Below are positions 1 to 64,000 of a stretch of DNA of 64,000 nt, in pieces (within the stretch, counting starts at the first letter, position 1; each line of letters begins with the position of its first letter). Position numbers and translations under genes: made by a program. Origin of the DNA: an uncultured Clostridium sp. (GTDB taxonomy: Bacteria > Bacillota > Clostridia > UBA1212 > UBA1255); the NCBI GenBank assembly GCA_900543695.1, contig UQSG01000004.1, positions 14,331 to 78,330 on the forward strand. The letters are read 5' to 3'. The notes under the pieces are model-generated. The model searched no databases. It was not told the origin of the DNA and worked only from the letters and a program-made list of their open reading frames with translations.

Positions 1-385
1 ACCCGTCGTCGGCGGACGCGCTGTCCGCCAGCCGGTTATCGATTTCTTTCCAGCTTCCTGTTCCGTCCAGATAATGAACGGCTTCTTCGTAAGCAGCGGC
101 AGCATAAGAACCATCGGAAAGTCTGAAATATTTCGTATATTCATCGCGTAAGGACTCGTCCTCTCCCAAAACATACGGTTCCGACGCTGCAGCTTCGGAC
201 GGCTCCTCCGTAATTTCTGCAGGGATAACGCCGTTTTCTGCAGAATTTATGTACGAATCCTCCCTGAGCGCGCTGCGGAGCAGATCCGCCGCAGCAGCAG
301 CCGGGATCGCCTCGCTCAGCAATATAAATACCAATCCAAATGCAATCATGCGCAGAAAGCGTTTTTTTCCGGTTTGCTCCCTCAT
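1..385 (-). CDS. N-terminal part of a secreted protein (gene continues beyond the window start)
   Basis: Not in the ORF track (no stop in window). Own minus-strand translation from ATG 383-385, MREQTGKKRFLRMIAFGLVFILLSEAIPAAAAADLL..., stays open to position 1. It has a signal-peptide-like hydrophobic segment. '...GSWKEIDNRLAD' weakly resembles DNRLRE/RHS-type wall proteins. Confidence 0.5.
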   Translation of the reverse strand, partial: MREQTGKKRFLRMIAFGLVFILLSEAIPAAAAADLLRSALREDSYINSAENGVIPAEITEEPSEAAASEPYVLGEDESLRDEYTKYFRLSDGSYAAAAYEEAVHYLDGTGSWKEIDNRLADSASADDG

Positions 386-477
386 TTCTGACACTCCTTA
401 AAGCATAAAATTATTATATAATTTTGGTAAATTATGTCAGAAATTATATATTAATATAATTATGTTGTCAATATATT

Positions 478-786
478 TTATAAATATTTACTTTTATATT
501 CCATTCGTTTCTTGATCTCGCTGCGCTTTCTGAAATCCGAAATCGAGCGGATATTGTATTTCAGGCAGCAGTCCCGGCAGAGACAGATGTCGCCTTTTCG
601 CGTCAGACGCATAGTAACAGGAGCAAAATAACGGAAATACGTCCGGAATTTAACGCGGCCGCAGCAGGCGCAGCGCGGAAACAGCGCCGGGCGGAAAATT
701 ATGTAGACAGCGGTCAGCGACAAAATAATAAACAGGACGGCTTTTAAAAGATCGGACATCTGGCAGGCTCCCCTTACGGTTTTCAT
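478..786 (-). CDS. small membrane protein with a Cys-rich tail, function unknown
   Basis: 102-aa ORF with one hydrophobic helix (LLKAVLFIILSLTAVYIIF) followed by CACCGR...CLCRDCC. The true start may be the internal Met (MSDLL, about 759). Confidence 0.45.
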   Translation of the reverse strand: MKTVRGACQMSDLLKAVLFIILSLTAVYIIFRPALFPRCACCGRVKFRTYFRYFAPVTMRLTRKGDICLCRDCCLKYNIRSISDFRKRSEIKKRMEYKSKYL

Positions 787-874
787 TTCCTGTAAAACAT
801 ATGCATCCGCCGCAGGATTTATTCTGTCGAATTCCCGCGGCGGACACTGATCAAATTAAATTACCGTCCGATCA

Positions 875-1072
875 TTACTGATTTTTCGAACCCGTAAAAT
901 AGTTGTTTCCCGTATAGCTTTCGAATACCTTACGAACGATGTTTCCGCCGATCGTACCGGCTTCTCTGGAAGTCAGATCGCCGTTGTATCCTTCCTTAAG
1001 ATTCACGCCAGTTTCTTTTGCGATTTCATACTTAAGTTTATCAAAAGCAGTTTTGCTTTTACTATTAGACAT
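875..1072 (-). CDS. alpha/beta-type small acid-soluble spore protein
   Basis: 65 aa. KLKYEIAKETGVNL...TSREAGTIGGNIVRKV matches the conserved SASP alpha/beta core. Confidence 0.85.
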   Translation of the reverse strand: MSNSKSKTAFDKLKYEIAKETGVNLKEGYNGDLTSREAGTIGGNIVRKVFESYTGNNYFTGSKNQ

Positions 1073-1201
1073 AACTATTACCTCCTTAACCCGTATTTTT
1101 CCCGTAATAACAAGGAATACGGTCCGTCGTGACAGCTGTAATCCTACAGCTTTGTTACGACGATGTTATTATTCATCAATTTCGATATTATATGCTGGTA
1201 A

Positions 1202-1420
1202 TTATTCCCTGACAGCTTCTTCTCTGTTTCTGAACAGCAGACTGATGGAATAGATTCCTGCAACGCCTACTACAGAATAGATAATTCTGCTGACCGTAGA
1301 AGTAGCGCCTCCGAACAGCGCCGCTACAAAGTCAAATTGGAACAACCCGACAGAAAGCCAGACGATCGCGCCGATGATTACGAGAATCAGCGCAATGCGA
1401 TCCAAACCGTTTCTTGCCAT
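1202..1420 (-). CDS. DUF378-type small membrane protein
   Basis: 72 aa with two hydrophobic helices. LDRIALILVIIGAIVWLSVGLFQFDFVAALFGG is typical of DUF378. Confidence 0.7.
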   Translation of the reverse strand: MARNGLDRIALILVIIGAIVWLSVGLFQFDFVAALFGGATSTVSRIIYSVVGVAGIYSISLLFRNREEAVRE

Positions 1421-1578
1421 GGATCATCAGCTCCTTTCTGCAATATTTGCCGAATATAGCGGAATATACAAAAATTTGCAGATTTTTGCAGACACCGCCG
1501 CTATTAGAATTACCCAAAACGAGAAAATTATTACATGCGATTGCAAACCGAAAAAAAATAAACTACAATGATTTTGTT

Positions 1579-2307
1579 ATGAAAGCCTTCGTCATAAACG
1601 GCTCCGTCAGCCTGGAAACCAAACAATTCCTGCGTACGCAGGGACGCCTGATCGAGGCGCCCCGCTGCGCTCTGCTTCCGCCGCCCGAGCAGGGCCATGC
1701 CGATCTTCAATTTACAAAAATTGACGACCGGACGCTTGTCTGCGCGCCCGGGCTCGATTATGAAGCGCTTTTCCGGGGAAGCGGCATCCGTCTCGTCCGG
1801 GGCGAAACGCCGCTGGGAAACGCTTATCCGGAAAACATCCCGTATAATGTGCTCAAAGCAGGCAGGGTTTATTTTCATAATCCGAAGTATACCGATCCGC
1901 TCGTAAGAAAGATGCTGCTGCAAAGCGGATACTCCCTTTGTCCCGTCCGCCAGGGATATTGCGGCTGTTCCTCCGTATCGATCCCGCTCCGCAGCGGGAA
2001 GCTTCTGATTCTTTCCTCTGATCACGGAATCCTTTCCGCCGTTCGGAAGCTGCAGGATTCGGAGCTGTGCGCCGAATATTTTACCGATACGCAAAAAATC
2101 ATTTTGGACGGCTATAATCACGGTCTGATCGGAGGCTGCTGCGGTTTCGACAAAGAGCTTGGCCTTCTGGTTTACGGAAAGGTGGGCGGAGCGCTGCGGG
2201 AGCTTTCCGTCTCGTATGGGTTTTCCGTCGTTTCCGTATTTAACGGACCTCTGACTGACATCGGGGGGATACTCGTTATGTACCCAGATCAACCAGTCCA
2301 AGGCTGA
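1579..2307 (+). CDS. hypothetical protein (possibly DUF6873-like / GME-fold)
   Basis: The ORF track starts at 1414. ATG at 1579 (MKAFVINGS...) is more plausible because the upstream part overlaps the divergent DUF378 gene. The family assignment is from memory of YPENIPYN / RQGY..CS / GLIGGCCG-type motifs and is tentative. Confidence 0.5.
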
Positions 2308-2635
2308 CTTTCAGTGCGTAATCGATTTTCTTCATATTTTCCGAATCGATATGGCAGACTTTTTCACGAAGACGCTTCTTATCGATCGTCCGCAGCTGCT
2401 CCAGAAGAATGACGGAATCTCTGGCAATGCCGAACTGATCGGCTTTGATGGCAAGATGCGTCGGCAGCTTTGACTTATTGATCTGCGAGGTAATTGCGGC
2501 AACAATGACCGTAGGACTGTATTTATTTCCAATATCATTCTGCAGTACAAGTACCGGCCGGATTCCTCCCTGCTCGGAACCGACGACGGGGCTCAGGTCG
2601 GCGTAATAAATATCGCCACGCTTTACTGAAAGCAC
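2276..2635 (-). CDS. ndoA: MazF/EndoA-type mRNA interferase toxin
   Basis: [31 protein letters not shown]...TVIVAAITS is the PemK/MazF signature. It sits in the classical alr-ndoAI-ndoA arrangement. Confidence 0.9.
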
Positions 2636-2662
2636 AAAATCAACTCCGTTTCACGTTAAAAT

Positions 2663-2917
2663 TTATTCCTTTGTAAACCAGAGCTCCTGTTCCGCAGAAA
2701 AAAAGTCCTCCGAAATCGTGATATTGATTTCTGCCATTTCCTGATACCCCTGTATCATCTGATCTCGCAGATCCCGCTTTTCTCTCTCTTCGATGTAAAA
2801 CCGCATGGCGCTTTCGATACATTCGCTTCTGGTTATGTTCTCTTTCTCTGCGATCGAGTCCACCGTTTCCAGCAGGCCCTCCGGGAGTGTCAGCTCGATC
2901 CTTCTCGCTGCTGCCAT
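2663..2917 (-). CDS. ndoAI: ribbon-helix-helix antitoxin (EndoAI-like)
   Basis: MAAARRIELTLPEGLLETVDSIAEKENITRSECIESAMRFYIEE has the CopG/RHH pattern. ATG at 2915-2917 lies 6 nt after GGAGGG. It is immediately upstream of the toxin. Confidence 0.8.
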   Translation of the reverse strand: MAAARRIELTLPEGLLETVDSIAEKENITRSECIESAMRFYIEEREKRDLRDQMIQGYQEMAEINITISEDFFSAEQELWFTKE

Positions 2918-2991
2918 AAAAAGCCCTCCATTCACATTGTATCCATTTTTCAGAAGGAAATACACCGCAGGCCGGCATATTTCTAAAATTT

Positions 2992-4185
2992 TTATAGTAA
3001 TCGGTTCACGGTTTCAGCTACCAGGCCGTCTTTCAGAAAGATGCGCGGCACCCGCCGGCTCACGGCGCAGACCACCTCGTAATTGATCGTCCCCGCCAGC
3101 GCCGCAATTTCGTCTGCACTCGGCATTTTATCACAGTTTCCGCCGAAAAGCACGACCGAATCCCCCGGCTCCACCGGTCCGCATTGCCGCGCCTGCGTAA
3201 CGTCGGCCAGCATCTGATCCATGCAGACTCTGCCCACCACACGTGCCCGCACGCCCGTTTTTTCATGCAAGACAGAAGCGCGATTTCCCAAAACCCGAAA
3301 ATAGCCGTCCGCATATCCTGCCGGAATCGTCGCAATCACAGCAGGCTCGTGCGTACAATACGTCCTGCCATAGCTGAGGCTGCTGCCCGGCTCTACGCTT
3401 TTGACATGAGAAATTGCGGATTTCAGCGTCATGACAGGCCGGAGATCCGCACCGCAGGCCTTTAAATCCTCAGAAGGCCATAATCCATAAAGTATGATGC
3501 CGGCGCGCACCAGGTCCAGATGCATGTGCGGAAACCGGAGAATTGCCGCGCTGTTTGCCGCATGCCTGAGCGGTATATGTATATGACGTTCCCGCTCAAT
3601 TCTTTCACACGTTTCGCAAAACGTTCTGTATTGCCGCTCCGTATACCGGTCCGCGTCCTCCGAGGATTCGTCCGCCACCGCGAAATGGGTAAAAATACCT
3701 TCTATTTCAATTCCATCCAGCCTGGCGATCCGTTCTGCTTCTGCCGGAGCCTGTTCCGGGGAAAAGCCGATTCGGCCCATTCCCGTATCGATTTTGAGAT
3801 GAATCCTCGCCCTCTTGCCAAGCCTGCCTGCCGCTTCAGAAAGCCTGCGCGCCATATCGTAAGAAGATACTGCCTGCCGGACATCGCAGGCGACCACCGT
3901 TTCCGCGCATTCCGGCTCATTGTCGCTGAGGATCAGAATCGGAGCTTTTATGTCCTTCCTTCGGAGCTCTATCGCTTCCTCGAGCATCGCTACCGCCAGC
4001 CAGGATGCTCCGTGCGCCAAGGCTTCTCGCGCGACCTGCGGCGCGCCGTGTCCGTATGCATCCGCCTTTACGACGGCCATAATTTGCGCGGTCCTGTCCG
4101 TATGCCTGCGAATTTCCCGCAGATTATGCGCGATCGCGTCAAGATCAATCTCCGCCCAGGTTCTGTGCGTTCGGTCAGCCGCCAT
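2992..4185 (-). CDS. alr: alanine racemase
   Basis: 397 aa with the PLP-lysine motif AVVKADAYGHG and ...GRVCMDQ near the C-terminus. Confidence 0.95.
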   Translation of the reverse strand: MAADRTHRTWAEIDLDAIAHNLREIRRHTDRTAQIMAVVKADAYGHGAPQVAREALAHGASWLAVAMLEEAIELRRKDIKAPILILSDNEPECAETVVACDVRQAVSSYDMARRLSEAAGRLGKRARIHLKIDTGMGRIGFSPEQAPAEAERIARLDGIEIEGIFTHFAVADESSEDADRYTERQYRTFCETCERIERERHIHIPLRHAANSAAILRFPHMHLDLVRAGIILYGLWPSEDLKACGADLRPVMTLKSAISHVKSVEPGSSLSYGRTYCTHEPAVIATIPAGYADGYFRVLGNRASVLHEKTGVRARVVGRVCMDQMLADVTQARQCGPVEPGDSVVLFGGNCDKMPSADEIAALAGTINYEVVCAVSRRVPRIFLKDGLVAETVNRLL

Positions 4186-5110
4186 ATTGATGCACCTCTT
4201 TCAGCATTTCCGTCAGATCTCCCGCTTTTACAGCACGCTGCCCGTACCGCCTGGCTGCGAGATCCCCGCAGATTCCGTGGATATATACGCCGCACCGCAC
4301 CAGATCAAAGAAACGGCGATCAGAATCCGAGGGGCTTTCGCCGCAATCAGAGGCCAAAATTCCCGCCAGAATTCCCGCCAGAACGTCTCCGCTTCCGCCC
4401 GTCGCCATTCCCGGATTACCGCTGTCGTTAACTGCTAAGAGAACCTCCTTTGTCGGCAAAACATCGGCAATAACGGTTCCGCTGCCCTTCAGGACCGTGA
4501 CAGCTCCCGTCATTCCTGCAGTCTCAAGCGCCGCGCGTTTTCTGTCGCGGCCGATTTCATCCAGCGGAATCCCCGTCAGCCTCGACAGCTCCGCTGCATG
4601 GGGCGTCAGGACAAGGCGTCCGGCTCCAGCCGAACGTATCAGGCGTCCTGCCTGCCCGCGGTATGCGTTCAGGCCATCTGCATCAAGCACGATTGCGGCT
4701 CCGGAGCCATCCAGCTCCTCCATGAGCCCGTACACAAAGCGTTCCGTATCAGGCAGACGCCCAAGTCCGGGCCCGATCACCACGACACAGCGTCCGGGAG
4801 CAGCTTTTATAGCTTTGGCGATCCGGGAAGCATGACGCTCCCGAAAGCAAAAATCAGACCCGTCCCCTACCTTTATCTTCACGGCTTCCCTGCACGCCAT
4901 TTCATAAACCGGCAAAAGTCCGCCCGGTGCGAAAAGATAGACAAGACCTGCACCGGCGCGCAGCGCGCTTTCCGCGCAGAGCAAGGCGGCGCCCGTCATG
5001 CCCTCCGAGCCGGCGGCAATAAAAACACGGCCGTAATCCCCTTTATGCGTGAGCGGATCCCGCTGGGCATTATAATAAGCCAGCAGCTCACAATTTTTAT
5101 TTGTGTCCAT
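4175..5110 (-). CDS. nnrD: ADP-dependent NAD(P)H-hydrate dehydratase (stand-alone YjeF C-terminal domain)
   Basis: HKGDYGRVFIAAGSEGMTGAALL...GPGLG...TPH..E...GGSGDVLAG motifs. Start moved to ATG 5108-5110 (MDTNKN). Confidence 0.85.
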   Translation of the reverse strand: MDTNKNCELLAYYNAQRDPLTHKGDYGRVFIAAGSEGMTGAALLCAESALRAGAGLVYLFAPGGLLPVYEMACREAVKIKVGDGSDFCFRERHASRIAKAIKAAPGRCVVVIGPGLGRLPDTERFVYGLMEELDGSGAAIVLDADGLNAYRGQAGRLIRSAGAGRLVLTPHAAELSRLTGIPLDEIGRDRKRAALETAGMTGAVTVLKGSGTVIADVLPTKEVLLAVNDSGNPGMATGGSGDVLAGILAGILASDCGESPSDSDRRFFDLVRCGVYIHGICGDLAARRYGQRAVKAGDLTEMLKEVHQYGG

Positions 5111-5148
5111 CGCAGGTTTTCTCCCCTTCTGCCTTCCCGCCGGCCGGA

Positions 5149-5508
5149 TTATTTTTTCTTGCGGATCCACTGTACGACGGCCTCTACCACAAAGAAAAGG
5201 CAAAACAGGAAAATCGCCAGCATGAATACGATTTCTCCTGCGCTGTTGCCCGTGCTGTCGGGCGTGCCGTCGAATGCCTCGACCTGACCTTTATCGTAAT
5301 ACGTTCCTCCGGCGGGAGTAATGCCCTGCGTCGCTTCCGGCGAAGCCGAAGCGGCGGCCTCCGATGTGGAGGCAGGCTCAATCAGCGCAGGCGTAGCGTC
5401 AGCAATAGACGGGGAAGCCGTCTCCGCCTGCGCGCAAAACAGAAAGCCAAAGCACAAAAGCAGCGCGAGTGCAAAAGAGGAAAAAGACTGATACCATATC
5501 CGTTTCAT
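5149..5508 (-). CDS. small secreted / C-terminally anchored protein, unknown function
   Basis: 119 aa with an N-terminal signal-like segment (...LLLCFGFLFCAQAE), a low-complexity A/S/T/P middle and a C-terminal TM helix followed by RKKK. Confidence 0.5.
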   Translation of the reverse strand: MKRIWYQSFSSFALALLLCFGFLFCAQAETASPSIADATPALIEPASTSEAAASASPEATQGITPAGGTYYDKGQVEAFDGTPDSTGNSAGEIVFMLAIFLFCLFFVVEAVVQWIRKKK

Positions 5509-5543
5509 AAAATCACCGCTTCCCAGAAAATGTCAATCTCATT

Positions 5544-6341
5544 TTACACGAAATGATTAGCTAATACAACAGCCGCCAAAAGCGCCGCTGTTATAATAAC
5601 CAAAATAAGATCTATATATGTGAATTTCAGCACTTTGAATTTCGTTCTTCCCTCTCCGCCCCGATAGCACCTGGCGTTCATTGCCGTAGCCAGCTCTTCC
5701 GCCTTTCGCCACGCGCTGATAAACAGCGGAATCAGAATCGGGATATAGCTTTTGATTTTACTGATCAGATTTTTACTGTCGAAATCCGAGCCGCGCGCCA
5801 GCTGGGCTTTCATAATCCGATCCGTTTCATCCATGAAGGTCGGGATAAAGCGCAGCGCGATGCTCATCATCATGGCGATTTCATGTACGGGGAAGCGGAT
5901 TTTCTTCAGAGGCGAGAACAGGCTTTCCAGGCCGTCCGTCAGCATCACCGAGGTTGTGGTATACGTAAGTACGGACGAGCCAAGCACCAGCAGAACGATT
6001 CGAAGCACCATTCTGAGCGCGAACAATGCGGATTCCTTATAAATCGTTATTTTCCAGATTTCAATCCATACGGTAGTTCCCCGGTAGAAAAACAGGTTCA
6101 GAAGCGCAGTCAATACCATCATAATGATAAGCGGGCGCAGGCTGCGAAGGATTTTTCCGACGTTGATCCGCGCGCATACATAAGCTGCGCCAAGATAAAG
6201 CGCAGCAGCAAGATACGCGGCGTAATTGTCCGCAATCATAACCACGACCATGTATGCGAATGTCAGAACGAATTTGGTCCGCGGATCCGCCCTGTGAAGC
6301 GCGGACGTTCCGGGCACATATTGGCCGATCGCAATCCTCAT
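5544..6341 (-). CDS. ecfT: ECF transporter transmembrane (T) component
   Basis: 265-aa polytopic protein with the ARG.. coupling motif region (AQLARGSDF), directly downstream of two ECF ATPase genes. Confidence 0.9.
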   Translation of the reverse strand: MRIAIGQYVPGTSALHRADPRTKFVLTFAYMVVVMIADNYAAYLAAALYLGAAYVCARINVGKILRSLRPLIIMMVLTALLNLFFYRGTTVWIEIWKITIYKESALFALRMVLRIVLLVLGSSVLTYTTTSVMLTDGLESLFSPLKKIRFPVHEIAMMMSIALRFIPTFMDETDRIMKAQLARGSDFDSKNLISKIKSYIPILIPLFISAWRKAEELATAMNARCYRGGEGRTKFKVLKFTYIDLILVIITAALLAAVVLANHFV

Positions 6342-7213
6342 AGATCTGTTCCTCCCGTACCCCGCCGTATTCCCAGAAGACGCAGAATTTCTTCCGCTCC
6401 CTCTTCCACGGTAAAAATTTCTTTTCGGATCCCGCTTTCCGGCAGAAGCCCGCCAAGCCGGTGGAAAAGACTTGTCATCTGCGGAACGGTCAAGCCGATT
6501 TGATTCAGCCGCTGCTCGTTCCGGAAAACCTCGCGCGGCGTTCCCATCATTTCCAGCTTTCCTTCATTCAGTACGATAACTTTGTCGGCCAGCTTTGCAA
6601 TATCCTCCATACTGTGAGAGACCAGGATCACCGTAATGCCGTTGTCATCCCGCAGGCGTTTTGCAAATTGTAAAATATCGTCGCGCCCTGCCGGATCCAG
6701 CCCCGCCGCGGGTTCGTCCAGCACGAGAATTTCCGGATTCATCACAATAATCCCTGCGATTGCGGCGCGGCGTTTCTGTCCTCCGGAAAGATCATAGATG
6801 GAATTCTCCAGAAGGTCCTCCGAAAGTCCTGTTTTTTCTGCCGCGTCGAGCACTCTCCTGTATTCTTCCTCATGAGAAAGGCCCTCGGAACGGATTCCAA
6901 ACGCGATGTCTTTATAAACCGTCGACTCAAAGAGCTGATATTCGGGATATTGAAACACAAGTCCGACCTGCTTCCGCATTTCTTTTATGTTCGAGTGGTT
7001 CATCAGCTTCCCGTCAATATAAATATTGCCCTCCTCCGGCTTGAGCAGGCCGTTGAAATGCTGTACGAGCGTTGATTTTCCGCAGCCCGTGTGTCCGATG
7101 ATTCCGACGAATTCCCCGGTTTCTATTTCGAACGTAACGTTGTCCAGAGCTTTTTTTTCAAACGGCGTCCCTTTCATATACGTATAAGATAAAGCTTCGA
7201 CTTTCAGCGACAT
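6338..7213 (-). CDS. ecfA2: ECF transporter ATPase component 2
   Basis: ABC ATPase with GHTGCGKST (Walker A), LSGGQKRR (signature) and ILVLDEP (Walker B). Second of the tandem pair after rplQ. Confidence 0.9.
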   Translation of the reverse strand: MSLKVEALSYTYMKGTPFEKKALDNVTFEIETGEFVGIIGHTGCGKSTLVQHFNGLLKPEEGNIYIDGKLMNHSNIKEMRKQVGLVFQYPEYQLFESTVYKDIAFGIRSEGLSHEEEYRRVLDAAEKTGLSEDLLENSIYDLSGGQKRRAAIAGIIVMNPEILVLDEPAAGLDPAGRDDILQFAKRLRDDNGITVILVSHSMEDIAKLADKVIVLNEGKLEMMGTPREVFRNEQRLNQIGLTVPQMTSLFHRLGGLLPESGIRKEIFTVEEGAEEILRLLGIRRGTGGTDL

Positions 7214-8109
7214 GATTCCACCTCGTTCTTCCTAAGAAGCGCTGTCAGTACCTCAAGGCCTTCTTCTACCGTAATCACGTCGCCGGGCACAGGCAGGCCG
7301 TGCTGCTTCAGGAGATGCATCAGCGCCGTAATCTGAGGCACCTCCAAGCCGGCCGCCCGGACGCGTTCTACATCAGAAAAAAGTTCTCTGGGCGTCGTGT
7401 CTGCCAAAATCCGGGCTCTGTCAATTAAAATGACTCTGTCTGCGCGGGCAACCTCATCCATGTGATGCGTAATGTGTACAATCGTAATGTTCTGCTCCCG
7501 ATTCAGCTTTTCGACCAGTGCCAGAACTTCTCTGCGCCCGATCGGATCCAGCATGGCCGTTGCTTCATCCAGCACGATGCAGTCCGGCTGCATTGCGATA
7601 ATTCCTGCAATTGCACATCTCTGCTTCTGTCCGCCGGAAAGCAGATGCGGTTCTGTTTTTCGTTCTTTTCCCAGTTTTACAGTTTCAAGCGCCCAATCCA
7701 TGCGGCGGAGCATTTCACTGCGCGGGACGCCAAGATTTTCCATTCCAAACGCGACATCCTCTTCCACGGAGGTTCCGACGATCTGGTTGTCGGGATTCTG
7801 AAATACCATGCCGACATGACTTCGGATTTCCCAGATCATCTCTTCCCTGCTTGTGTCAATCTCATTAACATAGACAACGCCCTCGGAAGGAAGCAGGAGT
7901 GCGTTCATGGTGCGGGCAAGCGTAGATTTTCCCGAACCGTTTCTCCCGACAATCGCTACGAACTCGCCCTTTTGAATCGTAAAATCGGCATGCTCCACGG
8001 CATAATGAATTCTTTGCGGAACGACCGGCTGCTTTTGGGACTGCTGCTCGTCCTCCTCCGTTTCGTCATAGGTATAGGAAACATTTTCAAATCTGATAAA
8101 ATCCGCCAT
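7204..8109 (-). CDS. ecfA1: ECF transporter ATPase component 1
   Basis: GRNGSGKST, LSGGQKQR and IVLDEATAMLD motifs. First ATPase after rplQ, as in other Firmicutes. Confidence 0.9.
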   Translation of the reverse strand: MADFIRFENVSYTYDETEEDEQQSQKQPVVPQRIHYAVEHADFTIQKGEFVAIVGRNGSGKSTLARTMNALLLPSEGVVYVNEIDTSREEMIWEIRSHVGMVFQNPDNQIVGTSVEEDVAFGMENLGVPRSEMLRRMDWALETVKLGKERKTEPHLLSGGQKQRCAIAGIIAMQPDCIVLDEATAMLDPIGRREVLALVEKLNREQNITIVHITHHMDEVARADRVILIDRARILADTTPRELFSDVERVRAAGLEVPQITALMHLLKQHGLPVPGDVITVEEGLEVLTALLRKNEVESCR

Positions 8110-8125
8110 TACAAAAACCCCTGTT

Positions 8126-8162
8126 GGAAAAAACGGGGATTATCTCAGAAGACAATCCCCGT
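8126..8162 (-). terminator. intrinsic terminator downstream of rplQ
   Basis: Minus strand: ACGGGGATT-(12 nt loop)-AATCCCCGT followed by TTTTTTCC. 9-bp GC-rich stem. Confidence 0.7.
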
Positions 8163-8189
8163 TTCAAGCTCTTTATAAAGCCTGCCTCA

Positions 8190-8714
8190 TTATACTAATT
8201 CCAATATCGCCATCGGAGCCGCATCGCCGCGTCTCGGTCCCGTTTTATAGATCCTTGTATATCCGCCTTTACGATCTTTGTATTTGGGAGCGATTTCGTC
8301 AAAAAGCTTGTTTACGATGTTCAGGTTCTTGCCTTCTGCGTCTTTGACCTTGTATACCCACTCAATCGCCTGCTTTCTGGCTGCAAGGCGCTGCGGATTG
8401 TCGATCCGAACCAACTCCGTCTTGATTTCACGGTCGGCAAATTTCGTATATTTCCTTCCGTTCTTTGAAGTCACGACCGTTGTCTGCCGCTTTCCCTTCG
8501 AATCTACGGGAACGCTGCTTACCTTGACCTGTCTCGTCGTGAAATTATCGGCCTCCCGAACCGCTTTGGCGATAATTTTTTCCGTAATGCTCTGTACTTC
8601 TCTGGCCCGTGTTTCCGTGGTTACAATCGATCCGTTCTGCAAAAGCGCCGTTACAAGGCCCTTCAGCATCGCTTTTCTTTTATCCGCGGAGCGGCCAAGC
8701 TTTCTATATGCCAT
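8190..8714 (-). CDS. rplQ: 50S ribosomal protein L17 (with internal insertion)
   Basis: MAYRKLGRSADKRKAMLKGL...GGYTRIYKTGPRRGDAAPMAILELV. At 174 aa it is longer than the ~115-130 aa typical of bL17. Confidence 0.9.
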   Translation of the reverse strand: MAYRKLGRSADKRKAMLKGLVTALLQNGSIVTTETRAREVQSITEKIIAKAVREADNFTTRQVKVSSVPVDSKGKRQTTVVTSKNGRKYTKFADREIKTELVRIDNPQRLAARKQAIEWVYKVKDAEGKNLNIVNKLFDEIAPKYKDRKGGYTRIYKTGPRRGDAAPMAILELV

Positions 8715-8749
8715 TTGAATATACCCTCCTGTCTAATGTGTCTGTGACC

Positions 8750-9709
8750 TCATTCGTCTTCTTTTCTGAGCGAAAGTCCGAGAGATTCCAGCTTCTGGAT
8801 CACTTCTTCCAGAGACTTCCTGCCGAGATTCCGCACTTTCATCATCTCTTCCTCCGTCTTGTCCGCCAGATCGCCTACCGTATTTACGGAAGCGCGCTTC
8901 AGACAATTGTAAGAGCGAACGGAAAGATCAAGGTCCTCTATATTCATTTCCAATATTTTTTCAGTCTTTCCCGAAAGATCCTTCTCTACGACGACATGCT
9001 TTGTTTCTTTTTCCTCGTCGAGGTTTACAAAGAGAGAAAATTGATCGATAAGGATTTTCGCGCTTTCGCTGATGGCCTCCTTCGGCGTCATTGCGCCGTT
9101 CGTCCAGACTTCGAGCGTTAATTTGTCGTAATCCGTCACGTTTCCGACGCGCGTATTCTCAACGTTATAATTGACCTTCGGCACCGGCGAGAAAAGGGAA
9201 TCGATCGGAATGACGCTGAAAGGCATATTCGGCGTTTTATTCTTATCTGCCGGCCGCCAGCCGGTCGACGTGCCGACCTCCAGCTCGACGGAGAACTCCG
9301 CGTCGCCGTTCAGCGTAGCGATGTGCTGCTCGGGATTCAATACCTCAATATCAGAGTCGCAAACAATATCAGCCGCCGTCACTTCACCCTTCTCGGATTT
9401 CGAGATGCTTACGATTTTTGTGGCTTCGGGATCATTCGAATAGATCTTAAACGCAACAGACTTTATATTCAGTATAATTTCCGTTACGTCTTCGACAACG
9501 CCAGGTATCGTCGTAAATTCATGACACGCGCCTTTGATTTTGATATTTAATGCCGCAGAGCCCGGCAAAGACGAAAGAAGTATCCGCCTGAGTGAATTTC
9601 CCAATGTTATTCCGTATCCTCTTTCAAGGGGCTCAACGACAAATTTGCCGTAACGGTCAAATTCATCTGTCGCCACGCATTCTATTCTCGGCTTTACAAT
9701 TTCATTCAC
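8750..9709 (-). CDS. rpoA: DNA-directed RNA polymerase alpha subunit
   Basis: 319 aa. [20 protein letters not shown] plus a C-terminal domain ...[14 protein letters not shown]. Confidence 0.97.
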
Positions 9710-9748
9710 GGTAATCCCTCCTTGGAATGTAGCTACTCACGGCGAACA

Positions 9749-10381
9749 TTATTTATTGTACAATTCTACGATGAGATGCTCCTGTACAGGTAAATCAATA
9801 TCCTCACGCTTCGGATACGTCAGCACGGTTCCCTGCAGCTTATCCGCATCGAAGGAAAGCCATTCCGGAATCGCACGGCCGCTTGTAACATTCAGAATTT
9901 CCGCAATTCTGCCGTTCGTCCTGCTTTTATCACAGACGGCAATCACGTCGTTTGCGGAAACAAGGAAAGAAGGAATATTGACACGTTTGCCGTTCACTGT
10001 AAAATGCCCATGCAAAACGAGCTGTCTTGCCTCCGCTCTGGAGGAGCCGAGTCCAAGGCGATACACGACGTTATCCAGTCTTCTTTCCAGCAGAACTAAA
10101 AGGTTTTCACCCGTCACTCCGCTTTTTTTGCTTGCCATTACAAAATATGTGTGGAACTGTTTTTCCAGGATACCGTAATATCTTTTTGTTTTTTGTTTTT
10201 CTCTGAGCTGCAGGCAGTATTCGGACTGCTTTTTCCGGGCCTGTCCGTGCTGACCGGGGGCGTAGCCTCTCTTCGGTCTGGAAATCGCACATTTCTCCGT
10301 ATAGCATCTTGTACCCTTCAGAAAAAGCTTTTCGCCCTCTCTTCTGCAAAGTCTGCAGGACGCGTCATTATATTTCGCCAT
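9749..10381 (-). CDS. rpsD: 30S ribosomal protein S4
   Basis: [31 protein letters not shown]...[13 protein letters not shown]. Confidence 0.97.
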
Positions 10382-10400
10382 TGCATTACACCTCCGTTAA

Positions 10401-10799
10401 TCAAACTCTTCTTCTCTTGGGCGGCCTGCATCCGTTGTGCGGGATCGGCGTCTCGTCCTTGATCATCGTAACGTCAAGGCCGGCGACCTGCAGCGCTCTG
10501 ATTGCCGACTCGCGGCCCGCTCCGGGACCTCTGACATAAACCTCAACGGATTTCAGTCCGTGCTCCATCGCGGCTTTTGCCGCCGTCTCAGCGGCAGACT
10601 GCGCCGCAAACGGCGTGCTCTTCTTAGAGCCGCGGAACCCGAGACCGCCGGCGCTTGCCCAGGAAATTGCGTTGCCGGATTTATCTGTAATCGTGACGAT
10701 CGTATTGTTAAAGCTGGAACGGATGTGAGCCTGACCGAATTCTACGAATTTTCGCTCTCTTCTTTTGCCCTTGACAGTTCTTTTGGTCTTAACAGCCAT
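10401..10799 (-). CDS. rpsK: 30S ribosomal protein S11
   Basis: ...[18 protein letters not shown]...[14 protein letters not shown] 10797-10799 lies 7 nt after GGAGG; the ORF-track start is a TTG two codons upstream. Confidence 0.95.
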
Positions 10800-10811
10800 A
10801 ATCAAACCTCC

Positions 10812-11180
10812 TTATTTCTTCTTGCCGGCTACAGTCTTACTGGGACCTTTTCTCGTTCTGGCGTTGGTTTTTGTCCTCTGTCCTCTTACGGGAAGTCCCA
10901 TTTTATGGCGTCTGCCTCTGTAGCAGCCAATTTCCATAAGACGCTTGATATTGAGAGACACTTCTCTGCGCACGTCTCCCTCCACCACATATTCCTTATC
11001 TATAATATCTCTTAATTTTCCGACTTCATCATCGGTTAAATCCCTGACTCTCGTATCCGGATTGATCCCCGTCTTCGAAAGGATCTCGTTCGATTTCGAT
11101 CTTCCGATTCCGTAAATATATGTTAATCCGATTTCAACACGTTTTTCTCTCGGCAAGTCCACACCTGCAATTCGAGCCAT
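10812..11180 (-). CDS. rpsM: 30S ribosomal protein S13
   Basis: [26 protein letters not shown]. Start taken at ATG 11178-11180 rather than the upstream GTG. Confidence 0.95.
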
Positions 11181-11359
11181 TCGCAAATACACCTCCGTAA
11201 ATTTCCTGTTCTTTTCTACAAAAATATATAATATAAATTGTATATATCGACATTCTGAAGCTCATGCCAAGCATGCAGCCGCACTTCAAAATGATAATAC
11301 TCCTGACTCCCATTCGTAAGCTTTCGTCAAGCCGGATGAGAGCTCGTCCGGCCGCATCA

Positions 11360-11476
11360 TCAGCCTTGCTTTTGCTTATGCTTCGGATAAGCGTCGCAAA
11401 TAACCATAACCTTGCCTTTTCTTTTAATGATCTTGCACTTATCGCAGATCGGCTTCACTGACGGTCTTACTTTCAT
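11360..11476 (-). CDS. rpmJ: 50S ribosomal protein L36
   Basis: Not in the ORF track (<60 aa). Hand translation of the minus strand gives [38 protein letters not shown] between infA and rpsM. Confidence 0.9.
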
Positions 11477-11490
11477 GGCACAAACCTCCT

Positions 11491-11706
11491 TCACTTTCTC
11501 CAGACGATCCGGCCGCGATCCAGATCATAGGGAGACAACTCCAGGGTGACATGGTCCCCTTTCACGATTCTAATATAATTTGTTCTGAGCTTGCCTGATA
11601 TATGGGCAATCACCATATGTCCGTTTGCAAGCTCTACTTTAAAAATGCAGTTCGGCAGTACTTCAGCGATCACGCCTTCTACTTCGATTAAGTCTTCCTT
11701 CGACAA
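11491..11706 (-). CDS. infA: translation initiation factor IF-1
   Basis: 71 aa. [44 protein letters not shown]. Confidence 0.95.
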
Positions 11707-11718
11707 ACTATCATCCTC

Positions 11719-12480
11719 CTACATCGTTACGATCAGCGGATCGTCATCCGTCACAATTACCGTATTTTCGTAATGCGCCGAAAGCTTTCCGTCTTTCGTA
11801 TAGACGGTCCATTTGTTGGCGGCAAGAACGATATCCGCTCCGCCCTGGTTTACCATTGGCTCAATTGCGATCGCCATGCCCGCGGCAAGCCGATGTCCCC
11901 GTCTGTTTGTCCGGTAATTCGGGACTTCCGGATCCTCATGGAGCTCGCGCCCCACGCCGTGGCCCGTGTATTCCTTTACGATCGAATAACCAAAAGATTC
12001 GGCATAATCCTGTATCGCTCCGGATATGTCGGAGATCCGGTTGTTCGGCCGTACAAATTTCAGTCCTTCGAAAAAGCTTTGCCTTGTTACCTCGATCAGC
12101 TTCAATGCATCCTCGGAAACCCTTCCGACGGGAAAAGTCCGCGCCGCGTCTCCGTGAAACCCGTTGTAAAATGCGCCTACGTCAACGCTGATGATATCTC
12201 CCTCCCGCAGACGGCGGCCGTCCGGGATTCCATGAATCACCTCGCCGTTTAAAGAGGCGCAGATCGCACCGGGGAACTTGATCCCTCCGTAATAATTCGG
12301 CACTCCGAGAAAGGACGGAAAGGCACCATTCTTTATTATATAGTCTGAGGCGATTCTGTCAAGTTCTTTTGTCGTAATGCCGGGCGAAATATTTTCTTCG
12401 ATCTTCAGGAGAACCTCGGCAACAATTTTACCCGAGTCCTTCATCCTTTCAATTTCCGATTTCGATTTGATGTTGATCAT
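11719..12480 (-). CDS. map: type I methionine aminopeptidase
   Basis: 253 aa. ...ASLNGEVIHGIP...GDIISVDVGA...GHGVGRELHE...AIEPM. Confidence 0.95.
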   Translation of the reverse strand: MINIKSKSEIERMKDSGKIVAEVLLKIEENISPGITTKELDRIASDYIIKNGAFPSFLGVPNYYGGIKFPGAICASLNGEVIHGIPDGRRLREGDIISVDVGAFYNGFHGDAARTFPVGRVSEDALKLIEVTRQSFFEGLKFVRPNNRISDISGAIQDYAESFGYSIVKEYTGHGVGRELHEDPEVPNYRTNRRGHRLAAGMAIAIEPMVNQGGADIVLAANKWTVYTKDGKLSAHYENTVIVTDDDPLIVTM

Positions 12481-12484
12481 TCCA

Positions 12485-13135
12485 TCAGATTCCCTTCAAT
12501 CCAAGCGCATACAGGGTGTTCTGCAATGATTCCGGAATTGAATTTTCACTGCGGACATTCAAAAGCTTTCCCCTGTGCCGGTAAAAGTCTATAAGAGGCT
12601 CCGTCTTTTTATGATATGACGCGATCCTGTGTCTGATTACCTCCGGTCTGTCGTCTTCGCGTTCCACAAGCTGTGTCCCGCAGTTTCTGCATCGATTGTT
12701 TTCTGCCGGATTAAACTTCATATGATAAGTCTCATTACATGCCGGGCATACTTTTCTGTTCGACAGACGCTCTACAATGGTATCCTCATCCACTACGATG
12801 TTAATGATCCAGTCGATTTTTCTGCCGGACGCCCCGAGGATCCGCTCAAGCGCCTCGGCCTGCGGGATCGTTCGGGGAAATCCGTCCAGTATAAAGCCCT
12901 TTTGGCAATCAGGCTGTGCCAGACGAGCTTTTACGATCTGTGTCGTAATCTCATCCGGCACAAGCTCACCTTTCGATATATAGATGTCTGCCGTTTTGCC
13001 AAGCTCCGTGTTTTTTCTGATGTTATCTCTGAAGATTTCACCGGTGGAAATATGAGGAATTTTTAATATCTGAGACAGCTCCAGTGCCTGCGTACCCTTG
13101 CCTGCGCCAGGCGGTCCTAATAATATTAAGTTCAT
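12485..13135 (-). CDS. adk: adenylate kinase (zinc-lid type)
   Basis: MNLILLGPPGAGKGTQA... with lid CPACNETY...CRNCG. Start at ATG 13133-13135. Confidence 0.95.
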   Translation of the reverse strand: MNLILLGPPGAGKGTQALELSQILKIPHISTGEIFRDNIRKNTELGKTADIYISKGELVPDEITTQIVKARLAQPDCQKGFILDGFPRTIPQAEALERILGASGRKIDWIINIVVDEDTIVERLSNRKVCPACNETYHMKFNPAENNRCRNCGTQLVEREDDRPEVIRHRIASYHKKTEPLIDFYRHRGKLLNVRSENSIPESLQNTLYALGLKGI

Positions 13136-13155
13136 CTTTCCCTCCACCAGTTACA

Positions 13156-14490
13156 TTAATCCAAAAATCCTTTGTAATTTCTCATCAGCAGCTGAGATTC
13201 GAGCTGACGCACCGTTTCCAGAGCAACGCCTACGAGGATCAAAACCGTCGTTCCTCCAAACCAGAGATTAATGCTTCCTATTTCGGAATTAAAATAAGAA
13301 GTAATCTTCTGAATCAGAGAAGGCGCAATCGCAAGCAGCGCAAGGAAAATCGATCCGAACCACGTAACGCGGCGCGAAGCATGCTTGATATAATCCGCCG
13401 TCGGAGCGCCCGGTCTGAGGCCGGGAACAAATCCGCCGTTTTTCTTCAGGTTGTTCGCAATATCGACCGGATCGAAATATACGATGTTATAGAAAAATGT
13501 AAACCCTACGATCAGCAGTGCATAAATGATGATGTAAGGCCAGCCCTGCCCCTGAGAAAACGAATTAATAAAGCCTGAAAAGCCTGTTGTGCTCGACGAT
13601 TTTCCGATAAACGCAACGATTGTCGCAGGGAACTGCAGCATGGACATTGCAAAAATAATCGGAAGAACTCCCGACGAATTGACCTTGAGGGGAATGTTTG
13701 TGTTCTGTCCGCCGTAAATTTTCCTCCCGACGACGCGTTTTGCGTATTGAACGGGAATCCGGCGTTCACCGCCCTCCATCCATACGACAGCGATGATAAC
13801 GGCCAGAAATACGATCAGAATCGCAGCTACGAGAATAATTCTGACATACAGAGCCGACTGCATGCTCTCGCCTTTGATAATATCGTACAGCATAACGGCC
13901 GCGCTCGGCGCTCCGGCTACGATTCCGGCAAAGATAATAATGGAAATTCCGTTTCCAATACCGGTTTCCGTAATCTTTTCGCCCAGCCACATCAATACCA
14001 GAGTTCCCGCTGTGAAGGAAAAAATTACCATCAGGAACGTGAAAAAGTCGAATTTTCCGGAATCGGCGAATACATTATATGTTGCCGACTGGATGTTGAA
14101 GTACATCATGATGGACTGGAACAAAGCGAGCCCAAGTGTGATATACCTTGTGATTTTGCTCAGCTTTTTTCTGCCCTCCGGTCCTTCCTTCTGCATTCTT
14201 TCGAGTGCGGGAATCGCTACGGTAAGCAGCTGGACAATGATCGACGCGTTAATATAAGGGCTGATTGTCATTGCAAACAGAGACACCTGCTGGAACGCGC
14301 CGCCCGAAAGCATATCATACAGTCGGAACATTCCGTTGTTGGAAAGCTGACTGAACGCGTTGTCCGTCAAGCCAGGCACGGGAATAATACATCCTATTCT
14401 GAAAACAAGAATAAGCATGAGGGTCATAAACATTTTTTTCCTCAGCTCTTTCACTCTGAAAGCGTTGACGATAATGTCCTTAAACTTCAT
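13156..14490 (-). CDS. secY: preprotein translocase subunit SecY
   Basis: 444-aa polytopic protein, ...GGAFQQVSLFAMTISPYINASIIVQLL..., in the canonical position between rplO and adk. Confidence 0.97.
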   Translation of the reverse strand: MKFKDIIVNAFRVKELRKKMFMTLMLILVFRIGCIIPVPGLTDNAFSQLSNNGMFRLYDMLSGGAFQQVSLFAMTISPYINASIIVQLLTVAIPALERMQKEGPEGRKKLSKITRYITLGLALFQSIMMYFNIQSATYNVFADSGKFDFFTFLMVIFSFTAGTLVLMWLGEKITETGIGNGISIIIFAGIVAGAPSAAVMLYDIIKGESMQSALYVRIILVAAILIVFLAVIIAVVWMEGGERRIPVQYAKRVVGRKIYGGQNTNIPLKVNSSGVLPIIFAMSMLQFPATIVAFIGKSSSTTGFSGFINSFSQGQGWPYIIIYALLIVGFTFFYNIVYFDPVDIANNLKKNGGFVPGLRPGAPTADYIKHASRRVTWFGSIFLALLAIAPSLIQKITSYFNSEIGSINLWFGGTTVLILVGVALETVRQLESQLLMRNYKGFLD

Positions 14491-14933
14491 CAGATCACCT
14501 CAGCCTTTCCTCCTGCTTTTTCAATTTTTTCAGATGCATTTTTCGTAAAACGAACGGCCTTTACCGTTAGCTTCTTATTTAAATCACCGTTTCCGAGAAT
14601 TTTTACTCCGTCATACAGCTTTTTAATAAGACCGACTTCCGCAAGCGCGGCAGCGTCGACTACGGCGCCATCTTCAAAAACATCAAGAGCAGAAACGTTC
14701 ACTTCAGCGTAGACCTTTGCAAAAATCTTGTTATTGAACCCTCTCTTGGGGATTCTTCTATATAAAGGCGTCTGCCCGCCTTCGAAGCCTGGCCTTACTC
14801 CGCCTCCGGAGCGTGCCTTCTGGCCCTTGTGCCCTCTTCCGGCTGTTTTCCCGTTGCCGGATCCGTGGCCCCTGCCTTTTCTGTATGCTTCGCGGCTGGA
14901 ACCTGCCGCAGGACGTAATTCATCAAGCTTCAT
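14490..14933 (-). CDS. rplO: 50S ribosomal protein L15
   Basis: [12 protein letters not shown]...[47 protein letters not shown]. Confidence 0.95.
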
Positions 14934-14947
14934 GGAAACACCTCCTG

Positions 14948-15127
14948 TTATATTTCTTCGACCTTGACAAGATGCTCGACCACTTTGATCATCCCTCTGA
15001 CCTGAGGTGTGTCGTCCCGTTCCACCGAGCTTCCAATCTTTTTGAGTCCCAATGCCTGAACCGTAGCCTTTTGATTCTTAATTACGCTGTTCGTGCTTCT
15101 CGTAAGAGTTATTTTCAATTTTGCCAT
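14948..15127 (-). CDS. rpmD: 50S ribosomal protein L30
   Basis: Not in the ORF track (59 aa). Hand translation gives [59 protein letters not shown] between rpsE and rplO. Confidence 0.9.
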
Positions 15128-15139
15128 TGTATTTCCCCC

Positions 15140-15640
15140 TTATTCAAAGATCTCGTCGACCGTTTTTCCGCGCAGCTTCGCGACCTTTTCAGCCGTCATC
15201 ATAGAAGTCAGCGCGTCGATCGTCGCACGAACCATATTAATAGGATTGTTGGAGCGCAGCGATTTCGTTCTGATATCGCGAATCCCCGACAATTCGATAA
15301 CGGCTCTGACAGGGCCGCCTGCGATTACGCCGGTACCTTCGGCGGCCGGCTTGAGAAGCACCTCGCCTGCGCCGAATTTTCCGATGATCTCATGCGGGAT
15401 CGTCGTGCCTACCATTGGAACCGTGATAATATTCTTTTTGGCGTCCTCAACGCCCTTACGAATCGCCTCTGTCACTTCGGCTGCTTTGCCAAGGCCGACG
15501 CCGACGCGTCCGTTTTCATTGCCTACCACTACAAGGGCGCTCCATCTGAAGTTACGTCCGCCTTTTACAACCTTCGTAACTTTTCCCAGATGTACGACTT
15601 TCTCTTTATACTCTGATGTGTTGGAATTATTATGTTCCAT
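15140..15640 (-). CDS. rpsE: 30S ribosomal protein S5
   Basis: ...[43 protein letters not shown]. Confidence 0.95.
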
Positions 15641-15660
15641 AGTTTATCCTCCTTACGCCT

Positions 15661-16029
15661 TTAGAAGCTGAGGCCGGCTTCACGAGCGGCTTCGGCAAGC
15701 TCCTTGACTCTTCCGTGATATACGTAACCGCCGCGGTCAAATACGACCGTTGTAATTCCGGCAGCCAGAGCCTTCTCCGCTACAAGCCTGCCGACTTCCT
15801 TCGCCGCTTCCACATTGCCGCCGTTGGAAACTTTTTCTTTAACGGCCTGCTCCAGCGTAGACGCGGATACCAGCGTATTTCCCGTCGTATCGTCTATGAT
15901 CTGTGCATAAATATTGGAAAGGCTTCTGAATACATTGAGTCTCGGGCGTTCAGGTGTTCCGCTGATATGCTTTCTGACACGCAGATGTCTTCTCTGACGA
16001 AGCTGATTTTTACTTAATTTCTTTGCCAT
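15661..16029 (-). CDS. rplR: 50S ribosomal protein L18
   Basis: ...[33 protein letters not shown]...[24 protein letters not shown]. Confidence 0.95.
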
Positions 16030-16047
16030 ATTGCGTCACTCCCTTTC

Positions 16048-16599
16048 TTATTTCTTTCCGGCGCCGCCGGTCTTGCCTTCTTTACGCCGGATGACCTCGT
16101 CGACGTATTTAATGCCCTTGCCCTTATACGGCTCCGGAGGCTTCTTGCCTCTTACCTTCGCCGCAAATTCGCCCACCATCTGCTTGTCGATTCCCTTGAT
16201 GATAATTTTGTTCTGTGCGGGAACCTCGATTGTGATACCCTCCGGCGGGTCCATATTAATCTGATGAGAAAAGCCGACGTTCAGAACGAGCGTTTTCCCC
16301 TGCAGCGCCGCTCTGTAGCCGACACCGTTGATTTCAAGCTCCTTGACATAGCCCTTTGTCACGCCGTCAACCATGTTCTGGATCAGCGAACGCGTAAGGC
16401 CATGAAGAGAGCGGTCCTGCTTCTCGTCAGAGCTGCGCGCAACAAGGATTTCCCCGTTTTCGATGCTGATCTGCATATTCGGATGAAAATGCTCCGTAAG
16501 CATTCCCTTCGCGCCTTTCACCTGCAGCGTATGAGCGTCTAAAAGCTCTGCCGTTACGCCCTCAGGGATTGTCACAGGCTTTTTGCCGATTCTTGACAT
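16048..16599 (-). CDS. rplF: 50S ribosomal protein L6
   Basis: MSRIGKKPVTIPEGVT... Start at ATG 16597-16599, 8 nt after GGAGG; the ORF-track start is an upstream TTG. Confidence 0.95.
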   Translation of the reverse strand: MSRIGKKPVTIPEGVTAELLDAHTLQVKGAKGMLTEHFHPNMQISIENGEILVARSSDEKQDRSLHGLTRSLIQNMVDGVTKGYVKELEINGVGYRAALQGKTLVLNVGFSHQINMDPPEGITIEVPAQNKIIIKGIDKQMVGEFAAKVRGKKPPEPYKGKGIKYVDEVIRRKEGKTGGAGKK

Positions 16600-16665
16600 T
16601 TTTTGTTCCTCCAATCTTAAGATTCCGTACCGTCCGATTCACAGGACCGTACTTTTCAGATTTAT

Positions 16666-17064
16666 TTACCAAATATAAGCCATTACTTCTCCGCCGATTC
16701 CGAGCTTTCTCGCTTTTTTATCGGTCATAATGCCGCTTGAAGTCGAAATAATTGCAACGCCGAGACCACCCAGCACCTTCGGCAGTTCGTCTTTTGACGC
16801 GTACACGCGCAGACCGGGCTTTGAAATCCTTTTGATTCCCGAAATAACAGGTCTTTTGCTGTCGGTATATTTCAAATACAAGCGAATCACGCCCTGCTTG
16901 CCGTCGTCGATCGTCTGCACTTCTTTTACGTATCCTTCCTCCGCAAGAATCCGGGCAATTGCGCTTTTCACATTCGAAGCCGGTACGTCGACCGTTTCCT
17001 GCTTTGCCGTTCCCGCGTTTCTGATCCGCGTCAACATATCAGCTATAACGTCAGTAATTTGCAT
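16666..17064 (-). CDS. rpsH: 30S ribosomal protein S8
   Basis: [17 protein letters not shown]... ...GGEVMAYIW. Confidence 0.95.
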
Positions 17065-17088
17065 TGTGCCAACCTCCTTATATTTCGA

Positions 17089-17274
17089 TTACCAGCTGGC
17101 TTTCTTAACGCCGGGGATCTGTCCCTTGTAAGCCAATTCTCTGAAGCAAATACGGCAAATTCCGTATTTTCTGATATATGCGTGAGGACGTCCGCAGATT
17201 TTACATCTGTTATATGCTCTTGTAGAATACTTAGGTGTCCTTTGCTGCTTGATCTTCATTGAAACCTTTGCCAT
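17089..17274 (-). CDS. rpsN: 30S ribosomal protein S14, type Z (zinc-binding)
   Basis: 61 aa. ...[41 protein letters not shown]. Confidence 0.95.
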
Positions 17275-17289
17275 GGTCTACCTCCTTTA

Positions 17290-17829
17290 TCACGAATCGA
17301 ACGGCATACCCATCATTTTGAGCAGCGCCTTGGCCTCTTCGTCCGTTTTTGCGGTTGTCACAAATATGATGTCCATGCCTCGGACTTTATCGATCTTATC
17401 GTATTCGATCTCGGGGAAAATAATCTGCTCTTTGATGCCCAGCGCGTAATTTCCTCTTCCGTCGAATGAATTTCCGGGGATTCCGTGGAAGTCCCTGATC
17501 CGCGGTAAAGTAATATTGATGAGCTTATCGGCAAAGGCATACATTTTTACGCCTCTTAAAGTAACCTTGCAGCCGATATTCATTCCTTCCCGCACCTTGA
17601 ATGCGGCGACGGATTTTTTCGCCTTTGTTACGATCGGCTTCTGGCCGGTGATCATGGTCAGATCGCTGACCGCGGATTCAATTGCCTTTGGATTTTCTTT
17701 TACCTCTCCCAAGCCCATATTGATCACAATTTTTTCAAGCTTCGGGATTTCCATAACGCTTTTATACTGAAACTGCTCCTTCAGGGCAGGCGCTATTTCG
17801 TTATCGTATTTTTCTTTCAGCCTTAACAT
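17290..17829 (-). CDS. rplE: 50S ribosomal protein L5
   Basis: [40 protein letters not shown]... Confidence 0.95.
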
Positions 17830-17849
17830 TTATTGTCCTCCCTTCGGAA

Positions 17850-18224
17850 TCACTTCGTATAATCGGTGGTAGGAATGACGGCGCCGCAGTCTTTTTTCTT
17901 GCAGACACGGACTTTGATCTGCCTGCCGTTTTCTTCAATGGTCTTATGCCCCGTTCTTGTAGGCTGTCCGCACTTCGGGCAGATGACCATAACGTTGGAA
18001 ACATGGACAGGGGCTTCTTTTTTGATAATACCGCCCTGCTCCGTACGGCCCTTGGGCTTCTTATGCTTGCTGACCATATTGTATCCCTCGACGATTACCT
18101 GCTCCTTTTCCGGAAGAACCGCGAGAACTTTTCCGGTAACCGTTTTGGGCTTCCCGTTTTTGTCCTTCTGACGGCGCGTATTGAGAACTACCACTTTATC
18201 GCCTTTTTTTATATTCATACTCAT
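17850..18224 (-). CDS. rplX: 50S ribosomal protein L24 (with Cys4 zinc-ribbon-like C-terminal extension)
   Basis: IKKGDKVVVL...KVLAVLPEKEQVIVEGYNMVSKHKKP...; the C-terminal part is CPKCGQPTR...VCKKKDCG. Confidence 0.9.
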   Translation of the reverse strand: MSMNIKKGDKVVVLNTRRQKDKNGKPKTVTGKVLAVLPEKEQVIVEGYNMVSKHKKPKGRTEQGGIIKKEAPVHVSNVMVICPKCGQPTRTGHKTIEENGRQIKVRVCKKKDCGAVIPTTDYTK

Positions 18225-18241
18225 AACTTATATCCCTCCGA

Positions 18242-18610
18242 TTAAAGAACCTCCGGAGCCAGCGAAACGATTTTCATGAAGTCGTTTTCTCTCAGCTCTC
18301 TGGCTACAGGTCCAAAGATACGTGTTCCTCTGGGGTTGAGATCGTCTTTGATCAGAACGGCCGCATTTTCATCAAATCTGATATAGGTTCCGTCCTCACG
18401 GCGAACGCCTCTTTTTGTGCGAACGATGACGCATTTGACGACGTCGCCTTTTTTTACCATACCGCCGGGCGCAGCAGCCTTGACAGAACAAACGATAATG
18501 TCGCCGATATTGGCATAACGGCGCTTGCTTCCGCCAATTACTTTAATGCACATCAATTCCTTCGCGCCGGTATTGTCTGCTACTTTCAGGCGTGTTTGTA
18601 CTTGTACCAT
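18242..18610 (-). CDS. rplN: 50S ribosomal protein L14
   Basis: [35 protein letters not shown]. Confidence 0.97.
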
Positions 18611-18631
18611 AACCTTTACCTCCTATGCGCC

Positions 18632-18889
18632 TTAGCGGGCCTTTTCAATAATAGAAGCAAGCCTCCACCGTTTTTCTCTGCTCAGAGGTCTGGTTTCCAT
18701 AACCTCTACAGTGTCTCCCACTTTTGCTTCGTTCGCTTCGTCGTGAGCTTTTAATTTATACGTGGTCTTAACGACCTTTTTATATAATGGATGTTTCACA
18801 CTGTCGACAACCGCCACCACGATGGTCTTATCCATTTTGTCGCTGATTACCTTGCCGACTCTTGTTTTTCTTAAATTTCTCTCTGCCAA
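18632..18889 (-). CDS. rpsQ: 30S ribosomal protein S17
   Basis: ...[21 protein letters not shown]...HPLYKK.V..T.K.KAHDE. Confidence 0.95.
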
Positions 18890-18915
18890 GTTAAACTACC
18901 TCCTTCCGAAGCGGA

Positions 18916-19131
18916 TCACTGCTGCTCCGCGGCAAGCTCTTTCGCTCTGATCGCCGTCTTAACCCTTGCGATGTCGCGCTTTAAAAACTTCAGCTTCATC
19001 GGGTTTTCGATCGGGCTCGTCGCGTTTTTGAAGCGAAGCCGGAAAAGCTCTTCCTTCAGAGACGCTTCTTCTTTTTTTAATTCTTCAAGCGACAGTTTGC
19101 TTAAATGATCCTTGAATTCCTTAGCCTTCAT
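18916..19131 (-). CDS. rpmC: 50S ribosomal protein L29
   Basis: [34 protein letters not shown]... Start at ATG 19129-19131, overlapping the end of rplP. The 109-aa ORF-track version is an artefactual extension. Confidence 0.9.
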
Positions 19132-19561
19132 GAACGTCACCCTCCGTTTCCGCTTGCTCGCGCGCAATGATTTTACACTTGACGGGAAGCTTATGCATTG
19201 CAAGGCGCAGCGCCTCTCTGCATAATTCTTCGCTGACTCCGGCAACCTCGAACAGGACTCTTCCGGGCTTTACGACGGCCACCCAGTATTCGGGCGAGCC
19301 TTTACCGGAACCCATTCGCGTCTCCGCAGGTTTTTTCGTAACCGGTTTGTCCGGGAATATTTTGATCCATACTTTTCCGCCTCTTTTGATGGCACGTGTC
19401 AGCGCGATACGGGCGGCTTCGATCTGGTTGCTCGTGATCCAGCCGCATTCCGCAGCCTGGAGACCGAATTCACCGTTTGATACGACGTTGCCTCTTGAGG
19501 CAGTACCCTTCATTCTGCCTCTCTGCACTTTTCTGTGCTTGACTCTCTTCGGCATCAACAT
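19121..19561 (-). CDS. rplP: 50S ribosomal protein L16
   Basis: [34 protein letters not shown]....IEAARIA.TR. Confidence 0.97.
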
Positions 19562-19563
19562 AA

Positions 19564-20238
19564 TTATTCACCGCTCCCTTCTGAATTCGCCTTGTTGCCG
19601 GCCTTAATAGCAGGAAGGACTTCTCCTTTATAAATCCATACCTTTACGCCGATCTTTCCGTACGTCGTGTTCGCCTCTGCGAACCCGTAGTCGATATCGG
19701 CCCTGAGCGTTTGAAGCGGGATTGTGCCCTCGTGATAATGCTCGCTCCGCGCAATTTCCGCGCCGCCAAGCCGGCCGCTGCACGCCGTTTTGATTCCGAG
19801 CGCACCGGAGCGCATCGTTCTGAGCATTACCTGCTTCATTGCCCGGCGGAATGTGATCCGCTTTTCAAGCTGGCTGGCGATGTTCTCGGCGCACAGCTGA
19901 GCGTCCATATCCGGATTTTTAATTTCAAGGACGTTGATGGCGACGATTTTCCCCGTCATTTTTTCAAGCTCTGCTTTGAGCTCGTCTTTAATAGCGCCGT
20001 TTTTTCCGATTACGAAACCGGGCTTTGCCGTTTCTATGTTGAGAAGCAGCTTGTTGGCGGTTCTTTCGATCTTAATCTTGGAAATACCCGCGCTGTATAA
20101 TTTCTTTTTTACATACGATCTTACTTTATTGTCTTCTACAAGAAAATCTGCAAAGTTCTTCTTGTTTGCGTACCATTTGGAATCCCAATCTTTGATGACC
20201 CCGACTCTCAGTCCGTGAGGATTAACCTTTTGTCCCAT
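19564..20238 (-). CDS. rpsC: 30S ribosomal protein S3
   Basis: [24 protein letters not shown]... Start at ATG 20236-20238, 6 nt after GGAGG. Confidence 0.95.
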
Positions 20239-20253
20239 ATTCAACCTCCTCCA

Positions 20254-20730
20254 TTAGTCTCTTTCTTTCAATACTACCGTGATATGGCTCGTTCTCTTAT
20301 TGATGCGCATTCCGCGGCCTCTTGCGACGGCGCGCATTCTCTTGAGCGTCGGGCCCTGATTCGCGTAGCAATCGGCGACATAAAGCTTCTCGCTGTCAAG
20401 CTCGAAATTGTTCACGGCGTTTGCTTCCGCAGAATGCAGGAGTTTATAAATCATCTCGGACGCTGCTTTCGGAGTAAATTTGACAATTGCGTACGCTTCC
20501 TCCAGGGATTTGCCCTTAATCAGATCCAGAACGATTTTGACCTTTCTGGAAGAGATTCTGGCGCCCCGCAGCGTAGCCTTTCCCTGGTCTCTGCCGATCC
20601 CCAGCACCTTGCGTTCACGCTTTGAAAGAATAAAGGGCTTGCTGCTTTGACGAGATTGAGAATTATATTTTTCGATGAGCTCTTCTCTTCTTGAAAGAAG
20701 CTCAGATTCACTCATAATTTTTCTTTCCAA
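20254..20730 (-). CDS. rplV: 50S ribosomal protein L22 (with ~45-aa N-terminal extension)
   Basis: Core: ...ATLRGARISSRKVKIVLDLIKGKSLEEAYAIVKFTPKAASE...RGRGMRINKRTSHITVVL. The N-terminal extension has no alternative downstream ATG close to an RBS that I could see. Confidence 0.85.
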   Translation of the reverse strand: MERKIMSESELLSRREELIEKYNSQSRQSSKPFILSKRERKVLGIGRDQGKATLRGARISSRKVKIVLDLIKGKSLEEAYAIVKFTPKAASEMIYKLLHSAEANAVNNFELDSEKLYVADCYANQGPTLKRMRAVARGRGMRINKRTSHITVVLKERD

Positions 20731-20748
20731 AGAAATTCCTCCTTTTTA

Positions 20749-21036
20749 TCAGCGCTTGACAGAGCTGGATTTTTCACTCTTGTTCACATGACCTCTGTAA
20801 GTTCTCGTAGGAGCAAATTCACCGAGCTTGTGTCCGACCATTTCTTCCGTAATATATACCGGCACGTGCTTTCTGCCGTCATGGACAGCGATCGTGTGGC
20901 CTACCATCTGCGGGAAAATCGTCGACGCTCTGGACCATGTCTTGATAACGACTTTTTCGTTTTTCTCGTTCATCGCTTCGATTCTCTTTAAAAGTCTTTC
21001 CTGCACGAAAGGACCTTTTTTGACTGATCTACTCAT
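20749..21036 (-). CDS. rpsS: 30S ribosomal protein S19
   Basis: [11 protein letters not shown]...[52 protein letters not shown]. Confidence 0.97.
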
Positions 21037-21055
21037 GTTGCAACCTCCTTAACGA

Positions 21056-21889
21056 TTACTTACTGTTTCTTCTTCTGACGATATACTTGTCAGAAGGCTT
21101 GTTTTTCTTTCTCGTTTTATAGCCAAGCGTCGGCTTTCCCCAAGGAGTAACGGGGCTCGGCATACCGACCGGGGATTTGCCCTCGCCGCCGCCGTGCGGG
21201 TGGTCGCAGGGGTTCATCACGACGCCGCGAACAGTAGGACGGATTCCCATCCATCTCTTACGTCCTGCTTTTCCCAGTGAAATATTCTCATGGTCAAGAT
21301 TTCCGACCTGGCCGATCGTCGCTTTGCAGAGAATCGGAATCATACGGACCTCGCCAGAACCGAGACGGATCTGCGCGAAACCATTTTCCTTCGCCATAAG
21401 CTGTGCGGAAGCTCCCGCCGACCGAACCAGCTGAGCGCCTTTCCCCGGCTTCATTTCAATATTATGAATCACCGTACCAACCGGAATGTCCGAAAGCGCA
21501 AGCGCGTTGCCGGGTAAAATGTCGGCTTCGGGCCCCGATAAGACGCTGTCGCCTACCTTGAGGCCCTCGGGATGCAAAATAAATCTCTTCTCCCCGTCCG
21601 CGTAAACCAGAAGCGCGATATTCGCGGATCTGTTCGGATCGTATTCAACGGATGCGACCTTTGCCGGAATTCCGTCCTTATCTCTCTTAAAATCGATTAT
21701 TCTATACTGTCTCTTCGCCCCGCCTCCGCGATGCCGTACAGTAATCCTTCCGTAAGAGTTTCTTCCGGAATGCTTCTTCGCAGGAGCCATTAAGGTTTTA
21801 ATTTCACTTTTGCCCGTAATTTCCTCGAAGGTGGATACTGTCATCGATCTTCTTGAAGGGGTTGTCGGATTATACTTTTTGATAGCCAT
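21056..21889 (-). CDS. rplB: 50S ribosomal protein L2
   Basis: [14 protein letters not shown]......[15 protein letters not shown]...[22 protein letters not shown]. Confidence 0.98.
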
Positions 21890-21906
21890 TTTCCTGTCCT
21901 CCTGCC

Positions 21907-22260
21907 TTACTGAACGAATCCGAAATCTTCGATTGCATTCTTATACTTTTTCGTTTTCTTTTCGCCGTTGACCGTATACTCGACCGGCTTTGGATCCGTG
22001 TCGATCGTAACGATCGCCTTTTTCCATTTCGCCGTATATCCGACGGCCATGCCCGACGCCTGTCTGCGGCTTCTTTTCTTGCCGTCATAGCGCATCGTGT
22101 TGACGGCGAGCACCTTGACCTCGAAAATCTTCTCGATCGCCTTTTTGATGTCGATTTTTGTAGCGTTGAGATCAACGACAAAAGTGTATTTCCCGTTTGC
22201 CGCGGCATCTGTGCTTTTCTCTGTTATATGAGGACGGATGATAATATCAAACTCGTTCAT
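21907..22260 (-). CDS. rplW: 50S ribosomal protein L23
   Basis: ...[14 protein letters not shown]......[27 protein letters not shown]. Position between rplD and rplB. Confidence 0.93.
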
Positions 22261-22880
22261 GCGTACACCTCCGAAATTTTACTCAGCGCGTCTTTGGTTA
22301 CGATGAACTTACCGTGACGCAGGATGTCATATACATTGATCGTGTTCACATAAGCCGTTTCGATCCCTTTGATATTGCTCGCGGATTTCACGACGTTTAA
22401 ATCTTTTTCCGGAATTACGACAAGCGCCGTATTGTCCACGCCGAGATTCCGAAGCACGTTGACCATGTTTTTGGTTTTGATCTCGCCGAAGCTCAGAGAA
22501 TCCAGCACGATGATATCTCCGTCGTTCGCCTTGCTCGTAAGGGACGATTTCAGAGCCAGCCGTTTCATCTTTTTGGGGATAGAGTAGCTGTAGTCTCTCG
22601 GTTTCGGCCCGAACACGATACCGCCGTGGATCCACTGCGCGGATCTTGTGCTGCCCTGTCTTGCGCGGCCCGTTCCCTTCTGCCGGTACGGCTTCTTGCC
22701 GCCGCCGCTGACTTCGCTTTTCAGCAGAGTAGAGTGCGTTCCCTGGCGCTTGTTTGCAAGATTGTTAACGACCGCTGCGTGCATGCAGTGCGTATTGATT
22801 TCAACCCCGAATATATTGCTGTCGAGCTCGATCTCCCCGACGACATTTCCTTGCATATCATATACATTAACTTTTGGCAT
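22257..22880 (-). CDS. rplD: 50S ribosomal protein L4
   Basis: MPKVNVYDMQGNVVGEIELD...GGGKKPYRQKGTGRARQGSTRSAQW.HGG..FGPKPRDY. Start at ATG 22878-22880, 8 nt after GGAGG. Confidence 0.95.
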   Translation of the reverse strand: MPKVNVYDMQGNVVGEIELDSNIFGVEINTHCMHAAVVNNLANKRQGTHSTLLKSEVSGGGKKPYRQKGTGRARQGSTRSAQWIHGGIVFGPKPRDYSYSIPKKMKRLALKSSLTSKANDGDIIVLDSLSFGEIKTKNMVNVLRNLGVDNTALVVIPEKDLNVVKSASNIKGIETAYVNTINVYDILRHGKFIVTKDALSKISEVYA

Positions 22881-22900
22881 AATTACTTCCTCCTCCCGCG

Positions 22901-23533
22901 TCACGCCTTCACAGACTCTCTGATTTCAAGCAGTCCGCCCTTTGGTCCCGGAATCGCGCCTTTAATAAGAAGAAGATTCCTTTCTCCGTCGACCTTGACT
23001 ACCGTGAGATTCTGCACCGTAACTCTTTCGGAACCCATGTGGCCCGGCATTTTCTTTCCCTTGAAAACCTTTCCGGGATCCGTGTTGGCGCCCATGGAGC
23101 CGACTCCTCTGTGATATTTTGAGCCGTGCGTCATCGGTCCGATCTTCTGCCCGTGCCGCTTGATGGCGCCCTGATAGCCTTTTCCCTTCGACGTGCCGCT
23201 GACATCGACGCTGTCGCCGTCCTTAAACATGTCCGAAACGGTAATTGTCTGACCGATTTCAAAAGAGTCGGTATTTTCCGGTTTGAATTCTCTGAGATAT
23301 TTGAAGCCGCTCATTTCGAGTTTTTCAAAAAGTCCCCGATCCGGCTTGTTCAGCTTTTTCTTATCAACTTCCCGATAAGCAAGCTTTACGGCGCTGTAGC
23401 TGTCGCTTTCCGCGGTTTTCTTCTGAACGACGGTGCAGGGCCCGGCAAGAACGACCGTAACGGGAGTACATTTCCCCTCTTCGTCAAAGATCTGTGTCAT
23501 TCCGACTTTTGTTCCTAAAATAAAATTTTTCAT
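22901..23533 (-). CDS. rplC: 50S ribosomal protein L3
   Basis: [35 protein letters not shown]...[12 protein letters not shown]. Start at ATG 23531-23533. Confidence 0.95.
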
Positions 23534-23631
23534 TTCCAGCTTTACCTCCTGAATGGTTATTGGTTCCCGCAAGGGAACTTGACCGGTTCTTTAGTCACAA
23601 ATTCTAAAGAACCCGGGTAATGCGGTCTGCA

Positions 23632-23949
23632 TCACTGCTTGACCTTGATTTCTATATCCACGCCTGCGGGAAGATCCAGGCGCATCAATGCGTCTACCGT
23701 TTTCGGAGAAGGCATAAGGATATCAATGAGCCTTTTATGCGTTCTCATTTCGAACTGTTCTCTGGCATCCTTATATTTATGGGGCGCGCGGAGAATGGTT
23801 ACGATTTCCTTGTCGGTCGGAAGCGGAATCGGTCCGGATACGACGGCATCCGTACGCTTCGCCGTGTCGACGATTTTCTGTGCGGCCTGATCCAGCAGCT
23901 GGAAATCATAGGCCTTCAGCTTGATTCTGATCTTTTGTTTGTTTGCCAT
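23632..23949 (-). CDS. rpsJ: 30S ribosomal protein S10
   Basis: [45 protein letters not shown]... Start at ATG 23947-23949; the ORF-track N-terminal 34 aa are an artefact. Confidence 0.95.
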
Positions 23950-24040
23950 ACATAAACCTCTTTCTTTATTAGATGTTTTGTTACGTATAACAGCTTGCAC
24001 TTTTCTGTCACCATGCCGTGTGTTTCCAGCGATTCTCAAT

Positions 24041-24087
24041 AAAAAAACCAAATTGAAATATCCTTCTTCAGAAGGATTTCAACCTGG
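24041..24087 (-). terminator. intrinsic terminator ~90 nt upstream of the rpsJ start codon
   Basis: Minus strand: CCAGGUUGAAAUCCUUCU-GAAG-AGAAGGAUAUUUCAAUUUGG (about 18 bp with a 2-nt bulge) followed by UUUUUUU. Confidence 0.75.
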
Positions 24088-24246
24088 GCATCAATCATCG
24101 TTAAAAATACGGTATCATACAGCTTTTGTGCATGACTTGTCGCCCGGTTTCACGAATCGGACATTCTCCACATGAGTTCCCTGCCCATGCACGCGATCAC
24201 TTCGTGCGGCAGCAATCTCCTGCTTCTCAGTCTGTCAAGTCGCAAC
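24041..24246 (-). promoter_or_regulatory. ~200-nt structured 5' leader of the S10 operon ending in a strong intrinsic terminator (candidate attenuator)
   Basis: It lies between a near-consensus promoter (24253-24282) and rpsJ. A hairpin CUGCC-GCACG...CGUGC-AUG-GGCAG sits at 24181-24212. GUGCAUG (24186-24192) can alternatively pair with CAUGCAC (24128-24134). The terminator is at 24041-24087. Confidence 0.55.
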
Positions 24247-24252
24247 AGGCGA

Positions 24253-24282
24253 ATTATACCTCTTTTGTCATATGGTTGGCAA
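24253..24282 (-). promoter_or_regulatory. sigma-A-type promoter for the S10 leader/operon
   Basis: Minus strand: TTGCCA (24277-24282), 18-nt spacer, TATAAT (24253-24258). Confidence 0.6.
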
Positions 24283-24340
24283 GCCCTTTTCCCGGCTTTG
24301 GGCGAAGATAATTATAAATTTTTTGTAAACACGCAAAAAG

Positions 24341-24375
24341 ATAAAAAAAGAAGGAAGCAATGTAACGTTCTTCTG
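24341..24375 (-). terminator. probable terminator of the YitT-family gene
   Basis: Minus strand: AGAAGAA-(11 nt)-TTCCTTCT (one bulge) followed by TTTTTTAT. Confidence 0.45.
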
Positions 24376-24522
24376 TGAATTATTAGGGGAGAGATTCACA
24401 ATCGGTTAAAATGAAGAGAACGGTTACTATTGCCCCCGACATCAGCCATATTACAGCAAGATTATGAATTAAAATGTATTAATAAAATAACTAATTGTTA
24501 ACGAAACATCGAATCGCGACGA

Positions 24523-25392
24523 TCATCCGTGCAGCCCTTTCGTTTCACGAACCTCGTTTACTATAATAAAAGCATTGGGATCATGCCGATCTACGATCCT
24601 TCTGAGCTGCGGAACCTGCCGGTTATATACGACGCACCACAGAATGTCTACGGGCTTTCCCGTATACATGCCCTCGCCGTTCAGTTTTGTAACGCCGCGC
24701 TCGAGCTGCCGCAGGATTTCCGAGGCCAGAAGCTCCGGCTTCTCTGTAAAAATATAAATTTCCTTTGCGTAATTTACCCCTGCCTCTACGATGTCAATGA
24801 CTTTGGAAGAAACAAACACCGCGATTCCCGTATACATCGCAGCAAGGATCGAACGGTAGGTCAATGCTACGACAAGCAAAAAAACCACGTCCAATGAAAG
24901 TACCAGCTGCCCCAGCGTCAGCCAGCTCATCCTTTTCTGCAAAAGGCGCGCCCCGATGTCCGTTCCGCCCGTCGTAGCGCCGCCGCGGAAAATTAATCCG
25001 AAGCCCATTCCCATCAGAAGGCCTCCCCAGATTGCGTACAGCATGGTATGCCCAGCCTCTCCGTAATTTTCCGTTGAAAAGAAACGCTGCATCGGTTCAA
25101 CCAGATATACGGTAACATCAAGCATAACGGAATACAGAATCGTTCCGACTGCGCTTTTTATAATAAATTCTTTCCCCAGCTCCTTATATCCTGCAATGAA
25201 CAGAGGAATATTCAGTATCAGCGTCAGTACGCCGACCGGAATCCTGCCTCCTGCAATTTTATTGATCAACACCGCAACACCGGAAATACCGCCCGGCGCA
25301 ATCCCGCTTGGTTCCAGAAACAAATTCAGGCCGAGACTCGTGACGAACGCTCCCGCCACGATCAGAGCGGCCTTTATGATCTTATTTTTCAA
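24523..25392 (-). CDS. YitT-family membrane protein (DUF2179 C-terminal domain)
   Basis: 289 aa. Polytopic N-terminal part with GGISG / GGTDI motifs and a soluble C-terminal domain ...FIIVNEVRETKG. Confidence 0.8.
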   Translation of the reverse strand: MKNKIIKAALIVAGAFVTSLGLNLFLEPSGIAPGGISGVAVLINKIAGGRIPVGVLTLILNIPLFIAGYKELGKEFIIKSAVGTILYSVMLDVTVYLVEPMQRFFSTENYGEAGHTMLYAIWGGLLMGMGFGLIFRGGATTGGTDIGARLLQKRMSWLTLGQLVLSLDVVFLLVVALTYRSILAAMYTGIAVFVSSKVIDIVEAGVNYAKEIYIFTEKPELLASEILRQLERGVTKLNGEGMYTGKPVDILWCVVYNRQVPQLRRIVDRHDPNAFIIVNEVRETKGLHG

Positions 25393-25552
25393 AAAAACAC
25401 CGCCTCTCTTTTATTGTATCCAAGTGTTTACAATTATATTATAACGTTTTGCCGCGCGCGGTAAAAGCTTCTTTCTCTTTCGCTTCTTTCGTTGCATTTT
25501 ATAGGAAACTATGCTATCATCCCCTTGATCAATTCGGAAAGCGAGGGAAAAA

Positions 25553-26842
25553 ATGACACACGCAGACGAAACGTCATTTCTGCCGGCCGCCGCGGTTTAT
25601 ATGCATAAGGGCGAAAGCTGCGGCTGCGCAGAGGGCGAGCTTGTCGTAACTCCCGCTTGCTCGGAACGGCTCAGAGGTTACAATTTATATTGGGGAAGCC
25701 GGGCGGGCGAGCGGCTTGCCAATTATACGAAAATTACGGAGCTGAACAGTCCGGGACCGGAAGAAATCCGGTATCGGTTTCCCGCGGCGCTGCTTGTTCC
25801 GGAGGGAGTCGAAGCGCTTTTGCTCTTTCCCGTACTTTACAATGCGGAAAGAACGCAGTTCAGCGAAGCCGCCTGCTGTTACGCTATGGAAATCGGGACA
25901 GAGCCGTTTTCTGTAAAGGAAAAAAAGCTGTTTTCCTTTGCCGTAATCAGCGACCTGCATGTCACGGCAGATCCGGAGCACATACACAATCGTCATCTGA
26001 AAAACTGCTTTTCCCGTCTGCTTCATCTCGTTCCGGATGCGATCGGAATTATGTGTACGGGAGACGTCACAAATCACGGCTATCCAGAAGAATGGGAACA
26101 GTTTTCCGTTCTTTGGACGGAAGCGCGGGAGCGGGGCCTTCCGCCCATGCATTTCGCTGTCGGAAACCACGACATGCATTTTTACAAATACCACGGAGAG
26201 CTTGGCTATCGGACAAGCTTCGAGGCGCAGAAGGCGGCTTTTTTAAGATATACGCATACGGATTCCGAAACGTTCTACCATGTTTCGGTAATCGGAGGAA
26301 ACTATTTTATTTTCCTGGGCCCGGACCGTTCCGTGAATTCGGAGGAAAATGACTGCTACGTTCCGATTTCGGCGCGGCAGCGCGCCTGGCTGACCGCCGA
26401 GCTGGAAAAGGCGGCCCGGCAAAAGGCACTTGCGTTTTTATTTCTGCATCAGCCGCTTCGCGATACGGTTTCCGGCTCTCTGTGTTCCGTGGATCCCCTG
26501 GTCCAGAGCTGGCACGGTGTTATCGAGGATGCCGAGCTGCGCGCAGTAACGGACCGTTTCCCGGGACTTGTTCTGTTTACCGGACATACGCATTGGAAAT
26601 TCGATTCCCTGCAGCCGTTCCTCCCCGGAAACGGGAAGGCCGCAAGCTATATCAACGCGGCGTCCGTTGCATATCTATGGACGGATCAGAACGGAACCGT
26701 GGAAAGCGGAGGAAGCGTTCCGGAGCCGGGCAGCGAGGGGTTAATCGTGGAGGTTTACCGGCATTTTATCCTGCTGCGCGGCTATGATTTCGCCGCAGGC
26801 CGCTGGTCCGCCTCGGCGCAGTTCCGGCTGGATATCCCGTGA
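25553..26842 (+). CDS. metallophosphoesterase (calcineurin-like) with ~130-aa N-terminal domain of unknown function
   Basis: VISDLHV, TGDVTNHG, VGNHDMH, LFLHQP and FTGHTHW motifs in canonical order. Confidence 0.8.
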   Translation: MTHADETSFLPAAAVYMHKGESCGCAEGELVVTPACSERLRGYNLYWGSRAGERLANYTKITELNSPGPEEIRYRFPAALLVPEGVEALLLFPVLYNAERTQFSEAACCYAMEIGTEPFSVKEKKLFSFAVISDLHVTADPEHIHNRHLKNCFSRLLHLVPDAIGIMCTGDVTNHGYPEEWEQFSVLWTEARERGLPPMHFAVGNHDMHFYKYHGELGYRTSFEAQKAAFLRYTHTDSETFYHVSVIGGNYFIFLGPDRSVNSEENDCYVPISARQRAWLTAELEKAARQKALAFLFLHQPLRDTVSGSLCSVDPLVQSWHGVIEDAELRAVTDRFPGLVLFTGHTHWKFDSLQPFLPGNGKAASYINAASVAYLWTDQNGTVESGGSVPEPGSEGLIVEVYRHFILLRGYDFAAGRWSASAQFRLDIP

Positions 26843-26911
26843 CGCGGGGAAAAAGAAACAGACAGACGAATGATTTATACATAGATTACAGAAAAAGGAA
26901 GGTAACTGGAT

Positions 26912-28921
26912 ATGGCAAGAGTCAGCACGTTAAACGCGGAAAAAGAAAGAGCGGGCGCCTGGTACGGCGAGCTATTCCAATCGTATGAAAATCTTCCGTT
27001 TTCGTTCCGGATCGGCGAGACGGCATACCATGGATTTAACGACGATTTTCCGTTTGTTTCCAAAGAAACCTCATCGGAACGGATCAGCAAAAAGCACGCT
27101 GAATACGAAATCCGGAAAATGGTCCTGACCGCGCGGCACAAAAGCGGCGTGGAGGTGAAAGCAGAGTGCGCGTATTATCCGGAGTACGCGGTATTCGAAT
27201 GGGTTCTTCATTTTAGAAATACGGGCGAAGAAAATTCTCCGGCGATCCGCTGCGTCAATGCCGCCGACCTGGATTTCAGCGGCAGCGAACCGGTGCTCGA
27301 GTATTTTCTGGGAGATGATTCGGCAGACCAGAAGGCAATGAAGCCGGAACGCGTCGATCTCAATACGGGACTTTCCATGGAATTTGAGCCGTTCGGCGGA
27401 AGACCGACAAATTATCAGCTGCCGTTTTACAGGCTGTATTATGGAGACATCGGAGCCGTAATTTCCGTGGGCTGGGCCGGTCAGTGGAAAGCGCATTTCG
27501 ATGCGAGGCATCGGATCGGCAGCGTGCATTTTGCGGCAGGCCAGGCAACGCTGGAGGGGTATCTCAAGCCCGGAGAGGAGATCCGCACTCCTCTTATGAC
27601 GTTCCTTGCCTTTAATAAATGCCCCGGTTATCAGGTAACAGAGATGCGCGCCCTGAATCTCTGGAGAAGATGGCTGATCGATTGTAATTTAAGAGTTGTC
27701 GGCGGAGAGCTGTTTCAGCCGCACTGTGCCGCCAGTACGTCCTGGATTTACGGGGAAATGAAAGACGCAACCGATCAGAATCAGATTGAAGCCTTCGATA
27801 CGTATCTTCGCAACGGCCTGAAGCTGGATTATTGGTGGATGGATGCCGGCTGGTATTTCAAAAACCCCAAGGGAGAAGTTCCGATTTCCTGCTGGGTAGA
27901 AACGGGCTCGTGGTATATGGACACAAACAAATTCCCCAGCGAGATGGCTGATATTTCAAAGCACTGTGCGGAGCACGGCGCAAAAACACTGCTGTGGTTC
28001 GAGCCGGAGCGGATCACCGGAGATACTTATCTGGCAGAGCATCCGGAATGGCTGGTCAACGGTGCGCTTGCAAACATGTCCGTTCCAGAGCTGAGAGCCT
28101 ATCTGGTAGAACGCGTTTCTGCGGTCATGGAGAAAGGCGGAATCCACCTATACCGTCAGGATTATAATATAGATCCACTCGGACACTGGGCGATCCATGA
28201 AAATAATTCCGGCGAAGGCCGTCACGGTTTTCTCGAAAATCACTGCGTGACCGGCTATCTTGCCTATTGGGACGCGCTGATTGAAAAATATCCCGACATG
28301 ATGCTGGATTCCTGCGCCTCTGGGGGCAGACGGAACGATCTGGAAACCATGCGCAGATCTGTTTCGCTCCATAAAACGGATGCCGACTATTCTCGCTTCC
28401 AGCAGAAGCAGGCCATGCACTACTCGTTTTATCAGTGGCTGCCTTACTTCGGAACCCCGGTCACGGGCCCCGGATACGGCGCCGAGCTGGATCTGTACGC
28501 GCTCCGGAGCGCGCACATTCCGTGGTTTACTTACGGCTACGACGTACGGAATCCGGAAAACAATTATGAAAACGCACACAGATTCGAGAAGGAATGGCGA
28601 GAAACCAACATGTATTTCTACGGAGATTATTTCCCGCTTACTCCCTGGTCCAACGATCTGGAATCCTGGATCGGGTGGGAATTTAAGGATTACGAGAAGG
28701 AAGAGGGCATCATCCAGATGTTCCGGCGGGACAACAGCCCTGTAGCAGAAATGCGGGTACGTCTGTTCGATATTGACCCGGACGGCACATATGAATTTTT
28801 CAGCTACGACGGAGAGCCTGTCAAGACCGTCGGCGGCGCCGAGCTGATCGAGCAGGGCCTGAACGTACGAATCAGTGAGCCTCGTGCCAGCGCGCTTCTC
28901 AAATTCCGTAAAATATCATAA
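26912..28921 (+). CDS. GH36-family alpha-galactosidase-like glycoside hydrolase
   Basis: 669 aa. LDYWWMDAGWY, LYRQDYN and MLDSCASGGRRNDLE resemble the GH36 catalytic (beta/alpha)8 core. Substrate not inferable. Confidence 0.7.
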   Translation: MARVSTLNAEKERAGAWYGELFQSYENLPFSFRIGETAYHGFNDDFPFVSKETSSERISKKHAEYEIRKMVLTARHKSGVEVKAECAYYPEYAVFEWVLHFRNTGEENSPAIRCVNAADLDFSGSEPVLEYFLGDDSADQKAMKPERVDLNTGLSMEFEPFGGRPTNYQLPFYRLYYGDIGAVISVGWAGQWKAHFDARHRIGSVHFAAGQATLEGYLKPGEEIRTPLMTFLAFNKCPGYQVTEMRALNLWRRWLIDCNLRVVGGELFQPHCAASTSWIYGEMKDATDQNQIEAFDTYLRNGLKLDYWWMDAGWYFKNPKGEVPISCWVETGSWYMDTNKFPSEMADISKHCAEHGAKTLLWFEPERITGDTYLAEHPEWLVNGALANMSVPELRAYLVERVSAVMEKGGIHLYRQDYNIDPLGHWAIHENNSGEGRHGFLENHCVTGYLAYWDALIEKYPDMMLDSCASGGRRNDLETMRRSVSLHKTDADYSRFQQKQAMHYSFYQWLPYFGTPVTGPGYGAELDLYALRSAHIPWFTYGYDVRNPENNYENAHRFEKEWRETNMYFYGDYFPLTPWSNDLESWIGWEFKDYEKEEGIIQMFRRDNSPVAEMRVRLFDIDPDGTYEFFSYDGEPVKTVGGAELIEQGLNVRISEPRASALLKFRKIS

Positions 28922-28939
28922 AAAAACACAGTTACGTCA

Positions 28940-28973
28940 CAATACCGCGTTAAGATAATGCGGTATTGTTTTG
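28940..28973 (+). terminator. intrinsic terminator after the GH36-like gene
   Basis: CAATACCGC-(11 nt)-GCGGTATTG followed by TTTT. Confidence 0.65.
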
Positions 28974-28990
28974 AATCATGAGGTGAAGCT

Positions 28991-30277
28991 ATGGATCAGG
29001 AAACAGAAAAAAAAGCTGCGGAAACGGCTGAGCCGGCAGCAGACGCCGGGAAACCGGAAAATGACGAAAAAAATAAGAAGCCGGACGCCGCAGAAAATTC
29101 AAAAAATGCTCCGAAGAAAAAGAAAAAGAAAAAATATAAGCTGCAGGTAATGGACGTTGTCACGATCGTATTTACGGTCGTGATCGTGGGAATCATGGCC
29201 TATGTATTATATAACCAGTTTGCCGGCGAGAGCGAAAATCCTTCCGCGCCGACCGCCTCGGGTTCGGCTACCGCGGCGCCGACCGCCACGCCTCAGCCCG
29301 TGCTGTCTGACATTGGCAACATTTACGGGAACATTATAAATGACGCAAACGTAGTTGTCATTGACGAACGCGAATATTTCATTTCCGCAGACGATAACGG
29401 GGAAACGCATATTTTTGCAGCGCTCGGCGACGATACGAAGGATCTTATTCAGACCGATGCGTCTTCTCTGAATGTCGTTACCGACTACATTACGTATGCC
29501 GACCAGTCGAATGTAACGGCCTACTATGTGTTTTATATCAACGGAGACGGTAAGATTTGTTATGTTCACGACGGACCGGTCGGCGGAGATGGCCTTGAGG
29601 AAAAAACAAACCTGGAAGAGCAGGTTTTTCTCGACGGCAGCTATCAATCGATCTGCGTCAGCGGGGAATATGTATATTATCTGGATGAAGCCGGGAAAAT
29701 CGGGAAGGCGGAAATCGCTACAGGAGAAGTCACCGAGCTGGGCACCGAGCGGGTATATAAAAGCTTTGTTTTGTATTACGGTGTAATTTATGCTCTGGGA
29801 GCGGAAGACAGCTTTATTTATTCCATGCCGTCCAATCCCGCCGACGATACGGAAAGCAGCACCGCTTCACCGGCTGCAACGGCCGAGGCGGAAGAGGAAA
29901 GCAGGGAAACGCTTCTGATTGACGAAGCCTGCCGGAGCTTTGTCATTGACAGCGACTGGATCTATGTCCTAAACGACAGCGGCATCGTACGGTATCTGAT
30001 GGACGGCAGCGGGAAGGATACGCTCAGCGGGCTGCATGCCGATGCGATCAACGTATATGAAGGCGCAATCTTTTATCTTTCCGAGGGAAGTCTGTATACT
30101 GCCTCCGCAGAAAAGCTGCTGCTTAATGAACCGACGCAAATCAGCGAGGCGTACGGCAGCAGTACCATCAACCTTTCCGAATCGTCTGTTTATCTGAAAA
30201 ACGAAAGCGGAAAGCTGCTGAAATCCTCTTACGACAGCGAAAACAGCAAATATGAGGAATTTACTGCCATGAGCTGA
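28991..30277 (+). CDS. membrane-anchored protein with Lys-rich N-terminus and DUF5050-like repeat ectodomain
   Basis: 428 aa. K-run, then a TM helix (VVTIVFTVVIVGIMAYVLY), then repeated ...Y(Y/F)...D(G/S)..IY... segments suggesting a beta-propeller. Family assignment tentative. Confidence 0.55.
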   Translation: MDQETEKKAAETAEPAADAGKPENDEKNKKPDAAENSKNAPKKKKKKKYKLQVMDVVTIVFTVVIVGIMAYVLYNQFAGESENPSAPTASGSATAAPTATPQPVLSDIGNIYGNIINDANVVVIDEREYFISADDNGETHIFAALGDDTKDLIQTDASSLNVVTDYITYADQSNVTAYYVFYINGDGKICYVHDGPVGGDGLEEKTNLEEQVFLDGSYQSICVSGEYVYYLDEAGKIGKAEIATGEVTELGTERVYKSFVLYYGVIYALGAEDSFIYSMPSNPADDTESSTASPAATAEAEEESRETLLIDEACRSFVIDSDWIYVLNDSGIVRYLMDGSGKDTLSGLHADAINVYEGAIFYLSEGSLYTASAEKLLLNEPTQISEAYGSSTINLSESSVYLKNESGKLLKSSYDSENSKYEEFTAMS

Positions 30278-30287
30278 GACACTGCTT

Positions 30288-30938
30288 TTACAGGGATTCA
30301 AGACCTTTCAGAATCTCAATGGACGCGGAGACGCTGTAATCAGCGTTCTCCGCTTTTAATTTTGCTTTATCTCCATATCCGTAGAGGACGGCGCACGTAT
30401 GCATGCCCGCCGCTTTTCCCGCCTGAATATCCGTATACGAATCCCCGACCATCAGAGACGCCTCCGGTTCCGCGCCCATCGCAGAAAGGCAAAGAAGCAG
30501 GCCTTCGGGATCCGGCTTCATGCGTAAGACGGATTCCGGACCAATTACCTTGGTAAAATACCGCGAAATCCCAAGGCGGTTTACGATTCGCTTTGTGATC
30601 GCCTCCGGTTTATTCGATACGATGCTCATAGAAACGCCCTTTTGCGAAAGCGCCTCTGCCAGCTCCGAAAATCCAGGATAAAGGCGCGTTTCTTCACAGG
30701 GATGCGCTTCATAGTATTGTTTATACCAGTCCAGCGCGCCGGCACGCAGAGACTCGGGAAGCTCCGGCATGGAGCAGTCCAGCAGGTATTTGGCACCGTG
30801 CCCCACATAAGAAAGAATCGTATCATAGTCCAAAACGGGCATCCGGTATTCCTTCTGTGCCGCCTGCACAGAAGCCACAATGTCGCGTCCGGTATCGGCG
30901 ATCACGCCGTCAAAATCAAAAACAATTGCTTTTATCAT
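30288..30938 (-). CDS. HAD-superfamily hydrolase (phosphoglycolate phosphatase-like)
   Basis: MIKAIVFDFDGVIADT (DxDG motif I), ...SNK..., ...VGDSYTDIQAGKAAG (motif IV). Confidence 0.8.
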   Translation of the reverse strand: MIKAIVFDFDGVIADTGRDIVASVQAAQKEYRMPVLDYDTILSYVGHGAKYLLDCSMPELPESLRAGALDWYKQYYEAHPCEETRLYPGFSELAEALSQKGVSMSIVSNKPEAITKRIVNRLGISRYFTKVIGPESVLRMKPDPEGLLLCLSAMGAEPEASLMVGDSYTDIQAGKAAGMHTCAVLYGYGDKAKLKAENADYSVSASIEILKGLESL

Positions 30939-30940
30939 CT

Positions 30941-31909
30941 TTAAAACATCTTCTTTTTATATAAAATCCAGGCGACGATTCCGCAGGTCAGCGCCGTACC
31001 GCCGCAAATAATGTAAAACGCCCCACGCATATTTTCAAGCGGGATCCCGACGTTCATCCCAAAGAATCCGGAAATAATCGTAGGGATCGCCATTACGATT
31101 GTAATGGACGCCAGCAGCTTCATCACGATATTCAGATTATTGGAAATAATGGAAGCGAAGGCGTCCATCGTGCCGCTCAAAATATTGCTGTAAATATTTG
31201 CCATTTCAATCGCCTGCTTATTTTCGATGATAACGTCCTCCAGCAGATCCTCGTCGTCCGGATATTTGCGGATGCTGATATTTTCATAATTGTACTTCAG
31301 CATTTTTTCCAGCACGATTTCATTAGACTTCAACGATGTGGAAAAATAAACGAGCGATTTTTCCAGGGAGAGCAGGAGGATCAGCTCTTTGTTCTTCATC
31401 GATTTGTGCAGATCATTTTCAATATTATTGCTGATTTTATCGATCTGGCGCAGATACTGCAAATAATATGTCGCATTCCTGTACATCAGCTGCAGTAAGA
31501 AACGGTTTTTCTTAAAGGTCGCGAATGTTTTGACTCTGTTATCCAAAAAATCCTTAATCAGCTGCGTCTTCTTGAGACATACAGTGATTACGCATTCTTT
31601 GCATACAACAATGCCCATCGGCATTGTGGAATACATAAAATTATATGAGCTTTCCGCTGTCGATTCTACCACGGGGATATCGGTAAGCACCAGCGTGCAG
31701 TCGTCTTCCGATTCGATCCGCGGACGTTCCTCCTCGTCAAGCGCGGCCGTAATGAAATCCCGCTCAGCATGCACCAGACCGCTGATAAGATCAATTTCTT
31801 CCGCGGTGGGATCCAGCATATTGATCCAGCAGCCGTCCTGCGGCTCTTTAAGCACCGTCAGTTTCCCCTCGCAATCCGTAAAAAAAATTTCGTACATCTT
31901 ATTTTCCAT
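30941..31909 (-). CDS. corA: CorA-family magnesium/cobalt transporter
   Basis: 322 aa. C-terminal two TM helices with FFGMNV (GMN motif). An alternative start ATG at 31895-31897 lies 1 nt after the rsfS stop. Confidence 0.85.
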   Translation of the reverse strand: MENKMYEIFFTDCEGKLTVLKEPQDGCWINMLDPTAEEIDLISGLVHAERDFITAALDEEERPRIESEDDCTLVLTDIPVVESTAESSYNFMYSTMPMGIVVCKECVITVCLKKTQLIKDFLDNRVKTFATFKKNRFLLQLMYRNATYYLQYLRQIDKISNNIENDLHKSMKNKELILLLSLEKSLVYFSTSLKSNEIVLEKMLKYNYENISIRKYPDDEDLLEDVIIENKQAIEMANIYSNILSGTMDAFASIISNNLNIVMKLLASITIVMAIPTIISGFFGMNVGIPLENMRGAFYIICGGTALTCGIVAWILYKKKMF

Positions 31910-32255
31910 CCTTCCAAAGTCTTTCTATATTATAATATTCTCTGTCCGCCTCCTGAAAAATATGGATTACGACGTCGATGTAATCCAGTAAAATCCAATT
32001 TGCCGTATCGTATCCTTCCAAATGCGCGCACTGCAGGCCTTTTTCCTTCAGCTTTTCCAGCACCTCGTCTGCAATCCCCCGCAGATGCGTGGAGGAGGTC
32101 CCGCTGCATATGATGAAATAATCCGTTATGGCGCCGAGCTTTTCGGTATGTATTACCTCGATGCTCTTTGCTTTCCTGCCGTCCAGGATCTTTACAATCT
32201 CTTCCGTGAGCTGTCTGCTTTCTGTTTTATCCAACGTGCTCAGCCTCCTCAGCAA
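31899..32255 (-). CDS. rsfS: ribosome silencing factor RsfS
   Basis: 118 aa. ...ITDYFIICSGTSSTHLRGIADEV......GYDTANWILLDY.DVVIHIFQ...REYYNIERLW. Confidence 0.9.
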   Translation of the reverse strand: MLRRLSTLDKTESRQLTEEIVKILDGRKAKSIEVIHTEKLGAITDYFIICSGTSSTHLRGIADEVLEKLKEKGLQCAHLEGYDTANWILLDYIDVVIHIFQEADREYYNIERLWKDGK

Positions 32256-33420
32256 TTTTCTTTAAAGCCCAATTTCTCGTCCGCACCGTTTGCGTACAGA
32301 GCTGCCTGTCCTTCCCATTTATAACATATTGTATGGTGCTCTCGCACTCTGCAAGCACCGCCCGCAGCAGGGAGCCCTTTCGAAGCGTTTCGCGTACCAG
32401 GTCGAACACTGCGCCCTCCCGCCCTGGCTCCGTGTAATCTGCGACGAAAAGAATCTGCTCCAGCAGCCCCATCTCCGGCCGGCCTGTGATATGCCAGCGA
32501 ATTGCCGCAAGGATTTCGGGGTCTCTGACGCCGTAACGCGTCTCTGCAAGTATAGCACCGGCTTCTCCGTGCAGCAATACTTGTTTTCCGTCATATTCCC
32601 CGGAAGCGTCCGTTTTTATTCCGAGCCAGCGATATTGCTGCTCCGTAAGCTCCTTTGCGCAGTCGTGCAGCAGGCCGGCAAGCCTGCACTTTTCACGATC
32701 CGCGCCAAAGCGTTCTCCCAGGCGCACGCTTTCCTCCATGACCCCAATACTGTGGGTAAACCGGCGCGGGCTCAGAAGCGTCTCCACATCCTCGTAGATT
32801 TCGGAAAAATGCAGCTGCGCAGGCCGGTATAGGTTCTTTTGCCGGATATAAGCCCGGACCGGCTCCGGAACGAAAGCGCCAATTTCCTCTCCTGCGCCGG
32901 CGGCAGCTCTGATCTGTGTTGCTGAAATGTCGATCTGCGGAACGTCGGCAACCAGAACCGTCGCGCCCGCCTCCTGCGCTTTTCGCAGACTCTGCTGAAA
33001 AACCGTCTCATCGCAGCCCGGGCGCTTCATGGCGGCAAACGCACACAGGCGGAAAACGTCGGCGCTGCGGTACCAGTTGAAAACATCTGCAAGCGTATCG
33101 GCTCCGATGATCCAATAAAATTCCTCGTCCGCAGCCGCCGTCCTGCGCAGTTCGATCAGTGTGTCATACGTATACGTATACTTTCTTCTCCGGCATTCAA
33201 TGTCGCTCACCGCAAAGCCCTCCCGCTCTCCAATTGCAGCGCGCAGCATGGCAAGCCGGTCCTCAGGCGGCGTGATCCTTCGCGCAATTTTATGAGGCGG
33301 GACGCCGGCAGGAACAAATACGACTTTATCAAGCGCAAGCTGCCTTCTAACCGCGTCCGCGCAAATCAGATGCCCGTTATGCACGGGATCAAACGTCCCT
33401 CCGAATATGCCTGTCCGCAT
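32227..33420 (-). CDS. nadD: fused nicotinate-nucleotide adenylyltransferase (NadD) / YqeK HD-domain phosphohydrolase
   Basis: N-terminus MRTGIFGGTFDPVHNGHL...ISAT.IR (NadD). C-terminal half RFTHSIGV...LLHDCAKE...ADYTEPGR (YqeK HD domain) in one frame. Start at ATG 33418-33420, 7 nt after AAGGAG. Confidence 0.85.
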   Translation of the reverse strand: MRTGIFGGTFDPVHNGHLICADAVRRQLALDKVVFVPAGVPPHKIARRITPPEDRLAMLRAAIGEREGFAVSDIECRRRKYTYTYDTLIELRRTAAADEEFYWIIGADTLADVFNWYRSADVFRLCAFAAMKRPGCDETVFQQSLRKAQEAGATVLVADVPQIDISATQIRAAAGAGEEIGAFVPEPVRAYIRQKNLYRPAQLHFSEIYEDVETLLSPRRFTHSIGVMEESVRLGERFGADREKCRLAGLLHDCAKELTEQQYRWLGIKTDASGEYDGKQVLLHGEAGAILAETRYGVRDPEILAAIRWHITGRPEMGLLEQILFVADYTEPGREGAVFDLVRETLRKGSLLRAVLAECESTIQYVINGKDRQLCTQTVRTRNWALKKIAEEAEHVG

Positions 33421-33518
33421 TGTCTGTCTCCTTTCTCCGCTTTCCGAAGCGTTTCCGCAAAAAAATATCCCGTCTGCGCTCTGCGCAGCACGGGATGGTG
33501 TCATGTACAAATCCACGC

Positions 33519-33875
33519 TTACGAGCGCGGCACTTTTTTGTCCATTGCTTTGCCGTAGCTGTACCACGAATTACGCAGCTTGTGGCGCAGATCGACATCG
33601 AATACCCATTCGATGGCCTCGTATAATTGCTGCCGCATATTCAGGTACGCGCTTCGGTCAAATCCGTCCTGCTCCAGCAGAGTCTCCATATCGCTGAGCC
33701 AGTTTAATACCCGGTCAATCCCCGCAGCGTTGGGGTCTACCTTTTTCCGAAGATGCACGACTACTAATTTAACAGACTTTTTTTGCAGATCGGCATCTGT
33801 TATTACTTTTTTCTTTCTTGCACTTCCGGTTTCCGCTGCTTTTTCAGAATTGCCATCAGCACCATGAGAGTCCAT
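33519..33875 (-). CDS. hypothetical protein
   Basis: 118-aa ORF with GGAGG 7 nt upstream of the ATG. No family recognised. Confidence 0.5.
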   Translation of the reverse strand: MDSHGADGNSEKAAETGSARKKKVITDADLQKKSVKLVVVHLRKKVDPNAAGIDRVLNWLSDMETLLEQDGFDRSAYLNMRQQLYEAIEWVFDVDLRHKLRNSWYSYGKAMDKKVPRS

Positions 33876-33964
33876 GGCCGTACCTCCGTTTCTTTTTTAT
33901 ATTCTCATTTATCTGAGTATACCATCTTCTTAACCAAAAAGCAACATTTCTTCTATATTCTCAC

Positions 33965-35323
33965 TTAATTCCTGAGACTGAACAGGGGCGCCGGGATTCT
34001 TCCGCCGCGCTGAATAAAGGCGCTGCAGTCGTATTGCCGGACCGGCATTACGGGACCGCTGCCCAGCAGACCGCCGAACTCCACAATGTCTCCCGGCACC
34101 TTCCCCGGCGCAGGTATGATCCGGACGGCCGTCGTCTTATTGTTCACCATGCCGATCGCCGTTTCATCCGCAATGATTGCGGAAATCGTAGCGGCGTCCG
34201 TACTTCCCGGAACGACAATCATGTCCAGTCCAACGGAGCACACGCACGTCATTGCCTCCAGCTTTTCAATGCAGAGCGCGCCGCTAAGCACGTTGTCGAT
34301 CATGCCCTCGTCCTCGCTGACCGGAATAAACGCGCCGCTGAGGCCGCCTACGTGCGAGGACGCCATGATACCGCCCTTTTTGACGGCATCGTTCAAAAGG
34401 GCAAGCGCGGCTGTCGTTCCCGGGCCGCCGCAATGCTCCAGTCCCATGCTTTCCAAAATTCTGGCAACACTGTCGCCGATTGCCGGGGTAGGTGCAAGCG
34501 AAAGATCGACGATGCCAAAGGGAACCTGCAGACGCTCGCTCGCTTCCTTTGCCACGAGCTGTCCCATGCGGGTAATTTTAAAGGCCGTCTTTTTGACTGT
34601 TTCGGCAAGCACCGTAAAATCCTGTCCGCGGACGGTATCCACCGCGCATTTTACAACGCCCGGTCCGCTTACGCCTACATTGATCACGCATTCCGGCTCT
34701 CCGACGCCGTGGAATGCGCCGGCCATAAACGGGTTATCCTCCGGCGCATTGGCAAACACCACGAGACGCGCGCAGTCCGAGCCTCCGGAAGAGGCGGAAA
34801 GCTCCGCCGCCTTTTTTATCAGAATACCAAGGTCGCGTACCGCGTCCATGTTGATGCCGGCTTTTGTTGTCGCCACATTGACGCTGCAGCAGACTTTAGT
34901 CGTGGCATGAAGCGCATCCGGAATGGACTCCACAAGCGCGCGCTCGCTTTGCGTGTAACCCTTATGAACGAGCGCCGAGTAACCGCCTATAAAATTTACA
35001 CCCACAGCGTCCGCGGCTTTTTCCAGCGTTTCTGCAATCCGGACGCAGCCCTCTGCATCCGTGTTCGACAGCAGGCTGATCGGCGTTACGGAAATCCTTT
35101 TATTTACGATCGGAATTCCATATTCCGCCTCAATCTCGCATGCCGTTTTTACAAGCGAGCCAGCCTTTTCTGTAATTTTGTCATAAATTTTGCAGCATTT
35201 GGTTCCGAGGTCGTCAGAGGCGCAGTCGAGCAGATTGATGCCCATCGTAACGGTTCGGATATCCAGATGCTCTTTTAAAATCATTCTGATGGTCTGCGTA
35301 ATTTCATCTGCAGGTATGAACAT
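33965..35323 (-). CDS. UPF0210 (PFL-like, DUF711) family protein
   Basis: 452 aa. ...[14 protein letters not shown]...GGYSALV...[13 protein letters not shown]... is typical of UPF0210. Paired with the upstream ACT protein. Confidence 0.85.
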
Positions 35324-35335
35324 CCTTCCACCGCC

Positions 35336-35608
35336 TTATATTTTATGCATGGAGTTGAAAATGTCCACGTGCTGAAGCTGCATCTGGAGACCGAGCTCCG
35401 CTCCGATTTCTTTTATTTTCCCCGCGATTTCGCTGAAGCCCTCGCTGGCCGCCGAAACATCGACAAGCATGACCATTGTGAAAATATCGTCCATGATGGT
35501 CTGACTGATGTCAAGTATGTTTACGTTTACTTTTGCCAGATATCCCGTTACGGCCGCTATGATGCCGACTTTATCGCATCCGATGACCGTCAGTACCGCT
35601 TTTGTCAT
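35336..35608 (-). CDS. ACT domain protein (UPF0237 family)
   Basis: 90 aa. MTKAVLTVIGCDKVGIIAAVTGYLAKVNVNILDISQTIM. Confidence 0.85.
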   Translation of the reverse strand: MTKAVLTVIGCDKVGIIAAVTGYLAKVNVNILDISQTIMDDIFTMVMLVDVSAASEGFSEIAGKIKEIGAELGLQMQLQHVDIFNSMHKI

Positions 35609-35629
35609 ATTGCCCTCACCCTTTCGGAT

Positions 35630-36532
35630 TTATTTTGTAAAGCCTTTAAAGGTATATCCCTGCGACAGTCCCCAGTCGACATATCCCGTTACCTGATCGA
35701 TCAGATCGTCCGTAATATTACTCGACTGGAATACAACGCCGTTGTACGTCTGCGGCTGGGAGCCGGCGTTCGTTACAAAATTGCACAGCTTAAAAGTAAC
35801 GGTATATCCCATCAGATTGGCAAGCTTCATATTGCGCTCGGAGACCTGGTCAGGCGCGTAAAAATACATTCTCTCGTCGGTGCCGAAGATGGACTGATAT
35901 TTTGTTTCCATCGCCCACAGGGAATCGTACAAAGCGTTTGAGGACGCGGAAAGCTGATCAATTGATTTGTCGCCTCTTGTGCCGATCGTATGGCCTTCGT
36001 CATGCATTCTTTTGATGAGCTCAAGGTTCTGATCGTCGTTCAGATACATGCTGGATAGGAAAAACGTAAATTTCACATTTTTCTCTTTTGCCAGATCAAG
36101 AAGCTCCGTTACTCTGTCATTTGTTTCAGAATAATGCAGGAGGAAGGACATATAGATATCCTGCGAGTCCGTTCCGGGATTGGACAGGATATATGTACTC
36201 TGATCCATGACCGACTTCGTCGTTTCATCCGTAAATACATAGTCCGTAAAGGATACGTCGAGAGCCAGCTCTGCGGTTTGCAGGCCGTCGACCTGGGTAA
36301 AGTCAACCACCGGCTTCGTTATTGTCGAATCCGGAGCAGGCGTCGTGACAGGCGCCTCAGGCGTTTCCTGCGCCGGCTCCGGAGTAGCGGTTTCCGTCCC
36401 CGGAGAAGTAATTCGAAGCGTCGCATCCGGATCCGGAGGATCATTTTCCCGATCGCTGCACGCTCCAATCCATATGAACAGGCTGACTGCGATAAATAAT
36501 ATAATTAAAGTTATGATTTGGCTTTTTCTCAT
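35630..36532 (-). CDS. lipoprotein with degenerate NodB-homology (polysaccharide deacetylase-like) domain
   Basis: MRKSQIITLIILFIAVSLFIWIGAC (lipobox). ...KFTFFLSS......RMHDEGHTIGTRG resembles the NodB fold, but the DD and H..H metal motifs are not evident. ATG at 36530-36532; the ORF-track start is an upstream TTG. Confidence 0.45.
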   Translation of the reverse strand: MRKSQIITLIILFIAVSLFIWIGACSDRENDPPDPDATLRITSPGTETATPEPAQETPEAPVTTPAPDSTITKPVVDFTQVDGLQTAELALDVSFTDYVFTDETTKSVMDQSTYILSNPGTDSQDIYMSFLLHYSETNDRVTELLDLAKEKNVKFTFFLSSMYLNDDQNLELIKRMHDEGHTIGTRGDKSIDQLSASSNALYDSLWAMETKYQSIFGTDERMYFYAPDQVSERNMKLANLMGYTVTFKLCNFVTNAGSQPQTYNGVVFQSSNITDDLIDQVTGYVDWGLSQGYTFKGFTK

Positions 36533-36730
36533 TTGTTTTACACCCCGCTGTATCTGTTTAAAATACCGTAATCCCAACGCTCCGAATGATACCCGTTTCC
36601 CGCGGGTGAACTTGTCTTCCGTTAATCTATTTATATGCAGGATTTCGCTTGTTTAATCGCTGGAAATAACAGGTATATCTTACCAAATCATACAGTTTTT
36701 TGCAAGCGAGACATTGGTTCCCGCAGGAAG

Positions 36731-36934
36731 CTATTTTGTCCACAGCAATCCGGGCAAAGGGACGCCAAGCGCTCCAAGGAGCAGCGGGATCAGGATCAGC
36801 GCGGAGGACAGCCACAGGACACGGAAATGATACGCTTTTGCAGCAGCCGGAAGCTGCCGGAAGCTCCGGTAGGTTTGTAAAGTAAAATATTCCAAAACGG
36901 CAACGCCGGCAGCCGCAAGAATGCTCAGCCACAT
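36731..36934 (-). CDS. small two-TM protein at the end of the ger operon (candidate germinant-receptor 'D' subunit)
   Basis: 67 aa with two hydrophobic helices. AAGGAG lies 9 nt upstream of the ATG. It overlaps the gerAB-like stop by 10 nt. Confidence 0.55.
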   Translation of the reverse strand: MWLSILAAAGVAVLEYFTLQTYRSFRQLPAAAKAYHFRVLWLSSALILIPLLLGALGVPLPGLLWTK

Positions 36935-38022
36935 TTTACACTGCTCCTTTTATTCTGCACTGTATTTTTGACTCTGGAAACTGCAAGCGTAAGAGCCGGC
37001 AGTCCGACCTGTACGGCAAGCAGGACATATGGAATCCGGTGGAGGGCTAAATTCATCAAAGAAACATTCGAGCTGCAGAGCTGCTGGGTACACAGCAGCA
37101 TAAGACCTGTGGTAAATGCGGTAAAAACAATATTTTTCCGGCAGCCGAAAATCCGTGCAAGGGCTTTTGTTATGCAATAGAAAATAACGGCGCTTTTAAA
37201 GAACAATATAAAAATCAGCAGGACGCCGTACAGGCTTTCAATATGCGACAGCACATTAAAATTGATCAGCCGGACCACCTCATAGGAAGGGTAATAAAAA
37301 GCAGTCAGCAGCGGTCCCAGCACCAGCGTATCGCGCAGAACCAGAATAATAATAAACGGCGCGCCGATCAGGATCCCAAGTACGAACTGCTTCCAGAGAT
37401 TTTTCTGTTCGCGCGCTTCTTTAAAATCCGGCACCAAAAACAATAAGACCACGAGCTCGCTGAACGGCATTAAAGTGCAGTAAAGAACCGATCTGCCGTA
37501 TTCCGAGGCAGAGTGTCCGCCAAGCGGAAGCAGATGCTTGAACTCGATCATTGGCAGCAGCAAAAGAAAAAGCAGCACAGTAAACACATACATTAAAATA
37601 CACATAAATGTGCTGACCGATGCAAAATATCGCGTACCGGCATTCGACGCCCATGCACAGGCAAGTACAAATACTGTGAGAATAGGAATCCAGTCCGTTT
37701 CCATCAGAAGGTCTCCCGCGACAAACTGGCTTGTTTCCCGCATTGTCATGGAACAGGAGACGATAAAGGTATAGAGATAGAAAAACGAGAGGATTTTACC
37801 GGGGATTCTGCCGAAAACGGCTTCGTTTATTTGAACGAGGCAGCAGGAGGGATAGGAATCGCCAAGAGCGCCGTATAAATAAGCAACGAGCATCCCCAGA
37901 AGGATTCCGGCCAGCAGGCAAAGCCACGCCTCGTTTCCTGCCATATGATAATAATACATGGTATAAAAGGATGACCCCTGTATAAAGCATGCAATGATAA
38001 AAATGAATTGTTTCCTAGTCAT
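36925..38022 (-). CDS. spore germination protein, GerAB-type (amino-acid-permease-like) subunit
   Basis: Polytopic membrane protein, MTRKQFIFIIACFIQGSSFYT... Start taken at ATG 38020-38022, overlapping the gerAC-like stop (alternatives at 38037 and 38043). Confidence 0.8.
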   Translation of the reverse strand: MTRKQFIFIIACFIQGSSFYTMYYYHMAGNEAWLCLLAGILLGMLVAYLYGALGDSYPSCCLVQINEAVFGRIPGKILSFFYLYTFIVSCSMTMRETSQFVAGDLLMETDWIPILTVFVLACAWASNAGTRYFASVSTFMCILMYVFTVLLFLLLLPMIEFKHLLPLGGHSASEYGRSVLYCTLMPFSELVVLLFLVPDFKEAREQKNLWKQFVLGILIGAPFIIILVLRDTLVLGPLLTAFYYPSYEVVRLINFNVLSHIESLYGVLLIFILFFKSAVIFYCITKALARIFGCRKNIVFTAFTTGLMLLCTQQLCSSNVSLMNLALHRIPYVLLAVQVGLPALTLAVSRVKNTVQNKRSSVKCG

Positions 38023-39241
38023 ACGCTTCCCTGCCATTTTCATCAGCCGGTTCCAGCAGAGAACCGGTACGAATAATATCCGCATCAATCCGGCACGTAA
38101 GCTCCGCGGCCGGATAAAGCGATTCAAAGTGGTTTGCAATCGTTTTCCATGTCTGAGGGCGGTAACGGTAAAATGCCTCGCCGATCCCCAGTACGTCTGC
38201 ACCGTTTAATTGCATTTCGCGAAAGGCGGAGCGGATTTCCGCTTCTATTTCCCCGGCGCAGGTCTTTTCCAGCGCGTCCATCACGGATGCGTCCACCGTC
38301 CGGCTTCCCTGCAGCTCTCCAAGGCTTCCCGTCATTTTTATATCTGCTTTCACTTTGATCCTTCCGTCGCTGTATTCGACCTGATAATTACCTGATCCGT
38401 CTAAAATTTCTATGGCTACTTCAACTCCTTCATAGTTGACAGTAATCACGCCGCGCTGCACTTCTCCGAGCATCCACAGCGCGCCGCGCGTCTGTCTTTC
38501 GTCAAGCTCCGCGACCATTTTGTCTTCCTTAAATACAGCGCTTTTCGCAACATACAGATAAGGTGACTGCGTTTCCGTGTCTTCCGGCGCAGCGACACGC
38601 ACCATTGGAACAAGCGAGGCCTTATAGGGCGTCTTGTAATCTCTGAAAAAAGAAAACAGCGTACAGCGCGGCGCATGGGAATCGTCCTGCTGGCGCGCAA
38701 TCAGTTTGTTCAGATCCTGGGCGGGGAAAGATTCCAGATGCGACTCAACGTTCAGGATTTCACTTGCCGTTCCTTCTGAGACGATCAGACTGACGTCGTA
38801 GCGCGTTTCATGATCTCGAAAAAAGTAATCTAAATATTTTGCGATTCCGTCCTCCGCAAGCTCTCTGCCGATAACCAGAATCTGGTTCTGTGCGACGTAA
38901 AGGCGCCGGTTGGTAATATGCACCGCAGAACGCAGGGCCTCGAGCAGGTCTGTGCCCGTGACCTGTACGTTCCAATACGGCTTGCTCAGGTCGCCTTCCG
39001 ATGCGGAGCCGCCTCCCTCCGATTGGCTGCTGTTTTGGCTGATAGCGATATTGCGCACTACCTGCGCTGTCAGCAGAAGGCGTTCTGATTCCGGCCCGCT
39101 CTTTTCATCCATTTTGTCCATTGCAATCCCCATTACGACTGCCAGCGCCTCCAGCTCGCGTTTTGTGCCGCTGCGAACGCAGCCGTTCAGGAAGATCATA
39201 AGACAAAGCAGGCAGGAGAAAACACATGCGCGTTTTTTCAT
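38015..39241 (-). CDS. Ger(x)C-family spore germination lipoprotein
   Basis: MKKRACVFSCLLCLMIFLNGC lipobox. 408 aa, in an operon with the A and B subunits. Confidence 0.85.
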   Translation of the reverse strand: MKKRACVFSCLLCLMIFLNGCVRSGTKRELEALAVVMGIAMDKMDEKSGPESERLLLTAQVVRNIAISQNSSQSEGGGSASEGDLSKPYWNVQVTGTDLLEALRSAVHITNRRLYVAQNQILVIGRELAEDGIAKYLDYFFRDHETRYDVSLIVSEGTASEILNVESHLESFPAQDLNKLIARQQDDSHAPRCTLFSFFRDYKTPYKASLVPMVRVAAPEDTETQSPYLYVAKSAVFKEDKMVAELDERQTRGALWMLGEVQRGVITVNYEGVEVAIEILDGSGNYQVEYSDGRIKVKADIKMTGSLGELQGSRTVDASVMDALEKTCAGEIEAEIRSAFREMQLNGADVLGIGEAFYRYRPQTWKTIANHFESLYPAAELTCRIDADIIRTGSLLEPADENGREAYD

Positions 39242-39246
39242 GCGTA

Positions 39247-40851
39247 TCAGCCTCCGTTATGATTGTCAGGAGGGATCGGCGTGTCTTCCCTCGTTCGATC
39301 GTCCGGCGACAGCTCCGCAGGCCGTTTCCGCATAATCCACAGCGGGGCACGAAGAAAGGTATCCTTGAGGTCCTCCGGGCGGCAGGGGAAAAAGGGAGAA
39401 AAATAGCTGTAGCCAAATGAGTAAATTCCGGTTACATGGATTGTCAGGCATATTATTCCGATGCTGATCCCGTATCCGCCGAGCAGACCGCCCAGGAATA
39501 AAAAAATCCATCGCAGCATGGTAACCTCATTGCTCAGCATGGGTACGACAAAGCTGGATACTGCCGTAAAAGCGATGATGATAACGACCGGGGCGCCGAT
39601 AATTCCGGCCTGAATCGCTGCCTCTCCCATAACCAGTCCTCCGACGATACTGATCGTTTGCCCTACATTTTTCGGCATATGAATGCCCGCTTCTTTCAAA
39701 AGCTCAAAGATAAGCAGAAAAAGCGCAGTTTCCGTAAAAGAGTTGAACGGTACCCCTTCGCTTGAGGCTGACATGCTGAAAAGAAGGGAGGCCGGAATCA
39801 ATTCCTGATGATAACTCGTCAGGGCTACGTAAAGCCCAGGTACAAGAATGCTTAAAAAGAATGCCAGATAGCGGAAAATCCGCACAATGCTTGCATATGT
39901 CGATCTCGCATAGTAATCCTCCGGATTCTGAAAGGCTTCTATAAAAAAATACGGCGCAGTCAGCGCAAAGGGAGAGCCGTCGATCAGAATTCCTACCCGT
40001 CCCTCCAAAAGCTTTCCGGCCAGCACATCAGGGCGCTCGGTCAGTCCCATCGTCGCAAAAATGGAGAATGGTCTGTCTTCAATATATTCTTCGATATATC
40101 CGGATTCCAGTATCATATCCACATTAATATAACCGATTCTGCGTTTGATCTCAGCGATAAGCTTCGGATCTGCAAGTCCGTCAATATAAGTAATGCAGAG
40201 ATTCGTGTTTGTTTTTCTGCCGACTACCATGCTTTCAAATGTAAGCCTGCTGTTTTTCACTCGCCGCCGCAGCAGACTCGTGTTCGTGCGAAGATTTTCA
40301 TTGAAGCTCTCGCGCGGTCCGCGCATGGAAATGTCATAAGAGGGCTGTTCCACGCCGCGTTTTTCGAAGCCCTTGCTGCTGATTATGGTACATTCTGTAC
40401 AGCCCTCTACGAACATGGCGCAGTCGCCGTTTAAAATACCGGAAATGGCCGTGTCCAAATCTGCCGCCGTCTCGATTTCTCCCACGGAAAGCAGGACGTC
40501 ATTGATTCTTTCGACTTTGCTTTTGCGCCCCGTGCTTGCCGGCGTAAAATTCCGCAGGCCATGCATCAGCGGCTTAATGATGCTGTCGTTGATCACGGCC
40601 GAATCCGTCAGCCCATCCATGAAGGCAAGGAGCGCTTTTTCATTTTTACCTCCGGGCCCTTTGAAAGTAAAAATACGCGTTTTAAAATCTGAGCTGTTCA
40701 AAAAACGGCCTTTTAAAAAGCTTTCATTCTCGGCCGCCGTCAAAAAAACGCCGACGGGCGCCCGCGCGGCGTCCGCCCCTCTGCCCGTGCTGCTTTTATC
40801 TTTTATTCGATTAAATATATAGTTTAAAATCATAATATCCCCATCTTTCAC
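39247..40851 (-). CDS. spore germination protein, GerAA-type subunit
   Basis: 534 aa with a soluble N-terminal domain plus a C-terminal membrane domain. ...GILIDGSPFALTAPYFF.E.FQ..EDYY is typical of GerA-family A subunits. Confidence 0.88.
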   Translation of the reverse strand: MKDGDIMILNYIFNRIKDKSSTGRGADAARAPVGVFLTAAENESFLKGRFLNSSDFKTRIFTFKGPGGKNEKALLAFMDGLTDSAVINDSIIKPLMHGLRNFTPASTGRKSKVERINDVLLSVGEIETAADLDTAISGILNGDCAMFVEGCTECTIISSKGFEKRGVEQPSYDISMRGPRESFNENLRTNTSLLRRRVKNSRLTFESMVVGRKTNTNLCITYIDGLADPKLIAEIKRRIGYINVDMILESGYIEEYIEDRPFSIFATMGLTERPDVLAGKLLEGRVGILIDGSPFALTAPYFFIEAFQNPEDYYARSTYASIVRIFRYLAFFLSILVPGLYVALTSYHQELIPASLLFSMSASSEGVPFNSFTETALFLLIFELLKEAGIHMPKNVGQTISIVGGLVMGEAAIQAGIIGAPVVIIIAFTAVSSFVVPMLSNEVTMLRWIFLFLGGLLGGYGISIGIICLTIHVTGIYSFGYSYFSPFFPCRPEDLKDTFLRAPLWIMRKRPAELSPDDRTREDTPIPPDNHNGG

Positions 40852-40920
40852 GCGTGCTGCAGCGCGTCTTCCGACGAGGATATTATTCCGAGATTTGTTT
40901 GATTTATAACTTAAAAAAAT

Positions 40921-42195
40921 TTATTGACGCACGATGACGTCCTCGCGCTTCGGTCCATTTGTAACGATGGTAATCGGGAAGCCAAGCTCGCTTTCGATCC
41001 ATTCCACGTACGCCCTGCAGTTTTCCGGAAGCTCCTTGTAATTGCGAATCCCGCGGATATCGCATTTCCAGCCGGGGAGCGACTTCAGCACGGGCTTTGC
41101 GCGTTCAAGCAGCGGACTGACCGGAAAATCCTTTGTGATTTTTCCGTCGATCTCATAACCGACGCATATTTTCAGCTCGTCCAGATAGCCGAGCGCATCC
41201 AGCACCGTAAGCGCGACCTCCGTACAGCCCTGAACCCGGCAGCCGTAGCGCGTCGCGACCGCGTCGAACCATCCCATCCGGCGGGGACGTCCGGTTGTAG
41301 CTCCGTACTCTCCTTTATCGCCTCCGCGGCGCCGCAGCTCCTCCGCCTCGTCCCCAAAAATTTCGCTGACGAACGGGCCCGCTCCGACTGCGCTCGAATA
41401 CGCCTTTACCACCGTGGTAACCTTTTCGATTTTCCGCGCCGGAACGCCCGCTCCGACCGCGCCAAAGCCGGCCAGCGTATGGGAGGACGTTGTAAACGGA
41501 TAAATTCCGAAATCGGGATCCTTCAGAGAGCCAAGCTGTCCCTCCAGCAGGATATTTTTGCCGTTTTCCGCGGCATCGTAAACGTAACGGAACGTATCCG
41601 CCACATAAGGCGCGATCATTTCTTTATAGGATAGCAGCGTCTCGTACAGCTCCTCCGCATCGAGCTGAGGCTTGTGGTACAGCTCCTTGAGAAGGATATT
41701 TTTCACGGGCAGAATGCTTTCAATTCTCTCTCTGAGCCGTGCGGAATCAAACAGATCGCATACCTGAATTCCGTTTTTCGCATATTTGTCAGAATAAAAC
41801 GGCGCAATTCCCGATTTTGTGGAGCCGAACTGTTTTCCCGCCAGACGCTCTTCCTCATATTGATCGAAAAGCACATGATACGGCATAACGATCTGCGCGC
41901 GGTCTGAAACCAGGATCTTAGGATTGATCCCCATGTCCTTCAGCGCGTTCAGTTCATTATAAAACGAGGGAATATTCAGTGCGACGCCATTCCCGATGAT
42001 ATTTACGATATGCTCATAGCATACGCCGGACGGAAGAAGGTGAAGTGCAAAACGCCCCTTCTCATTAATAATGGTATGTCCCGCATTGGCGCCCCCCTGG
42101 AAACGAACGACAAGATCCGAATCTGCCGCATACATGTCGGTAATCTTTCCTTTTCCCTCGTCTCCCCAGTTTGCTCCTACGATAGCTCTAATCAT
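40921..42195 (-). CDS. purA: adenylosuccinate synthase
   Basis: ...VGANWGDEGKGKITD......FQGGANAGHT... Confidence 0.97.
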   Translation of the reverse strand: MIRAIVGANWGDEGKGKITDMYAADSDLVVRFQGGANAGHTIINEKGRFALHLLPSGVCYEHIVNIIGNGVALNIPSFYNELNALKDMGINPKILVSDRAQIVMPYHVLFDQYEEERLAGKQFGSTKSGIAPFYSDKYAKNGIQVCDLFDSARLRERIESILPVKNILLKELYHKPQLDAEELYETLLSYKEMIAPYVADTFRYVYDAAENGKNILLEGQLGSLKDPDFGIYPFTTSSHTLAGFGAVGAGVPARKIEKVTTVVKAYSSAVGAGPFVSEIFGDEAEELRRRGGDKGEYGATTGRPRRMGWFDAVATRYGCRVQGCTEVALTVLDALGYLDELKICVGYEIDGKITKDFPVSPLLERAKPVLKSLPGWKCDIRGIRNYKELPENCRAYVEWIESELGFPITIVTNGPKREDVIVRQ

Positions 42196-42215
42196 AGTTT
42201 TACCTCCTAATAGTA

Positions 42216-43655
42216 TCAGACATTAAGCTCTGCCTGCATGCCGAGCCGGTCCTTCCAGCGATCCAGAATCGCGGTCCGGATGTGCGCGACATATTCTTCC
42301 GTCTGTGCTGGCGCGCGGCCTACAAATCTTGAAGCATCCAGGATTTCCTCCGCCAGATCAGGCGTCAGGCCGAACGATTTGTCAGCCACAAGGCGGTCGA
42401 TCAGGTCGTTTTCCAGCCCTTCCGTTTTGACGCGGGCCGCCGCCGCCATGGAATGGACTCGGATTTTCTCATGAAGCTCCTGACGGTCTCCGCCGCGCTT
42501 GACGGCATCCATTAAAATATTTTCCGTTGCCATAAACGGCAGTTCTTTTTTGAGATGCGCCTCGATTACTTTCGGATAAACCACGAGTCCCCGGGCGATA
42601 TTCAGATAAATTCCCAGAATGGCGTCCGTTGCGAGAAACGCCTCCGAAACGCTGATTCGTTTATTTGCCGAATCGTCCAGCGTGCGCTCGAACCACTGCT
42701 CGGAAGCCGTCATTGCCGGATTCAGCGCATCGGCGATGACATAGCGGGAAAGAGCGGCGATCCGCTCGCTCCGCATCGGATTGCGTTTATATGCCATGGC
42801 GGAAGAGCCAATCTGATTTTCTTCAAATGGTTCTTCAATTTCCTTTAAATTTTGCAGAAGCCTGATGTCGTTCGAGAATTTATGGGCGGATTGCGCGATT
42901 CCGCTCAGTACGTTCAGAATCTGGCTGTCCAGCTTGCGCGGATAGGTTTGTCCCGTTACAGCAAATACGTCGGAATATCCCATCTTCTCCGCGACAAGCC
43001 GATCCAGCTTTTTTACCTTCTCGCCGTCTCCGTCGAAAAGCTCTAAGAAGCTGGCCTGCGTACCGGTCGTTCCCTTCGCGCCGCGGAGCTTCTTCTTGGC
43101 AAGCTGCTCCTGCAGCGCCTCGTAGTCCATTTCAAGATCCTGCAGCCACAAAGTCGCCCGTTTTCCCACGGTCGTCAGCTGCGCAGGCTGATAATGCGTG
43201 TAGCCAAGCGTCGGAAGCGATTTGTATTGGATCGCAAAGTCCGCAAGCGCGGCCATGACGTTGACAAGCTTCTCGCGGATCAGCTCCAGCGCCTCATGCA
43301 TAATGATAACGTCCGCATTGTCGCCTACATAGCAGGAGGTCGCCCCCAGATGGATAATCGGCTTTGCCGCCGGGCACTGTTCTCCGTATGCATATACGTG
43401 CGCCATGACGTCATGACGCACAAGGCGTTCGCGCGCCTCCGCCGCCTCATAATTAATATCGTCCGCCGACCTGCGCAGCTCGTCGATCTGCTCCTGCGAG
43501 ATCGGAAGGCCAAGCTCTCTTTCACTTTCCGCCAGGGCGATCCAGAGCCTTCTCCACGTTCTGAATTTCTTATCCGGGGAAAACAGGAACTGCATTTCTT
43601 TACTGGCATATCTGGAATTCAGCGGCGTTTCATACGTTGATTTGCTGCTCGTCAT
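42216..43655 (-). CDS. purB: adenylosuccinate lyase
   Basis: 479 aa. ...PLNSRYASKEM...GSSAMAYKRNP (fumarate-lyase signature). Confidence 0.95.
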   Translation of the reverse strand: MTSSKSTYETPLNSRYASKEMQFLFSPDKKFRTWRRLWIALAESERELGLPISQEQIDELRRSADDINYEAAEARERLVRHDVMAHVYAYGEQCPAAKPIIHLGATSCYVGDNADVIIMHEALELIREKLVNVMAALADFAIQYKSLPTLGYTHYQPAQLTTVGKRATLWLQDLEMDYEALQEQLAKKKLRGAKGTTGTQASFLELFDGDGEKVKKLDRLVAEKMGYSDVFAVTGQTYPRKLDSQILNVLSGIAQSAHKFSNDIRLLQNLKEIEEPFEENQIGSSAMAYKRNPMRSERIAALSRYVIADALNPAMTASEQWFERTLDDSANKRISVSEAFLATDAILGIYLNIARGLVVYPKVIEAHLKKELPFMATENILMDAVKRGGDRQELHEKIRVHSMAAAARVKTEGLENDLIDRLVADKSFGLTPDLAEEILDASRFVGRAPAQTEEYVAHIRTAILDRWKDRLGMQAELNV

Positions 43656-43684
43656 ATTCTCTCTCGTTTCTCCTTCCGAATCAT

Positions 43685-45070
43685 TCAGTCCTCGTGCTCA
43701 TACGGATAATTTCCGGTAAAGCATCCGTCGCAGAAGCTGCAGCGGATCTCCGGGACGATTTCCTTTAGACGCTCCACCGGCATAAAGCCGAGAGAATCCG
43801 CGCCGAGCATCCTGCAGATTTCATCGACTGTATAATGGCAGGCCAGAAGATGCTCCTTTGAAGGAATATCCGTGCCAAAATAGCAGGGCCATATAAAAGG
43901 CGGCGCACTGATCCGCATATGGACTTCTTTCGCCCCCGCTTCCTTCAGCATTTCCACAAGCTTTGCGGAGGTGGTGCCGCGGACGATGGAGTCGTCTACC
44001 AGCACGATCCGTTTTCCTTTCACGGCGTCCTTCAAAACGTTGATCTTCAGTCGTACCGCCGTAGTTCTCTGCTCCTGCGAGGGCTGTATGAAGGTCCTCC
44101 CGACATACCGGTTGATGACGAGCGCTTTCCCATACGGGATCCCCGCGGCCTGGGCGTATCCGATCGCGGCGTCGATGCCGGAGTCCGGAACGGCCGCCAC
44201 AAGATCCGCCTCCACGGGATACGTTTCCGAAAGAATTTTACCCGTCAGCTTTCTGGCCTCATGTACGCTCATGCCCTCAATGACGGAATCAGAGCGCGCA
44301 AAATAAAGATATTCGAAAATACAGATCCGGGAAGTCCTCGGATCTCCGCAGTTGCTGCGGATTGTGCGCATTCCGTCGGCGTCGATCACAACGACCTCTC
44401 CCGGCTCGACTTCCCGCACATACTCCGCCCGCACCGTGTCCAGCGCGCACGTTTCAGAAGCGATCACAAAAGAATTATCGATCCGGCCAATACACAGGGG
44501 ACGCATTCCCTGGGGATCCCGACATGCAATCAGCTTTTGCGGACTCATCATAACGAGAGAGTAGGAACCCTTCAGCTCTTTCATGACCTCCGCAAGCGCC
44601 GTTTCCACACGCCCCGTCTTCATGCGCGCGCGGGCCAGCAGGTGCATGATGATCTCCGTATCGTTCGTGGTCTGGAAAATTGCCCCGTCCAGCTCCAGAC
44701 GATGCTTCAATTCACGATAATTCGAAAGGTTGCCGTTTACGGCCATCGCAAGCTGTCCCTTGACATACCGGCTTACGAGCGGCTGCGCGTTAAGCACGCT
44801 GTTCTCCCCCGTCGTACTGTAGCGCACGTGCCCGATCGCCATTCTGCCTTTCAGCTTATCGAGCACGTCAGACGAGAAGACCTCCTGCACGAGGCCTCTG
44901 TCTTTATATAATGTAATTTCCCGGTCCTTGTTAATGGCAATGCCGGCGCTTTCCTGTCCTCTGTGCTGCAGAGCGAACAGCCCGGCGTATGTGATGCGCG
45001 CGGTGTCAAAGCCGTCGTTGTCAAACATGGCGAAAACGCCGCATTCTTCATGTAGCCCATCTGTCATCAT
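43685..45070 (-). CDS. purF: amidophosphoribosyltransferase
   Basis: ...ECGVFAMF (N-terminal Cys nucleophile), LQHRGQESAGIA, VLVDDSIVRGTT, and C-terminal Cys ligands. Confidence 0.97.
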   Translation of the reverse strand: MMTDGLHEECGVFAMFDNDGFDTARITYAGLFALQHRGQESAGIAINKDREITLYKDRGLVQEVFSSDVLDKLKGRMAIGHVRYSTTGENSVLNAQPLVSRYVKGQLAMAVNGNLSNYRELKHRLELDGAIFQTTNDTEIIMHLLARARMKTGRVETALAEVMKELKGSYSLVMMSPQKLIACRDPQGMRPLCIGRIDNSFVIASETCALDTVRAEYVREVEPGEVVVIDADGMRTIRSNCGDPRTSRICIFEYLYFARSDSVIEGMSVHEARKLTGKILSETYPVEADLVAAVPDSGIDAAIGYAQAAGIPYGKALVINRYVGRTFIQPSQEQRTTAVRLKINVLKDAVKGKRIVLVDDSIVRGTTSAKLVEMLKEAGAKEVHMRISAPPFIWPCYFGTDIPSKEHLLACHYTVDEICRMLGADSLGFMPVERLKEIVPEIRCSFCDGCFTGNYPYEHED

Positions 45071-45146
45071 TTTTGCAAAAGTCTCCTTTTATTTCAGGGT
45101 AAAATGTCGGAATGCCGTATACGCAAACCGTGTACGGCATCCGCTG

Positions 45147-45866
45147 TCAGGCTTTTTTGAATAATTTGTTGAACACCTCGTTGTACGCCTCCTCCACGCC
45201 GCCGAGGTCTCTGCGGAACCTGTCCTTGTCAAGCTTTTCTTTTGTTTTTGCATCCCAAAGCCGACAGGTGTCGGGCGAAATCTCATCTGCAAGAATAATC
45301 TTTCCTCCCAGCGCCGGACAGCGTCCGAATTCAATTTTAAAGTCTACGAGAATAATGCCTACTTTTTCGAAAATCTCGCGGAGCGCATCGTTGACCGCAA
45401 ACGTCATAGCCGCGATTTGATCCAGTTCCTCCCTGGTCGCAAGTCCGAGCGCGATCGCATGATAATCGTTAATCAGGGGATCTCCGAGTTCGTCGTTTTT
45501 ATAGCTGTATTCAAGGATCGTGCAATTCAGCGCGGAGCCCTCCGGAACGCCGTAGCGCTTGGAAAAGCTGCCCGCAGCGACGTTTCTCACAATGACCTCG
45601 AGCGGAACAATTTCCACCCTCCGGACGGCGGTTTCCCGGTCGCTGAGCTCTTCGATGTAGTGCGTCGGAATTCCCTTCTCCTCCAGAAGCCGGAACATCA
45701 AATTGGACATTCTGTTATTGATCACGCCTTTTCCTGCGATCGTACCTTTCTTGAGCCCGTTGAAGGCCGTCGCGTCATCCTTGTATTCAACAATATATAC
45801 GTTCTCGTCATCGGTCTTGTAAACCTTTTTCGCCTTGCCCTCGTACAGCATTTCCAATTTCTTCAT
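45147..45866 (-). CDS. purC: phosphoribosylaminoimidazole-succinocarboxamide (SAICAR) synthase
   Basis: [20 protein letters not shown]... Start at ATG 45864-45866, 8 nt after AAAGGA; the 303-aa ORF-track version is over-extended. Confidence 0.93.
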
Positions 45867-46092
45867 GTTCCGCATCCTTTCCGTTCTTTGATTTCCGGGA
45901 ATCCGAAAAAAAGCAACGGATCTATTGTAGCATACAGCCCATGCTTTTTCAATGAATCGCGGAAAAAATGATATGAAGATTTTTACAGATTCGTCAGCAG
46001 CCACCTTATAAGATCTGCAGAAACAATACGGGCCGCCTTTACAATCTAAGAAAAGCACGATAAAATATTACATCATGTAAGGAAGGATTTTT

Positions 46093-46707
46093 ATGAAAGC
46101 AGCGAGAAATATAATGTTCAGCGCGGCGATAATATTGTTTCTGCTTGTCATTGGGATGGACGGAATCTTCGAGGATTTGCAATTTTATTATCGAGGCGTG
46201 GATCAAACCGGCTTCCAAATCATTACCGGGTGTGTGATTGCAGTATTTTTATTGATCGGTATTTCATTGCATTTCGCTGTTCTTGTAAAAGAGAAACGAA
46301 AGCGCACGAGTGCGGTCGTCGGGACGGCTGCGATCGTTTTGTTTGCTGCGGCCTACTTTGGCGTCTGTGCCTTGGGAAACGGCAGGGATGCAGATCTGAA
46401 ATATTTTTCGTTTTCTTCCCCAAACAGCGAATATTCCATTGTGATTTCGGAAGCGCGTGATTTTTTAGGAAACGGAAGAATCAGCGTTTTTCAGAGGATC
46501 AACGCGTTCCTGATGCGGGAAAAGGGCTACATTCAGACCGTAGACAGATGGAATTCCCCGTTTTCCGACAATCTGTATTCGATTGAATGGGGGCGATGGC
46601 CAGGTCACGATCCATTATTGGGAAGAGGAATGGAAAGAGACGGTCGTGGCGCTGGAATAACGCAAGGGCGCAAGCGGAGGGCTGCCGCCTGGTATCTATG
46701 TGAATAG
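46093..46707 (+). CDS. membrane protein of unknown function; 3' end possibly frameshifted
   Basis: Four hydrophobic helices then a soluble part. After the G5 run at 46589-46593 the annotated frame becomes Arg/Gly-rich. The +1 frame reads GDGQVTIHYWEEEWKETVVALE* and ends at about 46660. Confidence 0.55.
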   Translation: MKAARNIMFSAAIILFLLVIGMDGIFEDLQFYYRGVDQTGFQIITGCVIAVFLLIGISLHFAVLVKEKRKRTSAVVGTAAIVLFAAAYFGVCALGNGRDADLKYFSFSSPNSEYSIVISEARDFLGNGRISVFQRINAFLMREKGYIQTVDRWNSPFSDNLYSIEWGRWPGHDPLLGRGMERDGRGAGITQGRKRRAAAWYLCE

Positions 46708-46733
46708 CCCTCTCGCTGTTCCCGCGCGGCCGG

Positions 46734-48662
46734 TCAGTCCTCTGCCGCCGTTTCTTCGCGCATCTGCCGTTTGCTGATTTCCTCGCTGAGCTCGGAGATA
46801 AAAAGCTCAAGTTCCTTCTGTCCCTCGTCTCCCGCAAATCTGCTTCTTACGGAAACCAGACCGTTTTCTTCTTCTTTCTGTCCGACGACAAGCATATACG
46901 GCACGCGTTCGTTTCGCGCTTCGCGGATTTTATATCCGATCTTCTCCGGACGCTCGTCAAGCTCACAGCGGATTCCCGCCCCCTTCAGCCGCGCCATTAC
47001 CTGAGCGCCGTATCCGATATGCTTATCGGATATCGGGAGGATTTTTACCTGAACCGGAGAAAGCCAGGTCGGGAACTTCCCGGCAAAATGCTCCGTCAAA
47101 ATGCCGATAAACCGCTCGATGGAGCCGAAGCAGACGCGGTGGATCATAATCGGCCGATGCATTTCTCCATCCGCTCCGATATATTCCGCTTCAAAGCGCT
47201 GCGGAAGCTGGAAGTCCAGCTGTATGGTCCCGCACTGCCAGGTCCTGCCGATGGCGTCGACCAGGTGAAAATCAATTTTCGGTCCGTAGAACGCGCCGTC
47301 CCCTTCATTTACGGTATAATCCAGCTGCATATCCTCCAGCGCCTTCCGGAGTCCTTCCGTTGCCAGCTCCCAGTCCTCATCGCTGCCCATCGAGTCCTCC
47401 GGTCTGGTGGAAAGCTCAATAAAGTATTTGAATCCGAAAAGCTGATAGACCTCGTCGATCAGCCGGACCACGCCTTTGATCTCATCCCGGATCTGCTCCG
47501 GCGTCATAAAGATGTGGGCGTCGTCCTGATTAAAGCACCTTACGCGCATCAGCCCGTGCAGAGCGCCCGATTTTTCATGACGGTGTACCAGTCCAACCTC
47601 CGCGATGCGCAGCGGCAGCTCGCGGTATGAATGCGGCTTGGATTTGTAGACCAGCATACCGCCGGGACAGTTCATGGGCTTGACGGCAAAATCCTCTCCG
47701 TCGATTACGGTCGTATACATGTTTTCTTTATAGTGCTCCCAGTGTCCCGAGGTCTCCCACAGCCGGCGGTTCAGCATAATAGGCGTGGAAATTTCCACAT
47801 ACCCCTCCCGCTCGTGAATTTCACGCCAATATTGCATCAGCGTGTTTTTCAGCACCATTCCCTTTGGTAAAAAGAATGGGAAGCCGGGGCCCTCGTCCGC
47901 GAACAGAAACAGCTCCAGCTCCTTGCCCAGTTTCCTGTGGTCGCGTTTCTTTGCCTCTTCCAGCATGGTAAGGTACGCTTCCAGATCCGAGCTTTTGGGA
48001 TACGCCGTTCCGTAAATTCTGGTCAGCATTTTATTTTTCTCGCTTCCGCGCCAGTATGCGCCTGCGATTTTCATCAGCTTAATCGCTTTGACCGCTTTTG
48101 TTGACATCAGATGCGGTCCTGCGCACAGATCCGTAAATTCGCCCTGGCGGTACAGGCTGATGGCGGCGTCCTCCGGCAGATCGCGGATCAGCTCTACTTT
48201 ATACGGCTCCCCCTTCTCTTCAAAAAACCGGATCGCCTCTTCCCTTGGCAGCTCGTAGCGCTCCAGCGCCAGATTTTCCTTGACGATTTTCTTCATTTCC
48301 GCTTCGATCGCGGGAAAATCATCCGCGGACAGCGGTTCCTCACTGTCGACGTCATAGTAGAAGCCGTCGTCGACGGAGGGGCCGATCGCCAGCTTTACAT
48401 TCGGATAAAGGCGCTTGAGCGCCTGCGCCAGGATATGCGACGCCGTATGCCGGAATGCGTCTCTGCCGCCTTTTTCTTCAAATGTAAGGATATTCAGGCG
48501 GCAGTCCCGGTCTACCTTCGTTCTCAGATCTACGCGTTCGCCGTCAATTTCTCCTGCGCAGGCTGCTCTTGCAAGGCCCTCGCTCAGATCCTTTGCAATC
48601 TCAAGCACGGTTTTCGTCTCCGCGTATTCGCGGACGGAGCCGTCTTTCAATGTAATTTTCAT
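46734..48662 (-). CDS. thrS: threonine--tRNA ligase
   Basis: MKITLKDGSVREY... (TGS domain), class II motifs ...FRHTASHILAQA..., HRHE.SGALHGL.RVR.F.QDDAHIF. Start at ATG 48660-48662 after GAAAGGAG. Confidence 0.97.
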   Translation of the reverse strand: MKITLKDGSVREYAETKTVLEIAKDLSEGLARAACAGEIDGERVDLRTKVDRDCRLNILTFEEKGGRDAFRHTASHILAQALKRLYPNVKLAIGPSVDDGFYYDVDSEEPLSADDFPAIEAEMKKIVKENLALERYELPREEAIRFFEEKGEPYKVELIRDLPEDAAISLYRQGEFTDLCAGPHLMSTKAVKAIKLMKIAGAYWRGSEKNKMLTRIYGTAYPKSSDLEAYLTMLEEAKKRDHRKLGKELELFLFADEGPGFPFFLPKGMVLKNTLMQYWREIHEREGYVEISTPIMLNRRLWETSGHWEHYKENMYTTVIDGEDFAVKPMNCPGGMLVYKSKPHSYRELPLRIAEVGLVHRHEKSGALHGLMRVRCFNQDDAHIFMTPEQIRDEIKGVVRLIDEVYQLFGFKYFIELSTRPEDSMGSDEDWELATEGLRKALEDMQLDYTVNEGDGAFYGPKIDFHLVDAIGRTWQCGTIQLDFQLPQRFEAEYIGADGEMHRPIMIHRVCFGSIERFIGILTEHFAGKFPTWLSPVQVKILPISDKHIGYGAQVMARLKGAGIRCELDERPEKIGYKIREARNERVPYMLVVGQKEEENGLVSVRSRFAGDEGQKELELFISELSEEISKRQMREETAAED

Positions 48663-48962
48663 TTCTGCAGTTCTCCTTTCAGTTTCGGTACAACAAAAAA
48701 CGCCCCTCGCGTTGTCATTTAACGCAAGGGGCGAATCACTCACCGTGGATCCGCGGTTCCACCCTTATTATTCCGGCGGAAGCGTCCGCGGAACATCTCA
48801 AAAGCGATGATAACGGAATCACCGGACCGGATTGGGGCCACTCAGAGGCCGTTTTCCCTTTGTGTTCCGCTGAAAGACTCACAGCCCGCGGCGCGCTGAA
48901 CGCCGACCGGTCTCTCTCTCTGGGAGCTTTCCACAAGGTACTCGTCTCGTCAACGTGTTGAG
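48663..48962 (-). promoter_or_regulatory. T-box riboswitch leader of thrS
   Basis: Minus strand shows UGACGA...GAGUA (K-turn/S-turn region), the AG box AGAGAGA, the T-box sequence AAUAAGGGUGGAACCGCGG (48751-48770) and a terminator. The Thr specifier is ACG or ACA; I could not resolve it without folding. Confidence 0.85.
48691..48733 (-). terminator. T-box terminator hairpin
   Basis: Minus strand: CGCCCCUUGCG-(loop)-CGCGAGGGGCG followed by UUUUUU. Confidence 0.85.
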
Positions 48963-48968
48963 GTATGA

Positions 48969-48997
48969 ATTATAATGCGCAGGCAGAATTCTGTCAA
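48969..48997 (-). promoter_or_regulatory. consensus sigma-A promoter of thrS
   Basis: Minus strand: TTGACA (48992-48997), 17-nt spacer, TATAAT (48969-48974). Confidence 0.7.
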
Positions 48998-49004
48998 TAG
49001 CAGC

Positions 49005-49065
49005 AGGTCATCCGCCAGAAAGTAAATTTAATGATTCCCGGGGTATTATGTTTATTACGCGCCAT
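49005..49065 (-). repeat. copy E (truncated) of the Sir2-gene 3'-end repeat
   Basis: Minus strand reads ATG GCG CGT AAT AAA CAT AAT ACC CCG GGA ATC ATT AAA TTT ACT TTC TGG CGG ATG ACC = MARNKHNTPGIIKFTFWRMT, homologous to copies A-D. Similarity is lost where the thrS promoter begins. Confidence 0.7.
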
Positions 49066-49160
49066 TTTTTGAATTTACTGCACATATTAGACTTGAAAAT
49101 ATGTCAAATATCCTTTCTTCTTTGTTATGCATCCTCGGTATTATGAAAGAATTGAATAAT

Positions 49161-49205
49161 AAAAAAACAGAAGTGGTCAGTCACACATAAGGGAGGCTGA
49201 CCACT
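49161..49205 (-). terminator. intrinsic terminator after the 408-aa ATPase gene
   Basis: Minus strand: AGTGGTCAG-(16 nt)-CTGACCACT followed by TCTGTTTTTTT. Confidence 0.65.
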
Positions 49206-49214
49206 TTCTATCAT

Positions 49215-50441
49215 CTATATAAGATTACAAGGAATAAAGCAGTTTTTCTGATCAATCGGTATTACTTCTTCGCACATGCAAACAATACCGCCGCTGCCAC
49301 GTTCTAAGGTTGTCTTGTCGAGTACCTCGTATTTTTTGATTTCTCTGCGATCAGGATTTGCAGATTTTTTGATTTCCAGCGGATGAACCAATCCGTTTTC
49401 TTCTACAATCACATCAATTTCTTTTGCGTTAGAATCACGGTAGTATGTCAGATTTGCTTTATCTGCTGAGTAAGAAAAACTTTTCAAAAGCTCAATCACA
49501 ACATAGTTTTCAAAATAGTGACCGTTTGCGGCGCCATTCATCAGGGTATCTCTGGTAAGCCACATGGACAGATAGGCGCACAGTCCGGTATCACAGAAAT
49601 ACAGTTTGGGTGTTTTTGTTAATCGCTTCAATTCATTATTGGCAAAGGGCAGCAGAAGATAGACAATGCCTAATCCCTGCAAGATACGCAGCCATTCTTT
49701 GGCTGTGGGCTGGGAAATGTCGGCTGACTCCGCCAAAGTTTTATAATTTACCTGCTCGGCTGTCAAGGCAGCACAGGCAGTAAGGAATTTTCGGAAACGT
49801 ACAGAATCGGTAATACTACCTTCCTCCGCCACATCCCGCATCAGGTAGGTTTCAATATAAGAATTGAAATATTCCTGCCTCTGCTCGGCATCGGCCCGCA
49901 AAGCGTCTGGCATCCCGCCGCGCCAGATATGCTCGAACACATCTACAATATCATTCTTTTTTGCCGTTTTCTGCCGCTCCAAAAGACACGGCAGAGAGAA
50001 ATCCAATTTGTTTGCAAAAACTTCTCCATCTACTTCATTTTTGGAAAAGCTGTACAGCTCCAGAATCCCAATCCTTCCGGCCAGCGTGTCGCGGATATTT
50101 TTCATCACCTTATACTGCTGGGAACCCGTCAGCCAGAACAATCCTCTTTCCTCGGTTTCATCACACATAATCTTAATCTGTTCAAACAGCTCCGGTGCTT
50201 TTTGTATCTCGTCAATGATGATAGGAGGCTTATAGGTTTGAAAAAATAAAACGGGATCCGCTTGGGCCAGGATTCTGGCCATTGTATTATCCATAGAAAT
50301 GTAAGTGCGGTTTTGTCCCTCAGCCAAATGTTTCAGCATGGTAGTTTTACCAACCTGCCGCGCACCTGTTACAAGCACCGCTTTGAAAAAGGAACTCATA
50401 CGCAAAAACTTTCGTTCCAATGCTCGCTCAATGTATCGCAT
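49215..50441 (-). CDS. AAA+ ATPase with DUF4143-type C-terminal domain (COG1373-like), cassette 4
   Basis: 408 aa. GARQVGKTT (Walker A), PIIIDEIQ (Walker B). The C-terminus EIDVIVE...PLEIKKS is a PD-(D/E)xK-like pattern. GGAGG lies 7 nt before the ATG. Confidence 0.85.
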   Translation of the reverse strand: MRYIERALERKFLRMSSFFKAVLVTGARQVGKTTMLKHLAEGQNRTYISMDNTMARILAQADPVLFFQTYKPPIIIDEIQKAPELFEQIKIMCDETEERGLFWLTGSQQYKVMKNIRDTLAGRIGILELYSFSKNEVDGEVFANKLDFSLPCLLERQKTAKKNDIVDVFEHIWRGGMPDALRADAEQRQEYFNSYIETYLMRDVAEEGSITDSVRFRKFLTACAALTAEQVNYKTLAESADISQPTAKEWLRILQGLGIVYLLLPFANNELKRLTKTPKLYFCDTGLCAYLSMWLTRDTLMNGAANGHYFENYVVIELLKSFSYSADKANLTYYRDSNAKEIDVIVEENGLVHPLEIKKSANPDRREIKKYEVLDKTTLERGSGGIVCMCEEVIPIDQKNCFIPCNLI

Positions 50442-50483
50442 TACATAACCTCCGTAATTTTAGGAAAATACAAAGTTTACTTT

Positions 50484-50512
50484 ATTTTATCCTAAAACCC
50501 TGTTGCTGTCAA
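50484..50512 (-). promoter_or_regulatory. putative promoter of cassette 4
   Basis: Minus strand: TTGACA (50507-50512), 17 nt, TAAAAT (50484-50489). Confidence 0.5.
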
Positions 50513-50710
50513 CTACAGCAAAGCACATTGAAATTGCGTTTTGCTCCTTGATGTAACCAATACAATATATGATTGGTTACATCCGCGTAATAGCTATACC
50601 TATTTTCAGGTTTCCCGTGCCGAAAAATATTTATTCAAAGCACAAAGGTTGCTTTCTCCTACTGTCAACAGCAGCTGGCACAAAATGCGCCTCGGCAGTG
50701 AACTGCCATT

Positions 50711-50922
50711 GAATCTGCTGCTTTTCATTTTAATTCTTTTAATACTTCGCCGATATCCCCATTAATACAGATTGACCGCTCCCCAATTTCCCTTGGCGCA
50801 TAGGCCTCCCCGTAATTCACACAGGCATACACAGCTCCCGGGTTCTGATACGTCATCCTCCAGAACGGATACTTGATGATGACGGGGGTATTATGTTCCT
50901 TGCGCACCCGAAATAAAGTCAT
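50711..50922 (-). repeat. copy D of the Sir2-gene 3'-end repeat (65-codon open remnant)
   Basis: ORF 50725-50922, MTLFRVRKEHNTPVIIKYPFWRMTYQNPGAVYACVNYGEAYAPREIGERSICINGDIGEVLKELK, aligns with the C-terminus of the 281-aa Sir2 protein. The post-stop motif is AAGCAGCAGATTCAATGG. Its ATG lies 2 nt after the upstream ATPase stop. Confidence 0.85.
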
Positions 50923-50924
50923 TT

Positions 50925-52385
50925 TTATAGTTTTCCGTTTTGTCCCTCTGCTTCTGCCTTTCCTAAGAGATAGAGGAAGGCGGTGGCTGGGACGCGCAGA
51001 ATGGGTACTTTTGTTTCGTGTTTGGTGGTGCCAAAATCATCAAGCCGTTTTGTGATTAAAAAGGCGTCTGTGACTTTGGATTTTTCGTCCTGGCATAGCT
51101 CGACAATAGCATCCGCCGCCGCGATATGGGAATTGTTGCGGTATTTCACTTCGCAGAGAATCTTCTGGCGGGGAAGCTCTACCACCACATCAACCTCTTT
51201 CTGATTGTCCTTTGCCTTTCTGAAATAGCCGAGGCTTGCCGTGCTACCCTGATAGAAGGAAACCATATGCTTGTAGACGGTGGTTTCCACCATTGCGCCC
51301 AGCTCCTTTTCGTCCGAAAGCACATCGTCAATCATCAGCACTGCATTGCGGATGGCCGCATCTGCAATAAAAATTTTCGGTTTTCCTTTTAGCGCGCCCT
51401 TGCTGCCCACATCCACCGGCTTTGCCAGATAAATGAGATTGGACATTTCCAGCGCCTTGATGTAGCTTTCAATGGTTGTGATAGAGGTATTCTCCAGTTC
51501 TTTCGCCGCCGTTGTTGCGTTAAAAATTTCCGTGGAGTTCATACACAGATAGAGAAACAGTTTTTCCATCAAAAACGGGCTTCGGATATTAAAGAGGGAC
51601 AGCACATCCCGCTTGATTACCTTATCCACCACATCCTCCCGCAGCATTCTCTGCGCGTAGGCGTCATCGTCCGATAGTACCAGCTCCGGGAAACCGCCGA
51701 TCATAAGATAACGGTTAAAATGATTTTGCAGCGGGGTGAACTGATCCATTAAATCGCCAAGCTGCGCCGGACTCATACTTTTAAGCTCGGATAAGCGTAA
51801 ATCATCCGGCAGGAGCGGCAAATCCAGATCAAGCAGCCTGCAATACTCATAAAAGGACATCGTCGGTATTTTCAGAACGCTCCACCGTCCTGTGCCGCTG
51901 TCTGCGGAACCCTTTTCCAAAACAGGGCTGGCGGATCCCGTGGCGATCAGCCGGATATCCTTCCGGCTGTCGTAGATTACCTTCATCCAGAGTTCCCAAT
52001 TATCGGTGTACTGCACTTCATCAAAGAAAACATACCTTGTGCCAGTGATAGGGTACATCGCTTCATAAATGGACAGCACATTCTCCGCGCTTTCGAGTTT
52101 CAGAATCGGATTATCAAAGGTAGCGTACAGGATATTTCTGGGATTTACGCCTTCGTCAATCAGGTGGTCGATGATCTGATACAGAATCGTCGTTTTGCCC
52201 ACGCGCCTCATGCCGGATAAAACGGCAAACCTTCGGATACTCTTATGGGTGAGCGTTTTCAAAGCCTCGTAATAGGCCAGTCTCTTCTGCGGCTTGCTTT
52301 CTTCCTTGATGGCAGAAGGTATGCGCCACCACGGGTTATATTGCCGCAATACTTTTATGACCTGTTCATCATTTACAATCGCCAT
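50925..52385 (-). CDS. AAA+ ATPase with DUF4143-type C-terminal domain, cassette 3
   Basis: 486 aa from ATG 52383-52385 (GGAGG 7 nt upstream). GMRRVGKTT, YVFFDEVQ. C-terminus EVDVVVE...LCEVKYR. Confidence 0.85.
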   Translation of the reverse strand: MAIVNDEQVIKVLRQYNPWWRIPSAIKEESKPQKRLAYYEALKTLTHKSIRRFAVLSGMRRVGKTTILYQIIDHLIDEGVNPRNILYATFDNPILKLESAENVLSIYEAMYPITGTRYVFFDEVQYTDNWELWMKVIYDSRKDIRLIATGSASPVLEKGSADSGTGRWSVLKIPTMSFYEYCRLLDLDLPLLPDDLRLSELKSMSPAQLGDLMDQFTPLQNHFNRYLMIGGFPELVLSDDDAYAQRMLREDVVDKVIKRDVLSLFNIRSPFLMEKLFLYLCMNSTEIFNATTAAKELENTSITTIESYIKALEMSNLIYLAKPVDVGSKGALKGKPKIFIADAAIRNAVLMIDDVLSDEKELGAMVETTVYKHMVSFYQGSTASLGYFRKAKDNQKEVDVVVELPRQKILCEVKYRNNSHIAAADAIVELCQDEKSKVTDAFLITKRLDDFGTTKHETKVPILRVPATAFLYLLGKAEAEGQNGKL

Positions 52386-52464
52386 AATACACCTCCATAA
52401 TACTATATTTCCAACGAGGTTTTGCAATTATACTATCGCTTTTATCTCGGAGTTTGTAAAGTAT

Positions 52465-52493
52465 ATTATATCAACAGCCAAAATGAATTGCAA
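52465..52493 (-). promoter_or_regulatory. putative promoter of cassette 3
   Basis: Minus strand: TTGCAA (52488-52493), 17 nt, TATAAT (52465-52470). Confidence 0.5.
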
Positions 52494-52644
52494 GCTATCT
52501 TTTAGAAACAGACGCATCCCTGTCATCATCTTCATTTTACCCTATCTTCATCATTATGCTCGGAAATGACAGAGATTAGCATGGTGTCGACGGAGATAAT
52601 ATTCCTATTTTTGTGTATTGATATATTTTTATCGGAACACCTTT

Positions 52645-52855
52645 GAATCTGCTGTTTTCATTTTAATTTTTTTATTACTTCGCCAATATCCTCATCAATG
52701 CAGATAGAACGATTCACAATTTCTCTTGGCGCATAGGCTTCCCCCAGGTTGACGCAGGCATAAACCGCCCGGAGATTCTCCGCTGTCATTCTCCAGAAGG
52801 AAAATTTCACTATGCCGGGAGTGTTATGTTTATTGCGCACCAAAAATGAAATCAT
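52645..52855 (-). repeat. copy C of the Sir2-gene 3'-end repeat (65-codon open remnant)
   Basis: ORF 52658-52855: MISFLVRNKHNTPGIVKFSFWRMTAENLRAVYACVNLGEAYAPREIVNRSICIDEDIGEVIKKLK. Positions 52694-52816 differ from 56261-56383 (copy A) at a single position by eye. Confidence 0.9.
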
Positions 52856-52900
52856 TCAGAACTTGTAAAGCAAGAATCGGCCTTATTTGCAGCCTTTTCC

Positions 52901-53899
52901 TTATAATGCGTTAATTTCCTTCTCCAGTTCTCCAACAGCTTCCATCATGGTTTCAAAAGATGGAATCTCCCCATAGAGCATATTCCGCATGGCAGAGTAA
53001 TCTTCCTGCAGCGCACCCAGGCGGTATGACGGAGGAAGCAGCTTTAAGGTGGCCGGAACAGCCTCCGGGTAGCGCGCCCAGGCCCGCGGATAAAACTTTA
53101 TCTTGAAATCGACCACTTTCTGCAGCAGGTCCAGCCGTTCAAACGCTTTTTCCTTCACAGGCGATTTCGCCATACAGTAAAGGTCATAATAATGACGGGA
53201 ATACCGCTGGGGCATGGAAAGGTGTTCAGGCCGGTTGGCCTCATGGTGAAGGATCGTCGCCTTTTCCCAGAAAGTCCGCTCCGGCGCCACCGTCAGAACA
53301 GGAACCTCTTTCTGCTTGAATAATTGCGGGTACTGTTCTGCGGCATACGGTACAATATCCACCAGCTCTGCCGGTGTCCAGGCTGCCAGCGCTCCAATCT
53401 CCAACCGAATCACCTGTAAGGTAGAGGCATCGGTAAATAGGTTTGGGTAAGCAAAGATCACCGTCTGTTTATCTTCCTCGTCTATGTAAAGATTGGCCGG
53501 AAGGCCCAATTCAGCAGAAAGCCCTTCCCGGACCTGCGGGCAGAAGGTTTCTGCCAGGAAAACCTCGGCCTTTCGGTTCGCCTCTTTATTGAAGGCATCC
53601 TGCTTGGTGTTTGAGCGTTTTTCCCAGGGTTCATTGACACCATACCCCAGGACACACCAATCCAGAATCAGATCAATGTCCTCGGAAAACCGGCCGATAA
53701 GGTGATACCCTTTGGATAAACTGGTCCCACCCTTAAATGTGACCGCCTTTTTCCACGGAGAGCGATGGAACAAGTAATCCAACGTCAGGCATACCCAAAA
53801 ATCCTTTTCCACAATGGCATCGTGAAGGCCGGTTTTTGCTGCGGTGTTATGAAACAGCTCCCGCCGGTCATCAGCCGGAAGTCTGGCAATCTCAATCAT
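52901..53899 (-). CDS. nucleotidyltransferase AbiEii/AbiGii-family toxin (DUF1814)
   Basis: 332 aa. ...EKDFWVCLTLDYLF......FKGGTSLSKGY..I.RFSEDIDL. Its start overlaps the upstream antitoxin-like gene (ATGATTGA). Confidence 0.85.
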   Translation of the reverse strand: MIEIARLPADDRRELFHNTAAKTGLHDAIVEKDFWVCLTLDYLFHRSPWKKAVTFKGGTSLSKGYHLIGRFSEDIDLILDWCVLGYGVNEPWEKRSNTKQDAFNKEANRKAEVFLAETFCPQVREGLSAELGLPANLYIDEEDKQTVIFAYPNLFTDASTLQVIRLEIGALAAWTPAELVDIVPYAAEQYPQLFKQKEVPVLTVAPERTFWEKATILHHEANRPEHLSMPQRYSRHYYDLYCMAKSPVKEKAFERLDLLQKVVDFKIKFYPRAWARYPEAVPATLKLLPPSYRLGALQEDYSAMRNMLYGEIPSFETMMEAVGELEKEINAL

Positions 53900-54512
53900 T
53901 TTCTCTTTCTCCTTTGCAGAGCTCTTTCATCACAGTGTAAATCCAATCCGTCGCTTCGGCCCCTTCTGCAAGGAGCGCCGCCTTTTCATCTTCATTCAGC
54001 CTGCGGGAAAGCACCCGTATGGTTTTTTCATCCACATGTTCTTTTCCCAGGGTCTTTAACGCCTGGATCACCAGGATCGTCATAGGCGACAGGCCCGTGA
54101 CCTCCTTGTTGGTCCGGTGCTTAAATTCAATCTTTGTCTTATCCCATTCATAGGTTTTATATGGCCCATCGCTGATATAGGACCATACTGCCGTTACCTG
54201 GGTTGACAGCCCCAGCATATTTAATGCGGTATCTCCACAGGGAGCGATAGTCCAATGATAGCATCTCGCCAGTGCTTTGGCAACCGCATCCGGGTCCGCC
54301 GCCACATATTCCCCAAGAAGCTTGCTGAATTTCGGCTTTTCAAAGACTCCTTTCAAAATACGCCTGAGTGTACCAGCCTGCACAAGCCGGTTCAGGTTTC
54401 TGCGTATGGTCTCGCTGTCCGCTACATCCGAAAAATCGGAAACAATAAAAATCGTACCGTCAGGAGCCGTACCAATGCGGTTTTGGATCTGTTTCGCATA
54501 ACTGTATGCCAT
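53892..54512 (-). CDS. AbiEi-like antitoxin / transcriptional regulator (DUF6088-like)
   Basis: About 206 aa from ATG 54510-54512 (8 nt after GGAGG). ...FSDVADSETIRRNLNRLVQAGTLRRILKGVF is wHTH-like. Genetically coupled to AbiEii. Confidence 0.7.
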   Translation of the reverse strand: MAYSYAKQIQNRIGTAPDGTIFIVSDFSDVADSETIRRNLNRLVQAGTLRRILKGVFEKPKFSKLLGEYVAADPDAVAKALARCYHWTIAPCGDTALNMLGLSTQVTAVWSYISDGPYKTYEWDKTKIEFKHRTNKEVTGLSPMTILVIQALKTLGKEHVDEKTIRVLSRRLNEDEKAALLAEGAEATDWIYTVMKELCKGEREND

Positions 54513-54536
54513 GCGCATCGCCTCCTTTGTCCCGTT

Positions 54537-54576
54537 TATTATATATTATTCGGGACAAAAAAGCAATGGACCTGTC
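54537..54576 (-). promoter_or_regulatory. AbiE cassette promoter with embedded 8-bp inverted repeat (candidate AbiEi operator)
   Basis: Minus strand: TTGCTT (54571-54576), 17 nt, TATAAT (54548-54553). The perfect inverted repeat TTGTCCCG (54561-54568) / CGGGACAA (54537-54544) brackets the -10 element. Confidence 0.55.
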
Positions 54577-54671
54577 CCTTTTCCTAAAGGGTCCCCAAGA
54601 AAAGACTTCTCCATACATCATACATCATGGCAAAACAAAGCGTGCTATTATGTCCCGGTAACGAATAGCCA

Positions 54672-54872
54672 ATGAATCTGCTGTTTTTTATTTTATTTTT
54701 TTAATACTTCGCCGATATCTCCGTCAATGCAGATTGAACGATTCGCAATTTCTCCCGGCGCATAAGCTTCCCCCAGGTTGACGCAGGCATAGATTGCTTT
54801 GGGATTTTCCGCCGTCATCTTCCAGAAAGAAAATTTCACTATACCCGGAGTGTTATGTTTATTGCACACCAC
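54672..54872 (-). repeat. copy B of the Sir2-gene 3'-end repeat (59-codon open remnant, no ATG)
   Basis: Hand translation of 54872->54693 gives VVCNKHNTPGIVKFSFWKMTAENPKAIYACVNLGEAYAPGEIANRSICIDGDIGEVLKK*. It begins 4 nt after the ATPase stop (54875-54877). Post-stop motif AAACAGCAGATTCATTGG. Confidence 0.85.
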
Positions 54873-54874
54873 TT

Positions 54875-56071
54875 TTATTCCTGCAATAGCCAGTCGGCAA
54901 TATCATAGATTTCAATCCCTTCATAGCTATATTTCGGATGCCGTGTCCGGGCAATGATCATTTTGGGATAAGCATCCCGAATTTGCAGTAACGGCTGGCT
55001 CTCCCTTTCAAGCGTTTTCGGATCTGAAATATTGTCACTGACCTGAATATAAATTTTTTCGTCTCCTTTTTGTGCTACAAAATCGATTTCCTTTTGATAC
55101 AACTTTCCCACGTATACATCATATTCCCTGCGGAGCAATTCGATACAAACCATGTTCTCATATACTCTGCCGTAATCCATATTTCTGCTCCCAAGAATCG
55201 CATACCGGATACCTGTATCACACAGATAAAATTTTTCAGAACTTTCCAAATATTTCTTTCCGCGAATATCATATCGCTTGATGTCGTAAAAGACAAAAGC
55301 GTTACACAAATACCTGATATATTTGCCCACAGTTACGTGATTGGTTATTGTTTTATTCGCTGTAAGGAGTTGGCTGACCTTATTCGGAGAAGTCAGATTG
55401 CTGATATTGTCCATAAGAAACTCGCTTAGTCGCCGTAATACCAATGTGTCCGGCAATGAATACTTCTGCACAAGATCTCTTGTAACGATCGTTTCATAGA
55501 CCTCCTTGATATAGCGGATTCTGTCTGCTTCTGTTTTATAAACGTAAGAGCCTGCCAATCCTCCTCTTATGGAATAAGCCTCAAACAAATTCTCTTTATC
55601 ATCAGTTTCATCATAATACCGACAGTATTCCCGAAAACTGAAAGGGAACACATGAATCTCAATATAACGTCCGGTAAATAGAGTTGCCAGATCCGCACTC
55701 AGCAAAAATGCGTTGGAGCCTGTAACATAAATATCATATTTCCGCTTCGAGTAAAGACTGTTGACCGCCAGCTCAAAACTCGGACACATTTGAACTTCAT
55801 CCACAAAAAGATAGTTTGTTTTTCCTGCTTGATAATGTTCTTCTACATACGCATGAAACGAATGATATTCTTTGAGATTTTCATAGGCCATATCCATAAA
55901 GTCAATAAAAATGATATTGATGTTTTCAAAATGACCTTTTAAATACTCGATGTATGCCCTCATCAATTCTGATTTTCCCGACCGGCGGATACCAGTAATA
56001 ATTTTAATGTCCGGAGTTTGATTTAGCTCGATGATCCTATTTAGATACTCCGTTCTCGTTATTATTTTCAT
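54875..56071 (-). CDS. AAA+ ATPase with DUF4143-type C-terminal domain (nuclease-like motif degenerate), cassette 1
   Basis: 398 aa from ATG 56069-56071 (GGAGG 5 nt upstream). GIRRSGKSE, YLFVDEVQ. The C-terminus EIDFVAQ...YIQVSD has Q/S where the paralogues have E/K. Confidence 0.85.
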   Translation of the reverse strand: MKIITRTEYLNRIIELNQTPDIKIITGIRRSGKSELMRAYIEYLKGHFENINIIFIDFMDMAYENLKEYHSFHAYVEEHYQAGKTNYLFVDEVQMCPSFELAVNSLYSKRKYDIYVTGSNAFLLSADLATLFTGRYIEIHVFPFSFREYCRYYDETDDKENLFEAYSIRGGLAGSYVYKTEADRIRYIKEVYETIVTRDLVQKYSLPDTLVLRRLSEFLMDNISNLTSPNKVSQLLTANKTITNHVTVGKYIRYLCNAFVFYDIKRYDIRGKKYLESSEKFYLCDTGIRYAILGSRNMDYGRVYENMVCIELLRREYDVYVGKLYQKEIDFVAQKGDEKIYIQVSDNISDPKTLERESQPLLQIRDAYPKMIIARTRHPKYSYEGIEIYDIADWLLQE

Positions 56072-56130
56072 ATGCGCCTCCGCTTTCAAAAAATGAATAT
56101 TTTTATTTTTTGAAACTACTCTTGGGATTT

Positions 56131-56159
56131 ATTATACGATCATCAGATAGTATATGCAA
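56131..56159 (-). promoter_or_regulatory. putative promoter of cassette 1
   Basis: Minus strand: TTGCAT (56154-56159), 17 nt, TATAAT (56131-56136). Confidence 0.5.
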
Positions 56160-56215
56160 GCAGCCGATTTCAAAACTGAAATTTTTTTATTTTTTTGAAA
56201 GCAGGCAAAAGCTAG

Positions 56216-56392
56216 ATATCTGCTGTTTTATACTTGTTTTAGCACCTCTCCAATATCCCCATCAATGCAGATAGAACGATTCACAATTTCTCTTGGCGCA
56301 TAGGCTTCCCCCAGGTTGACGCAGGCATAAACCGCCCGGGGATTCTCCGCTGTCATTCTCCAGAAGGAAAATTTCACTATGCCCGGGGTGTT
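56216..56392 (-). repeat. copy A of the repeat = authentic 3' end of the intact Sir2-family gene
   Basis: Codons ...NTPGIVKFSFWRMTAENPRAVYACVNLGEAYAPREIVNRSICIDGDIGEVLKQV* plus the post-stop AAACAGCAGATATC. Confidence 0.9.
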
Positions 56393-57073
56393 CATGCCTA
56401 CACCCAGCTCAAGATAAAGTACGGACATTCCTTCGTGGCGTCTGATAAAATCCGTATACCGGTCGGAGGCGCGGCGCCATCCGTCGTCCTCCACAAATTT
56501 ATCGTCGGAGCGGAGATTCATTGTCATTGGAGCGCTGCAGACCGGGCAGTACGGAATCAGCTCCGTCGGGATCCGCATTTCTTTTTGCCGTTTTACCATC
56601 AGGAGAATGGTTTCTCTGTTGTCATAGGTTTTCTGGCAGCAGGGCCTTGCGCACTGCCACAAACCGTAATCTCCCTGCGTATAGAAGAGACGCTTTTTGT
56701 CAAATCCGGCTTTTTGAAAGCAGTGGTCCACATTGGTGGTAAGGACAAAGTAATCCTTCTCTCTGACGAGCTCGTACAGCTCGGTGTAAACCGGCTTCGG
56801 CGCATCGCTGTAGCGATTGAGGAAAACATACCGGCTCCAGTATGCCCAGTATTCCTCCAGCGTCTTATATGGGTAAAAGCCGCCGGAATACATATCATGA
56901 AAACCGTATTTTTCTTCAAAATCCGCAAAATATTTCCGGAATCGTTCTCCGTCATATACAAACCCGGCCGAGGTGGAAAGCCCTGCCCCTGCGCCGATCA
57001 GGACGGCGTCTGTTTTGTCCAGAATTTCCCGAAGCTGCTCGGTTGTGCTCTTTGTGCGGATTCGTTTTGTCAT
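56228..57073 (-). CDS. Sir2-family protein, macrodomain-linked (SirTM-like) type
   Basis: 281 aa. GAGAGLSTSAG, TTNVDH, a Cys4 zinc module (CARPCC...CPVC), LELGVGMNTPG. Its start overlaps the macrodomain gene stop (ATGA). Confidence 0.85.
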   Translation of the reverse strand: MTKRIRTKSTTEQLREILDKTDAVLIGAGAGLSTSAGFVYDGERFRKYFADFEEKYGFHDMYSGGFYPYKTLEEYWAYWSRYVFLNRYSDAPKPVYTELYELVREKDYFVLTTNVDHCFQKAGFDKKRLFYTQGDYGLWQCARPCCQKTYDNRETILLMVKRQKEMRIPTELIPYCPVCSAPMTMNLRSDDKFVEDDGWRRASDRYTDFIRRHEGMSVLYLELGVGMNTPGIVKFSFWRMTAENPRAVYACVNLGEAYAPREIVNRSICIDGDIGEVLKQV

Positions 57074-57855
57074 TCTCTGTTCACTCCTAAAATTTTTTGG
57101 TAAATTTCCATATCAATCTGCTTATATACGTTGAATATGACGCAAATTCCGCTGGCGTCAGTATTCAGAAAGGAGTTTACCGTCTCCACGGCAATTTCAG
57201 CCGCCCGCTCGTTGGGGAAGCGAAACTCGCCCGTAGAAATACAGCAAAAGGCAATACTCTTACAGCCGTTTTCCGCAGCCAGCTGCAGGCAGGACCGATA
57301 GCAGGAGGCCAGCAGCTCGCAGTCCCGCTGCGTTACGGTTCCGGAAACGATCGGCCCTACGGTATGCAGAATATATTTGCAGGGCAAGTTGTATGCCGGC
57401 GTGATTTTGGCTTTCCCTGTCGGTTCCTCATGCCCCTGCTGCTTCATAAGCGCATCGCAGTAAAGCCTCAGCTGGATGCCGCTTTTCGTGTGAATCGCAT
57501 TGTCCACACAGCCGTGGCAGGGAAGAAAGCAGCCGAGCAGTTGACTGTTTGCGGCATTAACGACAGCATCGCAGCGCAGCGCGGTAATATCGCCCCGCCA
57601 AAGATAGATACCGTCCCGCACCGGTTTAAGCTCCGCAAGATCGGTGATGCCGGCGCTTCTGATCTCCTCCTGCAAATATGCATCCTGAATCTCTAAAAGC
57701 TTTCTGTCGGCAGGGCACGGCGGCCGTACGTTCAGCAGGGCGCGCAGCAGTTTTTGCTGCGCGTCCTCTTCCGAAGGAATTTCCAGACCGTCGGACTGCT
57801 TCCGCTCTTTGAGCAGCTCTCTAATCAAATAGAGTCTTCTTTCGGATTGTGTCAT
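57070..57855 (-). CDS. macrodomain protein (ADP-ribose / O-acetyl-ADP-ribose hydrolase-like)
   Basis: ...LWRGDITALRCDAVVNAANSQLLG......IHTKSG......ILHTVGP... is a MacroD-type core preceded by an ~100-aa N-terminal region. Start at ATG 57853-57855 after GGGAGG; the ORF-track N-terminus is over-extended. Confidence 0.85.
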   Translation of the reverse strand: MTQSERRLYLIRELLKERKQSDGLEIPSEEDAQQKLLRALLNVRPPCPADRKLLEIQDAYLQEEIRSAGITDLAELKPVRDGIYLWRGDITALRCDAVVNAANSQLLGCFLPCHGCVDNAIHTKSGIQLRLYCDALMKQQGHEEPTGKAKITPAYNLPCKYILHTVGPIVSGTVTQRDCELLASCYRSCLQLAAENGCKSIAFCCISTGEFRFPNERAAEIAVETVNSFLNTDASGICVIFNVYKQIDMEIYQKILGVNRE

Positions 57856-57872
57856 AAGTGCCTCCCGCCGCT

Positions 57873-58664
57873 TCAGGAGAAGAAAAAGCCTGCCGTCATG
57901 TTCAGATAATTTTCTCCGCCGTACGCAGGATACCTCCGTTTTACTTCCTTCTTGAACGTCTCCGCATCCGCGCATGTTGCCGCGATCGTTTTCAGACTTT
58001 CAATATAGGATATTTTCGTCTCAGCGTCTTTCAAATCCTCCGGCGTATAATGCGAGGTCAGAATCAAATCGTAGCCTTTTGCAATATATTCCTTAAGCTG
58101 AGCAATTACGGAATCCGCATGACCGGCTCCGGCGATAATGGAATGGCAGTCATGACCAAGCATATGCGTATATACCGCATTGATCTCGGGAATTTCTACG
58201 TCGAAGGCCTCCGGTGTTTGCCGGATGTCGAAGGCGATTCCGCCGATCGTGATCCTGCCCTCCCCGATCACGTTCGTAATTTTATGCACAGAAGCGTCAA
58301 AGGCCTCTCCAAATGCACTTGTAAAATTCTGAATCAGAGTTTTTCCACCGCCGGACTCCGAATATTCTATGGCGTTCTGCGTGGCATACTTTGGGATTTC
58401 CGGCAGAAAGGCCCCGCCGGCGCCATGGTAAGCCACCAGCATCCCCTCGATCTTCAGATTTTTCAGATAATCCGCAAGCTCTCCGATATTGTCAAAAAAG
58501 CAAGGCGACTCAATGAGAACGGCTTTTCCATCCTTCTCCACCGCAAATACCTCGTCGCTGATCAAGTCGTTTGTTTTATAGGCATGCAGCTTGATGCCTC
58601 CGAAATCGTAAACATTCATTTCCCCTTTTGCAAGCTTCACTGTTGTAAATGCGTTTTTATTCAT
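57873..58664 (-). CDS. MBL-fold-like protein (HxHxDH motif not evident)
   Basis: 263 aa. ...KAVLIESP......HMLGHDCHS...LILTSHY resembles the metallo-beta-lactamase fold order, but the canonical first motif is absent. First gene of the macro-Sir2 transcription unit. Confidence 0.4.
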   Translation of the reverse strand: MNKNAFTTVKLAKGEMNVYDFGGIKLHAYKTNDLISDEVFAVEKDGKAVLIESPCFFDNIGELADYLKNLKIEGMLVAYHGAGGAFLPEIPKYATQNAIEYSESGGGKTLIQNFTSAFGEAFDASVHKITNVIGEGRITIGGIAFDIRQTPEAFDVEIPEINAVYTHMLGHDCHSIIAGAGHADSVIAQLKEYIAKGYDLILTSHYTPEDLKDAETKISYIESLKTIAATCADAETFKKEVKRRYPAYGGENYLNMTAGFFFS

Positions 58665-58913
58665 AATTTATCCCTCCAGATTTTATTCCCGCGAGCCTCG
58701 GAACGGCCGTTCTCCGCAGCTCCTGTTTCTATTATACAAGCGCAGGTTTCATACGTAAAGTAAGCACAATTTTGTGCTATAGTTACCAAAAAGAAACCAT
58801 AGCGAAATAAAAAGATTTTTCAGCAAATGCGAAATGCATTGACAGCGAAAAAATATCTGTGATATCATTTTTACGTTCCATTTCCGGAATATCGCGAGAC
58901 GGAGGTTTTCGAT

Positions 58914-59249
58914 ATGCAAGAACAGAAAAACGAAGCTTTTTTACCGGCCTGTCCTGTGGAAACGACGCTGATGCTGATCGGCGATAAATGGAAGGTACTG
59001 ATTCTTCGGGATCTGATGCCCGGAACGAAGCGCTTCGGCGAGCTGAAAAAGTCAATCGGCAGCGTATCGCAGAAGGTATTGACCGCGCAGCTCCGGGCAA
59101 TGGAAGAAAGCGGGCTGATCGCACGCAAGGTCTATGCGGAGGTACCGCCAAGGGTTGAATATTCTCTGACGGAGCTTGGAAAAAGTCTGAAGCCGATCCT
59201 GGATGCTATGCAGGATTGGGGAGAAGAATACAAAGCCTCGCACGCGTAA
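58914..59249 (+). CDS. HxlR-family transcriptional regulator
   Basis: 111 aa. CPVETTLMLIGDKWKVLILRDL...RFGELKKSI..VSQKVLTAQLRAMEESGLI.RKVY.EVPPRVEYSLTELG. Confidence 0.9.
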   Translation: MQEQKNEAFLPACPVETTLMLIGDKWKVLILRDLMPGTKRFGELKKSIGSVSQKVLTAQLRAMEESGLIARKVYAEVPPRVEYSLTELGKSLKPILDAMQDWGEEYKASHA

Positions 59250-59312
59250 ACGGCCCGGCAGCCGCCGAACCGTTCTCCGGCAAAAAGTGAACGAGAGCTT
59301 GGATTTATTGCG

Positions 59313-61190
59313 TTATGAGACGCTTTTTCTCCATTTCAGCAGAAACGCAGAATGGATAATGACAAGAACGCTGCCCGCGTTATGTACAAGCGCGCCTATG
59401 ACGGGATTTAAAACACCCGTGATTGCAAGCACGATAGCGGCAAAATTCAGCGCCATGGAAAAAATCAGATTGAGCCGAATCGTTTTCATCATTTTTCTGG
59501 ATAGCGACACCAAATGAGGAAGCTCCTTGACTTCGTCATCCACCAAAGCAATATCCGCAGCATCTACGGCGATATCGCTGCCGACGCCGCCCATGGCAAT
59601 TCCCACATTGGCCTTTTTAAGCGCAGGCGCGTCGTTTACCCCGTCACCGATCATGCAGACGGATACGCCTTTTTCCTGAAACGCATCGATATAACCGAGT
59701 TTGTCCTCGGGCAGGCAGTTCGCATGTACTTCCTGAATCTGAAGCTGTTCTGAAATGGCGGCCGCGGTATTTTCATTGTCGCCCGTCAGCAGAACAGGCG
59801 TTACGCCGATCCGGTACAACGCTTTTATCATATCGGCGCTTTCCTCCCGTACCGTATCAGACAAAGCAATATAGCCGGCAAGTCTGCGGTCCGCGGCAAC
59901 ATAAACGATCGTGCTCCCTTTTGCAAGGAGCGCTTCCTCTTCTCTTTCTGCGGTATGAGCAATGCCGTTTTCCGCAAGCATTTTTTCATTTCCGGCAAGG
60001 ATTTCTCTGCCCTGCACAAACGCCAAAACGCCCTGTCCTGGCAGCATTTTAAAATCAGATGCATTGAGCGGCTCGCTATCGGCGCTCTGCCGATAGCAGC
60101 GGACGATGGCTTTCCCCAGCGGATGCTCAGAGTACTGCTCCGCGGCAGCCGCGAGGGCATACAAATGCGTTTCCGTATCATCAGAAAGGCTTTTGATGTG
60201 CGTTACCTGCGGCGTGCCGTGCGTGAGCGTCCCCGTTTTGTCAAAGGTAATGACAGAAATTTTTGCAAGGCGCTCCAGCGCGTCGCCCTCGCGCACCAGA
60301 AACCCGTGTTTTGTTGCATTCCCGATCGCCGCCATAATCGCCGTCGGCGTTGCAAGCACCAAAGAGCAGGGGCAGAACACAACGAGAATCGTCACTGCAC
60401 GGATTATATTTCCGGAAATCAGCCAGGTAAGCGCGGCCGCGCTCAGAGCGATCCCTACGATCCAGGTTGCCCAGCGGTCCGCAAGGCCGACGATTTTGGC
60501 TTTCCCTGCGTCTGCGGATTGTACAAGCCGGATCATCCGCTGGATCGAGCTGTCCTCGCCGACTTTGGCCGCTTTCATTTCAAATGCTCCATACTGATTT
60601 ACCGTGCCGCTGGAGACTTCCTCTCCAACGGTTTTATCAACCGGCAGCGATTCGCCTGTCATAACGGCCTGATTGACCGATGTTTGTCCGCTGAGAATCG
60701 TTCCGTCGACGGGAACCGTTTCCCCCGGCAAAACGCGGAGCACGTCCCCGACCTTTACTTGCTCGGCCGGAATGATTTTTTCCGCGCCGTCCGTAAGGAT
60801 TCTTGCCGTCTGCGGCGTCAAATGTACCAGCTTTTCGATGCCCGCGCGCGCTCTTGCGACGGTCAGCTCTTCCAGCAGACCACCAAGCTGCATAATAAAC
60901 GCGACCTCACCCGCCGCGAAAATTTCACCGATGCAGACAGATGCGATCAGCGCCAGGGAAACGAGCACGTCGGCTTTGATGTCAAATTGCGTAACCAATC
61001 CGACGACCGCTTCCAGAATAATCGGAAGCCCGCAGAAAACAATCGCGAGCCATGCCGCGTCAAAAGGAAATGGCTGCAAAGAAAAGATGCTAAGCAGCAG
61101 AGCAAGGCCGGAAACAGCAAGCAGGACGGCATCCTTTTTGATCCCGCCAAGATTCAGCAGCCATTCGATTTTTTTCATAAAGTGTTTCAT
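59313..61190 (-). CDS. heavy-metal-translocating P1B-type ATPase (no N-terminal HMA domain)
   Basis: CPC in the TM helix (VVFCPCSLVLATP), DKTGTLT, MIGDGVNDAPAL. Start taken at ATG 61188-61190 (MKHFMKK). Metal specificity not inferable. Confidence 0.9.
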   Translation of the reverse strand: MKHFMKKIEWLLNLGGIKKDAVLLAVSGLALLLSIFSLQPFPFDAAWLAIVFCGLPIILEAVVGLVTQFDIKADVLVSLALIASVCIGEIFAAGEVAFIMQLGGLLEELTVARARAGIEKLVHLTPQTARILTDGAEKIIPAEQVKVGDVLRVLPGETVPVDGTILSGQTSVNQAVMTGESLPVDKTVGEEVSSGTVNQYGAFEMKAAKVGEDSSIQRMIRLVQSADAGKAKIVGLADRWATWIVGIALSAAALTWLISGNIIRAVTILVVFCPCSLVLATPTAIMAAIGNATKHGFLVREGDALERLAKISVITFDKTGTLTHGTPQVTHIKSLSDDTETHLYALAAAAEQYSEHPLGKAIVRCYRQSADSEPLNASDFKMLPGQGVLAFVQGREILAGNEKMLAENGIAHTAEREEEALLAKGSTIVYVAADRRLAGYIALSDTVREESADMIKALYRIGVTPVLLTGDNENTAAAISEQLQIQEVHANCLPEDKLGYIDAFQEKGVSVCMIGDGVNDAPALKKANVGIAMGGVGSDIAVDAADIALVDDEVKELPHLVSLSRKMMKTIRLNLIFSMALNFAAIVLAITGVLNPVIGALVHNAGSVLVIIHSAFLLKWRKSVS

Positions 61191-61313
61191 CTCACGCCCT
61201 CTTTCCACGCTGACAATCTTTACGGGCAAATTATACATATACGGGTATAGGTTGTCAAGAAGGAAAAATAAAATACAGCCAGCCGCGGCTGTATCCTGTA
61301 AATGAACGCGTAT

Positions 61314-61589
61314 TTACTGCATGTTGGCAAAGCGCTCTACCGCTTTGGTAAAATTTTCGATGGTTTTATCCGCGTCTCCGTGCGCAAGGCCGTCCCTGAC
61401 GCAATGTTTGATATGTCCTTCCAGCACAACCTGACCGACCTTGTTCAAAGCAGATTTTGCCGCATTGATCTGGGAAAGAATATCCTCGCACGGCACGTCT
61501 TCGTCGACCATTCTGTCGATCGCCTGAACCTGCCCGACGATCTTTTTTAATCTGCGGTGAAGATTATCCGAATCCATACATTGCTTCAT
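61314..61589 (-). CDS. CsoR/RcnR-family metal-sensing repressor
   Basis: 91 aa. LHRRLKKIVGQVQAIDRMVDEDVPCEDILSQINAAKSALNKVG..VLEGHIKHC. Confidence 0.9.
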   Translation of the reverse strand: MKQCMDSDNLHRRLKKIVGQVQAIDRMVDEDVPCEDILSQINAAKSALNKVGQVVLEGHIKHCVRDGLAHGDADKTIENFTKAVERFANMQ

Positions 61590-61727
61590 ATCGTTTCCTC
61601 CGTAGCGTCAGATGCGTATTTTATTATACGAATAAACACGTTCCTGTCAAGATGACCGGGCCGCCGCTTCGCATACTGCCTCAGCGGCATACGGACCGTC
61701 AGGATTATTGCAATGTGAATGATCAAA

Positions 61728-63518
61728 TCATTTTACCATCGTCCAGACGAGCAGATCTGCAGCGCCCCGATTGCAGATGCTGAAGTACGGAATAAGCCTT
61801 GCGGTGAATTTTATCCGGCTGCTGCTTTTAAGCCGATACAGCTCCGCCGTTTTTTCTCTGCGCTCCGCATCGATATAAATCACGGGCGCAGGGAGCCCCT
61901 CTTCTTCTCTTATTTCAATGCGTCCGGATTCCAGCAGCGTGATGTCTCTTAAATTTTCACCGTTATCGATGCCCTCCATGCAATATACCAGCGGGCCTCT
62001 CATCACAGCGAACCGGCCGGAGCTATCCTGCGCATTGGGGTTTGCTTCGATAAAATGGAGCTTCATTGGCAGATCTACCACAGCGCTTTCCCCATTCGTC
62101 AGACGGAATCTGACAAACCCGTTTTCGGTTTCCCCTTTATACTCTGTACACCAGCCCGGGATTCTTACATACAGCGTCATCGGCTCGCCGTAATATTGAA
62201 ATTCTATTTTCCCGTCTGCAGGGTAATGGGTCTTCTGAATCAGCCTGGCTTCCCTGCCGCCTATCGTGAGCCTGGTTTCGGCAGAGGCAAACTGGCTGCA
62301 ATAAACCGTATCTTCGTCTATTGTATACATATATCTGGGAAGCGAGGCCAGCATGCGTACGACATTGGGCGGACAGCAGGAGCATTGAAATACTTTGACG
62401 CGCTCAGACGGGGGCTGAAATCCCCCTTTGCGGTTATATTTCTTCTGATCGATTTCCAGAGGGTTTGTATAGAAAAATTTATCGCCGCTTAAAGAAACCC
62501 CTGAAAGAAAGCCATTGTAATAAATGCGCTCGATCGTGTCGCCGTAAAGAGCGTTTGCCTCCAGCTGCTGCATTTCACCGGCAAACAGGGCAAGCGAGAT
62601 CGCTGCGCAGGTTTCATTGTAAACGCTTGTATTGGGCAGATCGTATTGATAGGAGAAGGCTTCTTCCGTATATTCAGAGCCAACGCCGCCGGTTATGCTC
62701 ATTTTACTGTTAACGATATCGGAAAACACCCGGCTGCAGGCAGCCTTCAGCCCGGCGTCGCCGTCGATTCCCGCCAGCATTGCCATAGCGGTGTAGAGAT
62801 AGCCCGCCCTTACGGCGTGTCCTCCGGCCTCGCGAATTTCTCTGACTGGAATATTGTCCTGGGCGTAAACGCTTCTGCTGTTTTTTTCTTTTTCGTTATT
62901 GCCGCGGCTGTTAATAAAAAAACGCGCAAGCGCAAGATGCTTTTGATCTTTTGTATGCTCATAAAGCTTTAAAAGCGCCAATTCAATTTCTTCATGTCCC
63001 GGAGTGACGAATCCGGCGCTCTGTTCTTCTACAAAAATCCGGTAGATATAGTCAACATTTTTGAGCATGCACTTCAGCAGCCGATCTTTGCCCGTAGCAG
63101 TATGGTAAGCAATTGCCGCTTCGATAAGATGTCCGGTGCAGTAAAGCTCATGGTCGGAGCGGCGGGAGAAAATTGCGGAAGGCTCGAGCGTCAGAAAATA
63201 CGAGTTGAAATATCCGTCTTCACGCTGATTCTTTTCAATCAGCCCGGCCGTGTGATCGATGATTTCTTCCAGCTCTTCGTCTCTCTTTTTTTCAATCAGG
63301 AAGGCGGCTCCCTCGATCCATTTAGCCACATCAGAGTCCCAGAATATATGGGGCTTGTTCGGCTGTCCTTCCCGCCAGCCGCAGCGAAATGCATCAAAGC
63401 GTCCCGTTTCGCGAAAGCGTTCATATACGCTGTGTACGGTTACGTTTCTTACAAGCTCCGAATAAAATTTCCAGAATCCGTCTTTTATTTCTGTACAGGC
63501 AAAGTATAAGTTTTTCAA
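61728..63518 (-). CDS. GH127-family glycoside hydrolase (beta-L-arabinofuranosidase-like, DUF1680)
   Basis: 596 aa. ...FWDSDVAKWIEGAAF......ELYC.GHLIEAAIAYH...CSCCPPN (Cys-rich catalytic region). Confidence 0.85.
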   Translation of the reverse strand: MKNLYFACTEIKDGFWKFYSELVRNVTVHSVYERFRETGRFDAFRCGWREGQPNKPHIFWDSDVAKWIEGAAFLIEKKRDEELEEIIDHTAGLIEKNQREDGYFNSYFLTLEPSAIFSRRSDHELYCTGHLIEAAIAYHTATGKDRLLKCMLKNVDYIYRIFVEEQSAGFVTPGHEEIELALLKLYEHTKDQKHLALARFFINSRGNNEKEKNSRSVYAQDNIPVREIREAGGHAVRAGYLYTAMAMLAGIDGDAGLKAACSRVFSDIVNSKMSITGGVGSEYTEEAFSYQYDLPNTSVYNETCAAISLALFAGEMQQLEANALYGDTIERIYYNGFLSGVSLSGDKFFYTNPLEIDQKKYNRKGGFQPPSERVKVFQCSCCPPNVVRMLASLPRYMYTIDEDTVYCSQFASAETRLTIGGREARLIQKTHYPADGKIEFQYYGEPMTLYVRIPGWCTEYKGETENGFVRFRLTNGESAVVDLPMKLHFIEANPNAQDSSGRFAVMRGPLVYCMEGIDNGENLRDITLLESGRIEIREEEGLPAPVIYIDAERREKTAELYRLKSSSRIKFTARLIPYFSICNRGAADLLVWTMVK

Positions 63519-63908
63519 AGCGGCACCTCCTGCAGTAAAATTGCTGATACGAACGGCATTTAATGTTATTGCTATTATAGCATTTATATCTTTTACGTAA
63601 ACCGGGGAATTGCATATTCGGCAAAATACAGCAGAAAAATTTTTATTTTGAGAGCGAACGGATCCGCTCTGACCGGGTCACGGTTCGCACAGGTTCCTTT
63701 CATCGCTCTCGCTCTGTCAAAAGCCGCGGACTTTACAGGCACACGTTTTGGCTGCACGGCAATACCCAAGGAGCTTGAGCAAAATAGCATGGAAAAGGGC
63801 GGCGCCGCTTGTATTTACCAGGGGAAGCCGGGAGTTTTTTAATTATCTGCCAAACGAAATGCAGGCCGCAGGTACGCCCGGCGAGGGTTCTGGTCTTTGC
63901 CGGCCTGA

Positions 63909-64000
63909 TCATTCTGAAAAATCCTCGCCCGGACAGAGGAATGCTGCAAGCTCCCGGGCAATAACCTGAAAGCCGTCCTGATTCGGATGTAAACCGTCAA
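63909..64000 (-). CDS. C-terminal end of an SGNH/GDSL-family hydrolase (gene starts beyond the window end)
   Basis: Own minus-strand translation gives ...DGLHPNQDGFQVIARELAAFLCPGEDFSE*, with stop at 63909-63911. DGLHPN is the SGNH block V (DxxH) motif. Confidence 0.6.
   Translation of the reverse strand, partial: DGLHPNQDGFQVIARELAAFLCPGEDFSE

Follow-up and report, generated by a model that had tools for sequence, protein, structure and literature searches.

The array downstream of the macrodomain-linked Sir2-family gene, in the 64,000-nucleotide stretch of DNA from an uncultured Clostridium sp. that was analysed here (the window), is probably a series of non-autonomous cassettes that accreted in tandem at the attB site of a large serine recombinase (LSR), each cassette having brought a replacement 3' end for the Sir2 gene. 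Repeat search and MAFFT alignment of the window revealed four extra direct copies of the last ~165 nt of this gene downstream of it (Table 1), the copies showing 72–85% identity to the reference copy C over 199 nt. The recurrence in direct orientation described in the initial annotation was thus recovered, whereas the boundaries proposed for the repeat unit did not hold. The unit is longer, as a conserved 16-mer unrelated to Sir2, GGTGCGCAATAAACAT, lies directly before every displaced copy (B–E), and the ~15 nt past the stop codon (AACAGCAGAT..), previously counted as part of the shared Sir2 unit, are present only at cassette-bearing loci and missing where other genomes have an "empty" Sir2 locus; this post-stop sequence is thus element-borne rather than a native Sir2 flank.

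Table 1. Features of the Sir2-associated cassette array, from the Sir2 operon towards thrS (window coordinates).
Feature	Position	Strand	Basis and remarks
Macro-domain protein-ADP-ribose hydrolase gene, operon partner upstream of Sir2	57070..57855	-	Pfam Macro E = 7e-42; NCBIfam PRK04143 equivalog, 359 bits vs cut-off 272
Intact Sir2-family gene, 281 aa	56228..57073	-	ORF; weak Pfam SIR2 match
attB-like site	56370..56415	-	Native B arm (..GGTGTAGGCATG) joined to start of putative replacement end A (AACACCCCGGGCAT..); break position of type-1 LSR insertions in L005, L006, L165, L190; sharp identity boundary
Copy A (NTPG..stop)	56392-56228	-	Within intact 281-aa Sir2 gene; 56215..56392 with post-stop motif AACAGCAGAT; repeat search, MAFFT
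Cassette 1: AAA_14/DUF4143 ATPase, 398 aa, PDC-S01	54875..56071	-	Pfam, PADLOC
Putative P arm 1 (GGTGTGCAATAAACAT)	54855..54870	-	Right end of cassette 1; alignment, motif search
Copy B, displaced Sir2 3' end	54854-54693	-	Repeat search, MAFFT, dN/dS
Cassette 2 gene 1: AbiEi antitoxin-like (DUF6088)	53892..54512	-	Pfam, PADLOC
Cassette 2 gene 2: AbiEii nucleotidyltransferase toxin	52901..53899	-	Pfam, PADLOC
Putative P arm 2 (GGTGCGCAATAAACAT)	52826..52841	-	Motif search
Copy C, displaced Sir2 3' end	52825-52658	-	Travels with cassette 3; repeat search, MAFFT
Cassette 3: AAA_14/DUF4143 ATPase, 486 aa	50925..52385	-	Pfam, PADLOC
Putative P arm 3 (GGTGCGCAAGGAACAT)	50893..50908	-	Motif search
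Copy D, displaced Sir2 3' end	50892-50725	-	Repeat search, MAFFT, dN/dS
Cassette 4: AAA_14/DUF4143 ATPase, 408 aa, distal	49215..50441	-	Pfam, PADLOC
Putative P arm 4 (GGCGCGTAATAAACAT)	49048..49063	-	Motif search
Remnant E, putatively the oldest displaced Sir2 end	49047-~49006	-	First 14 codons (NTPGIIKFTFWRMT); thrS promoter cuts remainder off
thrS promoter (TTGACA-17-TATAAT)	48969..48997	-	Distal array limit; promoter scan

Copies B, C, and D keep open reading frames that end at homologous stop codons, and the differences among the three are mostly synonymous. Because dN/dS among the copies is 0.05–0.17 and all frames are open, the similarity is not a matter of chance and the copies are former functional gene ends; as dS between copies reaches values above 1, they descend from different Sir2 lineages. 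Direct repeats of a gene segment could also be produced by tandem duplication, leaving decayed Sir2 copies with unrelated genes between them. However, no Sir2 5' sequence precedes any of the fragments, all of them begin with one and the same codon, directly after the foreign 16-mer, and cassette numbers, orders, and contents differ among related genomes. With the divergence of lineages, these features refute decayed duplications, to which we assign practically no probability.

The Sir2 gene has 594 relatives in Clostridia genomes. Against other genera, the window gene shows 50–80% identity, rising to 97–100% exactly at codon N228, and inter-genus comparisons in general change from 50–75% to 90–100% identity within about 15 nt of NTPG. 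On this pattern, the last 54 codons of the intact gene (copy A) appear to be replacement sequence of element origin, and the attB-like site that spans their start would be the docking site for the next insertion.

The 16-mer, allowing for up to three mismatches, occurs four times in the window against 0.07 expected. When used as a pattern on metagenomes it gave 124 matches, at least 95 of which then run in frame into N-T-P..(I/V).K..FW, the Sir2 3' ends behind them being very diverse; an LSR gene ends ~30 nt upstream of the motif in 48 of the 124. We read the 16-mer as a putative att half-site of an LSR family, because it abuts Sir2 ends at N-T-P, adjoins LSR genes, and recurs inverted at the other end of the elements. 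The latter was seen in L005, L006, L165, and L190, where Sir2 is interrupted at ..AAYACNCCG and followed by an inverted copy of the 16-mer; in the contigs of L165 and L190, the order past the break is element, LSR, direct motif, and displaced Sir2 end. Complete elements, which are small (4.5–5.8 kb) and in some cases carry an entire second Sir2 gene, are thus bounded by attL and attR in the canonical form, with P and P' arms in inverted orientation. The LSRs beside the motif combine Resolvase, Recombinase, Zn_ribbon_recom, and DUF4368 domains and match CcrB and XisF distantly (109 bits to the CcrB model, cut-off 900).

No recombinase and no LSR remnant were detected in the window by tblastn with the LSR (best E = 0.8). 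Twenty further large ORFs of the window were housekeeping genes without any intI, in a scan that left out the ribosomal protein, pur-gene, P-type ATPase, and GH127 ORFs. Likewise, no LSR was found within 10 kb in 20 fetched loci of the window's species, nor in the window itself. The description of the array as recombinase-less therefore stands for the window but not for the system, since LSR-bearing siblings occupy the same Sir2 position elsewhere, and the implied absence of any site-specific recombinase from the process finds no support, as the cassettes end in what appears to be an LSR-family att half-site.

Between each pair of consecutive copies there is one self-contained cassette; the three AAA_14/DUF4143 ATPases (PADLOC candidate system PDC-S01) and the AbiEi/AbiEii pair of the initial annotation were confirmed by Pfam and PADLOC, as was the lower GC content of the cassettes with respect to the core genes. 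The claim that every cassette has its own promoter was borne out in part: three of the four are preceded by good -35/-10 matches, and promoter-like sites are no more numerous in the region than in shuffled sequences. Ordered cassettes separated by a conserved repeat recall integrons, and sedentary chromosomal integrons have been reported to carry defence and toxin-antitoxin cargo, as here; the ~200-nt repeats would then fold and serve a tyrosine integron integrase as attC-type sites. However, these repeats show no excess of single-strand structure (z = -0.71 and +0.15), intI was not found in the scanned ORFs of the window, the enzyme of the sibling elements is a serine recombinase, and the promoter-like sites upstream of three cassettes are not in keeping with an integron either. 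Membership in the integrons is refuted and can be given very little probability, with a functional analogy remaining: small single-function cassettes, ordered at one site with proximal entry and with defence and toxin-antitoxin cargo, although the repeat is here a gene end and not a dedicated site.

Arrays differing in the number, order, and content of cassettes, which the initial annotation had proposed to look for, were found in related genomes, with three, four, or five cassettes in strains of the window's species, some of which lack cassette 1. The same cassettes were also found with other Sir2 ends in other genera. The ATPase1 cassette is 96.5–100% identical at the nucleotide level in Ca. 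Scatomonas (L002), where Sir2 is only ~75% identical; the AbiEii gene of cassette 2 shows 89% nucleotide identity to a cassette immediately behind Sir2 in L021 and L078, and cassette 4 shows 89% identity to remnants in L064 and 99–100% amino acid identity in L106 and L142. In the GC-rich MAG L012, Sir2 switches at NTPG from native (60% GC) to a replacement end (48% GC), and the complete native Sir2 3' end (65% GC) is found farther downstream, preceded by a P arm, so that this locus would represent a first insertion caught. Its replacement end is 94.6% identical to copy C, and the end of the cassette-3 gene (~50 nt) is retained as well.

Cassettes without LSR preserve an unchanged junction between gene and P arm before different Sir2 ends (12 with AlbA_2, 9 with AbiEii, and 6 with one ATPase); in recurrent units, the stop codon of the cargo is 4–40 nt from the P arm and 3–12 different Sir2 ends follow, in different genera. 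Because identical junctions precede different ends, and because ATPase1 is near-identical in L002, the LSR-less cassettes have moved. This bears on the classical route of the CIME literature (PMC5704250), in which the cassettes would have arrived as autonomous LSR elements and lost the LSR later by deletion, the LSR-less units never having been mobile. Decayed elements do exist, as the LSR of L190 is truncated at its N-terminus and broken cassettes are found in L155 and L064, but independent deletions would not yield matching junctions across genera, and no LSR remnant is detectable in the window. We therefore consider decay in situ unlikely.

Homologous recombination between the repeats has also left its mark. 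The ATPase1 unit common to the window and L002 has its left boundary at ~+130, inside the repeat; an extra copy of ATPase1 in L086 shows crossovers at +62..+151 and +135..+148, both inside the repeat; and the three-cassette haplotype L094 contains a mosaic repeat. None of the boundaries of the L002 and L086 cases lies at the LSR site. At least in the window's species, the recent events are thus homologous rather than site-specific. As the only mechanism, RecA-dependent stacking of "downstream-of-Sir2" genes from different lineages through the conserved 3' end, one of the two models put forward initially, is largely refuted and even less probable than decay in situ: it accounts neither for the non-Sir2 16-mer at every junction and its match to LSR element ends nor for the element-borne post-stop motif, and the boundary stays fixed at NTPG even where the ends are too divergent for homologous recombination (L012). 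What survives of this model is a secondary reshuffling. The other one, successive insertion of small elements with replacement 3' ends mobilised in trans, is borne out by the comparative data, its mobilisation step being the conjectural part.

According to this favoured model of accretion at an LSR site, the Sir2 codons N-T-P(-G) (window position 56392) would be the chromosomal attB for a TnpX/Ccr-like LSR family. Insertion there would truncate Sir2, and the small cassettes would compensate by supplying a 54-codon replacement 3' end, so that at each insertion Sir2 would stay intact while the earlier 3' end would be displaced downstream, preceded by the right-hand att half-site (P arm, GGTGCGCAATAAACAT + AACACCCC). 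As the replacement end would recreate an attB-like site, the next element would enter at the same place, beside Sir2; four such rounds would have brought, from oldest to newest, ATPase3, ATPase2, AbiEi/Eii, and ATPase1. The four cassettes would be passengers, with the LSR supplied from elsewhere. They have the P arm on the right, and on the left no inverted P' arm but an attB-like (B'-type) end; therefore, canonical attP x attB or attL x attR reactions cannot move a single cassette, which would need to piggy-back on an LSR element or to depend on relaxed site use of the kind that TnpX suggests. The likeliest route would be co-mobilisation with an adjacent LSR element using a distal att site (accretion/cis-mobilisation), and direct action of the LSR on P-arm sites would be an alternative. 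In L155, an LSR element is followed directly by the remnant of an LSR-less cassette and a second P arm. Secondarily, RecA-type recombination between the ~165-nt repeats deletes, duplicates, and swaps cassettes. A search for a circular cassette contig found none.

Other known systems share some of these features. At rhs/cdiA loci, incoming DNA replaces the 3' end of the gene and the old ends ("orphan" toxin tips) remain as ordered fragments downstream, as here; variable toxin domains with their immunity genes are displaced there, by a mechanism that is not known. In contrast, what the Sir2 array displaces is a conserved gene end, its variable component being a separate gene, and a putative site-specific recombinase site lies at each junction. 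With the Tn4451/Tn4453-type mobilisable transposons (TnpX) and other clostridial LSR elements, the sibling elements share the domain architecture of the LSR, including DUF4368, a domain typical of TnpX-like enzymes, as well as their small size and a TnpV gene (L195, by Pfam; a similar ORF in L005, by eye). The recombinase of Tn4451 catalyses both integration and excision and needs no directionality factor for either (PMC5704250). Unlike Tn4451, with its loosely defined sites and resistance genes, the Sir2 elements are specific for one codon triplet and compensate the interrupted gene.

Although the array had been taken for one of an undescribed kind, it appears to be a clostridial counterpart of two known systems, the closest to it among those described. 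CIMEs, described with the accretion and cis-mobilisation of ICE/IME tandems such as ICESt1/ICESt3 at fda of Streptococcus thermophilus (PMC5704250), are likewise recombinase-less elements at a gene 3' end, delimited by att repeats, stacked through repeated site-specific integration and, as may be the case here, co-mobilised with an autonomous neighbour. However, they were defined for tyrosine-integrase elements and keep attL and attR, whereas the Sir2 array would depend on a serine recombinase and retains P-arm junctions only, its Sir2-proximal junction being attB-like. In staphylococcal SCC/SCCmec, in the tandem ccr-less SCC-like cassettes at rlmH (orfX), and in the Enterococcus cassette chromosome (PMC11470126, PMC6222049), LSRs also insert elements at one site of a conserved housekeeping-type gene, elements build up in tandem behind it, and cassettes lacking a recombinase are bounded by att sites and moved by a neighbour's enzyme, as would occur here. 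In contrast to SCC, the target is the macro-linked Sir2 gene of gut Clostridia, its LSR is only a distant match to the CcrB model, insertion 54 codons before the stop leaves a ~165-nt coding repeat instead of a 15–20 nt direct repeat, and the LSR-less cassettes are tiny (1.3–2 kb, one or two genes) and without a recognisable left (P') half-site. As in SCC, the cargo may be enriched for anti-phage defence genes, and the cassettes gathered behind Sir2 would serve in defence against phage.

In the window, a single cassette lies between each pair of consecutive copies of the 3' end of a Sir2-family gene (copies A to D and a remnant, E), and the array is AT-richer than its surroundings, as the initial annotation had stated; copies B to D and the remnant were all recovered (Table). 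Copies B to D each have an open frame that ends in a stop codon at the corresponding place, and the changes among copies A to D are mostly synonymous (dN/dS of 0.05–0.17, with dS up to more than 1), which indicates that each copy was once the end of a working Sir2 gene; the copies come from different Sir2 lineages. Decayed duplications of the Sir2 gene were rejected as their origin, because no 5' remnants were present and the fragments all share one start point, just after a motif foreign to Sir2. We regard the anatomy of the array as established. At the thrS side, the oldest displaced Sir2 end has been lost by deletion right up to the essential thrS promoter, and the thrS leader shows a strong stem-loop and a T tract (48733-48701) that could correspond to a T-box-type leader. 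At the other side, an ORF of 263 aa (57873-58664, minus strand), directly upstream of the macro-Sir2 pair, had no Pfam or NCBIfam match and was kept beside the pair in all the examined strains of the species.

Features of the Sir2 array and its borders in the window
Feature	Position	Strand	Remarks
Macro-domain protein-ADP-ribose hydrolase gene	57070-57855	-	Precedes Sir2
Sir2-family gene, intact, 281 aa	56228-57073	-	Downstream partner of the macro-domain gene
Repeat copy A	56392-56228	-	The Sir2 gene's own 3' end
Cassette 1, AAA_14/DUF4143 ATPase	54875-56071	-	PADLOC PDC-S01
Repeat copy B	54854-54693	-	Last ~165 nt of Sir2
Cassette 2, AbiEi and AbiEii	53892-54512 and 52901-53899	-	Pfam, PADLOC
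Repeat copy C	52825-52658	-	Last ~165 nt of Sir2
Cassette 3, AAA_14/DUF4143 ATPase	50925-52385	-	PADLOC PDC-S01
Repeat copy D	50892-50725	-	Last ~165 nt of Sir2
Cassette 4, AAA_14/DUF4143 ATPase	49215-50441	-	PADLOC PDC-S01
Remnant E	49047-49006	-	42 nt of the Sir2 3' end
thrS promoter, perfect TTGACA-17-TATAAT	48969-48997	-	Directly abuts remnant E
Post-stop motif AAAACAGCAGATTCA	56215-56227, 54680-54692, 52645-52657, 50712-50724 (approximate)		Conserved, cassette left ends

Regarding the cargo, cassette 2 encodes an AbiE type IV toxin-antitoxin/abortive infection system, with AbiEi and AbiEii genes (PADLOC E values of 5e-65 and 3e-107; DUF6088 and AbiEii in Pfam) that overlap by 8 nt. The ATPases of cassettes 1, 3, and 4 (ATPase1, ATPase2, and ATPase3) matched PDC-S01 models (E = 8e-151, 1e-63, and 5e-104, respectively), a candidate defence annotation, and the cargo as a whole is predicted to serve in defence. 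In other contigs of the species, the AbiEii gene (window equivalent, 52901-53899) was split into ORFs of 138 and 202 aa (L082, L085, L090, and L098) or of 36 and 293 aa (L084); the toxin thus appears to have been inactivated repeatedly in the species, with the antitoxin-like gene intact.

Immediately before each of copies B to E, we found a conserved 16-mer foreign to Sir2, GGTGCGCAATAAACAT, which in frame reads VRNKH where Sir2 has GVGM. This motif, hereafter the P arm, occurs four times in the window at up to three mismatches, versus 0.07 expected, and the P arms of the window cassettes show 0–2 mismatches in 18 nt. The ~15 nt past the Sir2 stop codon (AACAGCAGATTC), which the initial annotation counted in the repeat unit, are not native flank of the gene: among 80 Sir2 loci of other Clostridia, this motif was found only at those followed by a cassette, and the downstream sequence of the ~65 "empty" loci was unrelated to it. 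The post-stop motif AAAACAGCAGATTCA was conserved across many genera at the left end of cassettes without a large serine recombinase (LSR), where it could represent the start of a terminator, an accessory site for the recombinase, or a relic of common ancestry. At loci L106, L131, L135, L171, L194, and L197, several P arms continue into AACACCCC alone before the sequence turns into DNA unrelated to Sir2. Such sites may reflect secondary (pseudo-attB) insertions or later deletions, and they suggest that the P half-site runs on through AACACCCC.

The array is not a classical integron, in agreement with the initial annotation. No intI tyrosine recombinase was found among the scanned ORFs of the window, and an attC-like nature of the repeat was rejected, as folding of both strands gave no excess of single-strand structure (z = -0.71 and +0.15). 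No LSR was found in the window either (tblastn E values of at least 0.8), and Pfam detected no recombinase among the cassette genes and 20 other window ORFs outside the ribosomal-protein, pur, P-type ATPase, and GH127 genes. The claim of a recombinase-less array holds for the window itself, but not for its sibling elements, in which an LSR is present at the same Sir2 site.

Extra Sir2 3' fragments downstream of Sir2 were found in 8 of the best-matching 80 species-representative genomes, all of them starting at the identical codons, N-T-P-G (NTPG; 56392 in the window), with cassettes encoding AAA_14/DUF4143 ATPases, AbiEi/Eii, or AlbA_2/HATPase_c_4 proteins. Further Sir2 loci carried a cassette directly behind the gene, and many more examples appeared in metagenomes. 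All the junctions lie at the Sir2 N-T-P codons across dozens of species, which establishes insertion at a single site in unrelated hosts. A pattern search of metagenome contigs with the 16-mer plus five bases gave 124 matches in 119 loci. In at least 95 of the 124, the reading frame after the motif continued with N-T-P..(I/V).K..FW, the Sir2 ends involved being highly diverse; the remaining ones were mostly frameshifted or truncated Sir2 ends, with about nine attributable to chance.

An LSR gene ended ~30 nt upstream of the motif in 48 of the 124 matches, and the association with this type of recombinase is established. The encoded protein, with Resolvase, Recombinase, Zn_ribbon_recom, and DUF4368 domains, is a distant relative of CcrB and XisF. 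Moreover, in L005, L006, L165, and L190 the Sir2 break is marked by the inverted motif (P'), and L165 and L190 hold both ends on one contig, in the order Sir2 broken at ..AAYACNCCG, P', element body (4.5–5.8 kb), LSR gene, direct motif (P), and displaced Sir2 end. The L165 element encodes a STAND NTPase, and that of L195 a TnpV homologue. An insertion in the opposite orientation was dropped as the explanation of the inverted motif in L005 and L006, which is better accounted for by the P' arm of a canonical element. Given that the motif adjoins LSR genes and recurs inverted at the Sir2 break, the most plausible interpretation is that the 16-mer represents an att half-site used by this LSR family and that NTPG is the putative attB. 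The crossover falls within the Thr-Pro codons (ACN CCN), the attL/attR pairs being ambiguous on the central dinucleotide. The junction motif had no matches in viral contigs, giving no sign of a phage-borne site.

The horizontal spread of the cassettes is also established, as several genera have them in common at identities far above that of Sir2. ATPase1 is 96.5–100% identical in a Ca. Scatomonas MAG (L002), versus ~75% for Sir2, the AbiE cassette 89% identical in L021 and L078, and ATPase3 89% identical in L064. Between genera, identity rises from 50–75% to 90–100% within ~15 nt of NTPG. In L012, from a GC-rich MAG, the native Sir2 (60% GC) runs up to GGCGGA and is followed by a replacement end of 48% GC, 94.6% identical to window copy C, the post-stop motif, the 3'-terminal ~50 nt of an otherwise deleted ATPase2 gene, and the 16-mer, with the complete native Sir2 3' end (65% GC) at the far end. 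This locus captures a first insertion. Its layout and the identity boundaries indicate that the incoming DNA supplies a new gene end and the native one is displaced downstream, as proposed in the first of two models of the initial annotation, that of insertions bringing a replacement 3' end. Tandem accretion was seen in many loci, with 2–5 cassettes per array.

A second, complete Sir2 gene was observed just inside the left end of at least three complete LSR elements (L005, 9153-10837; L006, L165, and L195), in which the macro-linked host Sir2 is cut at N-T-P and the full spare copy lies ~100 nt further on. The 3' end of the L005 spare gene (TIVKFSFWRM..) resembles window ends A to C (IVKFSFWRM), native ends being mostly IIKYPFWQM, a hint that cassette-borne ends descend from element-borne Sir2 genes. 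A replacement end could arise if homologous recombination fused the truncated Sir2 of the host to a full Sir2 borne by an element. This was rejected as the general route, given that the identity boundary always falls at NTPG and is not scattered upstream, but it is a possible origin of the cassette family.

Human-gut metagenome contigs of the window's species showed three, four, or five cassettes. The three-cassette form lacks ATPase1 and has a mosaic repeat, and the five-cassette form (L086) has, within copy C, a second copy of the stretch that runs from the end of A through ATPase1 and its P arm to the start of B, with both crossovers inside the repeat (+62..+151 and +135..+148); likewise, the block common to the window and L002 starts at about +130 of the repeat. 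No empty site, with Sir2 abutting thrS, was found in 20 loci of this species, several contigs being shared among them. Such crossovers within the repeat make stacking by homologous recombination, the second model initially proposed, a real process that reshuffles the arrays, as is now established, but a secondary one. Homologous recombination alone fails to explain the LSR half-site and the fixed boundary in hosts with very divergent native ends. Other rearrangements were also observed. In L002 (11309-12546), an insertion of two ORFs oriented opposite to the ATPase1 cassette interrupts it and is IS3-family-like by eye. L136 and L123 (oriented ~3660-5110) carry the ATPase1 cassette (92% nucleotide identity), a P arm, and a truncated Sir2 end, with a divergently oriented 644-aa gene upstream instead of Sir2. 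Either the 5' part of Sir2 has been lost there, or the block of cassette and Sir2 end has moved to another place.

The window cassettes have a P arm but neither an LSR nor a P' arm, and on the left they end in the replacement Sir2 end (B'-like). attR-type junctions (P arm/Sir2 end) are kept at all four, with neither attL-type (B/P') junctions nor integration and transfer genes; lacking an LSR, the cassettes are at best non-autonomous members of the LSR-driven composite islands. About 58 metagenomic junctions corresponded to LSR-less cassettes, with AlbA_2 (18), AbiEii (16), or DUF4143 ATPases (24). Within each type, the junction between cargo and P arm was constant and lay before up to 12 (AlbA_2), 9 (AbiEii), or 6 (DUF4143 ATPase) different Sir2 ends, so these units have changed places many times although they encode no recombinase. 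LSR-less units would likewise result if each cassette had lost its LSR in situ, and we keep this as a minor alternative, hard to square with identical LSR-less junctions in so many contexts.

The route of these cassettes, and the enzyme acting in the window's genome, are inferred. The most economical route would be accretion and cis-mobilisation, as for CIMEs and SCC composites. A complete element would integrate at the attB-like site recreated by the replacement end, and its excision using a distal att site would take neighbouring cassettes along; in the new host, the complete element would integrate and then excise alone, leaving the cassettes behind. The predicted outcome is a seamless junction of Sir2 and replacement end at NTPG, LSR-less cassettes that each terminate in a P arm, and, beyond them, the native end, a pattern shown by both L012 and the window. 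In L155, an LSR element lies immediately upstream of the remnant of an LSR-less cassette, which is accompanied by a second P arm. No circular contigs (terminal overlaps) were detected among the 119 metagenomic loci. As a second possible route, the LSR might act directly on P-arm junctions, which is conceivable because the Tn4451 recombinase performs both integration and excision without a directionality factor (PMC5704250). A bolder and rather doubtful proposal is that gut Clostridia have a serine-recombinase-based functional equivalent of the integron, with a TnpX-like LSR acting in trans as cassette integrase. The docking site would be the fixed site inside the macro-linked Sir2 gene, and a pool of minimal LSR-less cassettes would circulate between genera, each bounded by a replacement Sir2 end plus post-stop motif at the left and a P arm at the right, and holding one defence gene, often with a promoter-like site upstream; the LSR would recombine P-arm/Sir2-end junctions directly, a reaction outside the canonical pairings of attP with attB and of attL with attR.

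The closest described systems are the tandem SCC and SCC-like cassettes at rlmH, which are moved by CcrAB/CcrC and rich in defence genes (PMC11470126), the Enterococcus cassette chromosome (PMC6222049), and CIME accretion (PMC5704250). The Sir2 arrays differ from them in host group, target gene, and LSR lineage, in the long replacement gene end (54 codons) or whole spare gene, and in their very small single-gene cassettes with the left half-site missing. They are not SCC sensu stricto, as the score of the LSR against the CcrB model is 109 bits (cut-off 900) and the target is Sir2 instead of rlmH. CIMEs are devoid of integration and transfer genes and keep both attL and attR; the cassettes have no such genes and keep the attR-type junction, with the attL-type one absent. 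Our literature search returned nothing specific on Sir2 as an LSR target, on Sir2 arrays, or on DUF4143 as a defence gene. Nevertheless, the initial view that the array matches no described system was too strong, since it is a variant of the known SCC/CIME-type principle and not a categorically new one.

The arrays extend beyond staphylococci and enterococci the SCC principle of tandem recombinase-less defence cassettes riding on an LSR. The 16-nt motif together with the N-T-P codons offers a simple search handle for cassettes and recombinases alike, and LSRs with such a well-defined natural attB may become tools for genome engineering. The recurring cargo belongs to three families, AAA_14/DUF4143, AlbA_2/HATPase_c_4, and AbiE, two of them without demonstrated function, so that the arrays readily supply candidates for tests of defence. 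An element can insert inside a gene and still keep it working by bringing along a spare end of 54 codons or an entire spare gene. Among human-gut Clostridia, the Sir2 site is a widespread hotspot, not described before, at which candidate anti-phage genes insert.
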